A stretch of DNA of 64,000 nucleotides from an uncultured Gammaproteobacteria bacterium (GTDB taxonomy: Bacteria; Patescibacteriota; Patescibacteriia; UBA11705; JABHMO01). Under the pieces are notes generated by a model that was not told the DNA's origin, searched no databases, and saw only the letters and a program-made list of their open reading frames with translations. The translations under genes were made by a program, and so were the position numbers. Below, piece by piece: positions 1-64,000 of the stretch; position 1 is the first letter of the stretch, and every line of letters begins with the position of its first letter. The stretch covers positions 160,395 to 224,394 of the forward strand of contig CAZPYM010000001.1 of assembly GCA_964590105.1 (NCBI GenBank), in the 5' to 3' direction.

Positions 1-693
1 GCCGATCCATTCGGACTCAAACTGTTTTTCAAATACGGGTTTTAACAGCGACAAAAAACGCTCGATGAATTTTGACGCAAAATATCCCAACAGTTCGATT
101 GATTCGGACAACGACTGCGAACGAAAAAATTTCTTCTTGCCGAAAGTCCTCTCGTCAAACATATCTTTGCTTAAATACTTGCAGACATACACTCCGACAT
201 TGTTTACATTGTCTATTTTGTTGATCTTGATAAAACCTTGTCCCCAGAGAGATTGAATTTCGGCGATTTCAACAAACGGCAATTTGCAAAGCAGGTGATA
301 ATGAACCGCCCCCCGTTTTTGAAATTCGGGAACGGCGAGGTATTCAAAGTCAGGGTATTTGTAGGAAATACGCTTGATGAACTGATTGAAGATATAATTC
401 GCTTCTTTCAGGTCGGTGATGTTTTCGGCAAAAGTCAAAGTCATGAATTTGTTTAATTGCGGGTTGGAGTTGGTCAGCCGGCGGATTTCGGTTTTAGTCC
501 GATTAAGCGAAAATTTCATTTTCTGTTTTTGCGCTTCCAGCTGTTCAAAGGCGTCTAATTGTTTTGGCTCTTTTTGAGGTTTTATATTTTCAAATTGTTT
601 CGTTTCATAATCCCGCCAGATATGTTTTTTGTATTTGAATACTTCAACCTGCTTGCCCGACACCACAACCTTTAAGTTGTAGGGGTAAGCCAT
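1..693 (-). CDS. Rolling-circle replication initiator (HUH endonuclease, pC194/Rep_trans family); 5' partial, runs off the window start.
   Basis: Translating the minus strand by hand from the ATG at 693 gives MAYPYNLKVVVSGKQ... It carries motif I FMTLTF, motif II VHYHLL (HUH) and motif III VYVCKYLSKDMFDE, which resembles the pC194 Rep catalytic YxxK/E region. There is no stop before position 1. The ORF track missed it because it is open-ended. Confidence 0.75.
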   Translation of the reverse strand, partial: MAYPYNLKVVVSGKQVEVFKYKKHIWRDYETKQFENIKPQKEPKQLDAFEQLEAQKQKMKFSLNRTKTEIRRLTNSNPQLNKFMTLTFAENITDLKEANYIFNQFIKRISYKYPDFEYLAVPEFQKRGAVHYHLLCKLPFVEIAEIQSLWGQGFIKINKIDNVNNVGVYVCKYLSKDMFDERTFGKKKFFRSQSLSESIELLGYFASKFIERFLSLLKPVFEKQFESEWIG

Positions 694-774
694 AACAATT
701 TTTCGTTAGATGTGTGGTTATAATCAAGTTAAGAGAAAGCCGATTTTGACTCTCTTTGATCCGTTTACGGCAAC

Positions 775-814
775 CTTTTTTGCCGTCGGTCGGGCAACCC
801 GCCGGACAAAAAAG
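775..814. terminator. GC-rich imperfect hairpin flanked by T6 and A6. Candidate bidirectional terminator or origin-associated stem-loop between rep and the next gene.
   Basis: The sequence is ttttttgccgtcggtcgggcaacccgccggacaaaaaa. Its GGGC/GCCC core stem and the T6/A6 flanks can pair. Confidence 0.25.
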
Positions 815-1032
815 CTTGCCCGTCAAAAATTCGGAAGCCTCAAGACAAAATTCAAAATTCAGTGGCTGTTTTCCGCATCAGGTCAAGTCATTTTAGCGTC
901 AGCTTTTCCCGAATAAAGGTAGTGCGAAGCCTCCACCTTGACTCGGGCAAGCTATCAGACGCTGTGTCTTGCCTGTCCGATACGGCAAACGGCCGGCCTG
1001 CGGACATTTATCATCGGCCGAAATTCATTTAT

Positions 1033-1356
1033 ATGAATAAACAAATTGCGTCCGCTTGGACGGGTTCGGAAAAAACTTCCGACATAGTCCGAAGGCAGAT
1101 TCGCGCCCGCTGGGGCGAAGAAGAAGCCGGCAATTACGATCCTAAAAGTAATTGCTTGACTTTCAGAAGCTGGATTAAAAACGGCTTCAAGGTCAGAAAA
1201 GGCGAAAAAGCCTTAAAGTCCTTTATCGTTATTGAAGAAAAGGACAAGAACGGCCAAACCGTCTGCAAATATCCGAAAAGTATCAGTCTTTTCTATATTC
1301 GGCAGGTTGAGCCGATCGGCAAAGCCTCGAGCGAGGCTACAGTGAGCGAGTCCTAA
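1033..1356 (+). CDS. ArdC-N-like (DUF1738-like) putative ssDNA-binding domain protein. Uncertain.
   Basis: Internal ATG of ORF 862..1356. LTFRSWIKNGFKVRKGEKALKSFIV and SLFYIRQVEP resemble the ArdC N-terminal W.TF.qw...G..VrKGEKg ... vFnveQ signature. It lies on the opposite strand to the phage genes. Confidence 0.4.
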   Translation: MNKQIASAWTGSEKTSDIVRRQIRARWGEEEAGNYDPKSNCLTFRSWIKNGFKVRKGEKALKSFIVIEEKDKNGQTVCKYPKSISLFYIRQVEPIGKASSEATVSES

Positions 1357-1379
1357 CGGATTCGCTCACTTTTTGCCGT

Positions 1380-2078
1380 TTACTTTCTGCTTGTTTTCGA
1401 GTAAGGGGGAATTTCGTTTGAGTTTGGAACCAGTCCCGTGTTGTCGTTTGAGTGTTCCTTTTCGTATTCTCGGTGATATGGGAAAGCGGGATATTCGATA
1501 AAGTTGACCGCTTCATGGGTGTTGTAGCAGTTCGCTTTGGCTTTGCTTAACAGAAAAAATTTTCTTTTCACTGCCCGCCGTCTGATGTTGTCGTCTTTTA
1601 AGTCCTGAAGTTCGAAATACGAAACCATGAACAAAACATGAAACATGTTTTTCACTTCGGCGAAGTGCTGACCCAAATCCCTGATTCGCTTGTCGATGTT
1701 CGAGGTGTGCTGAACGCCCGCCCAAATGTCCAAAGGAATAATTTTGCCGTCTTTGTCTTTTTTGACATCGTGCCTGTGAGCCGAAAACTTCTGCTTGGCC
1801 GAGGGTGGCATTTCCTGCCATTCTCTCGAGTCGAAGTAGCCTTGAGCCTCGTCTATAAAAATTTGCCCGCCTTTTATATGAAGAAGCTCGGGAATTTCCG
1901 ACCAGAAATACACTTTGCCCAATTTCGCTTTATCAATCTTTTTCTTTTCCACATACTTGGAAAAATCCAGTTTCCAGTTGGCGTAAACATCGTAGCCTTT
2001 CAAAAACATTTCCAATGCTCGGTAAGTCATGTAAAGCGTTTTTCCGGCTCCGGGTTTGCCCGTGATGATCGTTATCAT
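1380..2078 (-). CDS. Zot/pI-like P-loop NTPase (filamentous phage assembly ATPase family).
   Basis: MITIITGKPGAGKTLYMTY is a Walker A, and there is a Walker B-like IFIDEAQ. Its position after the pIII/pVI-like genes matches inovirus gene I. It is shorter (232 aa) than classical pI and lacks a TM tail. Confidence 0.65.
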   Translation of the reverse strand: MITIITGKPGAGKTLYMTYRALEMFLKGYDVYANWKLDFSKYVEKKKIDKAKLGKVYFWSEIPELLHIKGGQIFIDEAQGYFDSREWQEMPPSAKQKFSAHRHDVKKDKDGKIIPLDIWAGVQHTSNIDKRIRDLGQHFAEVKNMFHVLFMVSYFELQDLKDDNIRRRAVKRKFFLLSKAKANCYNTHEAVNFIEYPAFPYHREYEKEHSNDNTGLVPNSNEIPPYSKTSRK

Positions 2079-2088
2079 AATTATTTGT

Positions 2089-2334
2089 TTAAGCCTTAAA
2101 GAAAGTGGCGACTTTCATTACCAGAGTAAACAGGAATAAAGTCATTTCCACGAAAAGAACGAGAAGCAGTATCTTGAACAAAACGAATATCGGGAATATC
2201 AGGTCTATTTTTGCGAATGTCGGATTCATCAGAGCGAAAGCGTTATTGACCGCCGTAATGACGGCGTTGCTCGGGTCTGCTTCGGGCAGAAGCCCGAAGA
2301 GTTTAATCAAGATTGTTTCGATGAGATCAAGCAT
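2089..2334 (-). CDS. pVI-like small hydrophobic minor virion protein. Positional call.
   Basis: An 81-aa, largely hydrophobic protein between the pIII-like and Zot-like genes, matching inovirus gVI placement. Confidence 0.4.
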   Translation of the reverse strand: MLDLIETILIKLFGLLPEADPSNAVITAVNNAFALMNPTFAKIDLIFPIFVLFKILLLVLFVEMTLFLFTLVMKVATFFKA

Positions 2335-2339
2335 ATTGG

Positions 2340-4013
2340 TTATTCGTTATCGCTAAAGAGGTGCGTAATCCGAAAGATCACATACACAGCGAACACCAGC
2401 CAAAGAATGGCCACGATGTAAGGACGAAGGCCGGCTGTAAAGTTCTTGACTCTTGAGTCGCTCGCGGAAAATATTTTTACATCCATGTTATACTCGCCGT
2501 CGCCAGAAACCGACTTGAATGTAATGTCGAGGGCGTTGTCGGAAGCGTCCGCATAATCGCCGTTAAACATGTCATAAAACCCGTCGTGAAAAGCGAAGTA
2601 ATAATTGAAGATGATTTTTTTCTTGAGTTCCTCGACCAAACGGGGAAAGAAATAATCGTAATCATCGGGGTTGTAGATAAAGTCCAAATCGGAAACATAA
2701 ATCCCGAACGGATATTGTCTTTTCATTTCGCCCGATTCGGTAAGCTGGACGACATAGTGCAGTCCCTGTTCCTCCGAAGCCTCGAAGTTGACCGTGTAAT
2801 TCCAAGTGTCCGGCATATCCGCCAAATCTTCGTTGTGATAGTTTGCGTCAAGAAGATTGCCGTCGGAGTCATACTGCTTAATGTTGAAATTCATGTTGGC
2901 AAGCTGTTCTTCGGGATAGACAAAGCCGAATGTTATGTCGGCATAAGTCGATCCCGCTGGTAGAGTCAGAGCCGTGTCGAAAATCGGCGAATGAATTTTG
3001 ATGTCATAGTCGTCATAATAATCGAAGTTGAAATACCAGTCGTCGGGATAGCCCTCGATGACTTCGATTCCGTCGACCTCGATAAAATCCATAAGCTCGT
3101 CGTAGTCCACACAGTCGCCCGAAACGCTGTCGATTTCTCTCGCAATAATTCTGTCAGTCAGTCCGCTTTTGTAGAACTGTCCCGAAAATGTCCCGCCCGT
3201 GCAGGCGACCGTGTACTGAATGTCATCAAATCCCAAACAGTCGCTCGTAAATCCGATTCGGTTGGCGCCGTCGGTCGGACATACGCCCTCTATGGTCAGC
3301 CAAGTGTCGTCGATCACGACTTCGCCGTGTTCGGGACTGGAAATGTAAAACGGTGGAGGATTGTTTGACTGAAACAATACATCGTCGAAATAGCCGTAAT
3401 TCTGATCGTAGTTTTGCAGATTCAGATCAACAATGTTCGTGGTTTCGGGGGTAATGCTCACGGGAAAATCGTAATAAGCGGAATACTCGCCGTCGTTTAC
3501 TTTCGCCCGGCATTTTCTGTTTTCAAGATCGTAGTTGACGGTAATGGTCGTCCAAGTATTTGATGTGAATGTTCCGACCGTTGTCGTTCCCTCACCGTGC
3601 AGAAGCTGAACAGTGTTGTCATAGGTTTTGGTCATACAGACATCCATGCTGTTCTCATTTCGGGGACGAAATTCCATTCTTTGCGTATTGCCTCCGCTCA
3701 CACTGCTTTTGTAAAAAGCAAATGAGATCGAGTCCGAATAATCCAATAAATTCGTCCCTATCGTGTAGTGAATAGAACTGCTGTAAGTGCCTCGTTTCGA
3801 ATACACGCTTTTTTGCCCGGATAAAGCTTGTGCCGTCGAAACGGTCGCGGAGCCGTAAACCACAGTCCAATCGCCCTGCCCGTTAAGGTCGCCGACTGAA
3901 AATCCCTCGAAATCTTGATTTGTCCAAGTCGAAGCTAAAGCCGACATTGGAAACAGTACGGAAGCGGTCAGCAATAAGATCGACATTATTTTTAGTTTTG
4001 TATTTCCTTTCAT
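2340..4013 (-). CDS. pIII-like receptor-binding/adsorption minor coat protein. Secreted, with a C-terminal membrane anchor.
   Basis: I chose the start at ATG 4013 (MKGNTKLKIMSILLLTASVLFPMSALAS signal peptide) with AAGGA 8 nt upstream; the ORF-track start at 4052 is a TTG. It is rich in D/Y/N/G, and the C-terminal TM is RPYIVAILWLVFAVYVIF. It sits directly downstream of the major coat gene, as inovirus gIII does. Confidence 0.5.
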   Translation of the reverse strand: MKGNTKLKIMSILLLTASVLFPMSALASTWTNQDFEGFSVGDLNGQGDWTVVYGSATVSTAQALSGQKSVYSKRGTYSSSIHYTIGTNLLDYSDSISFAFYKSSVSGGNTQRMEFRPRNENSMDVCMTKTYDNTVQLLHGEGTTTVGTFTSNTWTTITVNYDLENRKCRAKVNDGEYSAYYDFPVSITPETTNIVDLNLQNYDQNYGYFDDVLFQSNNPPPFYISSPEHGEVVIDDTWLTIEGVCPTDGANRIGFTSDCLGFDDIQYTVACTGGTFSGQFYKSGLTDRIIAREIDSVSGDCVDYDELMDFIEVDGIEVIEGYPDDWYFNFDYYDDYDIKIHSPIFDTALTLPAGSTYADITFGFVYPEEQLANMNFNIKQYDSDGNLLDANYHNEDLADMPDTWNYTVNFEASEEQGLHYVVQLTESGEMKRQYPFGIYVSDLDFIYNPDDYDYFFPRLVEELKKKIIFNYYFAFHDGFYDMFNGDYADASDNALDITFKSVSGDGEYNMDVKIFSASDSRVKNFTAGLRPYIVAILWLVFAVYVIFRITHLFSDNE

Positions 4014-4079
4014 AAATATCCTTTTAAGACGAAAGCGGGGGCTTTTGCCCAAAGTAGTGGCAAGCCCCCGCCGTCAGGC

Positions 4080-4349
4080 CTATCGCATGAAGCGTCTTGC
4101 CAATCGCCAGACGAAGCCGATTGAGAAGATGATCACACCCACAATCACGATGTTGGTGATATTAGCGGTGATAACACCGACAATGTTCTCTTTCATCGTG
4201 TCCACCACACTGGCGGTGGTTGCGGCGACATCCGTGTCAACGGCCGCGAAAGCGGTTGATCCCGCCAACAGTCCGCCTGCTACCGTAAGTGAAAGGGCGG
4301 TCAGTTTGGCCTTGCTTCCCGAGATTAAGCCTTTGATTTTGGTCATCAT
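4080..4349 (-). CDS. Inovirus major coat protein (pVIII-like) precursor.
   Basis: An 89-aa precursor with a signal peptide ending ...STAFA. The mature ~54-aa peptide has an acidic N-terminus, a hydrophobic core (IVIVGVIIFSIGFVW) and a basic C-terminus RLARRFMR, which is the classic g8p architecture. Confidence 0.6.
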   Translation of the reverse strand: MMTKIKGLISGSKAKLTALSLTVAGGLLAGSTAFAAVDTDVAATTASVVDTMKENIVGVITANITNIVIVGVIIFSIGFVWRLARRFMR

Positions 4350-4354
4350 AAGTT

Positions 4355-4507
4355 TTATGAGTTAATTTTTTTAACGAATAACGATAGTACGCCGACCACT
4401 GTCCCGATTATCAGACCGAGGACAATCGCTTTAGCGAAGACGGTTCCTATTAAAAGGAAATCATCCAAGTAGCACGAATTGTTCAGTAAAATATAAGCGG
4501 AACACAT
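4355..4507 (-). CDS. Small hydrophobic virion/assembly protein (pVII/pIX-like). Not in the ORF track (<60 aa).
   Basis: My manual translation gives MCSAYILLNNSCYLDDFLLIGTVFAKAIVLGLIIGTVVGVLSLFVKKINS (50 aa). It is packed 5 nt upstream of the major coat gene. Confidence 0.35.
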   Translation of the reverse strand: MCSAYILLNNSCYLDDFLLIGTVFAKAIVLGLIIGTVVGVLSLFVKKINS

Positions 4508-4508
4508 A

Positions 4509-4619
4509 CTATTTGCCCGAAATAATCGCTAAAAAAATGCTCAAGACCGTGTATAAAACAAGAGGAAAAACGAGGCTCAATCCCACTCCGGCGAATAAAT
4601 TGTTTATCATTCCTGCCAT
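4509..4619 (-). CDS. Small hydrophobic protein (pVII/pIX-like), 36 aa.
   Basis: My manual translation gives MAGMINNLFAGVGLSLVFPLVLYTVLSIFLAIISGK. It lies 1 nt from the neighbouring mini-ORF. Confidence 0.3.
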   Translation of the reverse strand: MAGMINNLFAGVGLSLVFPLVLYTVLSIFLAIISGK

Positions 4620-4621
4620 AT

Positions 4622-4774
4622 TTAGGATTTGAAAATAATCAGGAGGATTATCAACGCCAGCAGTCCGAAGATGACCGCAAATGAAACCGTCAGCAGTTGG
4701 CTGAAAAAATTGATTAAATCCAACGCTTGATCGGTCAGAGCGTATGTTTCGGTTGCCGTTGTAAGAAAATCCAT
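4622..4774 (-). CDS. Small hydrophobic protein (pVII/pIX-like), 50 aa.
   Basis: My manual translation gives MDFLTTATETYALTDQALDLINFFSQLLTVSFAVIFGLLALIILLIIFKS. It lies between the pV-like and coat genes. Confidence 0.35.
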   Translation of the reverse strand: MDFLTTATETYALTDQALDLINFFSQLLTVSFAVIFGLLALIILLIIFKS

Positions 4775-4777
4775 AGA

Positions 4778-5041
4778 TTATTTTTTGTTCGGGATATAGT
4801 AATCCGCGAAAGCCCGCTTTCGTTTCTTGTCCTGAATGTAGTAAGGGAAGATAGACACATTTAAAGACACAGTGTCGCCTTGTTTTCCGATTTTCAAGTC
4901 CATATCGGACACATTAACTTTAATCGGATAGACGCTTCCTTCGGGTTCGATAAAAAGCGTCCGGCTTTTTCCTTCACTCCCGTCTTTGCGGGTGAATTCC
5001 CTTATCTCCTCTTTTTTGAGGACTCCTGTAAGTTTGAACAT
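4778..5041 (-). CDS. Putative ssDNA-binding protein (pV-like, OB-fold-like).
   Basis: An 87-aa protein (the same size as Ff g5p). Its beta-rich pattern includes G/K residues and a conserved aromatic (VYPIKVNV...VSLNVSIFPYY). It is first in the phage structural gene string, as gV is. Confidence 0.4.
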   Translation of the reverse strand: MFKLTGVLKKEEIREFTRKDGSEGKSRTLFIEPEGSVYPIKVNVSDMDLKIGKQGDTVSLNVSIFPYYIQDKKRKRAFADYYIPNKK

Positions 5042-5206
5042 AACTTTTTTGGCTTTTGGTTAATTAGCTCGCAATCGACCTTTTATATTTGCGATTATGT
5101 TTCAAGCATAGAAAATCAATATTCTGAAAAGTTCAGGTAGCCGTTTTCAGAACAATAAAAAAAGCCCCGAATTAAGGGACTTTTACGGTCTTGTTTTTTA
5201 GAATTT

Positions 5207-6013
5207 TTACAGGTATTTACGGTTCAGTTTTACCTTGCCTTTTTTGCCGGTATTGAATTTAAGAAAATCTTTAATGCCGACGGCCTGTTCGATTTTCTTG
5301 TTCAATTCCGCACAGGAGTTGTTGTATTTTTTCCAGTTGTTTTTGTTGGCTTTGTATTCGAGTTCGCCGAATTCGTCCTCGGCGATTTCCGAATAATAAA
5401 AATCGTCGGTCAGATTGTCTTTGTTGGTTATGAAAATATAGTGCAGTATTTTATGGGCGTTCGTTATTTTATCCTGTTTGCTTATCCTGATTTTGTTTCC
5501 TTTAAAGTGAAGTTCGCTTTTGTCTTCATTGAAAAAAGTTTTTTCGTCCTTGTCGTCGCCGTTTAAAAAACACTCCTGATCCAGTCGGTCGAAAATTTCG
5601 CTGTTTACAACTTTGAACGACAAAATCAGCATTTGCTTAGAATAGGGTTTTGAAAAAAGATGACAAAGTGCGCTTAATTCTTCCTTATCATAAGTTCGAC
5701 ATTTCCTCATTTTCTTCATTTTTCCGTAGATTATTTCCAGATTGCTGTAATATGTCCAAAACTCATGCGAAAAAATAGCTTTGCCTTTGACATCGAGAAA
5801 TTTGTCCTCGTCCATACAGTCATCGGGTTCGCCGATGATTTTCGCCGTGTCATCGAATATGCTTTGAAGGATGTTTTTAACGAGCGGGTCGGTGTTAAGG
5901 AAGTAAATGTATTTGTAAACGATAACAAACCGCTGAAAAAAGTTCCGTTCGATCGAAAAAAGACGAGCAAACTCGTTCATCTTTTCTTTGATGTTTTGAG
6001 CGGTAAACTGCAT
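5207..6013 (-). CDS. Hypothetical protein (268 aa from the first ATG; the ORF-track start at 6070 is a TTG).
   Basis: Long ORF with no recognisable motif. It lies between the YjzC-like minigene and the phage module. Confidence 0.4.
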   Translation of the reverse strand: MQFTAQNIKEKMNEFARLFSIERNFFQRFVIVYKYIYFLNTDPLVKNILQSIFDDTAKIIGEPDDCMDEDKFLDVKGKAIFSHEFWTYYSNLEIIYGKMKKMRKCRTYDKEELSALCHLFSKPYSKQMLILSFKVVNSEIFDRLDQECFLNGDDKDEKTFFNEDKSELHFKGNKIRISKQDKITNAHKILHYIFITNKDNLTDDFYYSEIAEDEFGELEYKANKNNWKKYNNSCAELNKKIEQAVGIKDFLKFNTGKKGKVKLNRKYL

Positions 6014-6073
6014 GGCTTTGGGGTATAAAAATGCTTTTTGTTCACAGAAAAGCCAGCAAGAGTGAGTCAAAGT

Positions 6074-6244
6074 TTATCGGTTTTTATGCTTTGTCCTGTC
6101 GACAAGTGTAAAAACCTTAGCTTTGCCGTCATACGGAGGAACACGGTCTCCGCCCGAGAGAGTGATCTCTCGTTTTGTGCCGGTCGGTCTGTACTGACCT
6201 GACACTTTCGCGGTTTGACCCGTCCTGACTTTTACCTTAGGCAT
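6074..6244 (-). CDS. YjzC-like small protein (56 aa). Not in the ORF track.
   Basis: My manual translation gives MPKVKVRTGQTAKVSGQYRPTGTKREITLSGGDRVPPYDGKAKVFTLVDRTKHKNR. The pattern G..A..SG.Y...G.....I.L..G...PP resembles the YjzC family. Confidence 0.35.
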   Translation of the reverse strand: MPKVKVRTGQTAKVSGQYRPTGTKREITLSGGDRVPPYDGKAKVFTLVDRTKHKNR

Positions 6245-6421
6245 AAGTTTGAGGTTAGGTGAATTAGAAATAGAAGCGTCCGACTTTAATCCGCTCCCAA
6301 CTCTGAAAACCTGAAACAGATTTTCAAAAGGAGAGCGATTAAAGTGAGCTAGGCTAAATCATTTTTCACAGCCCCCAAGCTTATTCTCTCGCTGGCTTTA
6401 CTGAAAACAAATTGTAAAATT

Positions 6422-7021
6422 TTATTTTAAATTTCTTATAATTTTTACAACTACACCCCTTATTTCAATTTCTTTTCTATACATCGGTTTATATGTCGGA
6501 TTAGCCGGTTGCAGTCTAATGTTGTCTGTTTCCTTGTAATATTTTTTTAATGTTGCTTCGTTGTCTTCCAGTACGGCCACTATTGTGTCGCCGTTTTCAG
6601 CCGTTTCTTGTTTTTTTACAATTATGATGTCGTCGTCGAATATACCGTCGCCGATCATGGAGTCGCCCTTTGCCCGCAAAGCATAAAGATTTCCTTTAAG
6701 CATAGGTTCTCGGGCTATTCTTACGGTTTCATCTTGTTCTTCAACAGCTTCAATCGGGCTACCGCAGGCAATTACTCCTTTTATGGGTATTTCAAGGTAT
6801 TGGTTTCTTTTTTTAGGCAAATACAAGCCCCGCTCCTTGCGTTCGTCTTTGGCTAAATATCCTTTATCCACAAGCTCGGTTATATGTTCATGCACGGTTG
6901 AGAGGGCGGACAGCCCGAATTTTTCGCCTATCTCTTCATAAAACGGGGAATAACCGTGTTCCTTGATGTATTTGGCGACGAAGTCCAATATCTGCTTTTG
7001 TCTTTTAGTCAGGGTATTCAT
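6422..7021 (-). CDS. lexA: LexA-family repressor (wHTH + S24 peptidase).
   Basis: An N-terminal LexA-type wHTH (LTKRQKQILDFVAKYIKEHGYSPFYEEIGEKFGLS...) is followed by a C-terminal S24 domain with catalytic GDSM Ser and a downstream Lys (ATLKKYY). It is about 199 aa. Confidence 0.8.
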   Translation of the reverse strand: MNTLTKRQKQILDFVAKYIKEHGYSPFYEEIGEKFGLSALSTVHEHITELVDKGYLAKDERKERGLYLPKKRNQYLEIPIKGVIACGSPIEAVEEQDETVRIAREPMLKGNLYALRAKGDSMIGDGIFDDDIIIVKKQETAENGDTIVAVLEDNEATLKKYYKETDNIRLQPANPTYKPMYRKEIEIRGVVVKIIRNLK

Positions 7022-7033
7022 ATGCTATTATAA

Positions 7034-7062
7034 ATTATACCCGAACTGTCCCCGAAGTGCAA
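7034..7062 (-). promoter_or_regulatory. Sigma70-like promoter for lexA (-35 TTGCAC, 17-nt spacer, -10 TATAAT, read on the minus strand).
   Basis: The reverse complement of 7022-7062 reads TTGCACttcggggacagttcgggTATAATttataatagcATATG. No clear palindromic SOS box was recognised. Confidence 0.35.
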
Positions 7063-7183
7063 CATGTAAAATTTGTGGACAAAGATAAATAAAAAGGCTA
7101 TAATTTAAGCAACAAATTAATATATTACTACAAAATTGCGGATGCTCTTGGCGTTTCGCTTGATGATTTAATGAAATAAAAAT

Positions 7184-7537
7184 ATGGAAATAATAAGTTT
7201 TATTATTAATATTGTTCAGGTCATCATTTCAGTACTTAGTTGGCCTTTCAGAAAAATACGAAATATTATGGAAATAAAAAAAATCAGAATAAAACAAAAA
7301 GCTGATCATTTACAGGATGTTAAAGGGATGAGTGTTGATTTGGGTAATGGTGAAAAGGTGCAAATAAACGATGTAGATATTGAGCAACAGGCCAAAACTC
7401 TACAAAATACAACGGGTATGGAATTTAAAGCAACAGGCAAGCAAGAGGCGGAATTGGAAAATATAGACATAAAGAGTCCGATTGGCAGAGTAAAAATTTC
7501 AAAGGGGGTAACTATTAACAAACAAGTGGATCAATAA
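7184..7537 (+). CDS. Hypothetical small protein (117 aa; could start at an internal Met). First gene of the MTase operon.
   Basis: Its ORF ends 3 nt before the methyltransferase start. No recognisable motif. Confidence 0.3.
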   Translation: MEIISFIINIVQVIISVLSWPFRKIRNIMEIKKIRIKQKADHLQDVKGMSVDLGNGEKVQINDVDIEQQAKTLQNTTGMEFKATGKQEAELENIDIKSPIGRVKISKGVTINKQVDQ

Positions 7538-7539
7538 TT

Positions 7540-8556
7540 ATGGCAATATCTTCAAATAAAAATTTACGCAGTGCTAATAAGGCAAAGAAAGATGAGTTTT
7601 ATACTCAGCTTTCAGATATTGAAAAGGAATTAGGGCATTATAAAGAACATTTTAAAAATAAAGTCGTATATTGCAACTGCGATGATCCGCGTGTGAGTAA
7701 TTTCTTTCATTATTTTTCTTATAATTTTGAAAGGTTAGGTCTGAAAAAGTTAATTACCACTTGTTATAAAAATCAGGAAGTAAATTTGTTTAGTCAAAAT
7801 AATTCTGAAAAAGCAATTTATTTGGAATACAAGGGAGATAAAAATGAAAAAAATGTTCCAGACATTGAAGAAATTGGGGTTAAACATTTAAGAAAAGATG
7901 GCGATTTTCGTAGTGAGGAAAGTATAGAACTTTTGAAACAAACCGATATTGTTGTGACAAATCCACCGTTCTCTTTATTTAGAGAGTATGTAGCACAACT
8001 CATGGAGTATGATAAAAAATTTATAATTATTGGAAATTTGAACGCATTAACTTATAAAGAAATATTCAAATTAATTAAAGAAAATAAGATGTGGTTAGGA
8101 GCGAGTATTCATAGTGGCGATAGAGAGTTTGGGGTTCCAAAAGATTATCCATTAACCGCCGCCAGTAGCAGGATTGATGAGAATGGAAATAAATACATTA
8201 GAGTTAAGGGGGTGCGTTGGTATACAAATTTAGATTATAAAGAAAGACATGAAAATTTAATTCTTTATAAAAAATATAAAGGACACGAAGACGAATATCC
8301 AAAATTTGATAATTACAATGCCATTAACATAGACGTGACAAAAGATATTCCAATGGATTATAAGGGTGCAATAGGTGTACCAATTACTTTTATGGATAAA
8401 TACAATCCTGATCAATTTGATATTATTGATGGCATAGGAAGATATAGCATGCTAACAGGGCCCACTGATAAAACAAGAGGAACTTATTTAACTAAAATTG
8501 ATGGTAAACCTAAATATGCACGAATTATTATAAAAAATAAGAAAGTTAATAAATAA
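7540..8556 (+). CDS. N6-adenine (amino-)DNA methyltransferase, EcoRI-methylase-like family.
   Basis: VVTNPPFSLF is motif IV (NPPF). The N-terminal KKDEFYTQ...KVVYCNCDDPRVSNFF...LGLKKLITTCYKNQ matches what I recall of the M.EcoRI family. That is a recollection, not a search. Confidence 0.65.
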   Translation: MAISSNKNLRSANKAKKDEFYTQLSDIEKELGHYKEHFKNKVVYCNCDDPRVSNFFHYFSYNFERLGLKKLITTCYKNQEVNLFSQNNSEKAIYLEYKGDKNEKNVPDIEEIGVKHLRKDGDFRSEESIELLKQTDIVVTNPPFSLFREYVAQLMEYDKKFIIIGNLNALTYKEIFKLIKENKMWLGASIHSGDREFGVPKDYPLTAASSRIDENGNKYIRVKGVRWYTNLDYKERHENLILYKKYKGHEDEYPKFDNYNAINIDVTKDIPMDYKGAIGVPITFMDKYNPDQFDIIDGIGRYSMLTGPTDKTRGTYLTKIDGKPKYARIIIKNKKVNK

Positions 8557-8560
8557 AATT

Positions 8561-9643
8561 ATGAAAATAGAACTTAAAAAAATTACAGTCAGTGAATTAA
8601 CTAACGGCTTTAAAGATAACGACGAAAACGGTGTTGTGGGTTATGGTGGCAAACTTGATATTCGCCCGCCTTATCAAAGAGAGTTTATTTATAAAGATAA
8701 ACAAAGAGACGCCGTTATTGACACTATCACAAGAAACTTTCCTCTAAATGTAATGTATTGGGCTGTGCGTGAAGACGGAAATTTTGAAGTAATAGACGGA
8801 CAACAAAGGACAATTTCAGCTTGCCAGTATGTTAATGGCGATTTTTCGGTGGACGGACTGGCTTTTCATAATTTAACAAAAGATAAGAAAGAACAAATTT
8901 TAAATTATGAATTGACGATATATTTTTGCTCTGGTACTGATAGCGAAAAATTGGAATGGTTTAAAATAATTAATATTGCTGGAGAAAGATTAACCGATCA
9001 AGAATTGAGAAATGCGGTTTATTCGGGTTCGTGGGTATCTGACGCTAAACGCTATTTTAGTAAAAATGGTTGTGCCGCTTATGGAATTGGTAGCGATTAT
9101 CTGAATGGCTCGCCAATTCGGCAAGAATATTTAGAAACTGCTATTAAGTGGATTTCTAATGGGAAAATTGAAAATTACATGTCAAAACACCAGCACGATC
9201 AAAACGCAAGTGCTTTATGGAGATATTTTCAAGATGTTATTACTTGGGTAAGTACAACTTTTACTAAAAAAAGGAAATTTATGAAAGGGGTTGAGTGGGG
9301 TACTCTTTACAACACTTACAAAGACGAAAAATATAATACGAAAGAAATTGAAGAAGAAACAGAAAAATTAATACTTGATGATGATGTAACAAAAAAGAGC
9401 GGTATTTATCCATATATTTTAACTCGCAATGAAAAATATCTTTCTATTCGTGCCTTTTCAGACGCTACCAAACAAAAAATATTTGAGAAACAAAAAGGAG
9501 TTTGCGTAGTATGTAAAGAAAAATTTGAAATTGAAGAAATGGAAGCAGATCATATTACACCTTGGCACGAGGGTGGCAAAACAACAGACAAAAATTGTCA
9601 GATGTTATGCAAAGAATGTAATAGACGAAAGTCTGGTAAATAA
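8561..9643 (+). CDS. DUF262 (ParB-like, DGQQR) + C-terminal HNH nuclease. Putative restriction/type IV-like endonuclease.
   Basis: The N-terminus has IRPPYQREFIY...EVIDGQQRT (DUF262/GmrS-like). The C-terminus CVVCKEK...ADHITPWHEGGKT...NCQMLCKECNRRK is an HNH with two CxxC pairs. Confidence 0.75.
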   Translation: MKIELKKITVSELTNGFKDNDENGVVGYGGKLDIRPPYQREFIYKDKQRDAVIDTITRNFPLNVMYWAVREDGNFEVIDGQQRTISACQYVNGDFSVDGLAFHNLTKDKKEQILNYELTIYFCSGTDSEKLEWFKIINIAGERLTDQELRNAVYSGSWVSDAKRYFSKNGCAAYGIGSDYLNGSPIRQEYLETAIKWISNGKIENYMSKHQHDQNASALWRYFQDVITWVSTTFTKKRKFMKGVEWGTLYNTYKDEKYNTKEIEEETEKLILDDDVTKKSGIYPYILTRNEKYLSIRAFSDATKQKIFEKQKGVCVVCKEKFEIEEMEADHITPWHEGGKTTDKNCQMLCKECNRRKSGK

Positions 9644-9650
9644 AAATTCA

Positions 9651-12600
9651 ATGCTTGAGACCTTAAAAAATAAAATACTAGCAAGAGTTACCGAATGGCG
9701 GCGAGAGCAGTCATTATTTAAGGCTGTACAAGCAGAAAAAAAGATAACTCCAAGTATAAAGAAAATTATTAATAAAGACACAAAACCTCTTTGGTTTTCT
9801 CTTTGGGAAGCCACAATCGTTGTAGCTTTATTTATTTTTTTCTTGATTTTGACGCACGCCCAGACACTTTTCCCATACGAAAAATTTATTGAATTTATGG
9901 AATGGCTTTATCCATTTCAAGGAAGTCCATTCGCACTAACAGACGGCAACCATTATCAGAATTTAATCGCAATACATGCTGGTATAGGTGCGGTTCTTAT
10001 TGGTTTAGCTTTTTTTCTTGCTCAAGAGATCGCAAAAGAAAAAAATAAAGAAGGTTCATACAAAGGATTTGTCATATTACGCAGAACTCGATTTTTCACT
10101 CTTTTACTAGCTGAGATTTTATTTTTCTTTATTTTCGCTTGGGGGTCAGTAAATATCTTGGCAACTATTCCAGTATTTTTAATAGGAATTTTTACCCTTT
10201 ATTCTTTATATAATGCCTTACACTTAATTTTTGATAACTTTGAATTAAAGAAGGAAGAAAAAAAGATATTTTCTGCTAGTTTACATAATAGTTTTCTGAA
10301 AGTTTTAGATTTAGAAATTACAAAGCTAATTGGCGACAGTCAACTACGCAATCTATCAAAGGATTATGAAGGGTTTATTGAAATAACCCCATTTTCTCCT
10401 GTTAATAAACAAAACTACACACCTATTAAAACAAATAAGTCGGGTATATTTACTAACTTAAACCTGAAAACATTAAAAAATTTATTAACAAAGCTTGAAG
10501 AGAAAGCTCCAATGGAAAACGAAGTAGCCACAATGGGTTCTGCCCCTCAAGCTACAATATCTAATCCAAGAACGAGAAATCCTTATTGTTATTTATCGCC
10601 ACGCTTCTTTTCTGATACTAAAGAAGTAAATGATGTGCTTCTTTGGGTTCGAAATGATCTGTTAAAAGATGAGGAAGTTGCAGGCGAGGTTAAAGAACTT
10701 ATACGCAAAGCATTTACAATAACAAAGCTAGATTTTGATTTAGAGCATGCACGAAACGATATAAGAAAATTAAAACTTCTTTCTTTGGATTTAGTAAAGG
10801 ATCAGAGAGGTGATGAACTAAGTGAAGTTTTAAATAATTATACAAAGCTCATTGAGGATTTCTATTCATATTTGGAACCATACGGCGGAGGCTTTTCAGA
10901 AAAGCAAGCCCACGATATGTCTATGGAGATATTTTTCGGAGGACTCAAACCCGTGGCATGGATAAGTGAGGATATTCGGGAAATATTTGAGCGAGGCATT
11001 GAATCTGATAGCAAGGAAATCATTAAAGAAGTTGCTTATCTTCCCGTGCGTTTAATACGATACGCCATTGATTATAAAGACCACTTGATTTTTCAACAAT
11101 TTCAATATTATCCATTTAGACTATATCAAGCTCATGTAAATGCGAAAAAAGCAGGAAAGGATGAATTGGCTACTTTTCTTTTTGATAGATCTTGGCGTTA
11201 TCTAAAAGAAATTTCTGATTATTACTTAGAGCCCAAACTGAAAAAAGATGAAGATTATCCAGAAGAAGAGGTGCGTAATTTTGCATGTGCGATCCTAAAA
11301 ATATTCCAAGGATTGCTTAAAAACTCTTTTGACGAAAGAGATGTTGAAAGTTTTAAAACATACCTATCAACAGCCAGTGGTCTTTTTAGACATTTAGATA
11401 TTACAGATCGTTATGAGAACGAAAAAACAGAGCAGATCGCAGATTTTCTTAAGAACAAAAAGAATGAAATGCTATTTGGTCTTGCCAGCTGGATTTTTTA
11501 TAAACTTGCTCAAAATAAAGACGAGGAAGTAGTTAAACAATTTTATAATGTTATTCAGAACTCCACTCCCTCAAAAATAGAGGAACTCACAAATATATTT
11601 TCTCGTACGCATAGTTTTGAAGTGGAAGATTTTTGGGGGTGGGATAATTGGGAAATGTCCGAAAAAGGAGAGGGGCAAGTACACTCAATACAAATTCTCG
11701 AGAAGTTGGAAAAATTTTACGCGATTAGATCACTTTCTCTTTTATCAGCAAAAAGTAATGAAGAGATTGAAAAAATAGAATTACCACATTCAAGAGATTT
11801 GGCTTATTTAGCAGAAGGCACAAGAGATTTAGTGAAAACTCTCGATGATATCAAAACAAACCCTAAAAACTGGCACTTTGTTTTGAATGATAATTCTATA
11901 AACAAAGTTGATCTGCTAAAAGCTTTACTCACTAAAGCAAAAGAAGTGCAGGAACAAGAAGAAGTGGAACTTAAGAAAGAACAAGCAATTTCACAAAAGC
12001 GAGTACAGGAATTTAAAAAAGAAGTATTGAAGACTTTCTATGAGGGCGCAAATATGCGAGATATTTTTGCAAAACACTTCAACGCATACGAGGATAATAC
12101 AAAAGAGAAGACCGATAAAAAAGATCGATTTGGAATAAACATTGTTGACGATAAAGCATCATTCTTTGACGAGTGGCATGTTCACTATGTTGGTTGTGGT
12201 GAAAACTATGGTCGTGATCTCGCTTCTGGTGAAAATTCATATCTGCTTGATGACATGGCAAAAAATTGTACGGAAATTTCTAAAGAAAATTTTGAGGCAA
12301 CGCTGGCAAAAATTGAAAATTCAGACGATATAGTAATTTTTGCTACAAATATTGCATTTTGGCGATTTTTTGAAGACTCAAAGAACTTCAAGCCAAAGTG
12401 GCAGAGGGATATTGAACAACTTGATGTTAAGGGATTTGGTGGCTGGTATGACTTCAATGGAAAATCAATTCCTGTTTTCGAGACATATCACAGAAAGGTT
12501 GATAAACAGATTTTGATTTTGAACAAATCAAAAATTGGAAAATTTATTCAGTTGTCTCCGCTCAACGAAGAAGAGAAAGAAGAATCTATTGAGGATATTT

Positions 12601-12809
12601 TCTATATGGACATACAGGCATTTTCCGAAAACGAGGAACTGATGGAAGAATTTATCAAAAAACCGCCAGAATGGTTAAAGCAAATTGGAGACGAACAGAA
12701 ACAACGTGAACATTTACGAGAACGAGTTCGTATTCAGATTTTTGAAAGATTTCAGTATAACAAGTCAGAAGTTTTTGAGGGATACAAGCTATTTTTAAAA
12801 GAAGATTAA
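9651..12809 (+). CDS. Large (1052 aa) membrane-anchored protein of unknown function.
   Basis: I chose the start at the first ATG (MLETLKNK...), 8 nt after the HNH stop; the ORF-track start at 9525 is a TTG overlapping the HNH gene. It has 4-5 N-terminal TM helices and then ~800 aa of soluble sequence with no Walker or other catalytic motif I recognise. Confidence 0.5.
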   Translation: MLETLKNKILARVTEWRREQSLFKAVQAEKKITPSIKKIINKDTKPLWFSLWEATIVVALFIFFLILTHAQTLFPYEKFIEFMEWLYPFQGSPFALTDGNHYQNLIAIHAGIGAVLIGLAFFLAQEIAKEKNKEGSYKGFVILRRTRFFTLLLAEILFFFIFAWGSVNILATIPVFLIGIFTLYSLYNALHLIFDNFELKKEEKKIFSASLHNSFLKVLDLEITKLIGDSQLRNLSKDYEGFIEITPFSPVNKQNYTPIKTNKSGIFTNLNLKTLKNLLTKLEEKAPMENEVATMGSAPQATISNPRTRNPYCYLSPRFFSDTKEVNDVLLWVRNDLLKDEEVAGEVKELIRKAFTITKLDFDLEHARNDIRKLKLLSLDLVKDQRGDELSEVLNNYTKLIEDFYSYLEPYGGGFSEKQAHDMSMEIFFGGLKPVAWISEDIREIFERGIESDSKEIIKEVAYLPVRLIRYAIDYKDHLIFQQFQYYPFRLYQAHVNAKKAGKDELATFLFDRSWRYLKEISDYYLEPKLKKDEDYPEEEVRNFACAILKIFQGLLKNSFDERDVESFKTYLSTASGLFRHLDITDRYENEKTEQIADFLKNKKNEMLFGLASWIFYKLAQNKDEEVVKQFYNVIQNSTPSKIEELTNIFSRTHSFEVEDFWGWDNWEMSEKGEGQVHSIQILEKLEKFYAIRSLSLLSAKSNEEIEKIELPHSRDLAYLAEGTRDLVKTLDDIKTNPKNWHFVLNDNSINKVDLLKALLTKAKEVQEQEEVELKKEQAISQKRVQEFKKEVLKTFYEGANMRDIFAKHFNAYEDNTKEKTDKKDRFGINIVDDKASFFDEWHVHYVGCGENYGRDLASGENSYLLDDMAKNCTEISKENFEATLAKIENSDDIVIFATNIAFWRFFEDSKNFKPKWQRDIEQLDVKGFGGWYDFNGKSIPVFETYHRKVDKQILILNKSKIGKFIQLSPLNEEEKEESIEDIFYMDIQAFSENEELMEEFIKKPPEWLKQIGDEQKQREHLRERVRIQIFERFQYNKSEVFEGYKLFLKED

Positions 12810-12872
12810 TCCCGAAAATATAAAATATTTACAGCTATTTTTTTAATAGACCTGTAAATTTTCCACAATACA

Positions 12873-12901
12873 AGTTCTAACATCGTCCGCGACCCCGAGC
12901 C
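12873..12901. repeat. 29-nt direct repeat copy 1 (gttctaacatcgtccGcgaccccgagcca), followed by a hairpin and T-run.
   Basis: It matches 16837-16865 at 28 of 29 positions. It is followed by AAAAGCTCTTCACacttaGTGAAGCGCTTTTGTTTT, a terminator-like hairpin. Confidence 0.6.
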
Positions 12902-13112
12902 AACAAAAGCTCTTCACACTTAGTGAAGCGCTTTTGTTTTGACGAATAACCTTACAAATTAATACAACAGCCAGTGTTTTCAATTGATGTTATATTGTAA
13001 ATAAATAATCCCCTCTAAAAATTGACAAATTATAATTATGGGTATATACTCACTATAAAGATATCCAAAGGTCGAATAGCTAATCGTTATTAAAACATAA
13101 CCATACAAATGT

Positions 13113-13352
13113 ATGCCAAAAATGGATGGAACCGGCCCTGTCGGGCAAGGTGCAGGCACTGGACGAGGAATGGGCCCCTGCGGAGCTGGGAATAGATTGG
13201 GCCGAGGCTGTTGCGGAGGCTTCGGGCAAGGTCGCAGGAGATTTATTGCTCCTAAAAACGAGTTGTCCGCTTTAGAAAACGAGGAAAAAATGTTGCTAGA
13301 AGAGTTAGAAGTTATAAGGGCTGAGAAAGAAGCTCTAACGGTTCAAAAATAA
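13113..13352 (+). CDS. DUF5320-like small protein.
   Basis: MPKMDGTGPVGQGAGTGRGMGPCGAG... shows the Gly-rich MP.GDGTGP.G.GP.TGRG pattern of DUF5320 proteins, plus a C-terminal coiled coil. Confidence 0.5.
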   Translation: MPKMDGTGPVGQGAGTGRGMGPCGAGNRLGRGCCGGFGQGRRRFIAPKNELSALENEEKMLLEELEVIRAEKEALTVQK

Positions 13353-13461
13353 AAGAAGGCACAGGAACTAGCCCCTTTATAAAAGGGGCTAGGGCGCCTT
13401 CTCTTATAAAGGAGAATAACAAATTTATCATAAAGTTTCAATACAAAAGCCAACGTAAAAT

Positions 13462-14199
13462 ATGAAATTAAAAAACAAAGTAGCTATTATTACCGGTGCC
13501 GCCGCTGGTATCGGTAAAGCAATCGCTGAAAAATTTATCAGCGAAGGTGCACTTGTGGTTTTTTCTGATGTCAATGGAGACGATTCTTTCGTTTCTGAAT
13601 TTGGTGGAAAAGCCTTATTTATAAAATGTGATGTTTCTAATTCCAACGAGGTAGACAATTTAATACGCGCAACAGTTAATCATTTTGGCAAAATCGACAT
13701 TATGGTCAACAATGCTGGGATTGGTGGTTTGGGCGGTATTATAGATGTAACCGACGAAAGTTGGGCTAAAACTATAAGTATTAATCTTTCAGGGACAATG
13801 TATTGTATGCGTTCCGCTGCCAAAGCAATGAAAGATCTAGCAATTAAAGGATCAATTATAAATTTAAGTTCTATTTTGGGAAAAGTAGGCTTTAATGGAG
13901 CTATTGCTTATTGCGCCTCCAAAGGAGGCGTAGTTCAACTCACACATGCGGGGGCACTTGATCTTGCCTCGCTACATATTCGGGTAAACGCCATCGCCCC
14001 CGGATTTATTGAGACTAACATGACGAAAGATCTCTTAGAACAAAAAGAATTTAATGATTTAGTTACTTCTTCGACGCCACTCGGTTATGTCGGAAAAACA
14101 AAAGACATTGCTAATGCAGCCGTTTATCTTGCTTCCGACGACTCAAGCTACGTAACAGGCAGTGTTATTTATGTTGACGGAGGCTGGACGGCAAAGTAA
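13462..14199 (+). CDS. SDR family oxidoreductase (FabG-like).
   Basis: TGAAAGIGKA is the Rossmann motif, NNAGI is present, and the catalytic YCASKGG (YxxxK) is present. Confidence 0.85.
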   Translation: MKLKNKVAIITGAAAGIGKAIAEKFISEGALVVFSDVNGDDSFVSEFGGKALFIKCDVSNSNEVDNLIRATVNHFGKIDIMVNNAGIGGLGGIIDVTDESWAKTISINLSGTMYCMRSAAKAMKDLAIKGSIINLSSILGKVGFNGAIAYCASKGGVVQLTHAGALDLASLHIRVNAIAPGFIETNMTKDLLEQKEFNDLVTSSTPLGYVGKTKDIANAAVYLASDDSSYVTGSVIYVDGGWTAK

Positions 14200-14207
14200 T
14201 CAATTTT

Positions 14208-14498
14208 ATGTCAAGACCACAACAATGCTTATGTAAAGCGATAAAATTTAAACCGAATATCAGCTACTTTAAACCACAAGGGGTTCCCATGCGGGATTTA
14301 AAAGTAGTAGAACTTTCGTTAGAAGAAATTGAGGCTTATCGTCTTCGTCATATAGAGGATATGGATCAACAGTTAGCGGCAGAAAAAATGAAAACATCAA
14401 CTAGTACTTATCAAAGAATCCTTAACTCCGCCTACAAAAAGGTCGCGGATGCTATCACCAACGGGAAGGCGATTAAAATTATTAAACACAATAACTAG
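14208..14498 (+). CDS. DUF134/UPF0251-family predicted DNA-binding protein.
   Basis: FKPQGVPMRDLKVVELSLEEIEAYRLRHIEDMDQQLAAEKM...ADAITNGKAIKI matches the conserved UPF0251 layout (F.P.G.P...L...E.EA.RL.D). Confidence 0.55.
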   Translation: MSRPQQCLCKAIKFKPNISYFKPQGVPMRDLKVVELSLEEIEAYRLRHIEDMDQQLAAEKMKTSTSTYQRILNSAYKKVADAITNGKAIKIIKHNN

Positions 14499-14499
14499 T

Positions 14500-15240
14500 A
14501 TGCTGACATTATTAATGATAATTAGCGGGACTTTCGTTATTACTCTATGTGTTTGGGTGGCAGTGCTGTTTATTTTTCTAAAAAAAGAAAACCTAACAAA
14601 AATTACAATGTTCCTCGTTTCTCTGTCAGCCGGCGCCTTAATGGGTGGAGCTTTTTTGCATTTAATGCCCGAGGCTTCAGAACAAATAAGGGCAGACCTA
14701 TTGTTCGGAATTTTCCTTGTCTCTTTTGTAGTTTTCTTTTTGATAGAAAAACTTCTCCACTGGCGGCATTGCCATAAAGCTGACTGTCCGATTCACACTT
14801 TTGGTCACATGAATTTGATCGGCGACAGCATCCATAATTTCATAGATGGGTTGATAATCGCTAGTACATTCATGGTTAACCCAAGCTTAGGCATCGCAAC
14901 CACATTAGCTGTGGCTATTCACGAAATCCCCCAAGAAATTGGTGATTACGGTGTACTGATCCATGCGGGATTTAAAAGCAAAAAAGCCTTAATCCTTAAT
15001 TATTTAGTTGCTCTTACTGTAGTGCTAGGCGGAATAGTTGGATATTTCTTTTTTTCTCATTTGAATAATGTATTACCATACCTCCTTCCCTTTGCGGCTG
15101 GTGGCTTTGTTTATATTGCCGCCTCTGATTTAATGCCAGAAATAAGAAAAGAAACCAACCTTAAAAAATCCATAGGCACATTCATAATATTTATCACGGG
15201 CATATTACTTATGTATTTAGTAAAATTAATAAATCACTAA
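14500..15240 (+). CDS. ZIP family metal (zinc) transporter.
   Basis: It has the HEIPQEIGDYGVL signature, His-rich TM helices and multiple TMs. I chose the start at the ATG just after the upstream stop. Confidence 0.75.
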   Translation: MLTLLMIISGTFVITLCVWVAVLFIFLKKENLTKITMFLVSLSAGALMGGAFLHLMPEASEQIRADLLFGIFLVSFVVFFLIEKLLHWRHCHKADCPIHTFGHMNLIGDSIHNFIDGLIIASTFMVNPSLGIATTLAVAIHEIPQEIGDYGVLIHAGFKSKKALILNYLVALTVVLGGIVGYFFFSHLNNVLPYLLPFAAGGFVYIAASDLMPEIRKETNLKKSIGTFIIFITGILLMYLVKLINH

Positions 15241-15244
15241 AAGT

Positions 15245-15514
15245 ATGAAAGTACTAAAATTTGGGGCAGTTTGGTGCCCAGGATGCCTTGTTATGAAGCC
15301 CAGATGGAAAGAAATAGAAACAGAAAATTCTTGGCTCCAGACAGAATACCATGATTTTGACCAAGACAAAGAAATTGTGGGAAAATATAACATCACTAAT
15401 GTCTTGCCTGTTTTTATATTTTTAGATAAAAATGACAATGAATTTTTGCGTTTAGACGGCGAAATAGAAAAAGACAAACTGATCGAAATCATCAACCAAA
15501 ACAAGGAAAAATAG
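15245..15514 (+). CDS. Thioredoxin-like protein.
   Basis: Contains a WCPGC active-site motif. Confidence 0.6.
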   Translation: MKVLKFGAVWCPGCLVMKPRWKEIETENSWLQTEYHDFDQDKEIVGKYNITNVLPVFIFLDKNDNEFLRLDGEIEKDKLIEIINQNKEK

Positions 15515-15517
15515 ATT

Positions 15518-16789
15518 ATGAAATTTGATATTAAAAAAATATTAGGATTATCACTGCTCACCCTTGTTCTTTTGATTCAACCTATCTACGCTCAAAGCCT
15601 TCCGATCAATGCTTACTTCTTTTATGGTGACGGCTGTCCGCATTGTGCTCAAGAACGACAATTCCTATTTCATGAATTGAAAAGCGAATATCCAAATCTA
15701 GAAATCTATGAATACGAAATCTATAACAACAGAACCAACACCCTTCTCTTGCAACAGGTGTCCGATAAATTAGGGGTCGGCGTGGACGGTGTCCCTTTTT
15801 TAGTTATCAGTGATCAGCACTTTATCGGCTACGCCAATGGCATGACTTCAGCGGCGATAAAAAATAAAATTGCTGAATGTTCATTAGAAAAATGTCCAGA
15901 TTCAGTTGCTTCTGTTGTTGGTGTTGAAACAAAAGAAGTTATGCCGACAATGACAAACAAAACAGAGGGCACTGAACTTAGAAAGGAAACAACTGAAATT
16001 CAATCTCCGTTAAGCGATAATGTTTTAGCAGAGCAAAATAAAAAAATGGTAAAACTACCTTTATTAGGAGAAATTAATGCCGCTAGTTTTTCACTACCCG
16101 TGCTGACTATCGCCATGGGCGCATTGGATGGATTTAATCCTTGTGCGATGTGGACACTTTTATTTTTAATTAGTTTGTTGTTGGGGATGAAAAACAGAAA
16201 AAGAATGTGGGCATTAGGAACAGTATTTATTGTTACTTCAGCTTCCGTTTATTTTTTATTCATGGCCGCTTGGCTTAATTTAATACTATTTTTAGGCTTT
16301 GTTGTTTGGGTCAGAATCTTAATCGGCGTTTTAGCCCTTTTGGGGGGAGGTTACAGTATCAAAGAATTTCTATTTAACAAAGATAGCGGATGTAAAGTGA
16401 CTGGTGATGAAAAAAGACAAAAAACTTTTGATAAGATGAAGCTGGCAGTTCAACAAAATAGCCTGTGGTTAGCAATAGGGGGAATAATCATTTTAGCCTT
16501 TGCTGTCAATTTAGTTGAGCTTATTTGCTCAGCCGGTTTACCAGCGGTATATACACAGGTGTTAGCGTTAAATGAAATGGCTCGTTGGCAATATTACCTC
16601 TATATATTAATATACATTTTCTTTTTCATGTTGGATGATCTCTTTATTTTCTTTATTGCCATGATCACACTCGAAATGACAGGAATTACAACCAAGTATG
16701 CTAAAATTTCTCGCCTCGTTGGCGGATTGATAATGTTAGCGATCGGATTAATGTTGATATTCAAACCTGGCTGGTTGATGTTTGGCTAA
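15518..16789 (+). CDS. Thioredoxin-like domain fused to a CcdA/DsbD-family transmembrane thiol-disulfide transporter.
   Basis: It has a signal/TM segment then GDGCPHCAQE (CxxC). The C-terminal polytopic domain carries the conserved TM cysteine (GFNPCAMW) typical of CcdA/DsbD. Confidence 0.65.
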   Translation: MKFDIKKILGLSLLTLVLLIQPIYAQSLPINAYFFYGDGCPHCAQERQFLFHELKSEYPNLEIYEYEIYNNRTNTLLLQQVSDKLGVGVDGVPFLVISDQHFIGYANGMTSAAIKNKIAECSLEKCPDSVASVVGVETKEVMPTMTNKTEGTELRKETTEIQSPLSDNVLAEQNKKMVKLPLLGEINAASFSLPVLTIAMGALDGFNPCAMWTLLFLISLLLGMKNRKRMWALGTVFIVTSASVYFLFMAAWLNLILFLGFVVWVRILIGVLALLGGGYSIKEFLFNKDSGCKVTGDEKRQKTFDKMKLAVQQNSLWLAIGGIIILAFAVNLVELICSAGLPAVYTQVLALNEMARWQYYLYILIYIFFFMLDDLFIFFIAMITLEMTGITTKYAKISRLVGGLIMLAIGLMLIFKPGWLMFG

Positions 16790-16836
16790 AGTATTTTTCA
16801 GTTTGATTTAAAATTTTAACATGAAGGATGACTTCG

Positions 16837-16865
16837 GTTCTAACATCGTCCACGACCCCGAGCCA
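16837..16865. repeat. 29-nt direct repeat copy 2 (gttctaacatcgtccAcgaccccgagcca), followed by a hairpin and T-run.
   Basis: It lies immediately 3' of the CcdA-fusion gene. It is followed by GGCACCACTCGtttttttaggaaagtGAGTGGTGCtttgtttt. Confidence 0.6.
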
Positions 16866-17355
16866 GGCACCACTCGTTTTTTTAGGAAAGTGAGTGGTGC
16901 TTTGTTTTAAGTTTAACTCGGGTGCCTGGTAAGCCAGAATCTACCTGTTATTCCGGAAAAATGAGTGGTTTTACCTAGGGATATTGTGGAAACTCTGGGA
17001 TTTAGCTATAATATAGACATATTGTTATTTCTTTATATAAAATCATGGGCTAAATATTTTCATTGTTTTTATCAAGTTTGCCCTGGAATTTTAACGATTA
17101 TGACTTGTTAAAACGGTGGGGGTTTGGGGGTAATTGCTGAGTCAGTGGCCATGGGTTATCGACGAAGTAACATCATCATTATATTCAATATCCACCTTGT
17201 GAATAATGGCGCGGGGGACTCAGAACCACGAAAAAGATGCTCTGACGCGAATCAATAACCCCCAAAACTTTTGTTACTTTTGGTTACAAAAGTAAAAGCT
17301 AGAAATAGAGATTTTTGCCTGTCTATACCGAATGATTCACTATAATAACGCATAG

Positions 17356-17384
17356 TTGACGTTTTGCCGGACCTGTGCTATGAT
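17356..17384 (+). promoter_or_regulatory. Sigma70-like promoter (-35 TTGACG, 17-nt spacer, -10 TATGAT) upstream of the RGG/zinc-ribbon gene.
   Basis: catagTTGACGttttgccggacctgtgcTATGATagg, about 40 nt before ATG 17423. Confidence 0.4.
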
Positions 17385-17422
17385 AGGCTTTCTAAAGTAT
17401 AATTAAATAACATAAATTATTT

Positions 17423-17947
17423 ATGGGACAGTTTAACAAGTATGGCGGCGACCGCGGCGGCAAAAGTTATGACCGGGGTAATAAGAGTTTTGGTGGTGGT
17501 GGCAGAAGTTTTGGCGGCGGCGGTGGCAGAAGTTTTGGCGGTGGCGGCGGTACTAGACAGATGTTTCCGGCGGTTTGCGAAGAGTGCGGACAGGCTTGCG
17601 AAGTCCCGTTTCGGCCGACAGGCGCCAGACCGGTTTTTTGCAGCAATTGCTTCAAAGCGCAAGGCGGAGCTGGTTCTAATTTCGAGCCAAGAGATTTTGG
17701 CGGCGGACAAGGCAGACCTGAACGCGACAGAAATGCCGGCGGTAATGCGGGTGGTGTTTCTAAGGTGCAGATTGACATGCTGAATGCAAAGCTGGACAAG
17801 ATTTTATACATTTTGTCAGCTTCAAATTCAAAATCAGAGCCAGTAGTCAAGGAAGCGAAGCAGGAAAAAGTAAAAGAAAAAGCAGTAAAGGCAGAAGTTA
17901 AAAAAGAAAAAGCTCCGGCCAAAAAAGCCAAAGCTAAGAAAAAATAA
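17423..17947 (+). CDS. RGG/Gly-rich zinc-ribbon protein with a Lys-rich C-terminal tail (possible nucleic-acid-binding).
   Basis: It has SFGGGG(R) repeats, then CEECGQACEVPFRPTGARPVFCSNC (CxxC...CxxC zinc ribbon), then a KKEKAPAKKAKAKKK tail. Confidence 0.5.
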   Translation: MGQFNKYGGDRGGKSYDRGNKSFGGGGRSFGGGGGRSFGGGGGTRQMFPAVCEECGQACEVPFRPTGARPVFCSNCFKAQGGAGSNFEPRDFGGGQGRPERDRNAGGNAGGVSKVQIDMLNAKLDKILYILSASNSKSEPVVKEAKQEKVKEKAVKAEVKKEKAPAKKAKAKKK

Positions 17948-18003
17948 AATTTTGCTTTATTAAAAAATCCCGTCGGTGTAGCCGCGGGATTTTGGTTTGC
18001 CTT

Positions 18004-18858
18004 TCAGGCGTGTAAACGATTTTGCATCTTTGTGAAGTGCGTCATGCTGACTCCAAATTTGCCCAATTGACGCTCTGGATGAAATCGTCCGTGAAAATCA
18101 GATCCGCCAGTAATAAAGAGTTTGGACTTGCCGGCAAGCCAAAGGAGCAGGCTGGTTTGATCCAGCGTATTACTGGTATGGAATGCCTCCAATCCGTTAA
18201 GTCCGAATTTTCTCAGTCTGTAGAATATATTGAAGAATTCGTCTTCACCAATTTTTTTTATTACTGCGCCAGGATGAGCAAAGACCGATAGTCCGCCAAG
18301 AGCTTTGATCAATTTGACGGCGTCGATCGTTGTTAGTAGCTCGTGCTTATCGTAGTTGAAATAAGCAATCCCATTTTTCCTGGTCTCAGCCACCGCTTGG
18401 TCGTGCGTTAGACCGTGAAAACGCATGCGGTAATCGCGAAGCCAGAGCTTCATGGCACATGGGCCTTGATAGCCGGTTTTTTCCTTGAGTTCGGCGAGCG
18501 AAACGTTCATTATTCCGGCTTGGCGATAGCTCTCCAGCGCTTTTTCAATACGGGAATTATGCACGCGCCAATTGAGATTGACAGAGTTTTCCATAATTTC
18601 TGTTTGATACAAGTTCATCCCATAGCCGAGGATATGGATGACTGTGCCGTTATACTGAGTCGTTATTTCCACCGCAGGAATACCCAGCATTTCAAATTCT
18701 TGCAGTGCGTCCAAAAATTCCGGGATGCCCCAACTCGTGTCGTGGTCAGCAAGACACACGGCGGTGAGACCGGCCAGCTTTGCCTTTTTCACCACTTCGC
18801 GTGGAGAATCAGCGCCATCTGAGAAATGTGAATGAACATGCATATCCGCTAGGATCAT
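18004..18858 (-). CDS. PHP-domain metal-dependent phosphoesterase.
   Basis: I chose the start at ATG 18858 (MILADMHVHSHFSDGADSP, a PHP His motif) with GGAGGGG 4 nt upstream. Confidence 0.7.
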   Translation of the reverse strand: MILADMHVHSHFSDGADSPREVVKKAKLAGLTAVCLADHDTSWGIPEFLDALQEFEMLGIPAVEITTQYNGTVIHILGYGMNLYQTEIMENSVNLNWRVHNSRIEKALESYRQAGIMNVSLAELKEKTGYQGPCAMKLWLRDYRMRFHGLTHDQAVAETRKNGIAYFNYDKHELLTTIDAVKLIKALGGLSVFAHPGAVIKKIGEDEFFNIFYRLRKFGLNGLEAFHTSNTLDQTSLLLWLAGKSKLFITGGSDFHGRFHPERQLGKFGVSMTHFTKMQNRLHA

Positions 18859-19007
18859 GACCCCTCCTTTGAACAGGACGTTTATAAGCTTAGCATGGAA
18901 TTTTAGAATAATCAAGGATGTATTATTATCTTTGACATTAAGTTGCGTAAGAGATAAAATGTAAATATTGGGCAATTGATTTTGTATAATTTTATCTTAA
19001 ATAACCT

Positions 19008-19799
19008 ATGATTATTCAGGTAAAAAATTTAACAAAAAAATTCAAAGATTTTGTGGCTGTTGATAATATTAGCTTTGAGATCAAGGAAGGTGAAATTTTT
19101 GCCTTTCTTGGTCCGAATGGCGCAGGAAAAAGCACAACCATTAAAATGCTAACCACGCTTCTTCGGCCAACTGCGGGCGAAATTTTATTAAATGGCATTG
19201 ATCCTGTTAAAGATGCCAATAAGGCGCGTCACAGTTTTGGCATTGTTTTTCAGGATCCCAGTCTGGATGATGAGCTGACCGCTTTTGAAAATATGGAATT
19301 TCACGGCGTGCTCTATGACGTGCCGAAAAAAATTAGACGACAAAGGATTGAACAGCTTTTAAAAATCGTTGAACTATGGGAAAGAAGAAAAGAACAAGTG
19401 AAAAAATTTTCCGGGGGCATGAGAAGAAGACTGGAGATTGCGAGAGGCCTACTGCATCATCCCAAAATTTTATTTCTTGACGAACCAACGCTCGGGCTTG
19501 ATCCGCAAACCAGAAATCATATTTGGTCGCATATAAAAGATTTAAATAAAAGCGAAGGCATTACAGTCTTCTTCACAACTCATTATATGGAGGAAGCTGA
19601 TCGCGCGGCTACGAAAATAGCCATTATTGATCATGGTCAGATCATTGCCATGGGAACTTCGGCAGAACTCCAGAAAAAAGCTGGCCAGGATTCGTTGGAA
19701 GACGCTTTTATTGAATTAACCGGGCATGTTATAAGAGACGAAGAAGCTTCCGGCATTGACCAAATGCGCCTTCATCGTCAGATTAGGTCGCGGCATTAA
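19008..19799 (+). CDS. ABC transporter ATP-binding protein.
   Basis: Walker A GPNGAGKST, the ABC signature FSGGMRRRL and Walker B LFLDEPT are all present. Confidence 0.85.
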   Translation: MIIQVKNLTKKFKDFVAVDNISFEIKEGEIFAFLGPNGAGKSTTIKMLTTLLRPTAGEILLNGIDPVKDANKARHSFGIVFQDPSLDDELTAFENMEFHGVLYDVPKKIRRQRIEQLLKIVELWERRKEQVKKFSGGMRRRLEIARGLLHHPKILFLDEPTLGLDPQTRNHIWSHIKDLNKSEGITVFFTTHYMEEADRAATKIAIIDHGQIIAMGTSAELQKKAGQDSLEDAFIELTGHVIRDEEASGIDQMRLHRQIRSRH

Positions 19800-19813
19800 C
19801 AAAATAAAAAAAT

Positions 19814-20557
19814 ATGGGCGTTATTTACATTCTTTGGCTTCGCCAATTAAAACGGTATATTCGTTCAAAGGCCAGAATTGTCGGCTCAATCGGCCAGCCG
19901 CTTTTATTTTTAGTGGCTTTGGGTTTTGGTTTCGGCCCGGTATTTGCAAAAGCGGGAGAGGGCAGTTATATTACTTTTCTGGCGCCCGGCATTATTGCCA
20001 TGAGTATTTTATTTACTTCTGTTTTTACCGGCATAGAAATTATCTGGGATAAGCAATTTGGTTTTTTAAAAGAAACCTTAGTCGCTCCGGTTTCTCGATT
20101 AAAAATAATGATTGGCCGCACTCTCGGCGGGGCAACGGTTGCCATTATTCAGGGATTCATAGTTTTAATTGTTACAGTGCCGCTTGGTTTTCGACCGAAT
20201 GTCGCTGCTCTGCCGCTGGCATTCATTTTCATGTTATTGATTTCACTTTTTTTTACGGCTTTCGGCACTGCCATTGCTTCGCTTCTCAGCGATATGCAGG
20301 GTTTTCAACTGATAATGAATTTTGTTATTATGCCGATTTTCTTTTTGTCGGGTGCGTTATTTCCGACTGACGGATTACCGCCGGCTTTACAAATAGTATT
20401 GAAAGCAAATCCCTTGTATTACGGCATTGACGGAATGCGCGACGCTTTTATGGGGCTGGTAAATTCAGGCATGGGACTTGATTTTATGGTTCTGGGAATT
20501 ATTACAATGATTTTTTTGATAATCGGCAGTTATTTGTTTTCAAAAATACAGATTTAA
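19814..20557 (+). CDS. ABC-2 type transporter permease.
   Basis: A six-TM hydrophobic protein immediately downstream of the ABC ATPase. Confidence 0.7.
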   Translation: MGVIYILWLRQLKRYIRSKARIVGSIGQPLLFLVALGFGFGPVFAKAGEGSYITFLAPGIIAMSILFTSVFTGIEIIWDKQFGFLKETLVAPVSRLKIMIGRTLGGATVAIIQGFIVLIVTVPLGFRPNVAALPLAFIFMLLISLFFTAFGTAIASLLSDMQGFQLIMNFVIMPIFFLSGALFPTDGLPPALQIVLKANPLYYGIDGMRDAFMGLVNSGMGLDFMVLGIITMIFLIIGSYLFSKIQI

Positions 20558-20578
20558 TTTTATTATCGACCGCCTGAT

Positions 20579-21403
20579 ATGCCTGGTTTTGTAAAAATAG
20601 CCTGGTACGGCAAACATTTTGGCGAAGAGCCGCCGCTCATTGGCAATGAATCGCAAGGAGCGGCGTGTATTTTTTTTAGCGGTTGCAATTTGCATTGCGT
20701 ATATTGTCAAAATTATCAGATCTCGCAACAAAACCTTGGGAAAAAATATTCAGTTGAAGCGTTAGCGGAAATAATGCTTCAGTTGCAAAAAGAAAATTCT
20801 GTTTGTATTGACCTTGTAACTCCAACGATTTGGTGGCCGGCAATTAAAAAGGCGATTATGATTGCCAAGAAAAAAGGTTTGACAATCCCTATCGTTTGGA
20901 ATTCAAATGCGTATGAGCCTGTTCAAATGTTGAAAGAGCTTGAAGAACTGGTGGATATTTACTTACCGGATTTTAAATACGGAGACAATCAATTGGCGGA
21001 AAAATATTCAGGCATAAAAAATTATGTTGAAACAGCTGAGGCCGCAATTCAGGAAATGCTCCGACAAGTCGGACTTTTGGAAACTAATGAATGCGGGCTG
21101 GCCGGTCGCGGTTTAATTGTCAGGCATTTGGTTTTGCCGGCAAACATTGAAAACAGCGAAAAAGTTTTTCAAATTATTTCTTCCATAAATTCCAACGTCC
21201 ACGTCAGTTTAATGTTTCAATACTTTCCGGCTTGGCGGGCGAAGGCGTTTCGCGAGATCAACAGACCTTTAACTTCAGAAGAATGTTCAATCGCCAGCGA
21301 CTTTTTGTCAAATGCCGGATTAAACAATGGCTGGACGCAGGAACAGGGGAGCAGTGAATTACTGATTCCTGATTTTCGGCTGGAGAATCCATTCGAAAAA
21401 TAA
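20579..21403 (+). CDS. Radical SAM enzyme (PflA/NrdG-like activase family).
   Basis: Contains a CNLHCVYC (Cx3Cx2C) cluster motif near the N-terminus. Confidence 0.6.
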   Translation: MPGFVKIAWYGKHFGEEPPLIGNESQGAACIFFSGCNLHCVYCQNYQISQQNLGKKYSVEALAEIMLQLQKENSVCIDLVTPTIWWPAIKKAIMIAKKKGLTIPIVWNSNAYEPVQMLKELEELVDIYLPDFKYGDNQLAEKYSGIKNYVETAEAAIQEMLRQVGLLETNECGLAGRGLIVRHLVLPANIENSEKVFQIISSINSNVHVSLMFQYFPAWRAKAFREINRPLTSEECSIASDFLSNAGLNNGWTQEQGSSELLIPDFRLENPFEK

Positions 21404-21446
21404 GATTCTTTGATTTTTTTGAGTAAATTCGCTATACTGTTATAGT

Positions 21447-22139
21447 ATGGTTAAAAAATACAAAAACGTTTTGATTACCGGCGACCTGCATCTGGGCGAC
21501 GTTGGTTTTCATGATGAGGAAAAATTGGTTGATGAAATAAAAAACCGGCGACCTGAGCTCGTAGTTTTTGGCGGCGACACGTTTGATCCGTGGCGCGGGA
21601 ATTCAGTTGAAGAATTAATCGCCAGATATAATAAGTTGTTTTCATTTCTAAAAAACATTAGCGGCCGGGTGGTGTTTTTGCGCGGCAATCATGATCCGGA
21701 TATTGACCCTTTGCGCCGGATTGGCTTTAGCGTGCGCAAAACTTTCAAATATATTTCCGCGACCAATAAAAGAGTGAAAATTATCCATGGCCATGAGTTT
21801 GATACGGATTGTCGTCGGTTTGAGTTTTTAACCAGAAAATTTGTTTATCTGGAAGAAAAAATCAACCGCTTGCTTCTCACTTTTGGCAATGAAAAATTAT
21901 TCCGGGCGATCAGCCTACTCGGAAATCTTGATTTAATTCGCATCCTGAATAATTTTCAAAAACGCATAAAGTATTATCGCAGCACAGACATTCTTGTTTT
22001 CGGCCACACGCACGTGCCGCTTGTCGGCGCGAAAAGCAAGTTGGAGTTTTACAACTGGGGCGGCTGGCAAAATGATTTGGGCATTAGGCCGGGGATTATT
22101 GTTAATAAAGGAGGTAGTGTGAATTTGGTGCAAGTGTGA
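21447..22139 (+). CDS. Calcineurin-like metallophosphoesterase.
   Basis: Contains the MPP motifs GDLHLGD, GGDTFD, GNHD, GHEFD and GHTH. Confidence 0.75.
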   Translation: MVKKYKNVLITGDLHLGDVGFHDEEKLVDEIKNRRPELVVFGGDTFDPWRGNSVEELIARYNKLFSFLKNISGRVVFLRGNHDPDIDPLRRIGFSVRKTFKYISATNKRVKIIHGHEFDTDCRRFEFLTRKFVYLEEKINRLLLTFGNEKLFRAISLLGNLDLIRILNNFQKRIKYYRSTDILVFGHTHVPLVGAKSKLEFYNWGGWQNDLGIRPGIIVNKGGSVNLVQV

Positions 22140-22216
22140 GGGGCGTCTTGAACTATGATTTATGTGATTAAATGAATACTATGATTTAAGGAAAAATAAT
22201 GATTTAAGAAAAAACA

Positions 22217-22627
22217 ATGATTGAAGAGAATAATATTATTGACGAAAAATACAAATATTCGGAATTGACTGCCAAGATAATCGGAGCGGCCATGGAAGTT
22301 CACGGGATTTTGGGCAATGGTTTTCAAGAAGTAATATATCAGCGGGCATTGGCAATTGAATTGCAAAGCCGAGGGCTGTCCTTTGTGAGAGAACAAGAAA
22401 TGCAAATTGAATACAAAGGGCATGATATCGGAACAAGAAGAGTTGATTTTTTTGTTGAAGACAAGGTAATGGTTGAAATTAAAGCAGTGATTCAACTTGA
22501 AGATGTGCATCTGGCGCAAGCCATTAATTATTTGGAAACTTATGACTTGGAAATCGGTTTGCTGATGAATTTCGGCTCAAAAAGTTTAGGATTTAAAAGG
22601 CTGATGAGAAAGTTACGAAAATCATAG
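22217..22627 (+). CDS. GxxExxY family protein (PD-(D/E)xK-like).
   Basis: Contains LGNGFQEVIYQRAL, the G..E..Y signature. Size is about 136 aa. Confidence 0.7.
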   Translation: MIEENNIIDEKYKYSELTAKIIGAAMEVHGILGNGFQEVIYQRALAIELQSRGLSFVREQEMQIEYKGHDIGTRRVDFFVEDKVMVEIKAVIQLEDVHLAQAINYLETYDLEIGLLMNFGSKSLGFKRLMRKLRKS

Positions 22628-22716
22628 TCCATCAAATAATCATAATTAATCATAGTTCAAGACAATATTATCATGAGCAAATACTACACGGCTAAAAGCG
22701 TGGGAAATAGTAAAAT

Positions 22717-23229
22717 ATGGAAAACAAGTGCAAAAAAAATAATTTAGCCTTCATCGATGGGCAGAATTTGTATTTGGGCACCGGTTCGGAAGAACCGGCA
22801 TGGAAGGTTGATTTGATAAAGTTTCGAGAATATTTATTTCGTAAATATCACGTGCAAAAAGCATACTATTTTTTAGGTTTTGTTGACGAAAAGTATCAGA
22901 ATTTATATGAAGAAATTCAAAATGCGGGTTTTATTTTGATTTTTCGTCAGCACAATTCCGCAATGCTCGGCAAGAAAAAAGGAAATGTTGATTCTGATAT
23001 TATATTTTCAATAATGAAAAAAATGTATAAAAAGGAGCTGTTTGATAAAATAGTTTTGGTTTCCGGAGATGGAGATTATAAAGCGTTAGTTGATTTTTTA
23101 ATTGAGGAAAAAAGGCTGGAAAAGGTTTTGTTTCCAAATAAAAAGTTTGCTTCTTCGTTGTACAAAAAAATAACCAGAGTTTACTATGATTATTTGTTAA
23201 ATATAAAACACCGAATTAAATTTAAATAA
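22717..23229 (+). CDS. NYN/LabA-like (PIN-related) domain protein.
   Basis: Contains LAFIDGQNLY and VLVSGDGDYKALVDFL, which are NYN-domain acidic motifs. Confidence 0.65.
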   Translation: MENKCKKNNLAFIDGQNLYLGTGSEEPAWKVDLIKFREYLFRKYHVQKAYYFLGFVDEKYQNLYEEIQNAGFILIFRQHNSAMLGKKKGNVDSDIIFSIMKKMYKKELFDKIVLVSGDGDYKALVDFLIEEKRLEKVLFPNKKFASSLYKKITRVYYDYLLNIKHRIKFK

Positions 23230-23362
23230 AAAAGGGGGCCTTTGATCTTTCGATCGCCGGGACCCTTTTGTCTTGATGTCTATATTATACATTAACTATA
23301 TCAAATGTCAACAAAACAATATAGTTTAATATAATTTTACCAAAAATAACTGTGGATAATTT

Positions 23363-24115
23363 ATGTCAAAATATTACACCGCCAAAAGATCAAAAAATTA
23401 TTTTGATCCAAAATCAAAAGCACCATTCAAACTTTCGCGTTCAAAAATAGATTTATTTATTGATTGCCCTCGTTGTTTTTATCTTGATCGCAAATTGGGC
23501 GTTGGCCGGCCGCCGGGTTATCCTTTTACTTTGAATTCCGCGGTTGATCATTTACTGAAAAAAGAATTTGATATTCACCGCGCCCGCGGCAAAGCGCATC
23601 CGCTGATGGAAGCGTATGGAGTGAAGGCGATTCCCTTTGCGCACAGTGATTTGGATAAATGGCGGGAAAATTTTATCGGCGTGCAGTTTCATCACGAGCC
23701 GACTAATTTTATTATTACCGGCGCGGTTGATGATATTTGGATTAATGAAAAAGGCGAGTTAATTGTGGTTGATTACAAAGCCACGGCCAAAGACGGCAAG
23801 ATTGACGCCCTGGATCAGGATTGGCACGACGGCTACAAACGGCAAATGGAAGTTTACCAGTGGCTCCTGCGGCAGAACGGATTTCCGGTTTCCAGCACTG
23901 GCTATTTTGTCTACGCTAATGGGAAAAAAGATGTTAAAGCGTTTGACGCCAAATTGGAATTCGAAGTAACCTTGATTGCTTATAAAGGCTCTGATAATTG
24001 GGTCGTGCCCGCGATTACTGCTGCGTACAAATGTTTGTCCTCGAAAACTTTGCCCAAGGCTGATTCTGACTGCGACTTTTGCAATTATTTTGCCGAGCGC
24101 AGACAGCTAGATTAG
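23363..24115 (+). CDS. PD-(D/E)xK nuclease family protein with four Cys (Cas4/RecB-nuclease-like). Stand-alone.
   Basis: It has N-terminal CPRCFY and C-terminal CDFCNY Cys pairs, plus IVVDYKATAK...YKRQMEVYQ, a D..EVK-like nuclease core. No CRISPR array is nearby. Confidence 0.45.
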   Translation: MSKYYTAKRSKNYFDPKSKAPFKLSRSKIDLFIDCPRCFYLDRKLGVGRPPGYPFTLNSAVDHLLKKEFDIHRARGKAHPLMEAYGVKAIPFAHSDLDKWRENFIGVQFHHEPTNFIITGAVDDIWINEKGELIVVDYKATAKDGKIDALDQDWHDGYKRQMEVYQWLLRQNGFPVSSTGYFVYANGKKDVKAFDAKLEFEVTLIAYKGSDNWVVPAITAAYKCLSSKTLPKADSDCDFCNYFAERRQLD

Positions 24116-24316
24116 GAAAATAAAATGATTTTATTTTAGAAAGTTTATTGGCTTGGACTTTTTATTTGTTTTTAAATTTTTGATTTATGCAATTATACTT
24201 TGCATTCCACGGGGTCCGGGGTGAAGTTCGCCCATGCCTTTCCCGCGAACAGTAATTGCGCCCACGCGAATTCGGAACCCCGGCGCTTTTTGCTACTTTT
24301 TGGCGCCAAAAAGTAG

Positions 24317-24400
24317 AATCATTGGCAGTTGTTTTTTAGCGATGATAAATTTAAAAATAAAAAACCCTCTGCTGTGCTAAGCAGGGGTTTTGCGTTTAGT
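24317..24400. terminator. Bidirectional rho-independent terminator region between convergent genes.
   Basis: aaaaaCCCTCTGCTGTGCTAAGCAGGGGttttgcgttt is a hairpin flanked by A- and T-runs. Confidence 0.45.
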
Positions 24401-25940
24401 CCGTTTCAGGTCGGACAATTCTTCTGATTGCCTTCATCCGGATTGCTTTGTCTTCATAGCGTTCAAATCCGTAGGCCCAGAGCAACTCCTCCGGAATATC
24501 GTAATTATCATTTACGTGATGCAGCAAGCGGAGTTCAGCCGCAATAGTCAGATCAAGAACAGGAAGCTTGCGAATGTATAACCGGATTTCACCACAGCTG
24601 ACGCAGTTCAATAGTCCGGCAGGCAGTGAATTTGCGTCAATGTTTTTTGCGCGGCACACGAGCGCCGCATAGATCTGCAGGACTTGGCGATCCATGTTTG
24701 CCCACAGGATTTGTTTGCCACGAAAAGCAAGTCCGAATCGCCGACCTTCGAGCTCAACTATTTTGACGGGTTGTCCGGGCAAAAGCTTCGCAAGCAGTTT
24801 GCGCCGCGACAATATGACGAGAAGAGCTTCGTTTTGCTTGCGCAGCTGGTTTCCATAGCTGATGACATAATACCTACAGTAGGCAAACGCGTATTTTTCA
24901 ATTTGCTTGTCGCTCATTTTTTTCCAGTGAGTGTCGCCGTTCGTTGTCAGCGGCAGAGCAAACGTTTCATCGCCAAGCGTTTCCTGGCGTTCTTTGGGCA
25001 GTCCGAATAGCGTATAGTGCAGTGCGCGTCGGAGCAGGCATTTGTACAAGCCCTTGTCAGTTTTTTTCCTTTTGGACATTTGTGCCGGAGTGGCGATATT
25101 GAATTCCAGGCGATACGCCCGCGCATAGGCCAGAACCTTGTCATTGGTCAGTTGTCTCCAACTGATCTTTTCTCTATTCCTTGGCATTCGGAATTCAATG
25201 CCGGCCAGAACAATTGTCAGTGGCGGCAGAACTTCATCAATTTTTTTCCTTTCATGCAGTTTTGTGTACAGTGAATGATATTTTCTCTTCAACTGAGACC
25301 TGGAAACAATGCCGTGTTCAGCGAGATAATCAAGAGCAAAACTTACGAGCTTTTTGTTGTCAATTAGTTCCCAGTTTACCATACTGTTTTTGTGTACGGG
25401 AATAATGTGCGTTGTTCCATTCAGTTCGAGGGTTTTTGTCGCAGAGCGGGGAAATACGTCTGCGATCCAGACTTTTTGCCGTAGTCTGCGGTACAATCCC
25501 TGGTGTCTGCGCGGGCCGTTACAAAGCGCGGCCGAGCCGGTAATGCCGAATTCAAGACAATACGCTTTGGCATAAGCAATGGTTTGTCTTTTGCTCATTT
25601 TTGACCAAGCGATGCGGCCGGCCACATTGAGCGGAATTCTGTATGTCTTGCCGGCCAGCGGTTCAGACCTGGTTTTCGGTCGGTCAAAGACAATTGCGGT
25701 TAGCTTCCCTCGCTGAAGAACTGTTGCCATTCCCGGATTTTTATGCGGGCCTGTTTCCAGTTCTCTAAAAGTCCTAATGCCGTATTCTTTCCGGTATGCT
25801 TTGGCGTATTTGATTTTTTGTTTTTTGCTCATTGTTTTCCAGTTGATTCTTGTCTTGCTTAGCATCCGGATTTTGAATTCAGTTTTGTCAAGCGTTATAT
25901 GGCCATATAGCCGTCCGTTTTCAACGGTGAATTTTTCCAT
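24396..25940 (-). CDS. Tandem-repeat protein (about six repeats of ~75 aa) of unknown function.
   Basis: Internal repeats of the form ..IP...G..W..MS.KQ.I.YAKAY..E[YF]GI....L.......GLY..L.++ recur, e.g. WKTMSKKQKIKYAKAYRKEYGI, WSKMSKRQTIAYAKAYCLEFGI, WRQLTNDKVLAYARAYRLEFNI, WKKMSDKQIEKYAFAYCRYYVI. Confidence 0.5.
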   Translation of the reverse strand: MEKFTVENGRLYGHITLDKTEFKIRMLSKTRINWKTMSKKQKIKYAKAYRKEYGIRTFRELETGPHKNPGMATVLQRGKLTAIVFDRPKTRSEPLAGKTYRIPLNVAGRIAWSKMSKRQTIAYAKAYCLEFGITGSAALCNGPRRHQGLYRRLRQKVWIADVFPRSATKTLELNGTTHIIPVHKNSMVNWELIDNKKLVSFALDYLAEHGIVSRSQLKRKYHSLYTKLHERKKIDEVLPPLTIVLAGIEFRMPRNREKISWRQLTNDKVLAYARAYRLEFNIATPAQMSKRKKTDKGLYKCLLRRALHYTLFGLPKERQETLGDETFALPLTTNGDTHWKKMSDKQIEKYAFAYCRYYVISYGNQLRKQNEALLVILSRRKLLAKLLPGQPVKIVELEGRRFGLAFRGKQILWANMDRQVLQIYAALVCRAKNIDANSLPAGLLNCVSCGEIRLYIRKLPVLDLTIAAELRLLHHVNDNYDIPEELLWAYGFERYEDKAIRMKAIRRIVRPETD

Positions 25941-26075
25941 GGGCGCCTCCTTTTGTTAAATGTAAAAGTACAATAGTTAAATGTTAAGCTGATTTAGTGT
26001 TTGTGTCAATGGAAAATTGTCGACTTGACCCGGATGTGATAAGATTATAGTGATAAATAATTAATTCTTATTTTT

Positions 26076-26333
26076 ATGAAAAAATCTTTTACTTCTGAAG
26101 AAGCTGCTGCGGTGGCACAGAAAATCGGTCTGGATTTTTCCAAAGTGGAATATGATCTGGAACAATTTCGCATGGGCATGGATATTGAACTTGAACACGG
26201 ATTGATTGACTCTGAAACAAATGTTACCAATGACGATCCTTTCGCGACCGGCAAAATCGCTTGGGCGCATTTAAAAGAAATTTTTGATTATTATGATCGT
26301 TTGGAAAAAATGGAAAAAGAAGCGGGGAGCTAG
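26076..26333 (+). CDS. DUF5661-like small protein.
   Basis: Contains ELEHG...TNVT.DD....KIA.AHL.E..DYY. The assignment is by recollection. Confidence 0.35.
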   Translation: MKKSFTSEEAAAVAQKIGLDFSKVEYDLEQFRMGMDIELEHGLIDSETNVTNDDPFATGKIAWAHLKEIFDYYDRLEKMEKEAGS

Positions 26334-26400
26334 AGGAGAAGGGCGGATTGGTGGATTAGTGAATTAGCGATTAGTGAAATAAAATACAAATTAAGAGAAT

Positions 26401-27363
26401 ATGCGGATTAGAAGCAAAGAAAAAAGAGGTGTAATCTCTTCAAAAAAATTTGATCAGATACCGGCTGAAGCCGAGCGCGAGATGACCCAAGTTTTTGATT
26501 CGCCCGGAAAAATTTTGATTAAGGTTCATTTTGGCGAGCCGGGCAATAAAGCGGCTTTAGTTCCGGCTGATGTCGCTTTTATAATTGATTGGCTAAAGGC
26601 ACGAGGACTTGAACCGATTTTTATTGATAGCCCGGTTGCTTACAATTCGCCGCGCAATTCGGTTAAAGGATATGAACAAGTGGCGAAAGATCGCGGTTAT
26701 GCCAAGTTGGCGCCGATTATTATTTCTAATGATTACGTTGACGTGAAGGCCAAGAATTTTACTGTGCAGGTAATAAAAGAATTGGCCAAGGCGGAAAACG
26801 TTTTAGTGATCTCTCATGTTAAGGGACATTATTGTTCCGGCTTTGGCGGCGCCATTAAAAATTTGGCCATGGGCGGCGTGACAAAAAAAACCAAAGGAGA
26901 AGAACATACTTTCGGTAAACCGAAATGGGTCGGCGAGTGCGATGGCTGTGGTCTGTGCGTCAAACAATGTCCGTCCAAGGCAATAAAAATGGTTGAAGGA
27001 AAAGCGAAAATTTTGCTTGACGATTGCTGGGGCTGTTCAATCTGTGAAGTGAACTGTCCGAGTCTCGCGCCGCAAGTCGCACTGTTTGACGATTTGCTTG
27101 GGCAGGCGGCGGCCGCGGTGATCAGCAAATTGCCGCTAAAAACTTATTATATAAATATCTTGAAAAATATTTCCAAATTGTGCGACTGCGAATCAGACTG
27201 CGGCGAAATCATTGCGCCGGACGCGGGCGTTTTATTTTCAATGGATCCGGTCGCCATTGACCGGGCGAGCTTGGAAAAAATTGGCAAGCAGATCTTCATG
27301 GACGCCAATTACAAAGATCCGGCATCGCAGATTGATTCTGCTGAAAAATATATTTGCAAATAA
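26401..27363 (+). CDS. DUF362-family protein with two 4Fe-4S ferredoxin-type cysteine motifs.
   Basis: A DUF362-like N-terminus (KVHFGEPGN) is followed by CDGCGLCVKQCP and CWGCSICEVNCP. The start could instead be the internal Met at 26482. Confidence 0.6.
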   Translation: MRIRSKEKRGVISSKKFDQIPAEAEREMTQVFDSPGKILIKVHFGEPGNKAALVPADVAFIIDWLKARGLEPIFIDSPVAYNSPRNSVKGYEQVAKDRGYAKLAPIIISNDYVDVKAKNFTVQVIKELAKAENVLVISHVKGHYCSGFGGAIKNLAMGGVTKKTKGEEHTFGKPKWVGECDGCGLCVKQCPSKAIKMVEGKAKILLDDCWGCSICEVNCPSLAPQVALFDDLLGQAAAAVISKLPLKTYYINILKNISKLCDCESDCGEIIAPDAGVLFSMDPVAIDRASLEKIGKQIFMDANYKDPASQIDSAEKYICK

Positions 27364-27458
27364 TTCAAATAAGTAACGCTTCCTTTAGGGTGCGAAACAG
27401 CGGGCTGAAATAATCAGCCGGAAGCGCGCGCTGAAGCGCAAGGTAATTTAAAAATTTT

Positions 27459-27764
27459 ATGAAAATTAAAAAACAAATTTTGCACGGATTTCTGCTGGCG
27501 CTCGGCGTTTTAGTTTATGTAGCGCTGGTGTCCTTTATCATGCACAGTGGCGAAAAGGCATTTGGCAATGACAATCAAATTTTTACTGTCGTCGCAATGT
27601 TGATGCTCCTGGTTTTGTCGGCGGCGATTGTCGGCAGTCTGATTTTTGGCCTGCCTATTTACTATATTTTTGACAAACAGATCCGGCCGGCTCTTCATCA
27701 ATTGCTCATAAATCTCGGCTGGCTGGCGGTTTTAACGACGGTCGTGTTGCTTTTGATGATTTAG
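27459..27764 (+). CDS. Small membrane protein (2-3 TM), hypothetical.
   Basis: Hydrophobic 101-aa ORF. Confidence 0.4.
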   Translation: MKIKKQILHGFLLALGVLVYVALVSFIMHSGEKAFGNDNQIFTVVAMLMLLVLSAAIVGSLIFGLPIYYIFDKQIRPALHQLLINLGWLAVLTTVVLLLMI

Positions 27765-28051
27765 AGTTATCCACAAGAGAAATTTTTACTTGATATTTTT
27801 TAATTTTGCTTTATACTGGCGATATAGAATAGCGTTGAAAATTAATAACAATGCAACCACCGGCGCCGGGCAGAATTTTTGGCGCAGGAATCAACATGAA
27901 AAACATTAGCTTATTCGGAGGAGAAATTTTGCCTCCCCATGGAAGACATTTAGGAAGTTTGAAAGATCAATCTTGGTCAAAATAGCGGCTTGGAATTAAG
28001 CGCTTTTTTTATTGCTGTTTAGCGATCTGGCTTCGAGGGCGTTTATCAAAT

Positions 28052-29461
28052 ATGAAAGAAAATAAAAACAATAAAAAGCAGTCACGGTTTCAATCGAAAA
28101 TAAAAATTGACTCACTTGTCCGGCGCAATGGCTTTAATATTGTTTTTGGCGGAGAAAATAGATATGGCGTCAGATATGATACGGAAATATTTTCCGGTCT
28201 TAATTTGAACTTGAAAAAAACTTTGGCGGATAATTTTGTTTACGCGCGTACGCGTCAGCTGGCTTTTGGCGTTGATCCTGTCATGGAATACCAATTTGCC
28301 CGCCCTGACCTAGCTGATTTCGCTGATTTTGGCATAGTCAAAGATTTTGGCAAGATCGCCGACGCCAATGGCCAGAAAACAAAAAAATTTATTAATGCTT
28401 TTCAGGCTGACAAGAAAAAAAAAATAAGTTATTCAGTTGATAGGCGGCGATATCCCTTAATTCCTCAAAAGCAAACACTTGCGAATCGGGCGATTTTGGC
28501 AATTTCTTTTGGCAAAGACAGCTTGCTGTCATATGGCTTGGCAAAGGAATTGGGTATTGATTGTCGTCTTGTTTTTGTCCGTGAAATGGAAAATCTGAAC
28601 AGCGTGGAAGCTAAGTTCAAACGTCGAATTATTCGCGATTTTATTAAAAAAGAGAGCGTTCAGATTAGCTACTTGTATGACAATGCTGACGAGATATTCA
28701 TGTCAAAAGTTCTTAATCGAAAAATAAAAGAATTTGACAATACCAATGGCATGCTGGCTTTTTTGCTGGAGCTCTTGCCGCTGGCATATTATCATCGCGC
28801 CAAATATGTTATTTTCGGCAATGAGGCTAATTTTTCTGATTATTTTATTAATCGCGATGGGTACAAGGCTTTTCCGTCTTTTGATCAATCTGTTGTTTAC
28901 GCGAAAAAGCTTAATCAATATTTGATGCGTTGTACGCGCGGCAATTTGCAATCGGTGAGCTTGGTGGAGCCGCTGTACAATTTAGCTGAAATGCGGATCT
29001 TGCATCACCGGTATCCTGATTTACTCCAGTATTTGATGTCCTGCTCGCCGGAAAAGCGCGGCAGTGAAAAGTGGTGCTATGAATGCCCCATGTGCGCAAA
29101 AGCATATTTGTATTTTGTGGCTGTTGGCGGCGTCCCCAAACAAATTGGTTTTAACAGAAATTTTTTTGAAAAAAAATATCTACGTCAATATGCGCTTTTT
29201 TCCACAGAAATGCCTCGCGCTTATGAAAAACCGCCGGCTGTGCGCGACGAACAGCTTTTGGCGTTTCTCCTCTCGTATCGGCGGGGGATTCGTGGCGACT
29301 TGATGGAATTATTCGTAAAAAATTTTTTGTTTGAGGCGAAGAAAAGAGAAAAATCCTTGCGTCAAAAGTTTTTTTCTTTGCATGCTTTTGCCTCAGTGCC
29401 CGGATGTTATGAAAAAAAATTATCTAATATTTTTAAAACCGAATTAAAAGAATTTTTATGA
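28052..29461 (+). CDS. PP-loop-like (adenine nucleotide alpha-hydrolase superfamily) protein with a C-terminal CxxC. Function unknown.
   Basis: ISFGKDSLLSYGLAKELG resembles the SGGxDS PP-loop. The C-terminus carries WCYECPMC. It overlaps the downstream ATP-grasp gene by 4 nt (ATGA). Confidence 0.4.
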   Translation: MKENKNNKKQSRFQSKIKIDSLVRRNGFNIVFGGENRYGVRYDTEIFSGLNLNLKKTLADNFVYARTRQLAFGVDPVMEYQFARPDLADFADFGIVKDFGKIADANGQKTKKFINAFQADKKKKISYSVDRRRYPLIPQKQTLANRAILAISFGKDSLLSYGLAKELGIDCRLVFVREMENLNSVEAKFKRRIIRDFIKKESVQISYLYDNADEIFMSKVLNRKIKEFDNTNGMLAFLLELLPLAYYHRAKYVIFGNEANFSDYFINRDGYKAFPSFDQSVVYAKKLNQYLMRCTRGNLQSVSLVEPLYNLAEMRILHHRYPDLLQYLMSCSPEKRGSEKWCYECPMCAKAYLYFVAVGGVPKQIGFNRNFFEKKYLRQYALFSTEMPRAYEKPPAVRDEQLLAFLLSYRRGIRGDLMELFVKNFLFEAKKREKSLRQKFFSLHAFASVPGCYEKKLSNIFKTELKEFL

Positions 29462-31887
29462 AGAATGGCAATGATTTCAGTGGCAAAACCATACTGCTGG
29501 TTAATTCCGGATCAATTAAAAAACGATTCATATTGCAGCGCTTGAAAAAATTGGGCGTAAAAATTATTTGTCTTAACGGCGAAAAAAATTGGGCTCAGGC
29601 CTATGTTGATAGTTGGATAATAGCTGATAATACCAATTATCGCGAGGCGGTCGGAGCAGTCAAGGATTTTTTGAACAATAATCCGCAAGAGCGGCTGGAC
29701 GGTGCGCTGACCTTTTGGGAAGACGATGTTTTGTTGACTGCGAAAATTATAGATAAATTCAATTTAATCGGTACGCCCTACGCCATCGCAAAAAATATCA
29801 GAAATAAATTCGCTTTTCGCGAATTTTGCCGCTCGAACAATCTGCCGTCGCCAAAGTACGCTCTGTTGAAAAGCGCGGCGGATATTCAAAATTTACCGCC
29901 GGATTTCAAATTTCCCCTGGTGATTAAGCCTGCTTACGGAGCCAGCAGCGCTTATGTTGTGAGAGTTGATAATCAGGAAGATTTGCTTAGCACTTACAAT
30001 TACATCAAGAAAAATATTTCATCCAAAATTGAAAGTGCGCTTATCGAAGGCGTGGATATTTTCGTGGAGGAATACATAGACGGCGACGAAGTGGACGTGG
30101 ACATTGTCTTGCAGAACGGCAAAATAAAGTTTTATTCGATTTCAGACAATTATCAGACAAAAGAGCCGTTTTTTGTCGAAACTGGACAATCGATTCCGTC
30201 CGGGCTTTCAAAAAAGATTCAATTTGACCTTATCTCCTCGGCGGAGGAAATTTTGGAAAAGATGGGCGTGCAAAATGGCGTTATCCATTTTGAAGCTAAG
30301 TCAACTCTCTCCGGGCCGGTTCCAATTGAAATAAATTTGCGCATGGGCGGCGACGAGGTGCATTCTTTTGTCAAAGGAGCTTGGGGAATTGATCTTATTG
30401 ACGCCGCGGTCATGGTGGCCTTGGGATATTTTGTTCCAAAGGTTCAAATTCCTGAAATGCCAAAGAAGTACATGACGGGAGTTTATTTTTTGACTGATTG
30501 CTCGGGCATTTTGTCCAAATTGGAGATTCGGCCGGAATTATCCAAATTGCCATCTTTGGAAGAGGTGCATTTTTTCAAACGAATAGGAGACGCGATATTG
30601 GTTCCGCCGGAGGGCTATGAATATTTGGGCTGGATCACGGTTTCCGGTTACAGCTTGCTTGACGCTCAAGAAAATTTAAAGCAGGCGCTTAAATACATTC
30701 AGTATGAAGTGGCCAAATTTGCTCCGGAATCTTCCATCGGGAAAACTTCTCGCAAAAATAGTTTTTCTCAGGCCGAACTTCACGGCAATTTGCTTGTTCA
30801 TCGCGTCAAAATTGAAAAAATCAGAGTTATTAAAAAAGAGGATCAGCGAAATTTGCACGTCGGCATTGCCTGTAATGTTTTTGAAAACAATGATGGAAAG
30901 AATAATGTTGAACAGGAATTGATGTCAGTCGGACGCAATATCGAGGCGGCCCTGAAAGAACGCGGATATCGCACGACTTTTTTCAATTTCAATCAAATTG
31001 AAAAAGTATTTAATGATTTAAAGAATAGTGACGTGGATATTGTTTTTAATGTTTGCGAGCGCATTAACAATTCAAGCTTGCTCGAGCCGCATGCGGCAGC
31101 TTTGCTTGATATTTTGGGAGTGCCTTATACCGGATCAAATCCCTCTACCTTGAGCTTATGCATTGACAAGATTAGAGTAAAAAAATTGCTTTCGTATCAC
31201 AAAGTGCCGACCCCGCGCTGGGATTTTGCATATGAGTTGGACGACGAAATCGACAGCAATCTGAAATACCCGCTGATCGTCAAGCCCGCTAATACGGATA
31301 ATTCAATCGGCATTAATAATGATTCAGTGGTGTCGAATAAAGAAGAATTAAACCGTCAATTAAAAAAAATCATTGTTGAGATCGGCAGTCCGGCCTTGAT
31401 CGAAGAATTTATTGAAGGAGACGAATATGATGTCTCAATACTTGGAAGCGAGGATGATGATCTGCGCGTTTTGCCATTATCGAGGTCAATATTTAAAAAC
31501 ATGAAACAGGGGGATTGGCATATTTACACCCATGAAATGAAATTCGGCGAGAACTCATTGGATCAATTCGGTATAGTTGTGCAAAGACCGCCAAAAAATA
31601 TTAGTAAAAAATTGGAAACGCTCATGACTGAAATTGCGCTGGATACATATAATATACTAGGCTGTCACGACTATGGACGGGTTGAAATCAGAGTGGACAA
31701 AGATGACAATCCGTATGTACTGGAATTAAATCCGAATCCATCCATTAACATTAAAGATTGTGTCCCTTCGGTCGCGGATTTGTCGGGACTGGGTTATGAA
31801 GATTTTTTGGAGAATATTATCAGCATGGCTATACGGCGCTATCGCAACCGTCCGCCATATTATCATCTGAAAACAAATTCCATGTGA
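29458..31887 (+). CDS. Tandem double ATP-grasp ligase (two Ddl/RimK-like modules).
   Basis: There are two sets of ATP-grasp motifs: LVIKPAYGASSAYVVRV...EEYIDGDEVDVDIV and LIVKPANTDNSIGINNDSVV...EEFIEGDEYDVSIL...VLELNPNPSI. Confidence 0.75.
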   Translation: MKNGNDFSGKTILLVNSGSIKKRFILQRLKKLGVKIICLNGEKNWAQAYVDSWIIADNTNYREAVGAVKDFLNNNPQERLDGALTFWEDDVLLTAKIIDKFNLIGTPYAIAKNIRNKFAFREFCRSNNLPSPKYALLKSAADIQNLPPDFKFPLVIKPAYGASSAYVVRVDNQEDLLSTYNYIKKNISSKIESALIEGVDIFVEEYIDGDEVDVDIVLQNGKIKFYSISDNYQTKEPFFVETGQSIPSGLSKKIQFDLISSAEEILEKMGVQNGVIHFEAKSTLSGPVPIEINLRMGGDEVHSFVKGAWGIDLIDAAVMVALGYFVPKVQIPEMPKKYMTGVYFLTDCSGILSKLEIRPELSKLPSLEEVHFFKRIGDAILVPPEGYEYLGWITVSGYSLLDAQENLKQALKYIQYEVAKFAPESSIGKTSRKNSFSQAELHGNLLVHRVKIEKIRVIKKEDQRNLHVGIACNVFENNDGKNNVEQELMSVGRNIEAALKERGYRTTFFNFNQIEKVFNDLKNSDVDIVFNVCERINNSSLLEPHAAALLDILGVPYTGSNPSTLSLCIDKIRVKKLLSYHKVPTPRWDFAYELDDEIDSNLKYPLIVKPANTDNSIGINNDSVVSNKEELNRQLKKIIVEIGSPALIEEFIEGDEYDVSILGSEDDDLRVLPLSRSIFKNMKQGDWHIYTHEMKFGENSLDQFGIVVQRPPKNISKKLETLMTEIALDTYNILGCHDYGRVEIRVDKDDNPYVLELNPNPSINIKDCVPSVADLSGLGYEDFLENIISMAIRRYRNRPPYYHLKTNSM

Positions 31888-32034
31888 TAGGTTTGTTTTC
31901 ATGGCGACTTTATTTTAAACCGATGAAAAATCATGGCGTATGCTATGTTTTTTTATGTTTGATTGAATTGATTTTTTAGGCTGATTATGTTAATCTTTAT
32001 TTAGAAATAAGTTAATTTATAATGCTTTTTTATT

Positions 32035-33618
32035 ATGCAAAAATTAAAGGTTATTGGTTCCGTAGTGACCGTAATTTTAATAATTATAATTGTTTTCGGC
32101 TTTGCTGTGAATTTTATTCTGGGATCTGCTGAAATGCCGGACCCGGTCATTCAGGTTATAGTTGAAAAAGGCCAGGTTTGGCACCGCGGGCAAGGCGATA
32201 TTGATTTTCAAGAGGTTGACAGCCAGATTCAGGCTGTAGCGGGAGATATTGTGAAAACAGGAGATAATTCAGTGGCCAGAATTTCATTTTTTGGCACGCA
32301 GGAGCTAATGATGGACGAGGATTCGGAAGTGATAATTACGGCGGGCATGATAGACCAAAATTCGCCGCTCCTGACCCAGGTCAAAGTGAAGTTGATCAAA
32401 GGGCAGGTTTGGGCTCGGTTGATGGAGCTATTGCATCCACAGGCGGCTTTTGAAGTGGAGGCCGGCAACGTGGTGGCCACAGTGCGCGGGACTTCATTTA
32501 ACGTGGCTCTGACGGACACTTATGTAGAGGTGTTTGTTTATGAAAATGAAGTCGCGATTTATGAAAAATCGAGCGAGGCGTTTCTGGCGGCACTGCAAAC
32601 TGGACAGATTTTTAGATATGATTTATTAAATAAAAAATTTGAAATTAATAGCGCGAATGTATTAGATCTGAAAACCAGCCAAAGAGAAAATCCTTGGATA
32701 CTGAATAATATGATGATGAATAGGGAATTTAAAAATTTTGTGGAATTCAATCGACAGCTGATTTTGAAAAAAATAAAAGTTTTACCAGACTCAAAATGGT
32801 TTAGATTAAAATTATTCGGCGAGCGGCTTCGCGGTTTTATTGCGCTTGATAAAGATTCATATCAACAAAAATTAAATGCTAAGAGAGCCATCGAAGCGCA
32901 AGCAATGTTTGATGCCGGCAAAATTGACCAAGCAATCGCTCATTTGCGCGAGTTTGGCATTAATAAAGAAAATTGTCCGACATTTGCCAGACTGCAATCA
33001 TTTGATGCGAATTTTACTGATAAGCTGGCTCGAAATGAGCAAGTGCGGGAATTCTTTTTTAGTGAAATGTTAAATGTGGCTGAGAAAGATTTTGTCGGCG
33101 CCAGGACTCAAAATATTAATTCAAAAATACAGTTACCGGTTGAATCAGACACTTTGAAAATCGAGGAGCCAGAGATCAAAGTTAATATTGAAGCGCCAAG
33201 CAAACCTGCAGAGCCGGCAACTGTACTGCCAACTGTGGAAACCGAACAGCCCAAAGCCCCAGAAAGCGCTCCGGTAGTGAAAGAACCCGTGGAAAATCAG
33301 ACAGCGCCGGCAGAACCGGCTAAACCGGTCAGCTTAAAAATCTCCGCTGATAAAGTGAATTTGTCATCCGGCGGACAAGCTGTTCTAGACGCTTTGCTCG
33401 AATATAGTGACAAAACAAGTTCAAATGTTACTGCGGATACTGTTTTGTCGCTTGGGCCCGATGATCTGACCGGTGAGTACGCCGGCAGTTTGAATGGAAA
33501 TATTTTTTCTGCGAGTGACCGAGGCGGCAAGGCGTACATCAAAGGCACTTACAGAACTTTAGATGGACAATCGTTTAGCGACAATCTGACAATTACTGTT
33601 TTGATAATGGTGAATTAA
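32035..33618 (+). CDS. FecR-domain protein with an N-terminal TM and a Pro/Ala/Glu-rich linker.
   Basis: GDIVKTGDNSVARISFFGTQ...GQVWARL...VATVRGTSFNV is a FecR domain. It has a single N-terminal TM. Confidence 0.6.
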   Translation: MQKLKVIGSVVTVILIIIIVFGFAVNFILGSAEMPDPVIQVIVEKGQVWHRGQGDIDFQEVDSQIQAVAGDIVKTGDNSVARISFFGTQELMMDEDSEVIITAGMIDQNSPLLTQVKVKLIKGQVWARLMELLHPQAAFEVEAGNVVATVRGTSFNVALTDTYVEVFVYENEVAIYEKSSEAFLAALQTGQIFRYDLLNKKFEINSANVLDLKTSQRENPWILNNMMMNREFKNFVEFNRQLILKKIKVLPDSKWFRLKLFGERLRGFIALDKDSYQQKLNAKRAIEAQAMFDAGKIDQAIAHLREFGINKENCPTFARLQSFDANFTDKLARNEQVREFFFSEMLNVAEKDFVGARTQNINSKIQLPVESDTLKIEEPEIKVNIEAPSKPAEPATVLPTVETEQPKAPESAPVVKEPVENQTAPAEPAKPVSLKISADKVNLSSGGQAVLDALLEYSDKTSSNVTADTVLSLGPDDLTGEYAGSLNGNIFSASDRGGKAYIKGTYRTLDGQSFSDNLTITVLIMVN

Positions 33619-33626
33619 TTTTTCCA

Positions 33627-35618
33627 TTGTTTATGGTAAGTAAAAAAGTAAAATCATTCAGTGCCGTGATAGTTGTCGCGTTTGCCGTCGGCATTGTGTT
33701 TTTATTGATGGACTTTGGTGTGTTTTCGTTGTTTGACGCGCTTTTTCAGGATAAGCTATTTATTCAAGAAAATTTATCTGGTCAGGTTGTAATTATCGGA
33801 ATTGACGATAAATCCATTCAGCAATACGGCGAATGGCCGTGGATGCGCGACAAGCACGCGGACATGATTGAAAAGCTGGAACAATCAGGCGCAAAAGTGA
33901 TCGGCTATGATGTGACATTTAGCGAACGAGGCCAGGGGGATGAAGCTTTGCTTCAAACGCTCGGCAAATATAACAATCTGGTCTTTCCTATGGAAGGACA
34001 AATTATAGTCAGTGAGAATGAAAAGCCGAAATTCAAAAGTGTTTTATGGCCAATAAATGAGATTAGGCAAGGCGCTTTTGTCGGCCATGTGAATTTTGTT
34101 CTTGACAGTGATGGCAAGATTAGGCGGACAGCCAATTATGTTAAATATAATGATTTGAATATTGCGCCGTTTTTTGTCGGCGTCCTGCAAAAAGGCGGCT
34201 ATTGGCAGGAGGAAAACGACCTGTTTCCATCTTTGTATGATTTTGATAAATACGGTTTGTTCAGAATTAGATTCTTGGGCCCGGAGCAAACATTCAAATA
34301 CTATTCTTTTGCCGACGTAATGCAGAGTGATTTTGACGCCGGAATCTTGAACAACAAAATTGTTCTGGTGGGCGCGGTGGCGAGCGATTTGCATGACGAA
34401 TTTTATACCGCTTCCACGCGGACCAGCGCTATGTCCGGCGTAGAAGTGCAGGCCAATCTGATTGATGGTTATTTGCAACAGAAAACTATCAGGGAAATTA
34501 ACAATATTTTTTATTATTTAATATTATTTGTTGTTCTCGGAATAGCGGGTGGATTGATTGTTTTTAGGACAAATTGGTATTATTCATTGCCTTTGTTGAT
34601 TGCCCTCATCGTTTTATATTTAATCGGCGTGGCGCTGGCTTTTGCTTTTGAATATTTGATTTCAATTTTATATCCGCTTTTGCTGATTATAATAATTTTC
34701 GCTTTTGGTTATTTGGTAAAGTATCTTTTTGAATCGCAGGAAAAGAAAAAAATCCGCGCCGGTTTTTCGCAATACGTTGCCAAAGAGGTTGTTGATGAAT
34801 TGATCGCTCACCCGGAAAAATTAAATCTTGGTGGCGAGCGACGGGAACTGACAATTTTATTTTCCGATATCCGCGGTTTTACCGGCTTGTCCGAAAAAAT
34901 GAAGCCAGAGGAGCTGGTAAATTATCTGAACGATTATTTGACTGAAATGACCGGCGTAATAATGCAAACTCGTGGCGTGGTTGATAAATTTATCGGCGAC
35001 GCAATCATGGCTTTTTGGAATTCGCCGCTTGACAATGAAAATCACCGGCAGGACGGATTACGGACAGCTATTTTAATGCAGCGCTGTTTGAAGCTGTTTA
35101 ATATCAAAATGAAACAAAGAGGCGAGCCGGAAATTGAAATTGGCATCGGCCTTAATTCCGGCGAAGTAGTTGTCGGCAATCTGGGTTCGCGGGAGCGATT
35201 TGATTATACGGCCATTGGCGATGATGTTAATCTGGCCTCGCGGCTCGAAAGTTTAACAAAATATTACGGTGTTGGTATTTTGGCTTCTGAAAAAACCGTA
35301 TTGCCGGCAAAAGCAGGTTTTGCTATTCGATATTTGGACACGGTGGCTGTCAAGGGTAAGCAAACCGGCGTGAGAGTTTATCAAGTACTGGGTTTTGTTG
35401 AAGACAAAAAACAATTTGCTGATTTGATTGAAGAATTTGAAGCGGCGACTGAATTATATTTAAATCAAAAATGGCCGGAAGCAATAGCTGCCTTTGAAAA
35501 ATTGCAAAAAAAATATCCTGATGACCGGCCGATTGAAATGTATTTGACCCGGATTCGCGAGTATCAGGAAAAGCCGCCGGAAAATTTTGACGGAGTGTTT
35601 CGAGCGAGCTTTAAGTAG
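33627..35618 (+). CDS. CHASE2-sensor class III adenylate/guanylate cyclase.
   Basis: A periplasmic CHASE2-like region and TM helices precede the cyclase core FSDIRGFTGLSEKM...FIGDAIMAFW. Confidence 0.8.
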   Translation: MFMVSKKVKSFSAVIVVAFAVGIVFLLMDFGVFSLFDALFQDKLFIQENLSGQVVIIGIDDKSIQQYGEWPWMRDKHADMIEKLEQSGAKVIGYDVTFSERGQGDEALLQTLGKYNNLVFPMEGQIIVSENEKPKFKSVLWPINEIRQGAFVGHVNFVLDSDGKIRRTANYVKYNDLNIAPFFVGVLQKGGYWQEENDLFPSLYDFDKYGLFRIRFLGPEQTFKYYSFADVMQSDFDAGILNNKIVLVGAVASDLHDEFYTASTRTSAMSGVEVQANLIDGYLQQKTIREINNIFYYLILFVVLGIAGGLIVFRTNWYYSLPLLIALIVLYLIGVALAFAFEYLISILYPLLLIIIIFAFGYLVKYLFESQEKKKIRAGFSQYVAKEVVDELIAHPEKLNLGGERRELTILFSDIRGFTGLSEKMKPEELVNYLNDYLTEMTGVIMQTRGVVDKFIGDAIMAFWNSPLDNENHRQDGLRTAILMQRCLKLFNIKMKQRGEPEIEIGIGLNSGEVVVGNLGSRERFDYTAIGDDVNLASRLESLTKYYGVGILASEKTVLPAKAGFAIRYLDTVAVKGKQTGVRVYQVLGFVEDKKQFADLIEEFEAATELYLNQKWPEAIAAFEKLQKKYPDDRPIEMYLTRIREYQEKPPENFDGVFRASFK

Positions 35619-35859
35619 TTAAACGTTATAAGGTAAAAGGTAAAAGTTGGAAAAGATAAAGGAGGTCTACTAGATTAACTGAATTTCCGCCATAGGTGGA
35701 TGCGCCTTTGGCGCAAACTTAATTAACTTGGTCAACTTGGTTAACTCTCTTCCTAATTAGCGATCGCGACCGTTCAGTACTAAAAGTTAAAAAGCTCGGC
35801 TGAGGATGGTCGAGCTTTTTGATTGTCAAACAGGCGAATAATTGCTAATATTGGTTTGT

Positions 35860-37080
35860 ATGGAAAAGCCTTTCAATATCAGACCGCTCGCCGATCGTAT
35901 GCGGCCCAGCTCGCTGGACTTTTTTTTGGGTCAGGAAGAAATCGTGGGAGACAAAACATTATTGCGGCAGGCGATTGAATCTGACCGCGTACCGTCCATG
36001 ATTTTTTGGGGTCCGCCCGGCACCGGCAAAACAACCTTGGCCCACATTATTGCCAATTCAACCAAGTCAAATTTTATTAGAATCAGTGCGGTCGCAAGTG
36101 GAGTGAAAGATCTGCGGGAAATTATCAGTAGCGCTGAAGCGGCCGGCCGACTGGGTGAAAGCACGATTCTTTTTATTGACGAGATCCACCGCTGGAGCAA
36201 ATCGCAACAAGATTATCTTTTGCCGATCGTGGAACGCGGCACAGTTACTTTGATCGGCGCCACCACGGAAAACCCGAGTTTTGAAGTGAGGGGGGCGCTG
36301 TTGTCTCGTTGCCGGGTTTTTGTTTTGAAGCAATTAACAGCCGAACAAATTAAAAAAATAATTGAGCAAGCACTTGAGGACAAAGAAAAAGGGCTGGGGG
36401 ATTTGAACATAAAAATTAATTCAGAAGTAATTGAGATGATTGCCGGGATGAGCAATGGCGACGCGCGAACCGCACTGAATATTCTGGAATATGCGAGTTC
36501 AATTGACAAAAATATTACAGCTGAAATTGTTAAACAGGCATTTCAAAAATCGCATTTAATGTATGACAAAAACGGCGACGAGCATTACAATATAATTTCT
36601 GCCTTGCACAAGGCAATGCGCGGTTCGGACGCCAATGCCGCGCTGTATTGGCTGGCGCGAATGCTCGAGGCCGGCGAGGATCCTCTCTACGTCGCGAGAA
36701 GAATTGTCCGGTTTGCATCTGAGGATATCGGCCTGGCCAATTCTCGAGCCTTGGAGCAGGCGGTAGCCGCGTATCAAGCCTGTCATTTTCTTGGAATGCC
36801 GGAATGTAATTTGGCAATAGCGCAAGCGGTTGTTTATATGGCTAAATGCACAAAGTCTAACCAGCTGTACTCAGCTTATCAAAAAGTTCAAAAAGATATT
36901 GAACAATTTGGCAATCTGCCGGTGCCACTGCACATTCGAAACGCGCCGACCAAACTTATGAAAGAGTTGGGTTACGGTAAAGAATACAAGTACAGTCCGG
37001 ACTTTGATTACAATGAAAAACAGCAGTATTTGCCGGATGAATTGAAAAATAAAAATTATTTAGGTGTTGACAAAGCCTAG
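35860..37080 (+). CDS. rarA: Replication-associated recombination protein A (RarA/MgsA AAA+ ATPase).
   Basis: Contains [21 protein letters not shown] and the RarA C-terminal helical domain. I chose the start at the first ATG; the ORF-track start is a TTG. Confidence 0.85.
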
Positions 37081-37139
37081 ACTTGCAGGCAAAATAAGAA
37101 TGAAATTTAGTAACTGCGCACTTTATAGGGAGGAGTGCC

Positions 37140-37400
37140 ATGACAGATCCGTACGATCTCAAGAGTTTACCAACAAAAGTTCTTTTGCAGTATTTGCAAG
37201 CGGCGCGCGAAAAGCGAGGCCGGTATTATCCGGTTCCAGGCGGGCACGCGATTTCCAATGACGACATCAAAGCTGAATTGAAAAAGCGCGAGCATGTGCC
37301 CAATAAGCAGGAAGCTCGCGTTGTGAGGCGGGAACGGGCTTATCGCGATCAGGCGCGGCGTAATCGACGAAAATCGCAGAAAAAAAGGCGTGGCTGGTGA
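37140..37400 (+). CDS. Small basic hypothetical protein.
   Basis: An 86-aa protein with an Arg/Lys-rich C-terminus. Confidence 0.35.
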   Translation: MTDPYDLKSLPTKVLLQYLQAAREKRGRYYPVPGGHAISNDDIKAELKKREHVPNKQEARVVRRERAYRDQARRNRRKSQKKRRGW

Positions 37401-37536
37401 GCTACGTGACACAAAGCAAGCTTTTGACGGCTTGCTTTTTACTTGTCAAATCTTGTCAATTGTAATATAATTAAGCTGATTTTAATAATTAATAAAATTT
37501 GCAAAATTTAACAAATTTGCAGGAAAATTAAACATT

Positions 37537-38109
37537 ATGCCAACGACAATCATCTACATTGTAATCGCAGTCGTCCTGATCATCATTTTTTGGCTGGTGG
37601 CTGTGTACAATGGATTAATTAAATTGAGAAATCGCGTTGATGAAGCTTTCTCCGATGTTGATGTTCAGCTGAAAAGACGCTATGACCTGATTCCAAATCT
37701 AATGGAAACAGTCAAGGGTTACATGCAGCACGAAGCCGGCACCCTGCAAAAAGTTACTGAAGCGAGAACAGCGGCGATGAGCGTTCACGACGACAAAAAC
37801 GCTTCAATGGAAGACAAAGGCAAAGCGGAAAATATGCTTAGTGGCGCGCTCAAAACTTTGTTTGCGGTAGCGGAAAGTTATCCGGATCTAAAAGCTTCAG
37901 CAAACTTTGCCAAACTTCAAGACGAGCTGAGCGACACTGAAAACAAAATTCAGGCCGCGCGCCGATTTTTCAATGGCAATGTCCGCGACTTCAATACCAA
38001 AATCCAGGTTTTCCCGAACAATATGATTGCCAATGGACTTGGCTTTAAAAAGTATGAATTTTTTGCCGCGGAAGAAGGGGAAAGGGAAAACGTTAAAGTG
38101 AAATTCTAA
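37537..38109 (+). CDS. lemA: LemA family protein.
   Basis: An N-terminal TM is followed by the LemA conserved core (GLIKLRNRVDEAFSDVDVQLKRRYDLIPNL...). Confidence 0.8.
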   Translation: MPTTIIYIVIAVVLIIIFWLVAVYNGLIKLRNRVDEAFSDVDVQLKRRYDLIPNLMETVKGYMQHEAGTLQKVTEARTAAMSVHDDKNASMEDKGKAENMLSGALKTLFAVAESYPDLKASANFAKLQDELSDTENKIQAARRFFNGNVRDFNTKIQVFPNNMIANGLGFKKYEFFAAEEGERENVKVKF

Positions 38110-38267
38110 AAGCCGAAAATAAAAAGAATCAAAGAGGTTGAGCTCATTTTTAGATTTCTGAAAAGGCCTAAATAAAAATATGAGAAATTTTGTTATCGTA
38201 GAACATATTGTTATAACAATTATTGTGTGATGCAATTTGGTGGATATAAAAGAAAAAGGAGGGGAAA

Positions 38268-38804
38268 ATGAGGATTAGGTTACTAATGCGAAAGGAAGTG
38301 CCGACTTTACTGGCACTTTACCAAGCCGCTTTTATGGGCAAACCATGGTTTATGTCATGGTCGTTGGAGAAGACAAAAAATTTATTCCAGGAGAGATCGG
38401 CGTTACCTGATTTTCTGTGTCATGTTTTAATAAAAGATGGCGTTATTGTAGCTGCGCACGGCTATAATCGTTTTTCAGACTGGAAACAATTAGGGGAATA
38501 TTTAGGCCCGACTGTAGGTGAAGACCTTGCTGTCCAATTGGCTGGCAGTGAAATATATTATGAAAATCTGCTTATCACCGACACTAAGGTTCAGGGTCGC
38601 GGTTTGGCGACAAGGTTAAGACAAGAAGTTTTTCGTCGCCTGCGCCGAAAGATTAATTCGCAAAAGGCAGTCGTGATTGCGCGTTATCGGTCAGATAATT
38701 TTGGAACAATCCAGAGTGCGAAAAAATGCGGCTTTGTTCACAGTGGAATTGAGTCGCCATTGCCAAATGGCCTGTTCTTTCAGTATTGGCAACTCATTTT
38801 GTAA
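38268..38804 (+). CDS. GNAT-family acetyltransferase (tentative).
   Basis: VQGRGLATRL resembles GNAT motif A (Q/RxxGxG/A). Confidence 0.4.
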   Translation: MRIRLLMRKEVPTLLALYQAAFMGKPWFMSWSLEKTKNLFQERSALPDFLCHVLIKDGVIVAAHGYNRFSDWKQLGEYLGPTVGEDLAVQLAGSEIYYENLLITDTKVQGRGLATRLRQEVFRRLRRKINSQKAVVIARYRSDNFGTIQSAKKCGFVHSGIESPLPNGLFFQYWQLIL

Positions 38805-38852
38805 ATAAAAGGCCGGCGTGTCCGGCCTTAATTCAATAAATATAATTTACAT

Positions 38853-39743
38853 ATGTACTCGCAAATTGACACGAACAAAAGAAATTCAGTATTCTTGGTT
38901 GTAATATTTTTTGGCGTCCTGCTTGGAGTTGGCTATGCTTTTGATTATTTTTACGGCTTTGAGGGCGTGCCTTATGTTGGCCTGACAATTGCGCTCGCAG
39001 TTTCATTATTAATGACTGCTGTTTCATATTTCAAAGGCGACAAAATCGCTCTGGCCGCTACCGGCGCCAAGCCGATTAGTAAGGAGCAAAATCCTTACGT
39101 CTACAATCTGGTTGAAAACCTCTGCATTACAGCCGGCTCGCCAATGCCTGCGATCTACATTATCGAAGACGCGGCAATCAATGCTTTTGCTACCGGCAGA
39201 AAACCGGAGCTTTCTTCAATCGCAATCACAACCGGCGCGATTTCCAAACTTGAAAATGAAGAACTCGAAGGAGTGCTGGCGCATGAACTTTCACATATTA
39301 AAAATTTTGATATTCGTTTTATGATGCTGGTCGCAGTGCTGGTCGGGACAATCGCGATCTTGGCTGATATTTTTTTACGGTTGAGTTTTTTTGGCGGACG
39401 CGGCCGATCGCGGGAAAACAAAGGCGGCGGTCCAATAATTTTTATAATTGGGCTCATCTTTATAATTATCTCTCCGATAATTGCTCAGCTGATCAAATTT
39501 GCCATTTCCAGAAGAAGAGAATATCTGGCTGATGCTTCGGGCGCGCTCCTGACCCGCTATCCAGCCGGATTGGCCAATGCCCTTGAGAAAATTCGACAGG
39601 AAAACATTCCTATGCAACGCGCTTCAAAAGCAACCGCGCATTTATTTATTTCCAATCCGTTCCAAGGACAAAAAATTAAAAATGTTTTTTCCACTCATCC
39701 GCCGATTGAGGACAGAATTAGAAAGCTAAGGGAAATGGCCTAG
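38853..39743 (+). CDS. htpX: HtpX-like M48 zinc metalloprotease.
   Basis: Contains HELSHIKNFD (HExxH), TM helices, and a LemA-HtpX neighbourhood. Confidence 0.8.
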   Translation: MYSQIDTNKRNSVFLVVIFFGVLLGVGYAFDYFYGFEGVPYVGLTIALAVSLLMTAVSYFKGDKIALAATGAKPISKEQNPYVYNLVENLCITAGSPMPAIYIIEDAAINAFATGRKPELSSIAITTGAISKLENEELEGVLAHELSHIKNFDIRFMMLVAVLVGTIAILADIFLRLSFFGGRGRSRENKGGGPIIFIIGLIFIIISPIIAQLIKFAISRRREYLADASGALLTRYPAGLANALEKIRQENIPMQRASKATAHLFISNPFQGQKIKNVFSTHPPIEDRIRKLREMA

Positions 39744-39784
39744 TTGAATAATAAATTACAATAATAAATAACAAATTACAGAAA

Positions 39785-40579
39785 GTGGCAATTATGACAG
39801 AAAAGATAATAAACAGTAAGGACAATGAAAAAATAAAATTGCTAAGAAAATTGCAGCAAAAAAAATATCGCCGGCAATATGGTTTGTTTCTGGTTGAAAA
39901 TTTAAAGACAATTATGGACGCGCTAGCCGGAAAATATGCTTTTGAAATGCTTTATGTGACTCAAGAATTTATTAACGCCCACGAAAAAGAATTCAGCGCT
40001 GTAATTGAAAAACAAAAGGCCAGTGAATATTTTGTTCTGCCGGCTAATCTTTTTAATGAACTTTCTGAATTGGATACACCGGCCGGTATTTGCGCGGTTT
40101 ATAAAATCCCGAAGCAGCAACTTGATTTCACTGAAAATATTATTTATTTGAATGCTGTTGCTGATCCGGGAAACCTGGGAGCGATTTTGCGATCAGCTGT
40201 TGCCTTTGACTTCAAAAATATTATCGTTGACGAAAAATGCGTTGATATTTATAACGCCAAAACTATTCAGGCGGCCAAGAATTCAATTTTTGAATTGAAT
40301 ATTGTTGAAGATAGCGGCAGAAAGTTATTAGCTGAAGCGAAAAGCAAAGGTTTAAAAATAATTGCAACTTCAATGACTTCGCGAGCAAAAGAATTGTTTG
40401 GCTGGCGGGCAAAGGGAAAGCTTTGTTTGGTTTTTGGTAGCGAAGCGCGCGGTATTGATAGCGAATTAATTCAGATCTCAGATAAAATTATAAAAATAAA
40501 GATTAGCCGGAAAATTGAATCGCTCGGTGTAAGTAGCGCAGTAGCCATTGTTTTGTATCATATTTATCAACAGGCGTAA
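39785..40579 (+). CDS. SpoU/TrmH family RNA 2'-O-methyltransferase.
   Basis: Contains NLGAILRSA and LVFGSEARGI motifs. Confidence 0.75.
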   Translation: MAIMTEKIINSKDNEKIKLLRKLQQKKYRRQYGLFLVENLKTIMDALAGKYAFEMLYVTQEFINAHEKEFSAVIEKQKASEYFVLPANLFNELSELDTPAGICAVYKIPKQQLDFTENIIYLNAVADPGNLGAILRSAVAFDFKNIIVDEKCVDIYNAKTIQAAKNSIFELNIVEDSGRKLLAEAKSKGLKIIATSMTSRAKELFGWRAKGKLCLVFGSEARGIDSELIQISDKIIKIKISRKIESLGVSSAVAIVLYHIYQQA

Positions 40580-40629
40580 TTTGCCTTTTTATTTTAAAAT
40601 CATTAAAATTAATTAAGAACAATATAATA

Positions 40630-40776
40630 GTTATCAAGAGAGCAGCGAGGGATCTAGCCCCGTGACCTGCCGACAACCCTTGGATTATCCAAGAAGGTGT
40701 CAATTCTAGCCCATTTGGGGGAGATAAGCATTGTTTTACTATGCAAAAACTCTTCTTATTTGGGAAGAGATTTTTT
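40630..40776 (+). ncRNA. SAM-I (S-box) riboswitch aptamer plus intrinsic terminator upstream of metK.
   Basis: uUAUCAAGAGAGcagcGAGGGAucuaGCCCcgUGAccugccgACAACC...GGUGUCAAUUCUagcc...GAGAUAAgc follows the SAM-I consensus (the P1 strands UUAUC/GAUAA pair, with GAGGGA, GCCC..UGA, GCAACC-like, GGUGCCAAUUCC-like). The terminator is CTCTTCttatttggGAAGAGaTTTTTT at 40750-40776. Confidence 0.7.
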
Positions 40777-40798
40777 ATTAATAATTTATACTAAGTCT

Positions 40799-41755
40799 AT
40801 GCTTAAAACAGCAGAATCAGTGTCCCCGATGCATCCGGACAAAATTTGTGACAGGATTTCTGACGCCATCCTGGATGTTTGTCTGACCCATGATCCGTAT
40901 TCGCGGGTGGCAGTGGAAACAATGGGAGGACATGGTGTTATTACCATTACGGGCGAGATTACTTCAACCGCAATATTTGATGCGGAAAAAATCGCCAAGC
41001 GCGTGGCCGGCGATCAGTATCAGGTCAGTGTTAATATTGTCCAGCAATCGCCGGACATTGCCCGCGGTGTTGATCCGGGCGGAGCCGGCGATCAGGGCAT
41101 TATGGTTGGCTATGCATCAGCTGAAACGCCGGAATACATTCCTCTTGAAGTGAAACTTTCGCGCGATTTGTGCAAAGTTTTGTTTGTCAAGTATAAAACT
41201 GACGGAAAAACGCAAATTACTCTTGAAGATGCTAAAATCAAAACTGTGGTTGCTAGTTTTCAGCATGCCAAAGCCGATGATCTGAGGCAATTAATTGCAA
41301 CTTGGCTGGAAGGCAAATTAACGACAGATGATTTGCAAGTTTTTGCTAATCCGGCGGGCGATTGGTCGCAGGGCGGATTTGAAGCAGATACCGGCGTTAC
41401 CGGTAGAAAATTGATTGTGGATAACTACGGCCCTCGCGTGCCGATCGGAGGCGGCGCATTTTCCGGCAAAGATTCAACTAAGGTCGACCGTTCAGCCGCC
41501 TATATGGCAAGAAAAGTGGCAGTTGATTATTTGAAAAAAAATAATGCCAGAGAAGTGGTGTGTCATTTGGCTTATTCGATCGGCGTGGCCGAACCGGTCA
41601 TGGCGGTCGTTGATATTGACGGGCGCAAAGAAAAAGTTGAAGGCTATGATTTATCGCCAAAAGGTATTATTGAATTTCTTGAATTGCGCAAGCCGCAGTT
41701 TGAACATACTGCTGAGTTCGGACACTTTGGCAATGGATTCAAGTGGGACAATTAA
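40799..41755 (+). CDS. metK: S-adenosylmethionine synthetase (short form, 318 aa).
   Basis: AESVSPMHPDKICDRISDAILDVCL is the MetK N-terminal motif. I chose the start at the first ATG; the ORF-track start is a GTG inside the riboswitch. Confidence 0.8.
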   Translation: MLKTAESVSPMHPDKICDRISDAILDVCLTHDPYSRVAVETMGGHGVITITGEITSTAIFDAEKIAKRVAGDQYQVSVNIVQQSPDIARGVDPGGAGDQGIMVGYASAETPEYIPLEVKLSRDLCKVLFVKYKTDGKTQITLEDAKIKTVVASFQHAKADDLRQLIATWLEGKLTTDDLQVFANPAGDWSQGGFEADTGVTGRKLIVDNYGPRVPIGGGAFSGKDSTKVDRSAAYMARKVAVDYLKKNNAREVVCHLAYSIGVAEPVMAVVDIDGRKEKVEGYDLSPKGIIEFLELRKPQFEHTAEFGHFGNGFKWDN

Positions 41756-41831
41756 ATAATAAGCCGCGGTTTTTTTTATAAATAAAGTATGTTATAATAA
41801 ATCTAGGAAATTAAATAATTATAATAACATT

Positions 41832-42026
41832 ATGAAAAAAAGAAGTTCAAATCAGTCAAACGGGAAGCAATGTAAAACAAACGTCATTAAAGGGAGCGAT
41901 TTTTGGTTAAATATTCAAGCCGGAATTATCATTGTCGCAATTATCAGTTTAACTGCAGTTTTGGGGTATATTGTGGGTTTAACCGTGGTGGATGTATTTC
42001 CTTCATTGGCTTCGTCTGGTATTTAA
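41832..42026 (+). CDS. Small membrane protein, hypothetical.
   Basis: A 64-aa ORF with one TM. Confidence 0.3.
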   Translation: MKKRSSNQSNGKQCKTNVIKGSDFWLNIQAGIIIVAIISLTAVLGYIVGLTVVDVFPSLASSGI

Positions 42027-42324
42027 GATGAAATAAAATAATATTCTGCAAAACATTGCCGATAATATGCCAAATGTCGGCAATTTTTTTTACTGAAGTT
42101 TTTGATGTTGTTTTGCTAAGTGGCGAGCGCGCCAGACAAAGCAGACGATTATTCAAGATCCAATTAGACAGACGGATATTTGACTTCAAATACGGGTCGG
42201 CCAAACGGGATGTTGTTTGTGTTTTTGTTGTTTGCGGATGTAATCTTTGTTACTCAAAAGAGCAAGCGTACAGTCTAAAAAAAATACGGGTCCTGCCATC
42301 GAGCAGGCCCGTTTTTTTAAAAAA

Positions 42325-44427
42325 TTATTTCGCAAAGTAAAATATGTGATTCGCGCCATTATCAGTTATATACCAGTCGTCGGCGATTTGTTTTGTTTCG
42401 GCAATAATATTTTTCGAGTTGCTCCAATAATCAGCAACTACGAAATATAAATCATTCACCCCGGTCAATTCCATGGCTTGCTCTACAAATTCGCGTCGTG
42501 GTTCCACAAAAACCATTTTTTCATAAAACTGGTAAAGGTTATTTTTAGTGCCATTGGGAAGCGAGTAATAAAAATTACTATTATAATAATGTTTAAACCC
42601 GGCCTCGCGTATCGCGGCCGCGCCGAGCATTTGATTTGCCAGCACAACATAGTTTTGCGCGGCTGCGCCGGCAATCAGCTGAACCGTTTCAATATCGGCG
42701 CTAGTCACATTATATTCCTGCGAGTCTTTGTAATTGTCTTTTATTGGATACGAAAAATACAAACTCATGACTAGGCCGATCGTTAAAATAAAAATGCAGA
42801 ATAGTTTGAACGTCCAGAGTCCTCGTTGACGAAACCCATATTCAAAGAGCTTGTAAAATAAATAAACCACAATCGGTAAAAGAAAATATAGCGCTAGCTC
42901 CAGAATTCGATTTAAATATTGATCGCGATTTTGATTAGTGGCAAATTCAAAGTTTAGAATCGTTTTCGTAAAGACAAAGTTAACAAGCAGAATTGCGCCG
43001 ATAATGACATGTGGCAAAAAGGCCTTTTCTTGCTTTTGATAGAAAACTAACCAAATGCTAAACAGCGCGATGATTAAAAAAATTAATTTATAATTAAATC
43101 CATAAACATAAAACAAGTCTTGAATAAAATTAAATTGTTTATCAAAAATGAAAAAATTAAAATTAAATATCGTTGACGGGCTGGGAATTAAAAGGCTGAC
43201 CTTGAGTCCGTTAATAACCGAGTTCAGCACAAAAAGAGCGGGAAAAACAATGAGACCGGCAATGACCAGCAAAGCTTGAACTCCGCGTTGAATAAGTTTT
43301 TTATTAAATAAATCCCGGCTGATTATAAACAAAACAAAAAGTAGGATTGGAATTCCGAAAAGCGGATGAATGGCGCAGGTGATGACGGACAAAAACAGTA
43401 GAAAAGATCTGGGCATTTCGGAGCGGGGAATAAAACTTAGGAAAATAATAACCAAGCACAAAAGATTGGTCAGCCCCTGTGGCGTAGTATTGATGAAATA
43501 AGTGGCCGGCAGGACAAGCGCGGACAAGCAAGCGGCAAAGGAATATTTTTTTTCAAGTTTTAATCCTTGAGTCAGGCCGGCGTAAACAGAAATCGGAAAA
43601 AATATTGAAAAGCTGATCGGCAGGAGTGCTTTGTTTATCAACTCAACGGAAACTTGCAATAAATTGTGCAAGAAAATAATAATTGAATATTCGCCGATAT
43701 AATAAAACGTTTTTGGCAAAATTATTCCATTGGCCACAATCTCTTTAATGGCGGCCAAATGCAAAAAAGGATCATAACCATAGCCGATTTTGTAAATTAT
43801 TAAAGCAACAGAAGAAATGAGCAGTGTGTGAAGGCAAAGCAGGAAAAGCGAGAAATTCGACCATTTGTTTTTTAGTAAAATAATAATCAGAAGTGCGGTC
43901 CCAACAGTAAAGTAAATAAAAAAATTGTTCGGCACAATATTCCATGGTGAAGAAATTGCATCAGCTGTGCGCGCCAGAAAAAGCTGGCGGAAGTTCAAAG
44001 CAAGCAAAATTAAATAGGCAAGAATAAAAAGTTTCGGCTTCAAGTCAAATATAAATGTTTTAATTGCCACAAGCGTGTTGGCCAGAGAAAGGGAAGAAGG
44101 GGATTTGTGGCCATATAATTCAATTGCTAAAGAGACGGCCAGAAGGCTAATCAAAAAAATGACTGTATTGATCAGATACACATAAAAGCAAATCCATAGT
44201 ATAATAGAATTAATTCCGACAAAAACGAGAAGGCCAAAAGGCACCTGAAACCAGCGTTCCATTTTGGGAAATAAAACTACGCCAAGTCTCTGGCCGTAAA
44301 AACACAAAATAATCGCGCTGATAATTATTCCTAGTAGCGCGTTGTGAATAAAGCTCAAATTTGCTAAAATGATTCCGGCAAATACGAGCGTGCGGATGAT
44401 TTTGACTGCTTTGGTTTGAATGCTCAT
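42325..44427 (-). CDS. Large polytopic membrane protein, possibly a GT-C-type glycosyltransferase or a YfhO-like protein.
   Basis: A 700-aa protein with more than 12 TM helices and a C-terminal soluble domain. No specific motif was recognised. Confidence 0.4.
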   Translation of the reverse strand: MSIQTKAVKIIRTLVFAGIILANLSFIHNALLGIIISAIILCFYGQRLGVVLFPKMERWFQVPFGLLVFVGINSIILWICFYVYLINTVIFLISLLAVSLAIELYGHKSPSSLSLANTLVAIKTFIFDLKPKLFILAYLILLALNFRQLFLARTADAISSPWNIVPNNFFIYFTVGTALLIIILLKNKWSNFSLFLLCLHTLLISSVALIIYKIGYGYDPFLHLAAIKEIVANGIILPKTFYYIGEYSIIIFLHNLLQVSVELINKALLPISFSIFFPISVYAGLTQGLKLEKKYSFAACLSALVLPATYFINTTPQGLTNLLCLVIIFLSFIPRSEMPRSFLLFLSVITCAIHPLFGIPILLFVLFIISRDLFNKKLIQRGVQALLVIAGLIVFPALFVLNSVINGLKVSLLIPSPSTIFNFNFFIFDKQFNFIQDLFYVYGFNYKLIFLIIALFSIWLVFYQKQEKAFLPHVIIGAILLVNFVFTKTILNFEFATNQNRDQYLNRILELALYFLLPIVVYLFYKLFEYGFRQRGLWTFKLFCIFILTIGLVMSLYFSYPIKDNYKDSQEYNVTSADIETVQLIAGAAAQNYVVLANQMLGAAAIREAGFKHYYNSNFYYSLPNGTKNNLYQFYEKMVFVEPRREFVEQAMELTGVNDLYFVVADYWSNSKNIIAETKQIADDWYITDNGANHIFYFAK

Positions 44428-44455
44428 GTTTAAATTCTAGCACTAATTTACAAAA

Positions 44456-44971
44456 ATGAAAATCAGCGAAAAAAATTTTTTATTTACAGTTAAAATATTG
44501 ATTTGGCTTATTTTTGCAATCATAATTGTTTTTTTGGTCTGGCAAAAGGCGGCTCCCGCAGGACAGGTAACATATTTTTGGGATTTTTCAGAAAAGCCGC
44601 GTTTTATAAGCGATTTTTATCCGGTCGGCAGAGTTGCCTTGACGGACGGAATGCAGATTATAAATTCAGAGCCGGTGTATATTGATGTTTATTCGCCGCG
44701 CAGGTTTTCCAAAGCAAAAGTTAAAATAGTTTACCGCAGTCCCGCGCTGGAAACCAAGTTTGGAATAAAACTGAATGTCAATGACTGGGGTTTTTATTTT
44801 GAAAAACTACCGGCCACGGGTGAGCAATTTCAGGAGGCTGATTTGGAATTTAGCTTAGCCAAAGCGCAGCTCATCGGGAACAAGATCAAGTTTTCTTTAG
44901 CCGGCCCGGAAATAGATTCCAGCGTAGAAAAAATTATTTTGGATTCAATCGAAATAAATTTAATCAAATAA
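44456..44971 (+). CDS. Hypothetical membrane-anchored protein.
   Basis: N-terminal TM, 171 aa. Confidence 0.4.
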   Translation: MKISEKNFLFTVKILIWLIFAIIIVFLVWQKAAPAGQVTYFWDFSEKPRFISDFYPVGRVALTDGMQIINSEPVYIDVYSPRRFSKAKVKIVYRSPALETKFGIKLNVNDWGFYFEKLPATGEQFQEADLEFSLAKAQLIGNKIKFSLAGPEIDSSVEKIILDSIEINLIK

Positions 44972-44972
44972 A

Positions 44973-45149
44973 ATGAAAAATATTTTACAATCTTTATTTT
45001 CCAGTTTGTTTATCTTTTGGATCATTCTCGGCGTGCTCGAGCTGGTCATGCCCGGGTTTGCTATTTATTATATAAATTTGAATTGGCTGTTGCTAACTGT
45101 GATTGTAATGGGTTTTGTAAACTTACTAATTTTAGCTGACAAAAAATAG
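44973..45149 (+). CDS. Small membrane protein (58 aa). Not in the ORF track.
   Basis: My manual translation gives MKNILQSLFSSLFIFWIILGVLELVMPGFAIYYINLNWLLLTVIVMGFVNLLILADKK. It starts 2 nt after the upstream stop. Confidence 0.3.
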   Translation: MKNILQSLFSSLFIFWIILGVLELVMPGFAIYYINLNWLLLTVIVMGFVNLLILADKK

Positions 45150-45200
45150 TACTTATGTTACAATATATAAAATAACTAATTTTATTAGAAATTATTTTCT

Positions 45201-47093
45201 TTGAATTATATGGCACATAGAATTACGATGAATACGCAGTCATTGCAGAAAAATTTTCCTGAAGTATACCAGGATTTTTTCGCTAAATGCAATTTTGTAA
45301 CTTCGGCGCCAATTCAGTTTGACTGGTGCGGATCACATGCCTGGAGAATTGGCGGAATTTCAATATATCAGAAGTTGCCAATTAGGACTTATGTTGGCAT
45401 CGAAAAAATAGAAAAGGAAAACACGATTGAAATCGGCGATATGCTGGTTTTTAATCCGTTAGAGCAAACTTTTATTGATTCAACGGAAAGATTTTCCGGC
45501 TGGGATCGCCTACCCGAGATATTGCAACAAATAATCAAAGAGGATTTTCAAGGTCAGGGAGATTTTCCCGGATTTCGATTGCATTTTTTAGACGAGATGT
45601 CAGAATCTCATGGATATTCTGTCGCTGCGGAAACGGCTAATCTAAGTCTTTTGCTCCATCTGTATTTCGGGAAAGTATCTCCGGCCGAAGCGAGTTCAAT
45701 GGTTTTGATTCCGGGTGAAAAGTTTTTTACTAAAGATAGTTTGTTGTCTGAAAAAATGGACGGCATTATAAATATCGGCTGGAAAATGATTGTTTGTTGC
45801 GGTTGGAAAAGCTCTGCGGGGAATACGGTAAAATGTGCTTTTGTTAAATCAAATTATCCTGTGATTTCTTTTACGGAAAAGCGACAAGGAGATATTGAAA
45901 ATTTTGATGGCGCTGGCGCCCCGCTAAATTTGGAAAAAGATCCAGATTATGTATTTAAAATGAAAAGCTGGATTTTTCGTATGGAAAAATTGTTTAATCT
46001 GAATCCGACTGCGTGCTTTCCCCTCGATTTAGCGTTTATATATCCTGGATTTGGAAGATTGTTTGCTGACAGCACTGATTACACGGTCAATTATGTTATC
46101 CCGGCTATTAATGATCTTGCTGATTTTGCAAAAAAAACATTTGGAGAATACCTTGGAAAAGAAAAGACCGATCACGTTCCGGATTTTTTTAGTGAATGTA
46201 ACAAGGGAAAGGATCAATTTTGGCAGCGTTACTTGCAACTCAATTCAATAATCTCTCTCAAATTATTAAAGTCTATTCAGCTACTTTATAAGCAGCGAGC
46301 ATCACAGGAATCTCTCGCGGAGCTGTTTAAAGCAATAAAAGATATTGCTCGTTCCCGCGGTTTGTTTAGCGAGGAACATTCATTAAATCTTCAACATATT
46401 AGACATAAAATAGTGAAAGTCGCAGCAAAAACTGCCGGCGGTACTGATGTGGCAACCAGGTTTTTTAATTATGGGCAATTGGACGGCGGCATAATGGTGG
46501 TGGCGCCATATCAAAAATTTCGACGCGCCTTGCTGGAGGTTATTGAAGATTTGCAAAAAAATTATAATAAGGATATTTGTTTGGATTATGCTTCATGGAT
46601 TGACGGAACGGATTGTGACGCTATCGTCGTGGAACAATGTCTCGAGTCGGGGTTATATTCAAAATATATCCAGCCGAACTCAATTAAATTATTTGATTGG
46701 GAGGCTGGAAGCAGTCATCAGCGAGTGGTTAAGAAAAATGAAGATATTATCAAACAAGATTTTGATTTATTTTTGGATTTAATTGAAAATAAGATTTATA
46801 TCCGCGGAGAAAGCATTTCTTCAAAACAATTGCCCTCGCAAAAAGCAACGGCGGAACTTTTGGAATTTTTGTTAAATCATCCGGGTGAACTTCTGACAAA
46901 CAAACAACTTCCTGAAACCGGTTATTCCAAATACCGAAATGAATTGCAGGGAAAAATAATTACGCCATTGTCAAAACTTTTGAAAGAAAAAACCAAAAAA
47001 GATTTGGGACTAAAAATAACCGGCAAACTGATGAACTTTTTTGTGGAGTTTAATCCACGGAATTTAAAAATCGGAGTTATTGACCGAATATAA
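45201..47093 (+). CDS. Hypothetical protein with a C-terminal OmpR/PhoB-type winged-helix (trans_reg_C-like) domain.
   Basis: The C-terminus ...IYIRGESISSKQLPSQKATAELLEFLLNHPGELLTNKQL resembles the trans_reg_C DNA-binding domain. The N-terminal 400 aa are unassigned (weak GHMP-like pattern). Confidence 0.45.
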   Translation: MNYMAHRITMNTQSLQKNFPEVYQDFFAKCNFVTSAPIQFDWCGSHAWRIGGISIYQKLPIRTYVGIEKIEKENTIEIGDMLVFNPLEQTFIDSTERFSGWDRLPEILQQIIKEDFQGQGDFPGFRLHFLDEMSESHGYSVAAETANLSLLLHLYFGKVSPAEASSMVLIPGEKFFTKDSLLSEKMDGIINIGWKMIVCCGWKSSAGNTVKCAFVKSNYPVISFTEKRQGDIENFDGAGAPLNLEKDPDYVFKMKSWIFRMEKLFNLNPTACFPLDLAFIYPGFGRLFADSTDYTVNYVIPAINDLADFAKKTFGEYLGKEKTDHVPDFFSECNKGKDQFWQRYLQLNSIISLKLLKSIQLLYKQRASQESLAELFKAIKDIARSRGLFSEEHSLNLQHIRHKIVKVAAKTAGGTDVATRFFNYGQLDGGIMVVAPYQKFRRALLEVIEDLQKNYNKDICLDYASWIDGTDCDAIVVEQCLESGLYSKYIQPNSIKLFDWEAGSSHQRVVKKNEDIIKQDFDLFLDLIENKIYIRGESISSKQLPSQKATAELLEFLLNHPGELLTNKQLPETGYSKYRNELQGKIITPLSKLLKEKTKKDLGLKITGKLMNFFVEFNPRNLKIGVIDRI

Positions 47094-47115
47094 AGTTAGA
47101 TAAAAAAGATTGCCT

Positions 47116-48174
47116 TTAATCGGACAATCTTTTTGTTTTAGGAAAATAGCCAAGAAGTTTTTTGTAAATCCATGAGCAGAACCAGGAAACGGCAATGCTC
47201 AAAATCGTCGAAATAATAAATACCAGAATAAATTTAGCATAAAAATTGATTGGCGCGGTTTTTAGCTTGTAAAAAAATGCCTGGACGATTGGGAAATGAA
47301 TCAGGAATATCCACAAGCTGATTTTACCCAACCGGCAAATAAAATTGAATATAAAAGTTTGTTTTGTAAATAAGTTTTTAAAATAAAACAAAATAATAAG
47401 AATAACCGGCCCGAAAAATAGTCTATGGTTAAAGTAACCGGACGGTTGGATAAAGAAAATTAATAAATATAGGAAAATACCTGCGAGCCACCAGACCAGC
47501 TTGATTTTCTGACGGTCAAAACGAATGAAAAAATTCTGGTGTTTGGTCCCGTAAACAAAGAAAAATAAAAATGGAAAAAACAGAGGAATGTCATAGACGT
47601 AACACAAGCCTGGAATGTAGTGACTAATTAGAGAAACAGCAAAACTAATGAAAAGCAGTGAGCGATTATTTTTGACGGCAAGAAGTAATGGGTAAATCAG
47701 ATAGAATTGGATCAGAACAATAATAAAATAATAGGGAACAAGCGTATTGCCGGAAATTATCAGGTAGAGAAAGTCAGCCGGCGCTTTGCCACTCGCCGAC
47801 AATATCATCAAACTGACAAATAAGTACGGAATTAAAATCCTGACAATTTTGCGCCAATAAAACGTTTTCCAATTCGGAATGTTTTGTTGTAAAAGAATCC
47901 CTGAACAAATGAAAAAAACCGGGACTGCAAACCGGCTGACATTATTGATGAAAAATGAAAATGTTGAATGTTCGGGAAAATAATAAACAAAAAAATATTC
48001 AACGTGGATCAGGATGACCGCCAGGATGGCCAGGCCTTTTATAAAATCAAAATAATTTTGCCGTTCTCCCGGGCGTTCCACCGGCTTCTGTTCTGGCGAA
48101 CTAAAAAAGTGGCGCCGTAAATAGGGGACAAGCAGGATGAAAAGGCTTAAAATTGGCAGGGATAAGTTTTCCAT
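47116..48174 (-). CDS. Acyltransferase family 3 (OatA-like) membrane protein.
   Basis: DFIKGLAILAVILIHV at the N-terminus and a polytopic membrane topology. Confidence 0.7.
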   Translation of the reverse strand: MENLSLPILSLFILLVPYLRRHFFSSPEQKPVERPGERQNYFDFIKGLAILAVILIHVEYFFVYYFPEHSTFSFFINNVSRFAVPVFFICSGILLQQNIPNWKTFYWRKIVRILIPYLFVSLMILSASGKAPADFLYLIISGNTLVPYYFIIVLIQFYLIYPLLLAVKNNRSLLFISFAVSLISHYIPGLCYVYDIPLFFPFLFFFVYGTKHQNFFIRFDRQKIKLVWWLAGIFLYLLIFFIQPSGYFNHRLFFGPVILIILFYFKNLFTKQTFIFNFICRLGKISLWIFLIHFPIVQAFFYKLKTAPINFYAKFILVFIISTILSIAVSWFCSWIYKKLLGYFPKTKRLSD

Positions 48175-48358
48175 ACCTATATTTTACTTGATTTTGATTA
48201 AATTTGAAATAAAGAGGATGCAAAGATGCTTAATTTAGCGTTTTTTTGTTTTCATAAGAATTTCAGTATATTTCATTTGCCAAAAAAATTATAATTAAGT
48301 CAGAAAGAATAAACAGGGGCTTGAAAAGCCAGATGATTTCCGTAAATAATGTATAGAT

Positions 48359-48508
48359 ATGGTAGTCAGAAAAAACAAAAACAAACCTCAAAGGCGGGTA
48401 TTAAGAATTTTTGCCTATAGCAAGGATGGGGAAGTGGCGGAGGTGGTGGAGCATGTATATGAGGGCGATGATTTGGTGCAAAAGAGGATTATAGACAAAG
48501 AGCAGTAA
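48359..48508 (+). CDS. Small ORF (49 aa), hypothetical. Not in the ORF track.
   Basis: My manual translation gives MVVRKNKNKPQRRVLRIFAYSKDGEVAEVVEHVYEGDDLVQKRIIDKEQ. It is flanked by two copies of an 18-nt motif. Confidence 0.25.
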   Translation: MVVRKNKNKPQRRVLRIFAYSKDGEVAEVVEHVYEGDDLVQKRIIDKEQ

Positions 48509-48599
48509 ATTTTTTATAAAAATTTCAGTATCTTTCATAAATCTTGACGACTAAAATGCAAGTGACAATAGTTAATATCGTTAACCTGGAGGTGGTAGC

Positions 48600-48806
48600 A
48601 TGGCGAATTTCACGGTAGTAAAAAAGAATGGTAGCAAAGAGAAGGTCGAGGCTGACATGGTGCAATGGACTGGTGGTGGTGCTGGTTTCAGAAATTATGG
48701 GGATATCCATAGGCATTACCGAAAGGAAGTTTATGGACGTGACCTCGACCACGTGGAAGATAATAATGGCAATCGTATCGCGTGCGGTCCAGCTCGTGGA
48801 GAATAA
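48600..48806 (+). CDS. High-GC island small protein 1 (68 aa), unknown.
   Basis: Strong SD GGAGGTGG 4 nt before the ATG. A downstream hairpin GAGGACAGA...TCTGTCCTC follows. The local GC is far above the flanks. Confidence 0.45.
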   Translation: MANFTVVKKNGSKEKVEADMVQWTGGGAGFRNYGDIHRHYRKEVYGRDLDHVEDNNGNRIACGPARGE

Positions 48807-48916
48807 TGAAATTATGTGAGGACAGACAGCCAAGTCTCTCTGTCCTCGCCTTTATGGCGAATCCAAACAATAATGTTTGGGTTTGGCTAGAGGCTCATTA
48901 CATTGGAGGGATTGCT

Positions 48917-49123
48917 ATGTACAACGATTATCTGCCCCCGTTGTTGGAGAAACCCATTACCATGTTTGATCGAGAAGCTGACAGTATCCGCTTTCGGGCG
49001 GGTCAGCTGACTGCGAACGAGCTGGCTTTCGATGTGCGCCGGCGCGCTGGTGCCTTGACCATGACGGAAGAGGCTCAGCAGATCATGGCGAACGTCAATC
49101 GCATCATGCCACTCAGTTTTTGA
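48917..49123 (+). CDS. High-GC island small protein 2 (68 aa). Paralog of protein 5.
   Basis: SD GGAGGG before ATG 48917. It shares ...A.AIR...G.LTA.E.A.D..RRAG......EEAQ.IMANVNRI.PL with 49839..50087. Confidence 0.5.
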   Translation: MYNDYLPPLLEKPITMFDREADSIRFRAGQLTANELAFDVRRRAGALTMTEEAQQIMANVNRIMPLSF

Positions 49124-49164
49124 AAGGGCGAATAAATCTCATTGACTTTTATGGAGGTGCAAAC

Positions 49165-49404
49165 ATGAACAACAATGATTGGTTTTACAAACCCACGTAT
49201 TATGGCGCGTCGCATTCAGCGCCAACAACGGAAAAGTGGTTTGATACCCCGCCAATTGGTGGAGGAGAGCCACATTTTCCTTGTGTGAGATCGCCTGAAC
49301 TTCCGTCGCTTGCAGCTCCTGCAGTAGATTTCGGTTATATTCCGCCGGGCGTAAAGCTTCTGCCTTATGACCCGACCCCGTATTCGGACTTCATGGATTG
49401 GTAG
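49165..49404 (+). CDS. High-GC island small protein 3 (79 aa), Pro/Tyr-rich, ends in DW.
   Basis: SD GGAGGTG before the ATG. It is followed by the hairpin GCGAGAACA...TGTTCTCGC. Confidence 0.45.
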   Translation: MNNNDWFYKPTYYGASHSAPTTEKWFDTPPIGGGEPHFPCVRSPELPSLAAPAVDFGYIPPGVKLLPYDPTPYSDFMDW

Positions 49405-49516
49405 TCTTTCTAATGATGCGAGAACAGATTGATTCTAATTTGTTCTCGCCTTTATGGCGAATCTAAACAATGATGTTTGGATCCGGCTAGAGGCACCTTA
49501 CAAAAGGAGAACGAAA

Positions 49517-49711
49517 ATGGCACAGAATGATCAGGGTTGGAACCAGCTGGTGCGGGATCCGCAGAGTTTCATGACCGACGTGCTCGACACCGGAGATGGG
49601 GTCAATGTGCATGACACCTTCCGTTTCAACACTGATGGCGACGCCATCGGTCGGTCGCACACCACGGTCGAGGTCGACGGACAGTTCAAGCGTCTGAACC
49701 ACGACTGGTAA
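49517..49711 (+). CDS. High-GC island small protein 4 (64 aa), ends in DW.
   Basis: SD AAGGAGAA before the ATG. It is followed by the hairpin GGCAGCCAtcatTGGCTGCC. Confidence 0.45.
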   Translation: MAQNDQGWNQLVRDPQSFMTDVLDTGDGVNVHDTFRFNTDGDAIGRSHTTVEVDGQFKRLNHDW

Positions 49712-49838
49712 GATGAACAAGGGCAGCCATCATTGGCTGCCCGTCTATCCTTGCCAATTACTCAATATGTAATTTGTAATGATAGGCGTTGTTCTTTTCA
49801 ATTATCTACAAATTAGTTTTACCGAAGGGAGGAATAGC

Positions 49839-50087
49839 ATGAGCAGATGGCAATATGAATTTTCATCAGGGAGAACTATTCTCGTTGAAGAGATTTGGGA
49901 ATCTTTGCCGGAAGTGCCTGCAAGCATGTTTGACAAGCAAGCGTCTGCCATTCGTCGTATCACAGGCGACCTGACTGCAGACGAATTTGCCCATGACATT
50001 CTGCGCAGAGCAGGCGTGCGTTCCAGGGCCGAGGAAGCCCAGGATATCATGGCCAACGTCAATCGAATCCTGCCGCTCGGGCATTAA
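49839..50087 (+). CDS. High-GC island small protein 5 (82 aa). Paralog of protein 2.
   Basis: SD GGGAGGAA before the ATG. Its C-terminus EEAQDIMANVNRILPLGH matches EEAQQIMANVNRIMPLSF of protein 2. Confidence 0.5.
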   Translation: MSRWQYEFSSGRTILVEEIWESLPEVPASMFDKQASAIRRITGDLTADEFAHDILRRAGVRSRAEEAQDIMANVNRILPLGH

Positions 50088-50217
50088 GTAGAGAACTCAG
50101 AAAAAGTCCATTCGCAAAGTGAGGGAAGCAGGTCATTCTTTTTCTCTCCTCTATAGTGAACCGGAACAAATAGTTTGGATTCACTTTGAGAAATAGTTCT
50201 AACAAAGGAGGATCGTC

Positions 50218-50478
50218 ATGGACATTGACCGACAGATGTTTCTGCAAGGGCCGTGCGATGGCTGCCCGTTGCGTATGCACGGTGAGCCGCAATCGCAGTG
50301 CCGATTCTGCGATCGCAATCCGTATCAGCAGAAACCGTGGTGGCCGGTACCGGTGTCGCCACCGCCGATTTTCGAGCCGTATCCGTCGCCGTTCCCGCCG
50401 CTGCCGCCTTACCCGCCGATTTTCGATCCGTATCCTCCGCCGTTCCCGCCGCCATTCTACTTCGATCCGCGCTGCTAG
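50218..50478 (+). CDS. High-GC island small Cys/Pro-rich protein 6 (86 aa).
   Basis: SD AAAGGAGGA before the ATG. It has N-terminal CDGCP...CRFCD and a P/F/Y-rich repeat tail (PIFEPYPSPFPPLPPYPPIFDPYPPPFPPPFYFDP). It is followed by the terminator GGGGCAAACgcattgtGTTTGCCCC + T-run. Confidence 0.5.
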   Translation: MDIDRQMFLQGPCDGCPLRMHGEPQSQCRFCDRNPYQQKPWWPVPVSPPPIFEPYPSPFPPLPPYPPIFDPYPPPFPPPFYFDPRC

Positions 50479-50601
50479 CCCTTGACTGGCAGAAACGGGG
50501 CAAACGCATTGTGTTTGCCCCATATTTTTTTATTTTAAAATTTTTTGCTATAATACATCTACAAGACAAATAAAAATAAAAACCTATGATGACATCGTTT
50601 T

Positions 50602-50973
50602 TTGCTGGCAAAATTGTTCGGTTTATTTTTCTTTATCATTGGCGTCTTGTTGTTAGCTAGGAGACGTTACTTTGAGGCAATTGCCAAGGGATTTGCCAAG
50701 CAAGATCTTTTGCTTTATTTTGCCGGACTGCTAAATCTTATCTTGGGATTACTGCTCGTTTTAAATCATAATGTTTGGCAGGATTCTTGGCGTATAGTAA
50801 TATCAGTTGTTGGCTGGTTGGTTTTGCTGAAGGGTTTGTTTATATTATTTTTCAGCGAAATCGTAGCAAAATTGCTTAAATGGATATGCAAATACAATAA
50901 TTATTTTTATTTCGCGGGCGCGATTGCAATATTGCTCGGCTTGTATTTTTTGTATCAAGGCTTTTGGATCTAA
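50602..50973 (+). CDS. Small membrane protein, hypothetical. Only a TTG start is available.
   Basis: A 123-aa, 4-TM ORF with no in-frame ATG, hence low confidence. Confidence 0.3.
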   Translation: MLAKLFGLFFFIIGVLLLARRRYFEAIAKGFAKQDLLLYFAGLLNLILGLLLVLNHNVWQDSWRIVISVVGWLVLLKGLFILFFSEIVAKLLKWICKYNNYFYFAGAIAILLGLYFLYQGFWI

Positions 50974-51090
50974 AAAATTCTTTAAATAATAGAATTCCGA
51001 ATTTGGGTTCTATTATTTTGATTAAAATCAATTCCCGGGCGGCTGTTTATAATTAAATAAAAGTTTGCTATAATAATATCAGATATACAT

Positions 51091-52419
51091 ATGAACAAGG
51101 ACGGACAACTCCCCTTGGCGGACAATAAAAAAGAGGTTAAGGTGCTTAAAAAGCGAATTTTTGGCAGTTTTTTTGCCACGCAAAAAAGGCAGAAAAAAGT
51201 TTACGAGCAGATCAAGGAAAGAGCGGCCGGTGATTTTGATTTTTATATAATGTCTCTTTTTGCCGGCATTATAATTACGCTTGGTATAATTATTGATTCG
51301 GCGGCTGTGGTTATCGGCGGCATGCTGATCGCGCCTCTGGTCTGGCCGATCCTGGCCATGGCTCTCGGCGTTTGCATGGGACGGCCGAGATTATTGCAAA
51401 CAGCGCTCGGGACAATACTGAAGAGTACTCTAGTAATTCTGCTGGTGGCTATTTTACTCGGCTTGATTGTGCCTGATTTGGTAATTGAAAATAAAGAATT
51501 TTTACAGAGAACCAGTCCGACACTGTTTGAACTTTTGATCGGTCTGGCTGCCGGATTTGTCGGGGCATTTATAATTGCTTATCCGAAAATAGGTTCGGCG
51601 ATTGCCGGCGTAGTCATGGCCGCGGCGATTGTGCCGCCAATTGCGACAATTGGGTTATCAATAGGCCGCGGCGATTTTGACGCGGCGGCAGGAGCGCTCT
51701 TGTTGTTCTTGTCGAATTTGATTGCTATTACTTTTGCCGCTACAATTTTATTTTTAATTTCAAATTTTTCTCCGACCAGTGAAATCGGACATGAAAAAAG
51801 CAAAAGCGGATTCCGTTGGTCTTTGCTTTTTCTAGTGATAATTTTCATCCCTCTAATTCTAACCACCAAGCAAACAGCAGAAGCAGTGAAAAATAATAAA
51901 ATTATCAAGGGCGTGGTGCAGTCATCGCTCGAGCAAGTTTCAGTTTCCGAGCTTCAAATATCTGAGCAAAACGGTATTCTGACGGCCTCTCTGACACTCA
52001 ATGCCAATGAAAGCATAACCAAAGATCAAATAAGCGCCATGGAAAATATTTTATTAAAGCAACTCGGCAAGCCGGTGATTTTGAAAATAAAAATTTTGCC
52101 GGTTGTTGAAGCGGGCGATGATGTTTTTAGCAAATGGAAAAAAATTATGGATATTGAAAGCGCGCTTGAACAAGAAAAACAAAAACAATTGGAACAGGAA
52201 AAACTTGATGAAGATCTAGTGAAGTGCCCGGTAGCGGTTAACGGAATAAAAATAATTAGAGCGTATCCAATCTCAATCGGTTGTCCTGTTTGTCCGAAAG
52301 TTATTTCTTGCGGCGACGGACGAGAATTTCCGGGACAATCATTCAATGAAGCTCTGGGCGAGTGCGAAGATTTATTGTTTGCCGGAGGCGCTCCGTGTTT
52401 TCAGGAAGCCAGCGAATAG
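51091..52419 (+). CDS. DUF389-family integral membrane protein with a C-terminal soluble domain.
   Basis: Contains FYIMSLFAGIIITLGIIIDSAAVVIGGMLIAPLVWPI, the DUF389 conserved hydrophobic region. Confidence 0.55.
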   Translation: MNKDGQLPLADNKKEVKVLKKRIFGSFFATQKRQKKVYEQIKERAAGDFDFYIMSLFAGIIITLGIIIDSAAVVIGGMLIAPLVWPILAMALGVCMGRPRLLQTALGTILKSTLVILLVAILLGLIVPDLVIENKEFLQRTSPTLFELLIGLAAGFVGAFIIAYPKIGSAIAGVVMAAAIVPPIATIGLSIGRGDFDAAAGALLLFLSNLIAITFAATILFLISNFSPTSEIGHEKSKSGFRWSLLFLVIIFIPLILTTKQTAEAVKNNKIIKGVVQSSLEQVSVSELQISEQNGILTASLTLNANESITKDQISAMENILLKQLGKPVILKIKILPVVEAGDDVFSKWKKIMDIESALEQEKQKQLEQEKLDEDLVKCPVAVNGIKIIRAYPISIGCPVCPKVISCGDGREFPGQSFNEALGECEDLLFAGGAPCFQEASE

Positions 52420-52692
52420 AAAGAAAATTACAAATTACAAATAACGAATTACAAGCAAATCACAAATTACAAATATGGAATTGATAATTTTGACGGCATA
52501 GTCGTCAAGGTGATATTGATTGCTTCGTAATTGAGAATTGGGACAAATTTAAATTAAGTTCAAGTAGGTTAATATGCTTTGTCTTTTTTGATGAGCGCTT
52601 GACGGTTTGTGATTTGTGTTTTGTAATTTTACTTTATTGTTTGTAATTTGTTTGTGTCTTATAATTTGTATTTTGTTATTTATTATTATTTT

Positions 52693-53361
52693 ATGCACAA
52701 CATCACCATCCCTCTGATTGTCGGATCGGCGGCAATTGATTCCATTAATCCATGCGCTTTCGCGGTTTTGATTTTTTTGATTTTATATTTAATAGCCGTG
52801 AAAAATAAAAATAAAATGCTGGCGATTGGGTTGGTTTATATTTTTATTGTGTTTCTGGTTTATTTTTTGGCCGGAATCGGATTACTTAGTTTTATCCAAA
52901 GCGTTCATGTTACAAAATATTTCTATTATTTTACAGCGGTTTTGGCCATAATTCTTGGTTTAATTAATTTGAAAGATGTGTTTTGGAGCGGCAATGGAAT
53001 GACGCTGGCTATCCCGGATTCAAAAAAAGCCCTGATCCAAAAATATATTAAAAAAGCGACTTTGCCGGCCGCAATTGTTCTCGGCGTGCTCGTTGCTTTG
53101 TTTGAACTGCCCTGCACCGGAGGAGTTTATTTGGCTGTTTTGTCATTATTGGCTGATAAAAACACCTGGTTGCAGGCAGTGCTTTATTTGTTGCTGTATA
53201 ATTTAATTTTTGTTCTGCCTTTACTGATTATTTTGCTGGCCGTTTACTATGGCCTGCCGCCTGAAAAAGTCGAAGCCTGGCGAAAAGAAAAAAAGAAATG
53301 GATGCGGCTGGTTATTGGTTTGGTTTTAATCGGACTTGGAATTATTATGCTTTTTATATAA
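52693..53361 (+). CDS. Membrane protein with TM cysteines (possibly CcdA/DsbD-like or a metal transporter). Tentative.
   Basis: Contains SINPCAF and ELPCTGG in separate TM helices. I chose the start at the first ATG; the ORF-track start is a TTG. Confidence 0.4.
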   Translation: MHNITIPLIVGSAAIDSINPCAFAVLIFLILYLIAVKNKNKMLAIGLVYIFIVFLVYFLAGIGLLSFIQSVHVTKYFYYFTAVLAIILGLINLKDVFWSGNGMTLAIPDSKKALIQKYIKKATLPAAIVLGVLVALFELPCTGGVYLAVLSLLADKNTWLQAVLYLLLYNLIFVLPLLIILLAVYYGLPPEKVEAWRKEKKKWMRLVIGLVLIGLGIIMLFI

Positions 53362-53512
53362 ACGATGAATTGTTCTGATTAACCTAATTCACCTAATTAT
53401 TCTAAATAAGGTCTAAGCTCCAAATCCTAAATTCAGAAAATAGAATAATTAAGTCATTGGAATTTAGTTAGGTTAATTAGAATAATTAAGACAATTAGAA
53501 TAATTTTATTAT

Positions 53513-53764
53513 ATGTCAGAAAAACAAATTGGACGCATTACTCACTATTTTGACAACCTGGGCGTGGCGGTGCTGAATTTGGAAGGCAAGCTAAAAGTGG
53601 GCGACAAGATTAGAATTCAGGGAGGCGAGGTCGAGTTTGAGCAAGTGATTGAATCTATGCAGATTGATCGAGAGCCAATTGACAAAGCCAAAAAGGGCGA
53701 TGATGTCGGCATGAAGGTAAAGGAAAGAGTAAGGCAGGGCTATCGGGTTTTTTTAGTAAAATAA
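53513..53764 (+). CDS. Small beta-barrel protein (EF-Tu domain 2-like). Tentative.
   Basis: An 83-aa protein with a GRITHYF...VAVLNLEGKLKVGDKIRI pattern. Confidence 0.35.
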   Translation: MSEKQIGRITHYFDNLGVAVLNLEGKLKVGDKIRIQGGEVEFEQVIESMQIDREPIDKAKKGDDVGMKVKERVRQGYRVFLVK

Positions 53765-53934
53765 AACCTGATGCAAGTTCTTGGTTGGTTCAAATTAAGT
53801 AAAAACAGCAAAAGGTCAGCTTGAAAAACCGGCAGGATACTGTTATAATTATTACGGATTAGTTTAAGCTTAGATAACATAGTTTGCCCGTCAAATCAAT
53901 GGTTAGCGAGCAATTAGCTTTATTTTAATTATTT

Positions 53935-55539
53935 ATGTCAAAGGTTACCGATAGGTTAATAAAAAATTTCCTTGAAGCTGAGTACAGAACGCCTATAGAT
54001 GAAATTCTAAAAGTTAATGCTGTGATCGGCAAGGCGGCCTTTGTTTACGAAAAAGTGCGCAATGCTATTGATTATCAGGAAGAGCATTTGATCCGCAAAA
54101 GCGCGATTTACCGAATTTTAAAAAGAAAACTATTGCTAGAAAAGGTTATTTTGGAAAATTATTTATTGGATAAATATCACCATGAAAATCTGCCAAAGCA
54201 ATTATTGCAGGAATTGATTCGCGGCGGCTATATTAGAGATAAAGTCCCAGTGCAAATGGTCAAGGTTGTAGACGACATTATCCAAAAATACAATGTTCTC
54301 CTGGCCAAGATTAAAGAGTCAGAAGGTAAATTGACCAGAAAACAATGGAAATATTTTTTGGAAATGTGTTCGGTTGAAATAGAATTGGCCGTTATTCCCC
54401 CGAAAAAAGAAAAAGCTCTGATCAATGCCATGTTTTCGGTTTACAATCCTAGAATAAAGTTCAAAAATCAGGATATTACTGATCAGGAAAAAGAACTGCA
54501 GGCATATTTATGCTGTCACCGCGTGTTGTTTAAATGGGATGAGGCAATGCTCCGAACATTGTTACTCGGGCTTTATTATCCTCAATGGAAAAAAGCGGAT
54601 GAAGCTACTATCGGAAAGATCGCCAATAATATTGGCAAGATTGTGGCGGAAATAGACAAGCAAATTGCTCATCCCCTGAAAAATCAGGTGCAAAAAGTTT
54701 TGCAGAAAAAGGCGATTATATTTTGGATAATTCAGGATATTTTGGAAAGTGAACCCAAAAAGGCAAAACAGATTTTCGGTGATGCCGAGCTTTTGGAAGA
54801 AGAAATAAAAAAACAAGTACATAAACGTTACAAGGGCGTGCGGGTAAAGCTGCGGCGCGGTGTGGTTAGAAGTATTATTTACGTGTTTTTTACTAAAATG
54901 GTTTTAGCTTTGGCGCTCGAATTTCCTATGGATTGGTATTTGAACGGCGCGATTAATTATGTTTCAGTTGCAATAAATATTTTATTCCCGCCATTTTTGA
55001 TGTTTGTAGTCGCCATACTTATCCGCATGCCGAAGAAGGAAAACACCACGAAGATTGTGAATGAAATTAGTCAGATCGCGCTAAAGCAAAATGAGGGAAA
55101 GATGTATGAGCTAAAGCCTTTTCATGGGCGGAGCAAAATTTCGCGTTATATTTTTAATTTGATCTACGGTTTAACCTTTCTTTTTTCGATAATGATGATA
55201 TTTACTGTGCTGTACAAGTGGGGTTTTAATTTTTTTAGCAGTTTAATATTTGTTCTGTTTCTGACTTTGGTGAGCTTTTTTGGCATGCGCATCCGCCGGC
55301 CGGTTCAGGATTTGCTGGCTGTTGAAAGACGCGAGAGCATCATCGGTTCCATTGTTGATTTTTTCGCCCTGCCTTTTGTCAGCATGGGGCGCTGGATGTC
55401 GGGTAAGTTTTCCAAGATTAATGTTCTGGCCATGTTTTTGGATTTAATTATTGAAGCGCCGTTTAAATTGCTGATTGAGGTTTTTGAGGATTTATTTGGT
55501 TTTATCCGGGAGAAAAAAGAGGAGGTGATGGATGATTAG
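53935..55539 (+). CDS. Hypothetical protein with a C-terminal polytopic membrane domain.
   Basis: 534 aa with multiple TM helices in the C-terminal half. Confidence 0.5.
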   Translation: MSKVTDRLIKNFLEAEYRTPIDEILKVNAVIGKAAFVYEKVRNAIDYQEEHLIRKSAIYRILKRKLLLEKVILENYLLDKYHHENLPKQLLQELIRGGYIRDKVPVQMVKVVDDIIQKYNVLLAKIKESEGKLTRKQWKYFLEMCSVEIELAVIPPKKEKALINAMFSVYNPRIKFKNQDITDQEKELQAYLCCHRVLFKWDEAMLRTLLLGLYYPQWKKADEATIGKIANNIGKIVAEIDKQIAHPLKNQVQKVLQKKAIIFWIIQDILESEPKKAKQIFGDAELLEEEIKKQVHKRYKGVRVKLRRGVVRSIIYVFFTKMVLALALEFPMDWYLNGAINYVSVAINILFPPFLMFVVAILIRMPKKENTTKIVNEISQIALKQNEGKMYELKPFHGRSKISRYIFNLIYGLTFLFSIMMIFTVLYKWGFNFFSSLIFVLFLTLVSFFGMRIRRPVQDLLAVERRESIIGSIVDFFALPFVSMGRWMSGKFSKINVLAMFLDLIIEAPFKLLIEVFEDLFGFIREKKEEVMDD

Positions 55540-55699
55540 ACGCATTACACATAACACGGAGCACGGAACACGAGACATAAAACATGGAATATCGTTATAC
55601 AATATTGGCTTTAAGTTTTTGCGAGATGTAATTCAATTATTTCGGCTGTTATTAAGTGAGACAAACAAAAAATACTCTTCAATTTGGAGTATTTATTTT

Positions 55700-55745
55700 T
55701 AAAATAGGAATTAGTTGGGTGGACGGCGGGTGAGTAATCACCTCG
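55700..55745. terminator. Bidirectional terminator hairpin.
   Basis: GGGTGGACGGCGGGTGAgtaaTCACCTCGCCGCCCACCC, a ~17-bp stem with 2 mismatches, sits between convergent genes. Confidence 0.5.
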
Positions 55746-55762
55746 CCGCCCACCCGGCCTTG

Positions 55763-56113
55763 TTAGAGCGTGCGAATAACGGCACGCCCATACTTTCTGT
55801 CGCAGTGAGTGATATTCAGGATGTGCCATCCCTGATCCTGTGTGAACTGGACTTTGAACATGCGCGGGTGGAACATTCCTTGCCAGCGCTCAACAAAGGG
55901 ATACCGAGCAATCCAGTGCTCGAATTCCTCAATTCCGCCTTGCCGGAGGATGCCCAGGGCACAAATTGCGACATCAGTTCTGAAGCCACCTTTTTCATCG
56001 GGATACGACGAGAGCCGGTTGCAGAGCTTCGTTGCCAACATCCCGACCATGGGCGGGAACGCGGTGGCGACGAAAATCATCAATGAACGAAGTATGTCTG
56101 AAAGTACTTGCAT
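55763..56113 (-). CDS. Hypothetical protein (116 aa) in a locally GC-elevated segment.
   Basis: I chose the start at the ATG with AAGGAGAAAAC just upstream on the minus strand. The overlapping plus-strand ORFs are rejected. Confidence 0.45.
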   Translation of the reverse strand: MQVLSDILRSLMIFVATAFPPMVGMLATKLCNRLSSYPDEKGGFRTDVAICALGILRQGGIEEFEHWIARYPFVERWQGMFHPRMFKVQFTQDQGWHILNITHCDRKYGRAVIRTL

Positions 56114-56359
56114 GTTTTCTCCTTCTTGTTTGTGATTCAAATCGAACTATATGGTGTCTGGATCTAGAACTGAATATAATATCATAAAAATTAGGGCATG
56201 TCAATAAGACCACATCAAATTTGGCTAAAATAAGTCACGATAACGTAAAATTGCTTAAATAATTGGAAAAAGTATAAAGCCTCTGCGTCGATTTATTGAT
56301 ATTATTTTATGTAATCATAATATTTAAATGTCACTTCTTGCTTTTCACAGAGTTAAAAT

Positions 56360-56388
56360 TTGACATGATTGGTTTAGTGTGCTATTAT
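56360..56388 (+). promoter_or_regulatory. Strong sigma70-like promoter (-35 TTGACA, 17-nt spacer, -10 TATTAT) driving a leaderless micro-ORF.
   Basis: TTGACAtgattggtttagtgtgcTATTATaattttgtATG. Confidence 0.5.
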
Positions 56389-56396
56389 AATTTTGT

Positions 56397-56456
56397 ATGA
56401 AAAAATTCACTCAAACAACCAATTGTAATAATAATAACCGCCCAAGCGTTGGTTGA
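56397..56456 (+). CDS. Leaderless 19-codon micro-ORF with an Asn-codon run (MKKFTQTTNCNNNNRPSVG). Candidate leader peptide.
   Basis: My manual translation. The ATG lies about 8 nt downstream of the -10 box. It has 5 Asn codons in 6 positions, and a terminator follows. Confidence 0.3.
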   Translation: MKKFTQTTNCNNNNRPSVG

Positions 56457-56482
56457 GTGTTTTAGTTAAAATAAAACAGTTG

Positions 56483-56504
56483 GCCGGCGCGAGCCGGTTT
56501 TTTT
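56483..56504 (+). terminator. Rho-independent terminator immediately upstream of tRNA-Asn.
   Basis: CCGGCgcgaGCCGG + TTTTTTT. Confidence 0.55.
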
Positions 56505-56510
56505 AATTGT

Positions 56511-56585
56511 TTCGGGATAGTAAAATTGGTATAACATCGCGCTGTTAACGCGAAGTTCCAGGTTCGAGCCCTGGTCCCGGAGCCA
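56511..56585 (+). tRNA. tRNA-Asn (anticodon GTT).
   Basis: I folded it by hand. Acceptor TTCGGGA/TCCCGGA, anticodon stem TCGCG/CGCGA with loop CTGTTAA, T-arm CCAGG-TTCGAGC-CCTGG, discriminator G and CCA. Length 75 nt. Confidence 0.85.
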
Positions 56586-56653
56586 TAAAAAATAAATTTA
56601 GATATAAAAAGACCAGGGCGAGATCCCGCCACTCGCGAGCGGCGGCGAGAAGT

Positions 56654-57097
56654 TTATCCCGAGTTAAAGCGAGGGAAGCCCTGGTCCCGGAGCCAAACAG
56701 GACAGCCATCAGAATTGGCGGCTGTTTTTGTTTGTGTGTTTGCGAGATTTAGCACTAAATCAAAGGGTTTTTTGAGTTGAAAGGTAAGAACTTTACCTGT
56801 TACTGTTGGGTTTTGAAGTATATAATTTAAAAATGTTCTTTTTTTAGCAATTTCAGAACTTTTTTCAAAAATAGTCTTTGCTCTGCGAGCTACAGAAATG
56901 ACTGTGGCAACAGTAGTTTGATTATTATAATCGGCTTTTGTGTGTTCAGATAGTTCAATTTCAAGGGTTTGTATTTGGTCTTGGTATTTTTGATGTTTCC
57001 TGTCATATGTATCCTTAGTAATACACCCCTTGGTGTGTGTTTTGTTGTTGCTATTGACAGATAATCTATTATGATATATACTTAAACTGTTAAACAA
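56654..57097 (-). pseudogene. TTG-initiated ORF overlapping the att repeat. Possible remnant of a recombinase or other element gene. Very uncertain.
   Basis: There is no ATG start. It sits where an integrase would be expected next to attL. Confidence 0.15.
56677..56695 (+). repeat. Direct repeat of the tRNA-Asn 3' end (19/19 nt: agccctggtcccggagcca). att-like.
   Basis: An exact copy lies 110 bp downstream of the tRNA. Confidence 0.7.
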
Positions 57098-57122
57098 GTA
57101 TTTAATTATTTAATCAATAACG

Positions 57123-57458
57123 ATGCTTAGCAAAAAAGAAATTCAAAAAAACCGCAAAATGTTGACCACAGCCGACAAAAGCATGGCGGCGACATTTAAG
57201 GTATTGGGTGATGTTAATCGCTACCGAATTTTTCGCGTCCTTGTGGAGCAGCCAAAGCTTTCTGTAAGTGCCATCGCCGAGATCCTGGACATCTCTCTGC
57301 CTCTGACATCACAACATATCAAAGTTTTAGTGAATAGCAACCTGCTCCAAAAAGTGCGGGATGGAAAAAGAATTTTTCCAAAAATTAAACAAGATAATCC
57401 GTTCGTTCCTGCCATACTTAAAACAATTAAATTGGCTTACAAGTCACGGATTAAATAA
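57123..57458 (+). CDS. ArsR/SmtB family transcriptional regulator.
   Basis: ATFKVLGDVNRYRIFRVL...LSVSAIAEILDISLPLTSQHIKVLVNSNLL is an ArsR-type HTH. Confidence 0.75.
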   Translation: MLSKKEIQKNRKMLTTADKSMAATFKVLGDVNRYRIFRVLVEQPKLSVSAIAEILDISLPLTSQHIKVLVNSNLLQKVRDGKRIFPKIKQDNPFVPAILKTIKLAYKSRIK

Positions 57459-57952
57459 ATAAAATATTATGAAAAAAATGCTCTGATTCTGCTCGCTGTC
57501 GTTTTTCGGTTTTAATGGTTGGTGCTGGCTGTACAAAAGTCGATATTAATGAAGATAATTTGGCTTATACTGAAAGAAATAATCAAATGGTTGTTAGCGC
57601 TATTATTAGAACGGGAGTAAAAATTGTTACAACAAAAGTTGCGACAAAGGTAAATACGACAACTAACCCAAAACATTACGGAAAAGAAAAACAATGTGTG
57701 GACAATTACCATCGCCATCATCTGTTGTGATTATTGACGGTGTGGATGTTGTTAAAATAATTACTGAATCAAATGCTTGATAAGAACAGTAACGGTAAAG
57801 GTCTCCAATATTTTAAATTATACAAAATTGATTTGAATCAAAACGCATTATTCCAATTTGGTGAGTTTGACAGCGCGTACACTAAAATTGGAGATTGGAA
57901 ATAATATAACTCACTTAATTATATAACTTACTTAATTAATTAAAAAATAATT

Positions 57953-58819
57953 ATGAAAAAAACTTTATTACTGCTGGCCATGGCTACCGCTATATTAATG
58001 GTGGGGGGCGGTTGTTCGAAGCAAGATACGAATGATCAAACAAGCGCTGGTGACAATACTGCCACCACTGTTGCTGATGGGACTGCAGACTGGAAAACAT
58101 TCCTTGGTTCTCAGTTCCAATTTTCATTTAAGTATCCGCGCGATTGGTTTATAACCAAAGGCTCTAGCATAGAATCTCAGCCAGAAGCAGTATTCATTTC
58201 CGAAGTAAAGCTTGAAGAGGGCGGGGAGGATCTTGGCAATTTAAGTATAGTTGTAAATAAATCTTCTCTTGAAAAAAATATACGAAAAAACTTGATAAGT
58301 CGTGAGGAAATTACTTTCGCTGATCGACCAGCAACAAAAATAAAATTTACTGGTGATTGGGGTCCAGCAATGATTTCTATACTTGTTCCCTATGACAAAT
58401 ATACTTTTGTCATCAGTTACGATCCAGAAGACAAAAACTATTCGAGCATAGAAAAAATACTAAACAGTTTTTCTTTTGAGACGACAGCGCAATCAGACTT
58501 GGAAACCTATTCGTCTGAAAAATATTCTTTCAAATATTCCAATGGATATAAGATTGACGATTCAAATGAATATGTACTCTATCTAACAAAAGAAAAAAAT
58601 AGAAAACTTGTAATTTTTCAGGCAAAAGAGGGCCACTATGGAGAAGGAGGTATTCAACTGGGAGCACCTCAAGAACAAATTGATCAAGAGGTCCCAAAAG
58701 AACAATTGACAGTTGGTAGCGGCGAAAATGAATATGACATATGGATATATTACAGCAAGGATGACGCTACTGCGGAAGGTGAATTGGATGCGATTTTTAA
58801 TTCAATAACAGTTAAATAA
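57953..58819 (+). CDS. Putative lipoprotein, unknown function.
   Basis: Signal peptide with lipobox-like ...MVGGGC. It shares the F.F..P..W motif with 59543..60397. Confidence 0.5.
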   Translation: MKKTLLLLAMATAILMVGGGCSKQDTNDQTSAGDNTATTVADGTADWKTFLGSQFQFSFKYPRDWFITKGSSIESQPEAVFISEVKLEEGGEDLGNLSIVVNKSSLEKNIRKNLISREEITFADRPATKIKFTGDWGPAMISILVPYDKYTFVISYDPEDKNYSSIEKILNSFSFETTAQSDLETYSSEKYSFKYSNGYKIDDSNEYVLYLTKEKNRKLVIFQAKEGHYGEGGIQLGAPQEQIDQEVPKEQLTVGSGENEYDIWIYYSKDDATAEGELDAIFNSITVK

Positions 58820-58841
58820 AATTATAATTAACTTTAACTAT

Positions 58842-58991
58842 ATGTTGTGGACAATCGCTGTAATTCTAATCGTTCTTTGGTTGCTCGGTTTCGTCGCCTT
58901 TCATGTCTTAGGGTCTTTTATCCATCTCCTGCTGGTGATCGCTATTATCGTCGTACTCATTAGAGTGATCAAAGGTCAAAAAGTATTATAA
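58842..58991 (+). CDS. lmo0937-family small membrane protein (49 aa). Not in the ORF track.
   Basis: My manual translation gives MLWTIAVILIVLWLLGFVAFHVLGSFIHLLLVIAIIVVLIRVIKGQKVL. A paralog lies at 61313. Confidence 0.5.
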   Translation: MLWTIAVILIVLWLLGFVAFHVLGSFIHLLLVIAIIVVLIRVIKGQKVL

Positions 58992-59033
58992 GTCAAAAAT
59001 GAAAGATAATATTTATTATTAACCATAAATCAT

Positions 59034-59378
59034 ATGGATTCAACTAATTCACCCAGCACCAAGCCCTTATATCGCGGAACTCAAATCGTCTGGTATCTTG
59101 TTGGCCTTGTTGAGATCTTACTGATGTTTCGTTTCCTATTAAAGCTGTTCGGCGCCAATGTTGCGGCTGGATTTACCAATTTCATTTACACAGTTTCCAT
59201 GCCATTCGCCGTACCATTCATCAGTGTGTTTGGTACAAGTCGAGTAGAGGGCGCTTTGTTTGAATGGACTACGCTTTTGGCGATGTTCGTTTACTTGCTT
59301 ATTGGTTGGGGTATTACCAAACTTTTCTTAATCGGTAAAACTGTTTCGACACCAGAGGCGGCCAGTAAGCTTAATTAA
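59034..59378 (+). CDS. YggT family membrane protein.
   Basis: LLKLFGAN...PF...GALFEWTTLLAMFVYLLIGWGI is YggT-like. Confidence 0.55.
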   Translation: MDSTNSPSTKPLYRGTQIVWYLVGLVEILLMFRFLLKLFGANVAAGFTNFIYTVSMPFAVPFISVFGTSRVEGALFEWTTLLAMFVYLLIGWGITKLFLIGKTVSTPEAASKLN

Positions 59379-59542
59379 TGAAAAACAAATCTTGTAGCGG
59401 CCAAATTCTTTGAAATTTATTCATTATAAATTTACCCAAATCACTATGGTAAGGTGTAAGGTGTACCCTTTGTCTAGACAGTAATATGGGGTGAAAGAGG
59501 CAAAAGAAGAAGAGGCAAAAAATAATTTCTAATTCTAAACTT

Positions 59543-60397
59543 ATGAAATCAAACACATTTAAAATCGTTCTCGCTGTAATAGTTACCGCAATCATCGTTA
59601 GTGGAGGAGTTTATTATTGGCACCAAAGTAAAAGCGTCGAGGTGTCTAGTGGCAAGTATGAGAATTCCAAATACGGTTTTACTTTAAATTTTCCGAAAAA
59701 TTGGGGAGAAATAAAAGAAGAGGTGGAAAATGCCAGCCTGGGCTCAAAAATTGATTATCATAACTTTTTGCTAACATCCATGGTGGATCCACAGCGCTAT
59801 ATCAAAATTCAAGTATTAAAGAATGAAGATGTAGACGCCCCTTTTGTGGTAGACAATCCACAGGTATTAATCACTAGTGATTCAACTCATAGTTACTATT
59901 ACTCAGGTGCCGGTGACAGTGCCGGCAAACCAGGGATGGAGGATCAAAAATATTTTGATATTCAAAAAGAAGTAAAGGAAGTCAGCGAAACTTTTGCCCT
60001 TACACTTAATATTGAAACCAATGAGGCTATCATATCTGGATCAAACGATGCTAGCCAAATCAGAACGAAAATCTTTACAAACACTTCTGGTGATTACTCT
60101 GTTAATTATCCAGCGGATTGGAGTCAAGGCGTAAATGGTGCACCAGACCCATTACTTATTGAAAAAGTATATTTCTTCAGAAGCCCAGCAGAACAAAGTA
60201 AAGGCTTTGATACCGTCAATATCACAAAATTTTCTAGCAAAGGGGCTAGCTATGAAGAACTGCTTGAACAAAATCCAGATTATATAATTAAGGAGAGTAA
60301 AGGGATGATATATGTTTTAACGTATTCAAATAAAAACTTCCCTGAAGAAACTCGTAAAATTTTTGAACTAATTTCAGATTCGTTTCAAATGAATTAA
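59543..60397 (+). CDS. Membrane-anchored or secreted hypothetical protein.
   Basis: N-terminal TM anchor, 284 aa. Confidence 0.45.
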   Translation: MKSNTFKIVLAVIVTAIIVSGGVYYWHQSKSVEVSSGKYENSKYGFTLNFPKNWGEIKEEVENASLGSKIDYHNFLLTSMVDPQRYIKIQVLKNEDVDAPFVVDNPQVLITSDSTHSYYYSGAGDSAGKPGMEDQKYFDIQKEVKEVSETFALTLNIETNEAIISGSNDASQIRTKIFTNTSGDYSVNYPADWSQGVNGAPDPLLIEKVYFFRSPAEQSKGFDTVNITKFSSKGASYEELLEQNPDYIIKESKGMIYVLTYSNKNFPEETRKIFELISDSFQMN

Positions 60398-60536
60398 CGT
60401 GAGTTATTCTTCGCCTATCAGCCCAAAGTAGTTAAATAAAAAATTTAATGAGCCCTTTATAGAGGCGCTGGAATTTTCCAGGCTCCTTCAAGGGCTCATT
60501 GAGCTCTTCCACAGATCAAGCAAAGAGGGGTAGAAA

Positions 60537-61139
60537 ATGAAGAACATGTTAGTGTTTGTAGCATTAATCATCTTGTGTGTCAGCTGTGGCGTTGAAAACG
60601 ACGCTGATTGGGATGCTGGTGACGTTGCTGGCGATGTTGAGGAATTGACCAATTGCGGAGAAGTATACGGATGTGGCAACAACGTACCGTTGTACTATTC
60701 AACCGAGGGGGTTGATGTTGAAGTCTCAATGGTGGATGCTCCGTTCGGTTTTACTGCCGAAAAGTTGATGGCAATGGCCGACGAGTGTGGAACTACGTAT
60801 GAACCAGGCTACTTCGAGGCGCTGGTGAAAACGTTCACCGACACCGACATCGGTGGCGTCAAACTACAGTTTGTCTTTAGGTATGAGGGAGAAAGCCAAG
60901 ACAGTGATTCATTTGTTGTCACCCTCTTACAGAACTATCCGGGGTACAAATCTATGGAGGAATTTCAAAAGGATTTCGCTCTTTGCTATGCGGGAGGAGA
61001 TGCTTATCCAATGATGTTTAACTCCCATTGGCTCCTCTTTGAAAACTCCTGCTCCACCGGATTCAATGATGGTTCCGGACTACCAATTGGATGCCAAGAA
61101 GTAAAGGACATCGTCTCCCCTTCGCTTAAGCTCAATTAA
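60537..61139 (+). CDS. Putative lipoprotein or secreted protein, hypothetical.
   Basis: Signal peptide ending CVSCG, 200 aa. Confidence 0.45.
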   Translation: MKNMLVFVALIILCVSCGVENDADWDAGDVAGDVEELTNCGEVYGCGNNVPLYYSTEGVDVEVSMVDAPFGFTAEKLMAMADECGTTYEPGYFEALVKTFTDTDIGGVKLQFVFRYEGESQDSDSFVVTLLQNYPGYKSMEEFQKDFALCYAGGDAYPMMFNSHWLLFENSCSTGFNDGSGLPIGCQEVKDIVSPSLKLN

Positions 61140-61312
61140 GTGAAGACACAGGTTTAATCATCCTGCGAAAATGATTCGCTCTACCAAAGAAGTTTCCAGT
61201 ATCAAGCAATTGGTATTAGAATTCTAAAAGCAGAGTGACGGCGATGGGGATTGGAATTCAATCCCCGCCATAAATTTCTAGTGAGTATGGCTTTATTCTT
61301 AACTTTAATTAT

Positions 61313-61462
61313 ATGTTGTGGACAATAGCTGTCATTTTAATTATTTTGTGGTTGCTTGGACTTGTTACTTCCTACACTCTTGGAGGCTTCATCCACATCT
61401 TGTTTGTAATCGCCGTTATTGTAGTACTAATCAGATTAATTAAAGATCAAAAATTAATATAA
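61313..61462 (+). CDS. lmo0937-family small membrane protein (49 aa), second copy.
   Basis: My manual translation gives MLWTIAVILIILWLLGLVTSYTLGGFIHILFVIAVIVVLIRLIKDQKLI. About 60 nt of its upstream region is also duplicated. Confidence 0.5.
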   Translation: MLWTIAVILIILWLLGLVTSYTLGGFIHILFVIAVIVVLIRLIKDQKLI

Positions 61463-61797
61463 ATTATATGGCACACGATAAAATTATTGATCATAAAGAT
61501 GAAAAAAACGTCTGTATCAAGAATATTATAAAAAGTGATTGAAAGACGCCAGAGAAAGTATCTAAAAAAAGAAGAAATAGAGGAATAAAAAGAGATTGAA
61601 AAAATTATAATCACATAAATTGATTATGAAAAAGAAAGTCATTGTTATTTTAGTAGTAATTGTTTCATGCCTTGGCTTTTAGCAAAGGGTGTTTTACAAT
61701 AGAAGATCAGGACTCGAATAGGGGAGCTGGAGTGGCGGAAGCTCTTACAAGAGTATATCTGTCTGCCGGCAGGCAGGCGAAGTGACGAGTGAGATGT

Positions 61798-61813
61798 CCT
61801 GGTCCCGGAGCCA
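61798..61813 (+). repeat. Third copy of the tRNA-Asn 3' end (16 nt: cctggtcccggagcca). Candidate attR.
   Basis: It matches 56570-56585 and 56680-56695 and is followed by hairpins. Confidence 0.65.
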
Positions 61814-61926
61814 TGAACCACTCGCTCATTTCATTCGTTCGGGTTCATGGCAGCCCAAGAGTAATAAGTGAGTGGTTCATGCAGTGAACTTGAGGAACGA
61901 ATAGTTCACTGCTATAATATAGTTGT

Positions 61927-62185
61927 ATGAATTTTTCTTATGTTTATAGCTTAAAAAATTTAAGAGATGGAAAGTTTTATGTTGGTCTAGCCGCGGATTT
62001 AAATAGAATGGTTTTAGAACATCAAAAAGGAAAAATATTTCAACATCAAAACGTTTGCCGCTGGGGTTAATTTATTATGAAGCGTTTTTGTCTAAGAAAG
62101 ATGCTCAAAGAAGAGAGCGGTATTTTAAAACAAAAAAGGAAAAACTACTTTGAGGCAGATGCTTCGTGAGTATTTAATAATATGA
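61927..62185 (+). pseudogene. GIY-YIG (UPF0213-like) nuclease gene interrupted by two frameshifts at A-runs.
   Basis: Frame 1 gives MNFSYVYSLKNLRDGKFYVGLAADLNRMVLEHQKGK. The next frame gives STSKRLPLGLIYYEAFLSKKDAQRRERYFKTKKEK. A third gives TTLRQMLREYL. Together these match GIY-YIG small proteins. Confidence 0.55.
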
Positions 62186-62322
62186 TAAGATTAATTACGA
62201 AATTGAATACTTGTACTTGCTCTCTCGCTATATATTTCTCGAGAGCAGGTTGTTGATTTTAAAAAAAATATCACTTTTGACTCTCGGGAAACCGAGATTT
62301 TTTTATTAACTAATTTATAAAT

Positions 62323-63210
62323 ATGATATATAAAAACATTCTACAAACAATTGGCAATACGCCGATTGTGAAAATCAATAAGTTGAATTCGAATAAGAAA
62401 GTAAATGTTTTCGCTAAGCTGGAAGGCCAAAATCCTGGTGGTTCAGTGAAAGACCGAGCCGCAATTTTTATGATTGAACAGGCTGAAAAGTCCGGTGAAT
62501 TAACTGCGGATAAAATAATTCTCGAAGCAACATCCGGTAATACGGGAATTGGCTTGGCTCTGGTTGCCGCCGTCAAAGGTTATAAAACAAAAATTGTAAT
62601 GTCAGCCGGCGCGAGCAGAGAAAGAAAGCAAATTCTAAAGTTACTTGGCGCGCAAATAACTGAAACGCCCGCAGGATTAAGAACAGACGGCGCAATTCAA
62701 ACGGCCAGGAAAATGTTTAATAAACATCCAGAGCTTTATTGGATGCCAAACCAGTTTGATAATCGAAATAATTCAAAGGCGCATTTTGAAGGAACAGCAA
62801 AGGAGATTATTCGCGAGGTGCCGAAGATTACAATTTTTGTGGCCGGAATCGGAACTTCGGGAACTTTAATGGGGATAAGCAGAAAACTGAAAAAATATAA
62901 TCGAAAAATTAAAATTGTCGGGGTTGAATCTGCCTATATAAAAGGAGTTCCCGGATTGAAAAATTTGCAAAAATCAATTATGCCGAAGATTTATAATCAA
63001 TCGCAAATTGATGAGAAAGTTGAAGTTGATTTGGAGCAGGCTTTCAAAGTTGTGAAGCAATTAGCGGTCAAAGAAGGGCTTTTGGTCGGCTTGAGTAGCG
63101 GAGCGGCAATGTACATGGCTTTAAAAATTGCCAAGCAAATTAATTCCGGAAATATTGTTGTTTTAATGCCGGATAGGATTGAAAAGTATTTGAGCTTGGG
63201 CTTGTTTTGA
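62323..63210 (+). CDS. PLP-dependent cysteine synthase / O-acetylserine sulfhydrylase family enzyme.
   Basis: GNTPIVKINKL...NPGGSVKDRAA (PLP lysine motif)...ATSGNTGIGLA...GIGTSGT are CysK/CysM-type motifs. Confidence 0.85.
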   Translation: MIYKNILQTIGNTPIVKINKLNSNKKVNVFAKLEGQNPGGSVKDRAAIFMIEQAEKSGELTADKIILEATSGNTGIGLALVAAVKGYKTKIVMSAGASRERKQILKLLGAQITETPAGLRTDGAIQTARKMFNKHPELYWMPNQFDNRNNSKAHFEGTAKEIIREVPKITIFVAGIGTSGTLMGISRKLKKYNRKIKIVGVESAYIKGVPGLKNLQKSIMPKIYNQSQIDEKVEVDLEQAFKVVKQLAVKEGLLVGLSSGAAMYMALKIAKQINSGNIVVLMPDRIEKYLSLGLF

Positions 63211-63330
63211 CGAAAATTATAATCGCGCACCTGTGGTTGGTGAATTATGGATTATTCGCTTGCCGAATTGTTTTATAAATAGTTTTTGAAATAAAAAGGG
63301 ATTTATTGATGTCAATAAATCCCTTTTGAA

Positions 63331-64000
63331 TTAGATTTCGAATAAGTTAAGACAAACCTTAACATATTCGAGAACCTCGTCAACGTTTGATGTAGCGCCA
63401 AACATTCTGAATTCAATTGTTTTAGTCGAGGGTTTGTACCTGACCAAATCCCAAACATTTTTTTCTCCGCCTTTGGCGTTGATGTAACTCATTATGTCCG
63501 CAAAGGAGGCAAATACCTGTGGCACGCCCGTTGTTTCAGCCATAGATCTGTAGGCGTTGATTCTCATGCGGTTCGAGTGGTCGCCAATAGCAATAAGCGC
63601 ATCGATGACATTCTCGCGGCAAAAATTAATCAGCTTTACTGCCTCATCTTCATCCGCAGAAATATGAACATGAACAGCCGCGACAATAGACGCGGCGATT
63701 TTTCTTTCCGGAGAAATAGCTTGCCAGATTTCTTGATGCCGAGAATCAAACGGGTTTACTTCTAGTGCTGTTATTCTGCTTGTTTCCATAAATTCAGAAT
63801 AATCAAACGTCAAGCCGAGCTGGCTGGCTACGTCTGACATTATCTGATCATTAGTAATTAACGCGCTTCTCAGTTCTTTCAGATTGCGGCAAGGCAAAGT
63901 TCTGTCCTCAATCTGACCGGCAAAGAGTTCGTGAGTAAATAAGCTTTCCGGCAAGCTGTTTTCCCCGGCGAGTTTGTGCACTGCTGGCAGTAAGATCCCA
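63331..64000 (-). CDS. Hypothetical protein, possibly a carboxylate-amine ligase (GCS2-like). May extend beyond the window end.
   Basis: ORF 63331..63981 in the track. Weak resemblance only (..IEFRMFGAT..). Low-confidence functional guess. Confidence 0.3.
   Translation of the reverse strand, partial: GILLPAVHKLAGENSLPESLFTHELFAGQIEDRTLPCRNLKELRSALITNDQIMSDVASQLGLTFDYSEFMETSRITALEVNPFDSRHQEIWQAISPERKIAASIVAAVHVHISADEDEAVKLINFCRENVIDALIAIGDHSNRMRINAYRSMAETTGVPQVFASFADIMSYINAKGGEKNVWDLVRYKPSTKTIEFRMFGATSNVDEVLEYVKVCLNLFEI

What the first reader, a model, noticed from the sequence alone, without database searches (positions are those of the whole stretch)
56511..61813. tRNA-Asn 3' end present three times: intact tRNA plus copies 110 bp and 5.2 kb downstream. 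Nested or degenerate integrative element lacking an integrase.
The repeats are 19/19 and 16/16 identical to the tRNA 3' end. This is the classic attL/attR signature of integrase-mediated insertion into a tRNA gene. The 110-bp GC-rich spacer between copies 1 and 2 looks like a remnant of an earlier element. The 5.1-kb segment between copies 2 and 3 encodes ArsR, a lipoprotein, two lmo0937-like minigenes, YggT and two secreted or anchored proteins, but no recognisable integrase or excisionase. Only a TTG-initiated dubious ORF is present. A GIY-YIG pseudogene lies just outside attR. This suggests a decayed, immobilised island or satellite-like element whose mobilisation functions were lost, or are supplied in trans.
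Basis: seen in the sequence. Interest (0 to 1): 0.55.

Follow-up and report, generated by a model that had tools for sequence, protein, structure and literature searches.

The report
Fossil serine-recombinase element at tRNA-Asn
The three copies of the tRNA-Asn end are scars left by small mobile elements of a family found across candidate-phyla-radiation (CPR) bacteria, and the "dubious ORF" is the remnant of their serine-type integrase, cut at one exact nucleotide where the same cut recurs in dozens of unrelated genomes.

Summary
The tRNA-Asn(GTT) gene lies at 56511-56585. Exact copies of its 3' end lie at 56677-56695 (19 nt) and 61798-61813 (16 nt). Chance expectation is 0.06.

These are att-site scars of a decayed island, but the integrase is not missing. 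ORF 56654-57097(-) is the last ~110 codons of a ~500-aa large serine recombinase (LSR), 68% identical to residues 403-503 of an intact one (E=6e-46).

In 79 Patescibacteria loci this gene runs antisense into tRNA-Asn. Intact elements are 6-10 kb. They carry the LSR, an HTH_17 protein, a conserved Rep_trans-like protein and defence cargo.

In 37 of 81 gene copies, including the window's, only the C-terminal piece remains. It always starts at the same nucleotide (|ATTACTAAGGA) and arose about 27 times independently. That site has the strongest synonymous-codon constraint in the whole gene.

My best, inferred explanation is that this site is the element's rolling-circle nick site. Replication errors would then produce integrase-less minicircles that still integrate.

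The window therefore holds a 91-bp remnant and a 5.1-kb truncated, immobilised element. The island itself is ordinary, but the family and its fixed breakpoint are not.

The parts
56511..56585 (+). Intact tRNA-Asn(GTT) with encoded CCA. It is the attL-side target, and its last 19 nt are repeat copy 1.
   Evidence: ARAGORN; Rfam RF00005 at 56.9 bits.
56586..56676 (+). 91-bp remnant of a proximal element (element B, with no integrase sequence left). It has an AT-rich start, then a GC-rich hairpin whose 3' arm is the start of copy 2.
   Evidence: Sequence. Fold energy -36.7 kcal/mol, z=-3.75. Its last 20 nt are 75% like the sequence left of copy 3 (D14). The analogous tRNA-spacer-copy layout occurs in L070.
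56677..56695 (+). Repeat copy 2, a 19/19 match to the tRNA 3' end. It is the att junction abutting the integrase remnant. Read on the minus strand it encodes the conserved W-L-R at the recombinase C-terminus.
   Evidence: TGGCTCCGG encodes WLR.
56697..56734 (+). Terminator-like hairpin plus T-run directly after copy 2. The same feature follows every att-like site in the window.
   Evidence: alignment; sequence.
56687..57022 (-). int(C): the last 112 codons (ITKD...WLR) of a large serine recombinase gene, with an intact reading frame but no N-terminal 400 codons.
   Evidence: 119 homologues at 60-80% identity, some with PF13408 or named 'site-specific DNA recombinase'. BLASTP to L009 LSR residues 403-503: 68% identity, E=6e-46. 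No int(N) anywhere in the 64-kb window.
57018..57032 (-). Breakpoint b1, between 57022 and 57023 (GGTGT|ATTACTAAGG on the minus strand). It is the family-wide truncation point and the proposed rolling-circle nick site.
57123..57458 (+). ArsR/SmtB-family regulator. It is the first cargo gene, and its promoter region abuts b1.
   Evidence: NCBIfam NF033788, E=1.6e-17; Pfam HTH_20 and HTH_5.
57953..61462 (+). Remaining cargo: PsbP_2-like lipoprotein (57953-58819), DUF5670 (58842-58991), YggT-like (59034-59378), PsbP_2-like (59543-60397), 200-aa exported protein (60537-61139) and DUF5670 (61313-61462).
   Evidence: None of these has a homologue in the cargo of the other elements.
61700..61797 (+). 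Distal end (X arm) of element A. It is GC-rich and includes a T-arm-like CAGGACTCGAAT that pairs with the start of copy 3.
   Evidence: D14.
61798..61813 (+). Repeat copy 3 (16/16). This is attR, the displaced original 3' end of the tRNA.
   Evidence: An independent ENA contig of the same strain ends exactly here.
61814..61912 (+). Two strong hairpins in the flank outside attR.
   Evidence: Fold energy -43.6 kcal/mol, z=-6.0.
61927..62153 (+). Frameshifted small GIY-YIG (UPF0213-like) gene outside the element.

Best explanation
The locus is the fossil of at least two successive insertions into the 3' end of tRNA-Asn. Both came from one family of small integrative elements that is widespread in Patescibacteria (CPR).

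Intact members are 6-10 kb. At the tRNA end they carry a ~505-aa large serine recombinase gene. Its last codons (..NWLR) are the antisense of the tRNA 3' end, so attP overlaps the end of the integrase gene. They also carry an HTH_17 (excisionase-like) protein, a conserved 376-aa Rep_trans-like replication initiator and defence cargo. At the far end they have a short tRNA-like att copy.

In the window:
- The proximal element is reduced to 91 bp plus its att copy (56586-56695).
- The distal element (56677-61813) keeps only the last 112 integrase codons, about 4.7 kb of cargo and its attR copy. It has no catalytic recombinase domain and no Rep, so it cannot move on its own.

Shown: the repeats, the identity of the integrase remnant, the family architecture, and the recurrence and exactness of the truncation point.

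Inferred (my estimate about 0.45): the truncation point AGAGT^ATTACTAAGGA is the nick site of the element's Rep_trans-like initiator, embedded in the integrase gene. Premature termination of rolling-circle replication on the excised circle would give a minicircle running from the nick through int(C) and attP to a pseudo-site. That minicircle lacks rep and the integrase N-terminus. A recombinase supplied in trans by the parent could still insert it into tRNA-Asn, where it is stranded.
For: Repeats:
- The three copies are exact, against a chance expectation of 0.06.

The ORF is an LSR C-terminus:
-.
- Full-length genes have Resolvase, Recombinase and Zn_ribbon_recom domains.

Family architecture:
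- 79 loci from different Patescibacteria species were recovered.
- A convergent tRNA-Asn lies 7-43 nt after the conserved core in about 45 of them.
- Twelve further loci have a tRNA-Asn carrying a group I intron.
- Direct repeats of the tRNA 3' end (15-22 nt) lie 6.2-9.7 kb away in L014, L020, L050, L071 and L074.
- Co-oriented Z-type attR sites lie 6-10 kb upstream in nearly every full-length locus, and 0.6-4.8 kb upstream of the truncated ones.
- L070 reproduces the window's layout of tRNA, ~100-nt spacer, copy, int(C) and copy.

Breakpoint:
- All 37 truncated copies start at |ATTACTAAGG.
- Left of the junction only G-5, G-4 and G-2 are conserved.
- Truncated and full-length copies are interspersed on the tree, with 27 state changes.
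- Truncated copies are 90-96% identical to full-length elements in genomes whose flanks are unrelated or about 70% identical.
- A scan seeded with the N-terminal part found essentially no reciprocal fragments.
- Codons 400-409 have the lowest synonymous entropy in the gene: 0.50 against a mean of 1.24 bits across 92 genes.

Rep and nick-site model:
- The 376-aa protein is present in 35 of 44 full-length loci. In truncated loci it occurs only as an N-terminal stump fused at b1 in L042.
- PF02486 Rep_trans matches 4 of 30 members, best E=4.4e-5.
- A Foldseek search of BFVD gave matches with E down to 2.6e-10, including an Inoviridae Rep.
- L112 has a 255-nt deletion immediately upstream of b1.
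- L047 has an exact 11-nt tandem duplication of positions +1 to +11.
- L119 has a junction at +10.
- In pT181-type Rep_trans plasmids the dso lies inside a coding region, and synthesis overshoots the nick by 10-12 nt before termination (PMC5703833).
Against: - No excised circle, empty attB or read-level heterogeneity was seen for this strain.
- The window's cargo has no homologue in other family members. It cannot be shown to be original element cargo rather than later acquisitions.
- The Rep assignment is sub-threshold in Pfam. PDB Foldseek and PDB sequence searches found nothing. The best BFVD matches are unnamed.
- There is no conserved hairpin around b1, although pT181-type origins are nicked in a cruciform.
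- Nothing shows which strand is nicked.
- The 91-bp remnant and the cassettes with no integrase sequence at all (arrays in L053, L072 and L032) are not explained by a nick at b1.
- Long (15-22 nt) att identity is unusual for serine recombinases.
Confidence: 0.8

Rival explanations
1. First reader's model. A classic tyrosine-integrase island or satellite inserted in the tRNA. It has lost its integrase and excisionase entirely and is mobilised, if at all, by functions supplied in trans.
For: The direct repeats of the tRNA 3' end are real. No complete recombinase is present in the 64-kb window. Pfam finds no integrase domain in the 147-aa ORF.
Against: The ORF is a serine-recombinase C-terminus. 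Intact relatives at the same site are LSRs. No tyrosine recombinase, capsid, terminase or primase genes were seen in any of the elements examined. IMG/VR holds no close relatives.
Confidence: 0.07
2. The truncation at b1 is made by the serine recombinase itself, or by another site-specific recombinase or nuclease. The enzyme would use b1 as a secondary site and recombine it with weak pseudo-sites (..GGWGR). No rolling-circle nick is involved.
For: Junctions are nucleotide-exact, and a short conserved motif lies on the partner side. In L048 the partner is the left half of a genuine Z-type att site. Strong synonymous constraint at b1 fits any cis-acting site.
Against: No dinucleotide is shared between b1 and its partners at the junction, as serine recombinases require. 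b1 has no convincing similarity to the tRNA or Z att core. The 11-nt duplication in L047 and the +10 junction in L119 are not expected from conservative recombination, but they match the Rep_trans overshoot.
Confidence: 0.2
3. The int(C) stump is an old, vertically inherited landing pad. It looks young because each incoming full-length element is later deleted by homologous recombination between its int(C) and the resident one. That refreshes the sequence up to, but never beyond, b1.
For: Truncated and full-length copies are interspersed and near-identical while the flanks are unrelated. Mismatches between truncated copies and their nearest full-length relatives are relatively enriched near b1 compared with pairs of full-length copies (about p=0.02, data not independent). 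None of the 37 stumps has an in-frame stop.
Against: The model still needs an origin for the exact junction. The partner sides are unrelated even between stumps that are 4-6% divergent. It does not explain the conserved G-5, G-4 and G-2 on the partner side. In L042 and L112 the partner lies inside the element's own genes, so the deletions are recent and internal.
Confidence: 0.12
4. The repeats arose by local duplication or chance and have nothing to do with mobile DNA.
For: No empty site was found for this strain.
Against: Chance expectation is 0.06. The integrase remnant abuts copy 2 in the orientation seen in 79 loci. The sequences between the copies are not duplicates of each other.
Confidence: 0.01

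Closest known systems
Genomic islands integrated in tRNA/tmRNA genes (Islander-type definition; PMC4383910, abstract seen)
   Same: An intact tRNA is regenerated by element sequence. A displaced 3' fragment marks the far end. The integrase gene lies next to the tRNA. Tandem accretion occurs.
   Different: Those islands are catalysed by tyrosine integrases, according to that paper's abstract. Here the enzyme is a large serine recombinase. In many members the att identity is only about 7 nt (TGGCTCC) plus a degenerate T-arm mimic.
Tycheposons of Prochlorococcus (bioRxiv 10.1101/2020.12.28.424599)
   Same: Small cargo-carrying elements target tRNA genes. Neighbouring elements are separated only by partial tRNAs. 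Fragmented integrases and extra partial tRNAs remain as relics. A minority of tycheposons use large serine recombinases, and many carry their own replication module.
   Different: The host phylum is different (CPR). The replication gene is Rep_trans-like rather than a primase, helicase or polymerase. Integrase fragments here end at one fixed nucleotide, which is not reported there.
pT181-family Rep_trans rolling-circle plasmids (PMC5703833)
   Same: The initiator has a Rep_trans signature and an IYDK-type tyrosine motif. In pT181 the origin lies inside a coding region, and the same is proposed here. Abrupt single-nucleotide cassette junctions are known for RCR plasmids. The 10-12-nt overshoot past the nick matches the +10 and +11 events in L119 and L047.
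   Different: These elements integrate through an LSR. The proposed origin lies in the integrase gene rather than in rep. No cruciform-forming palindrome was found. Nicking has not been demonstrated.
Integrases whose gene overlaps attP (Myxococcus phage Mx8 int/intX; Sulfolobus SSV1 split int). Recalled from memory, not checked here.
   Same: The 3' end of the integrase ORF runs through the att core. The C-terminal tail therefore differs between the attP form (WLxxxDxFRT... tails) and the integrated form (a tail read from antisense tRNA).
   Different: Those are tyrosine recombinases. The SSV-type split into int(N) and int(C) on integration was tested and rejected here, because there are no int(N) orphans.

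Membership tests
tRNA-integrated genomic island / integrative element | Intact tRNA gene plus a displaced direct-repeat copy of its 3' end bounding foreign DNA | tested here: met
   Exact copies of 19 and 16 nt lie 92 nt and 5.2 kb downstream.
tRNA-integrated genomic island / integrative element | Integrase gene at the tRNA-proximal end | tested here: met
   A remnant only in the window, 56687-57022(-). Full-length genes occupy the same position in 44 related copies.
tRNA-integrated genomic island / integrative element | Empty site in related genomes, or an excised circle | tested here: inconclusive
   Every contig carrying the flanking genes also carries the island. Relatives include attP-type (Z-tail) junctions, but no circular contig was proven.
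Tyrosine (phage-type) integrase island | Tyrosine recombinase catalytic domain | tested here: not met
   The remnant and all full-length relatives are serine recombinases. No Phage_integrase hit was found in any protein scanned.
Large serine recombinase (LSR) | N-terminal Resolvase catalytic domain, Recombinase domain and zinc ribbon | tested here: not met
   These are absent from the window (tblastn with int(N) gave no hit). They are present in relatives L009, L003, L071 and L252. The window holds a gene fragment, not a member enzyme.
Large serine recombinase (LSR) | Homology of the window ORF to the C-terminal region of bona fide LSRs | tested here: met
   68% identity over residues 403-503 of L009, E=6e-46.
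Rep_trans rolling-circle replicon (applies to intact family members) | Rep_trans domain with catalytic tyrosine | tested here: inconclusive
   PF02486 matched 4 of 30 members, best E=4.4e-5, not shown to reach the curated cut-off. The single query gave no hit. A BFVD fold match includes an Inoviridae Rep. PDB searches were negative. The LVIYDK motif was seen in the sequence.
Rep_trans rolling-circle replicon (applies to intact family members) | Defined dso nick site cleaved by the initiator | not testable with these tools
   Inferred only, from the breakpoint spectrum and synonymous constraint.
Rep_trans rolling-circle replicon (applies to intact family members) | Rep gene present in the window's element | tested here: not met
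   tblastn with the 376-aa protein gave no hit in the window.
Phage satellite (PICI-like) | Capsid, terminase or packaging-interference genes, or helper-phage dependence | tested here: not met
   None were found among the window's cargo or in the intact elements. PHROGs gave nothing.
SSV1-type partitioned integrase | attP inside int, so that integration yields int(N) and int(C) at opposite ends | tested here: not met
   No int(N) lies within 10 kb of any truncated copy or in the window. Of 80 loci seeded with int(N), all are contiguous with int(C) except L119, whose junction is at +10.

The most novel reading that the evidence does not exclude
A pan-Patescibacteria family of tRNA-Asn-integrating elements has its rolling-circle nick site inside its own serine-integrase gene. 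Replication termination errors would then systematically shed integrase-less, Rep-less minicircles (int(C) + attP + cargo). These are inserted in trans and fossilise, building the cassette arrays seen downstream of tRNA-Asn and at Z-type sites elsewhere. This would be a replication-driven route to genomic-island formation, and possibly to gene capture, analogous to ISCR or Helitron read-through. The window's 5.1-kb segment is one such product.
Probability: 0.4. Interest if true: 0.8.

Novelty: new variant of a known kind. Interest (0 to 1): 0.62.

Why it matters
CPR bacteria have tiny genomes and few described mobile elements.

This locus leads to an element family that I did not find described. 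The family has four notable properties:
- It is present in dozens of Patescibacteria lineages (Saccharibacteria, Paceibacteria, Magasanikbacteria, Gracilibacteria and others).
- It uses a serine rather than a tyrosine recombinase to target a tRNA gene.
- It carries restriction-modification and toxin-antitoxin cargo, so it moves defence systems between CPR lineages.
- It leaves a diagnostic ~340-bp stump with a nucleotide-exact edge.

If the edge is a replication nick site, it gives a directly testable mechanism for how integrase-less islands and cassette arrays arise. It would also show that "missing integrase" islands can be born defective rather than decaying slowly.

In practice, the conserved ATTACTAAGGA...NWLR module next to tRNA-Asn is a ready marker for annotating these islands in CPR metagenome-assembled genomes. 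The LSR/att pairs are candidates for genome-engineering tools.

Tried and rejected
- **Pfam, NCBIfam and PHROGs on the 147-aa ORF.** No domain was found. Homology search was needed instead.
- **SSV-like split integrase.** Rejected, because there are no int(N) orphans.
- **Cassette or transposon insertion at b1, with int(N) displaced.** Rejected. No int(N) lies within 10 kb, and there is no second ATTACTAAGG copy.
- **Deletion between b1 and a repeat in the int 5' UTR.** Rejected, because the leader has no such motif.
- **A conserved overlapping ORF explaining the DNA conservation at b1.** Rejected. The ORF length ranges from 11 to 59 aa.
- **Partner sites of the form GGWGNATTA enriched in intact elements.** Not above chance.
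- **A conserved hairpin at b1.** None was predicted.
- **Assembly artefact.** Rejected. The same junction appears in independent ENA, Logan and JGI contigs and in genomes from many studies.
- **tRNA-primed reverse transcription, and an IS200/IS605 TTAC target.** Both were considered. No reverse transcriptase gene was found, and there are no conserved IS ends left of b1.
- **'X2' tails as tandem att junctions.** Rejected. They are tRNA-Asn genes with a group I intron.
- **Empty-site search by exact flanking proteins.** It found only the same haplotype.
- **Viral contigs.** No close relatives were found.

Full report
**1.

ARAGORN finds one tRNA in the window, tRNA-Asn(GTT) at 56511-56585 on the + strand, with CCA encoded. 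Rfam agrees at 56.9 bits.

The 16-mer CCTGGTCCCGGAGCCA occurs exactly at 56570, 56680 and 61798, always on the + strand. Shuffles expect 0.06 matches even with three mismatches allowed. Copy 2 is identical over 19 nt (56677-56695) and copy 3 over 16-17 nt. The two 3-mismatch matches elsewhere lie in coding sequence. No other family of this repeat exists in the window.

A frameshifted GIY-YIG gene lies just outside copy 3.

**2. The "dubious" ORF is the integrase remnant**

ORF 56654-57097(-) has no Pfam, NCBIfam or PHROG domain. It does have 119 homologues at 60-80% identity, mostly from Patescibacteria. A few carry the recombinase zinc-ribbon domain or are named site-specific DNA recombinase.

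Residues 26-137 align with residues 403-503 of a 504-aa protein from locus L009 (68% identity, E=6e-46). That protein and its relatives have Resolvase, Recombinase and Zn_ribbon_recom domains, so they are large serine recombinases (LSRs).

The last conserved residues, W-L-R, are encoded by TGGCTCCGG. This is the reverse complement of the tRNA 3' end CCGGAGCCA. The att core therefore lies inside the end of the integrase ORF.

**3. Family context**

A scan of one genome per species returned 79 loci, all from Patescibacteria lineages.

- In about 45 loci the conserved core is followed within 7-43 nt by a convergent tRNA-Asn, and rarely by tRNA-Gln or tRNA-His.
- Twelve more have a tRNA-Asn that ARAGORN missed because a group I intron sits in the anticodon loop (RF00028, 55.4 bits in L037).
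- Forty-four gene copies are full length and 37 are C-terminal stumps.
- Full-length elements are bounded on the far side in one of two ways. Some have a 15-22-nt copy of the tRNA 3' end (L014, L020, L050, L071, L074). Others have a degenerate "Z-type" site (TGGCTCC-N-GGAC..TTCGAAC) that mimics the acceptor and T-arm. A profile of that site finds one co-oriented copy 6-10 kb upstream in nearly every full-length locus with enough flank (see also L252).

Typical gene content:
- small unknown proteins;
- a conserved 376-aa protein;
- a 58-62-aa HTH_17 protein;
- restriction-modification genes (type II or type III) or SocA/Panacea toxin-antitoxin genes;
- the LSR.

IMG/VR holds only 25-30% identical recombinases, and no virion genes were seen. 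These are small integrative elements carrying defence cargo, not recognisable phages.

**4. Reading the window**

On the tRNA-sense strand the order is:
- tRNA (copy 1);
- a 91-bp remnant;
- copy 2;
- a terminator hairpin;
- int(C) in antisense;
- the b1 junction;
- the ArsR promoter and cargo;
- a GC-rich X arm;
- copy 3;
- the flank.

This is what two successive integrations into the regenerated tRNA would give, followed by loss of almost all of the proximal element and of the integrase N-terminus plus more from the distal one. The last 20 nt before copies 2 and 3 are 75% alike (D14), so the two elements had related attP arms.

L070 has the same layout, with copies at +106 and +1615 and a stump between them. 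tblastn finds no integrase N-terminus and no Rep-like gene anywhere in the 64-kb window. The element is therefore non-autonomous.

Every contig of this strain in ENA, Logan and JGI assemblies carries the island. Several contigs break at copy 3 or near 56768. That hints at graph branching but proves nothing.

**5. The unexpected part: a nucleotide-exact breakpoint**

All 37 stumps start at the same position, |ATTACTAAGGA(C/T)ATCTATGACAA, which I call b1. In the window b1 lies between 57022 and 57023.

- Left of it the DNA is unrelated between loci, except for G at -5 (27/37), -4 (33/37) and -2 (35/37). Full-length genes read CCAGAGT| at this position.
- On a tree of the 288-nt core, stumps and full-length copies are interspersed, with 27 state changes.
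- Stumps are 90-96% identical to full-length elements in genomes whose flanks are unrelated or about 70% identical. The similarity stops dead at b1. The stumps are therefore recent and recurrent.
- The asymmetry is strong. A metagenome scan seeded with the N-terminal 402 residues returned 80 loci, essentially all contiguous with int(C).
- In 92 full-length genes, codons 400-409 (GAC CAG AGT|ATT ACT AAG GAC) have the lowest synonymous-codon entropy of the whole gene, 0.50 against a mean of 1.24 bits. b1 is therefore a cis-acting nucleic-acid site in intact elements.

**6. Proposed mechanism for b1 (inferred)**

The conserved 376-aa protein is present in 35 of 44 full-length loci and in no stump locus as an intact gene. 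The evidence that it is a Rep_trans-like initiator is as follows:
- Four of 30 family members match Pfam Rep_trans, best E=4.4e-5.
- It contains an LVIYDK motif.
- An AlphaFold model (pLDDT 73.5) matches BFVD ssDNA-phage proteins with E down to 2.6e-10, including an Inoviridae Rep.
- Against this, PDB searches were negative.

The rearrangements at b1 look like rolling-circle termination errors:
- **Stumps.** They retain everything 3' of the site (int(C) plus attP) and lose a variable stretch 5' of it. Their Z-type attR lies only 0.6-4.8 kb away.
- **L112.** It lost just 255 nt immediately upstream of b1.
- **L042.** The deletion ends inside the Rep-like gene itself, with junction CAGAGA|ATTAC.
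- **L047.** It has an exact 11-nt tandem duplication of +1 to +11.
- **L119.** It has a junction at +10.

For pT181-type Rep_trans plasmids, a review states that the dso lies within a coding region. It also states that leading-strand synthesis runs 10-12 nt past the nick before termination, and that RCR plasmids show cassette junctions that are abrupt to the nucleotide (PMC5703833).

My model is therefore:
- Rep nicks AGAGT^ATTAC on the excised circle.
- Premature strand transfer at a pseudo-site (..GGWGR^) releases a minicircle that still has attP.
- The parent's LSR inserts it into tRNA-Asn.

I put this at about 0.45. Weak points:
- there is no conserved hairpin at b1;
- the Rep assignment is sub-threshold;
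- nicking has not been demonstrated;
- the model does not explain the 91-bp remnant or the cassettes that lack int(C) altogether (L053, L072, L032).

**7. Rivals for b1**

- **Recombination by the LSR at b1 with pseudo-sites.** It fits the exactness, and it fits L048, whose partner is a Z-site half. It does not fit the lack of a shared crossover dinucleotide, nor the +10 and +11 events.
- **An ancient stump refreshed by homologous recombination with incoming elements.** It fits the interspersion and a weak mismatch gradient. It does not fit the internal deletions in L042 and L112, nor the conserved partner motif.

**8. Comparison with known systems**

Conceptually this is a tRNA-integrated island array, as in Islander-type islands and especially the tycheposons of Prochlorococcus. 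The tycheposon study reports tandem elements separated by partial tRNAs, fragmented integrases, a minority of LSRs and replication modules.

It differs in four respects:
- host phylum;
- consistent use of an LSR at a tRNA;
- a Rep_trans-like replication gene;
- the fixed breakpoint.

Literature searches for this combination returned nothing specific.

**9. Verdict**

The island in the window is an ordinary kind of object, a decayed and immobilised integrative element. It belongs to a family that I did not find described, with an unusual and testable property. Novelty: new variant of a known kind. Interest: 0.62.

Noticed in passing
window 12874-12902 and 16837-16865: A 29-nt direct repeat (GTTCTAACATCGTCCRCGACCCCGAGCCA, 97% identical) is a Z-type att-like site of the same element family. 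It has the same orientation as the integrase remnant 40 kb away, and each copy is followed by a terminator hairpin. The two copies bracket a 3,963-bp cassette (SDR, DUF134-like, ZIP transporter, thioredoxin-like and DsbD-like genes). There is no recombinase or tRNA nearby.
   Followed up: partly
window 55700-56140: A 440-bp stretch just upstream of the tRNA has 53% GC in a genome of about 36% GC. ORFs are open on both strands, and different gene callers chose opposite strands. It has no Pfam, NCBIfam or Rfam hit and no homologue in any fetched locus. A bidirectional terminator-like hairpin sits at 55705-55750.
   Followed up: partly
L037:6464-6734 (also L006, L007, L033, L035, L046, L049, L056, L059, L062, L064, L076): In twelve related genomes the tRNA-Asn gene is split between anticodon positions 35 and 36 by a group I intron (RF00028, 55.4 bits in L037, with an insert of about 546 bp). 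ARAGORN misses these tRNAs.
   Followed up: partly
L047:9978-10022; L119:11160-11200; L112:10911-10951: Three full-length-type genes carry small rearrangements anchored at b1. L047 has an exact 11-nt tandem duplication of ATTACTAAGGA. L119 has a junction to unrelated DNA 10 nt after b1. L112 has a 255-nt deletion ending exactly at b1.
   Followed up: yes
L053:249-6561; L072:1754-6227; L032:6884-11469; L051:1441-4936: Arrays of three to six co-oriented Z-type att sites lie 0.6-2 kb apart. Some are preceded by integrase stumps and some by nothing. These are cassette arrays reminiscent of integrons, built on serine-recombinase att sites.
   Followed up: partly
window 58822-58888 and 61293-61359: The two DUF5670/lmo0937 minigenes share 84% nucleotide identity over 67 nt, including 20 nt upstream of the start codon. 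This points to a recent duplication inside the island.
   Followed up: no
window 61814-61912: Two very stable hairpins (-43.6 kcal/mol, z=-6) lie immediately outside attR. The first shares ACCACTCG...GAGTGGT with the hairpin that follows the Z-type site at 16866-16905.
   Followed up: partly
window 56768 and 61816 (contig ends of L248, L250 and L001): Independent assemblies of the same strain break at copy 3 and about 70 nt inside the integrase remnant. This may reflect shared k-mers with other elements, or population heterogeneity at the att sites.
   Followed up: no
P0009 (JGI contig, 203 aa): In one metagenomic stump the sequence left of b1 is the N-terminal half of an IS200-like Y1 (HUH) transposase (PF01797), fused in frame to ITKD.
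   Followed up: no
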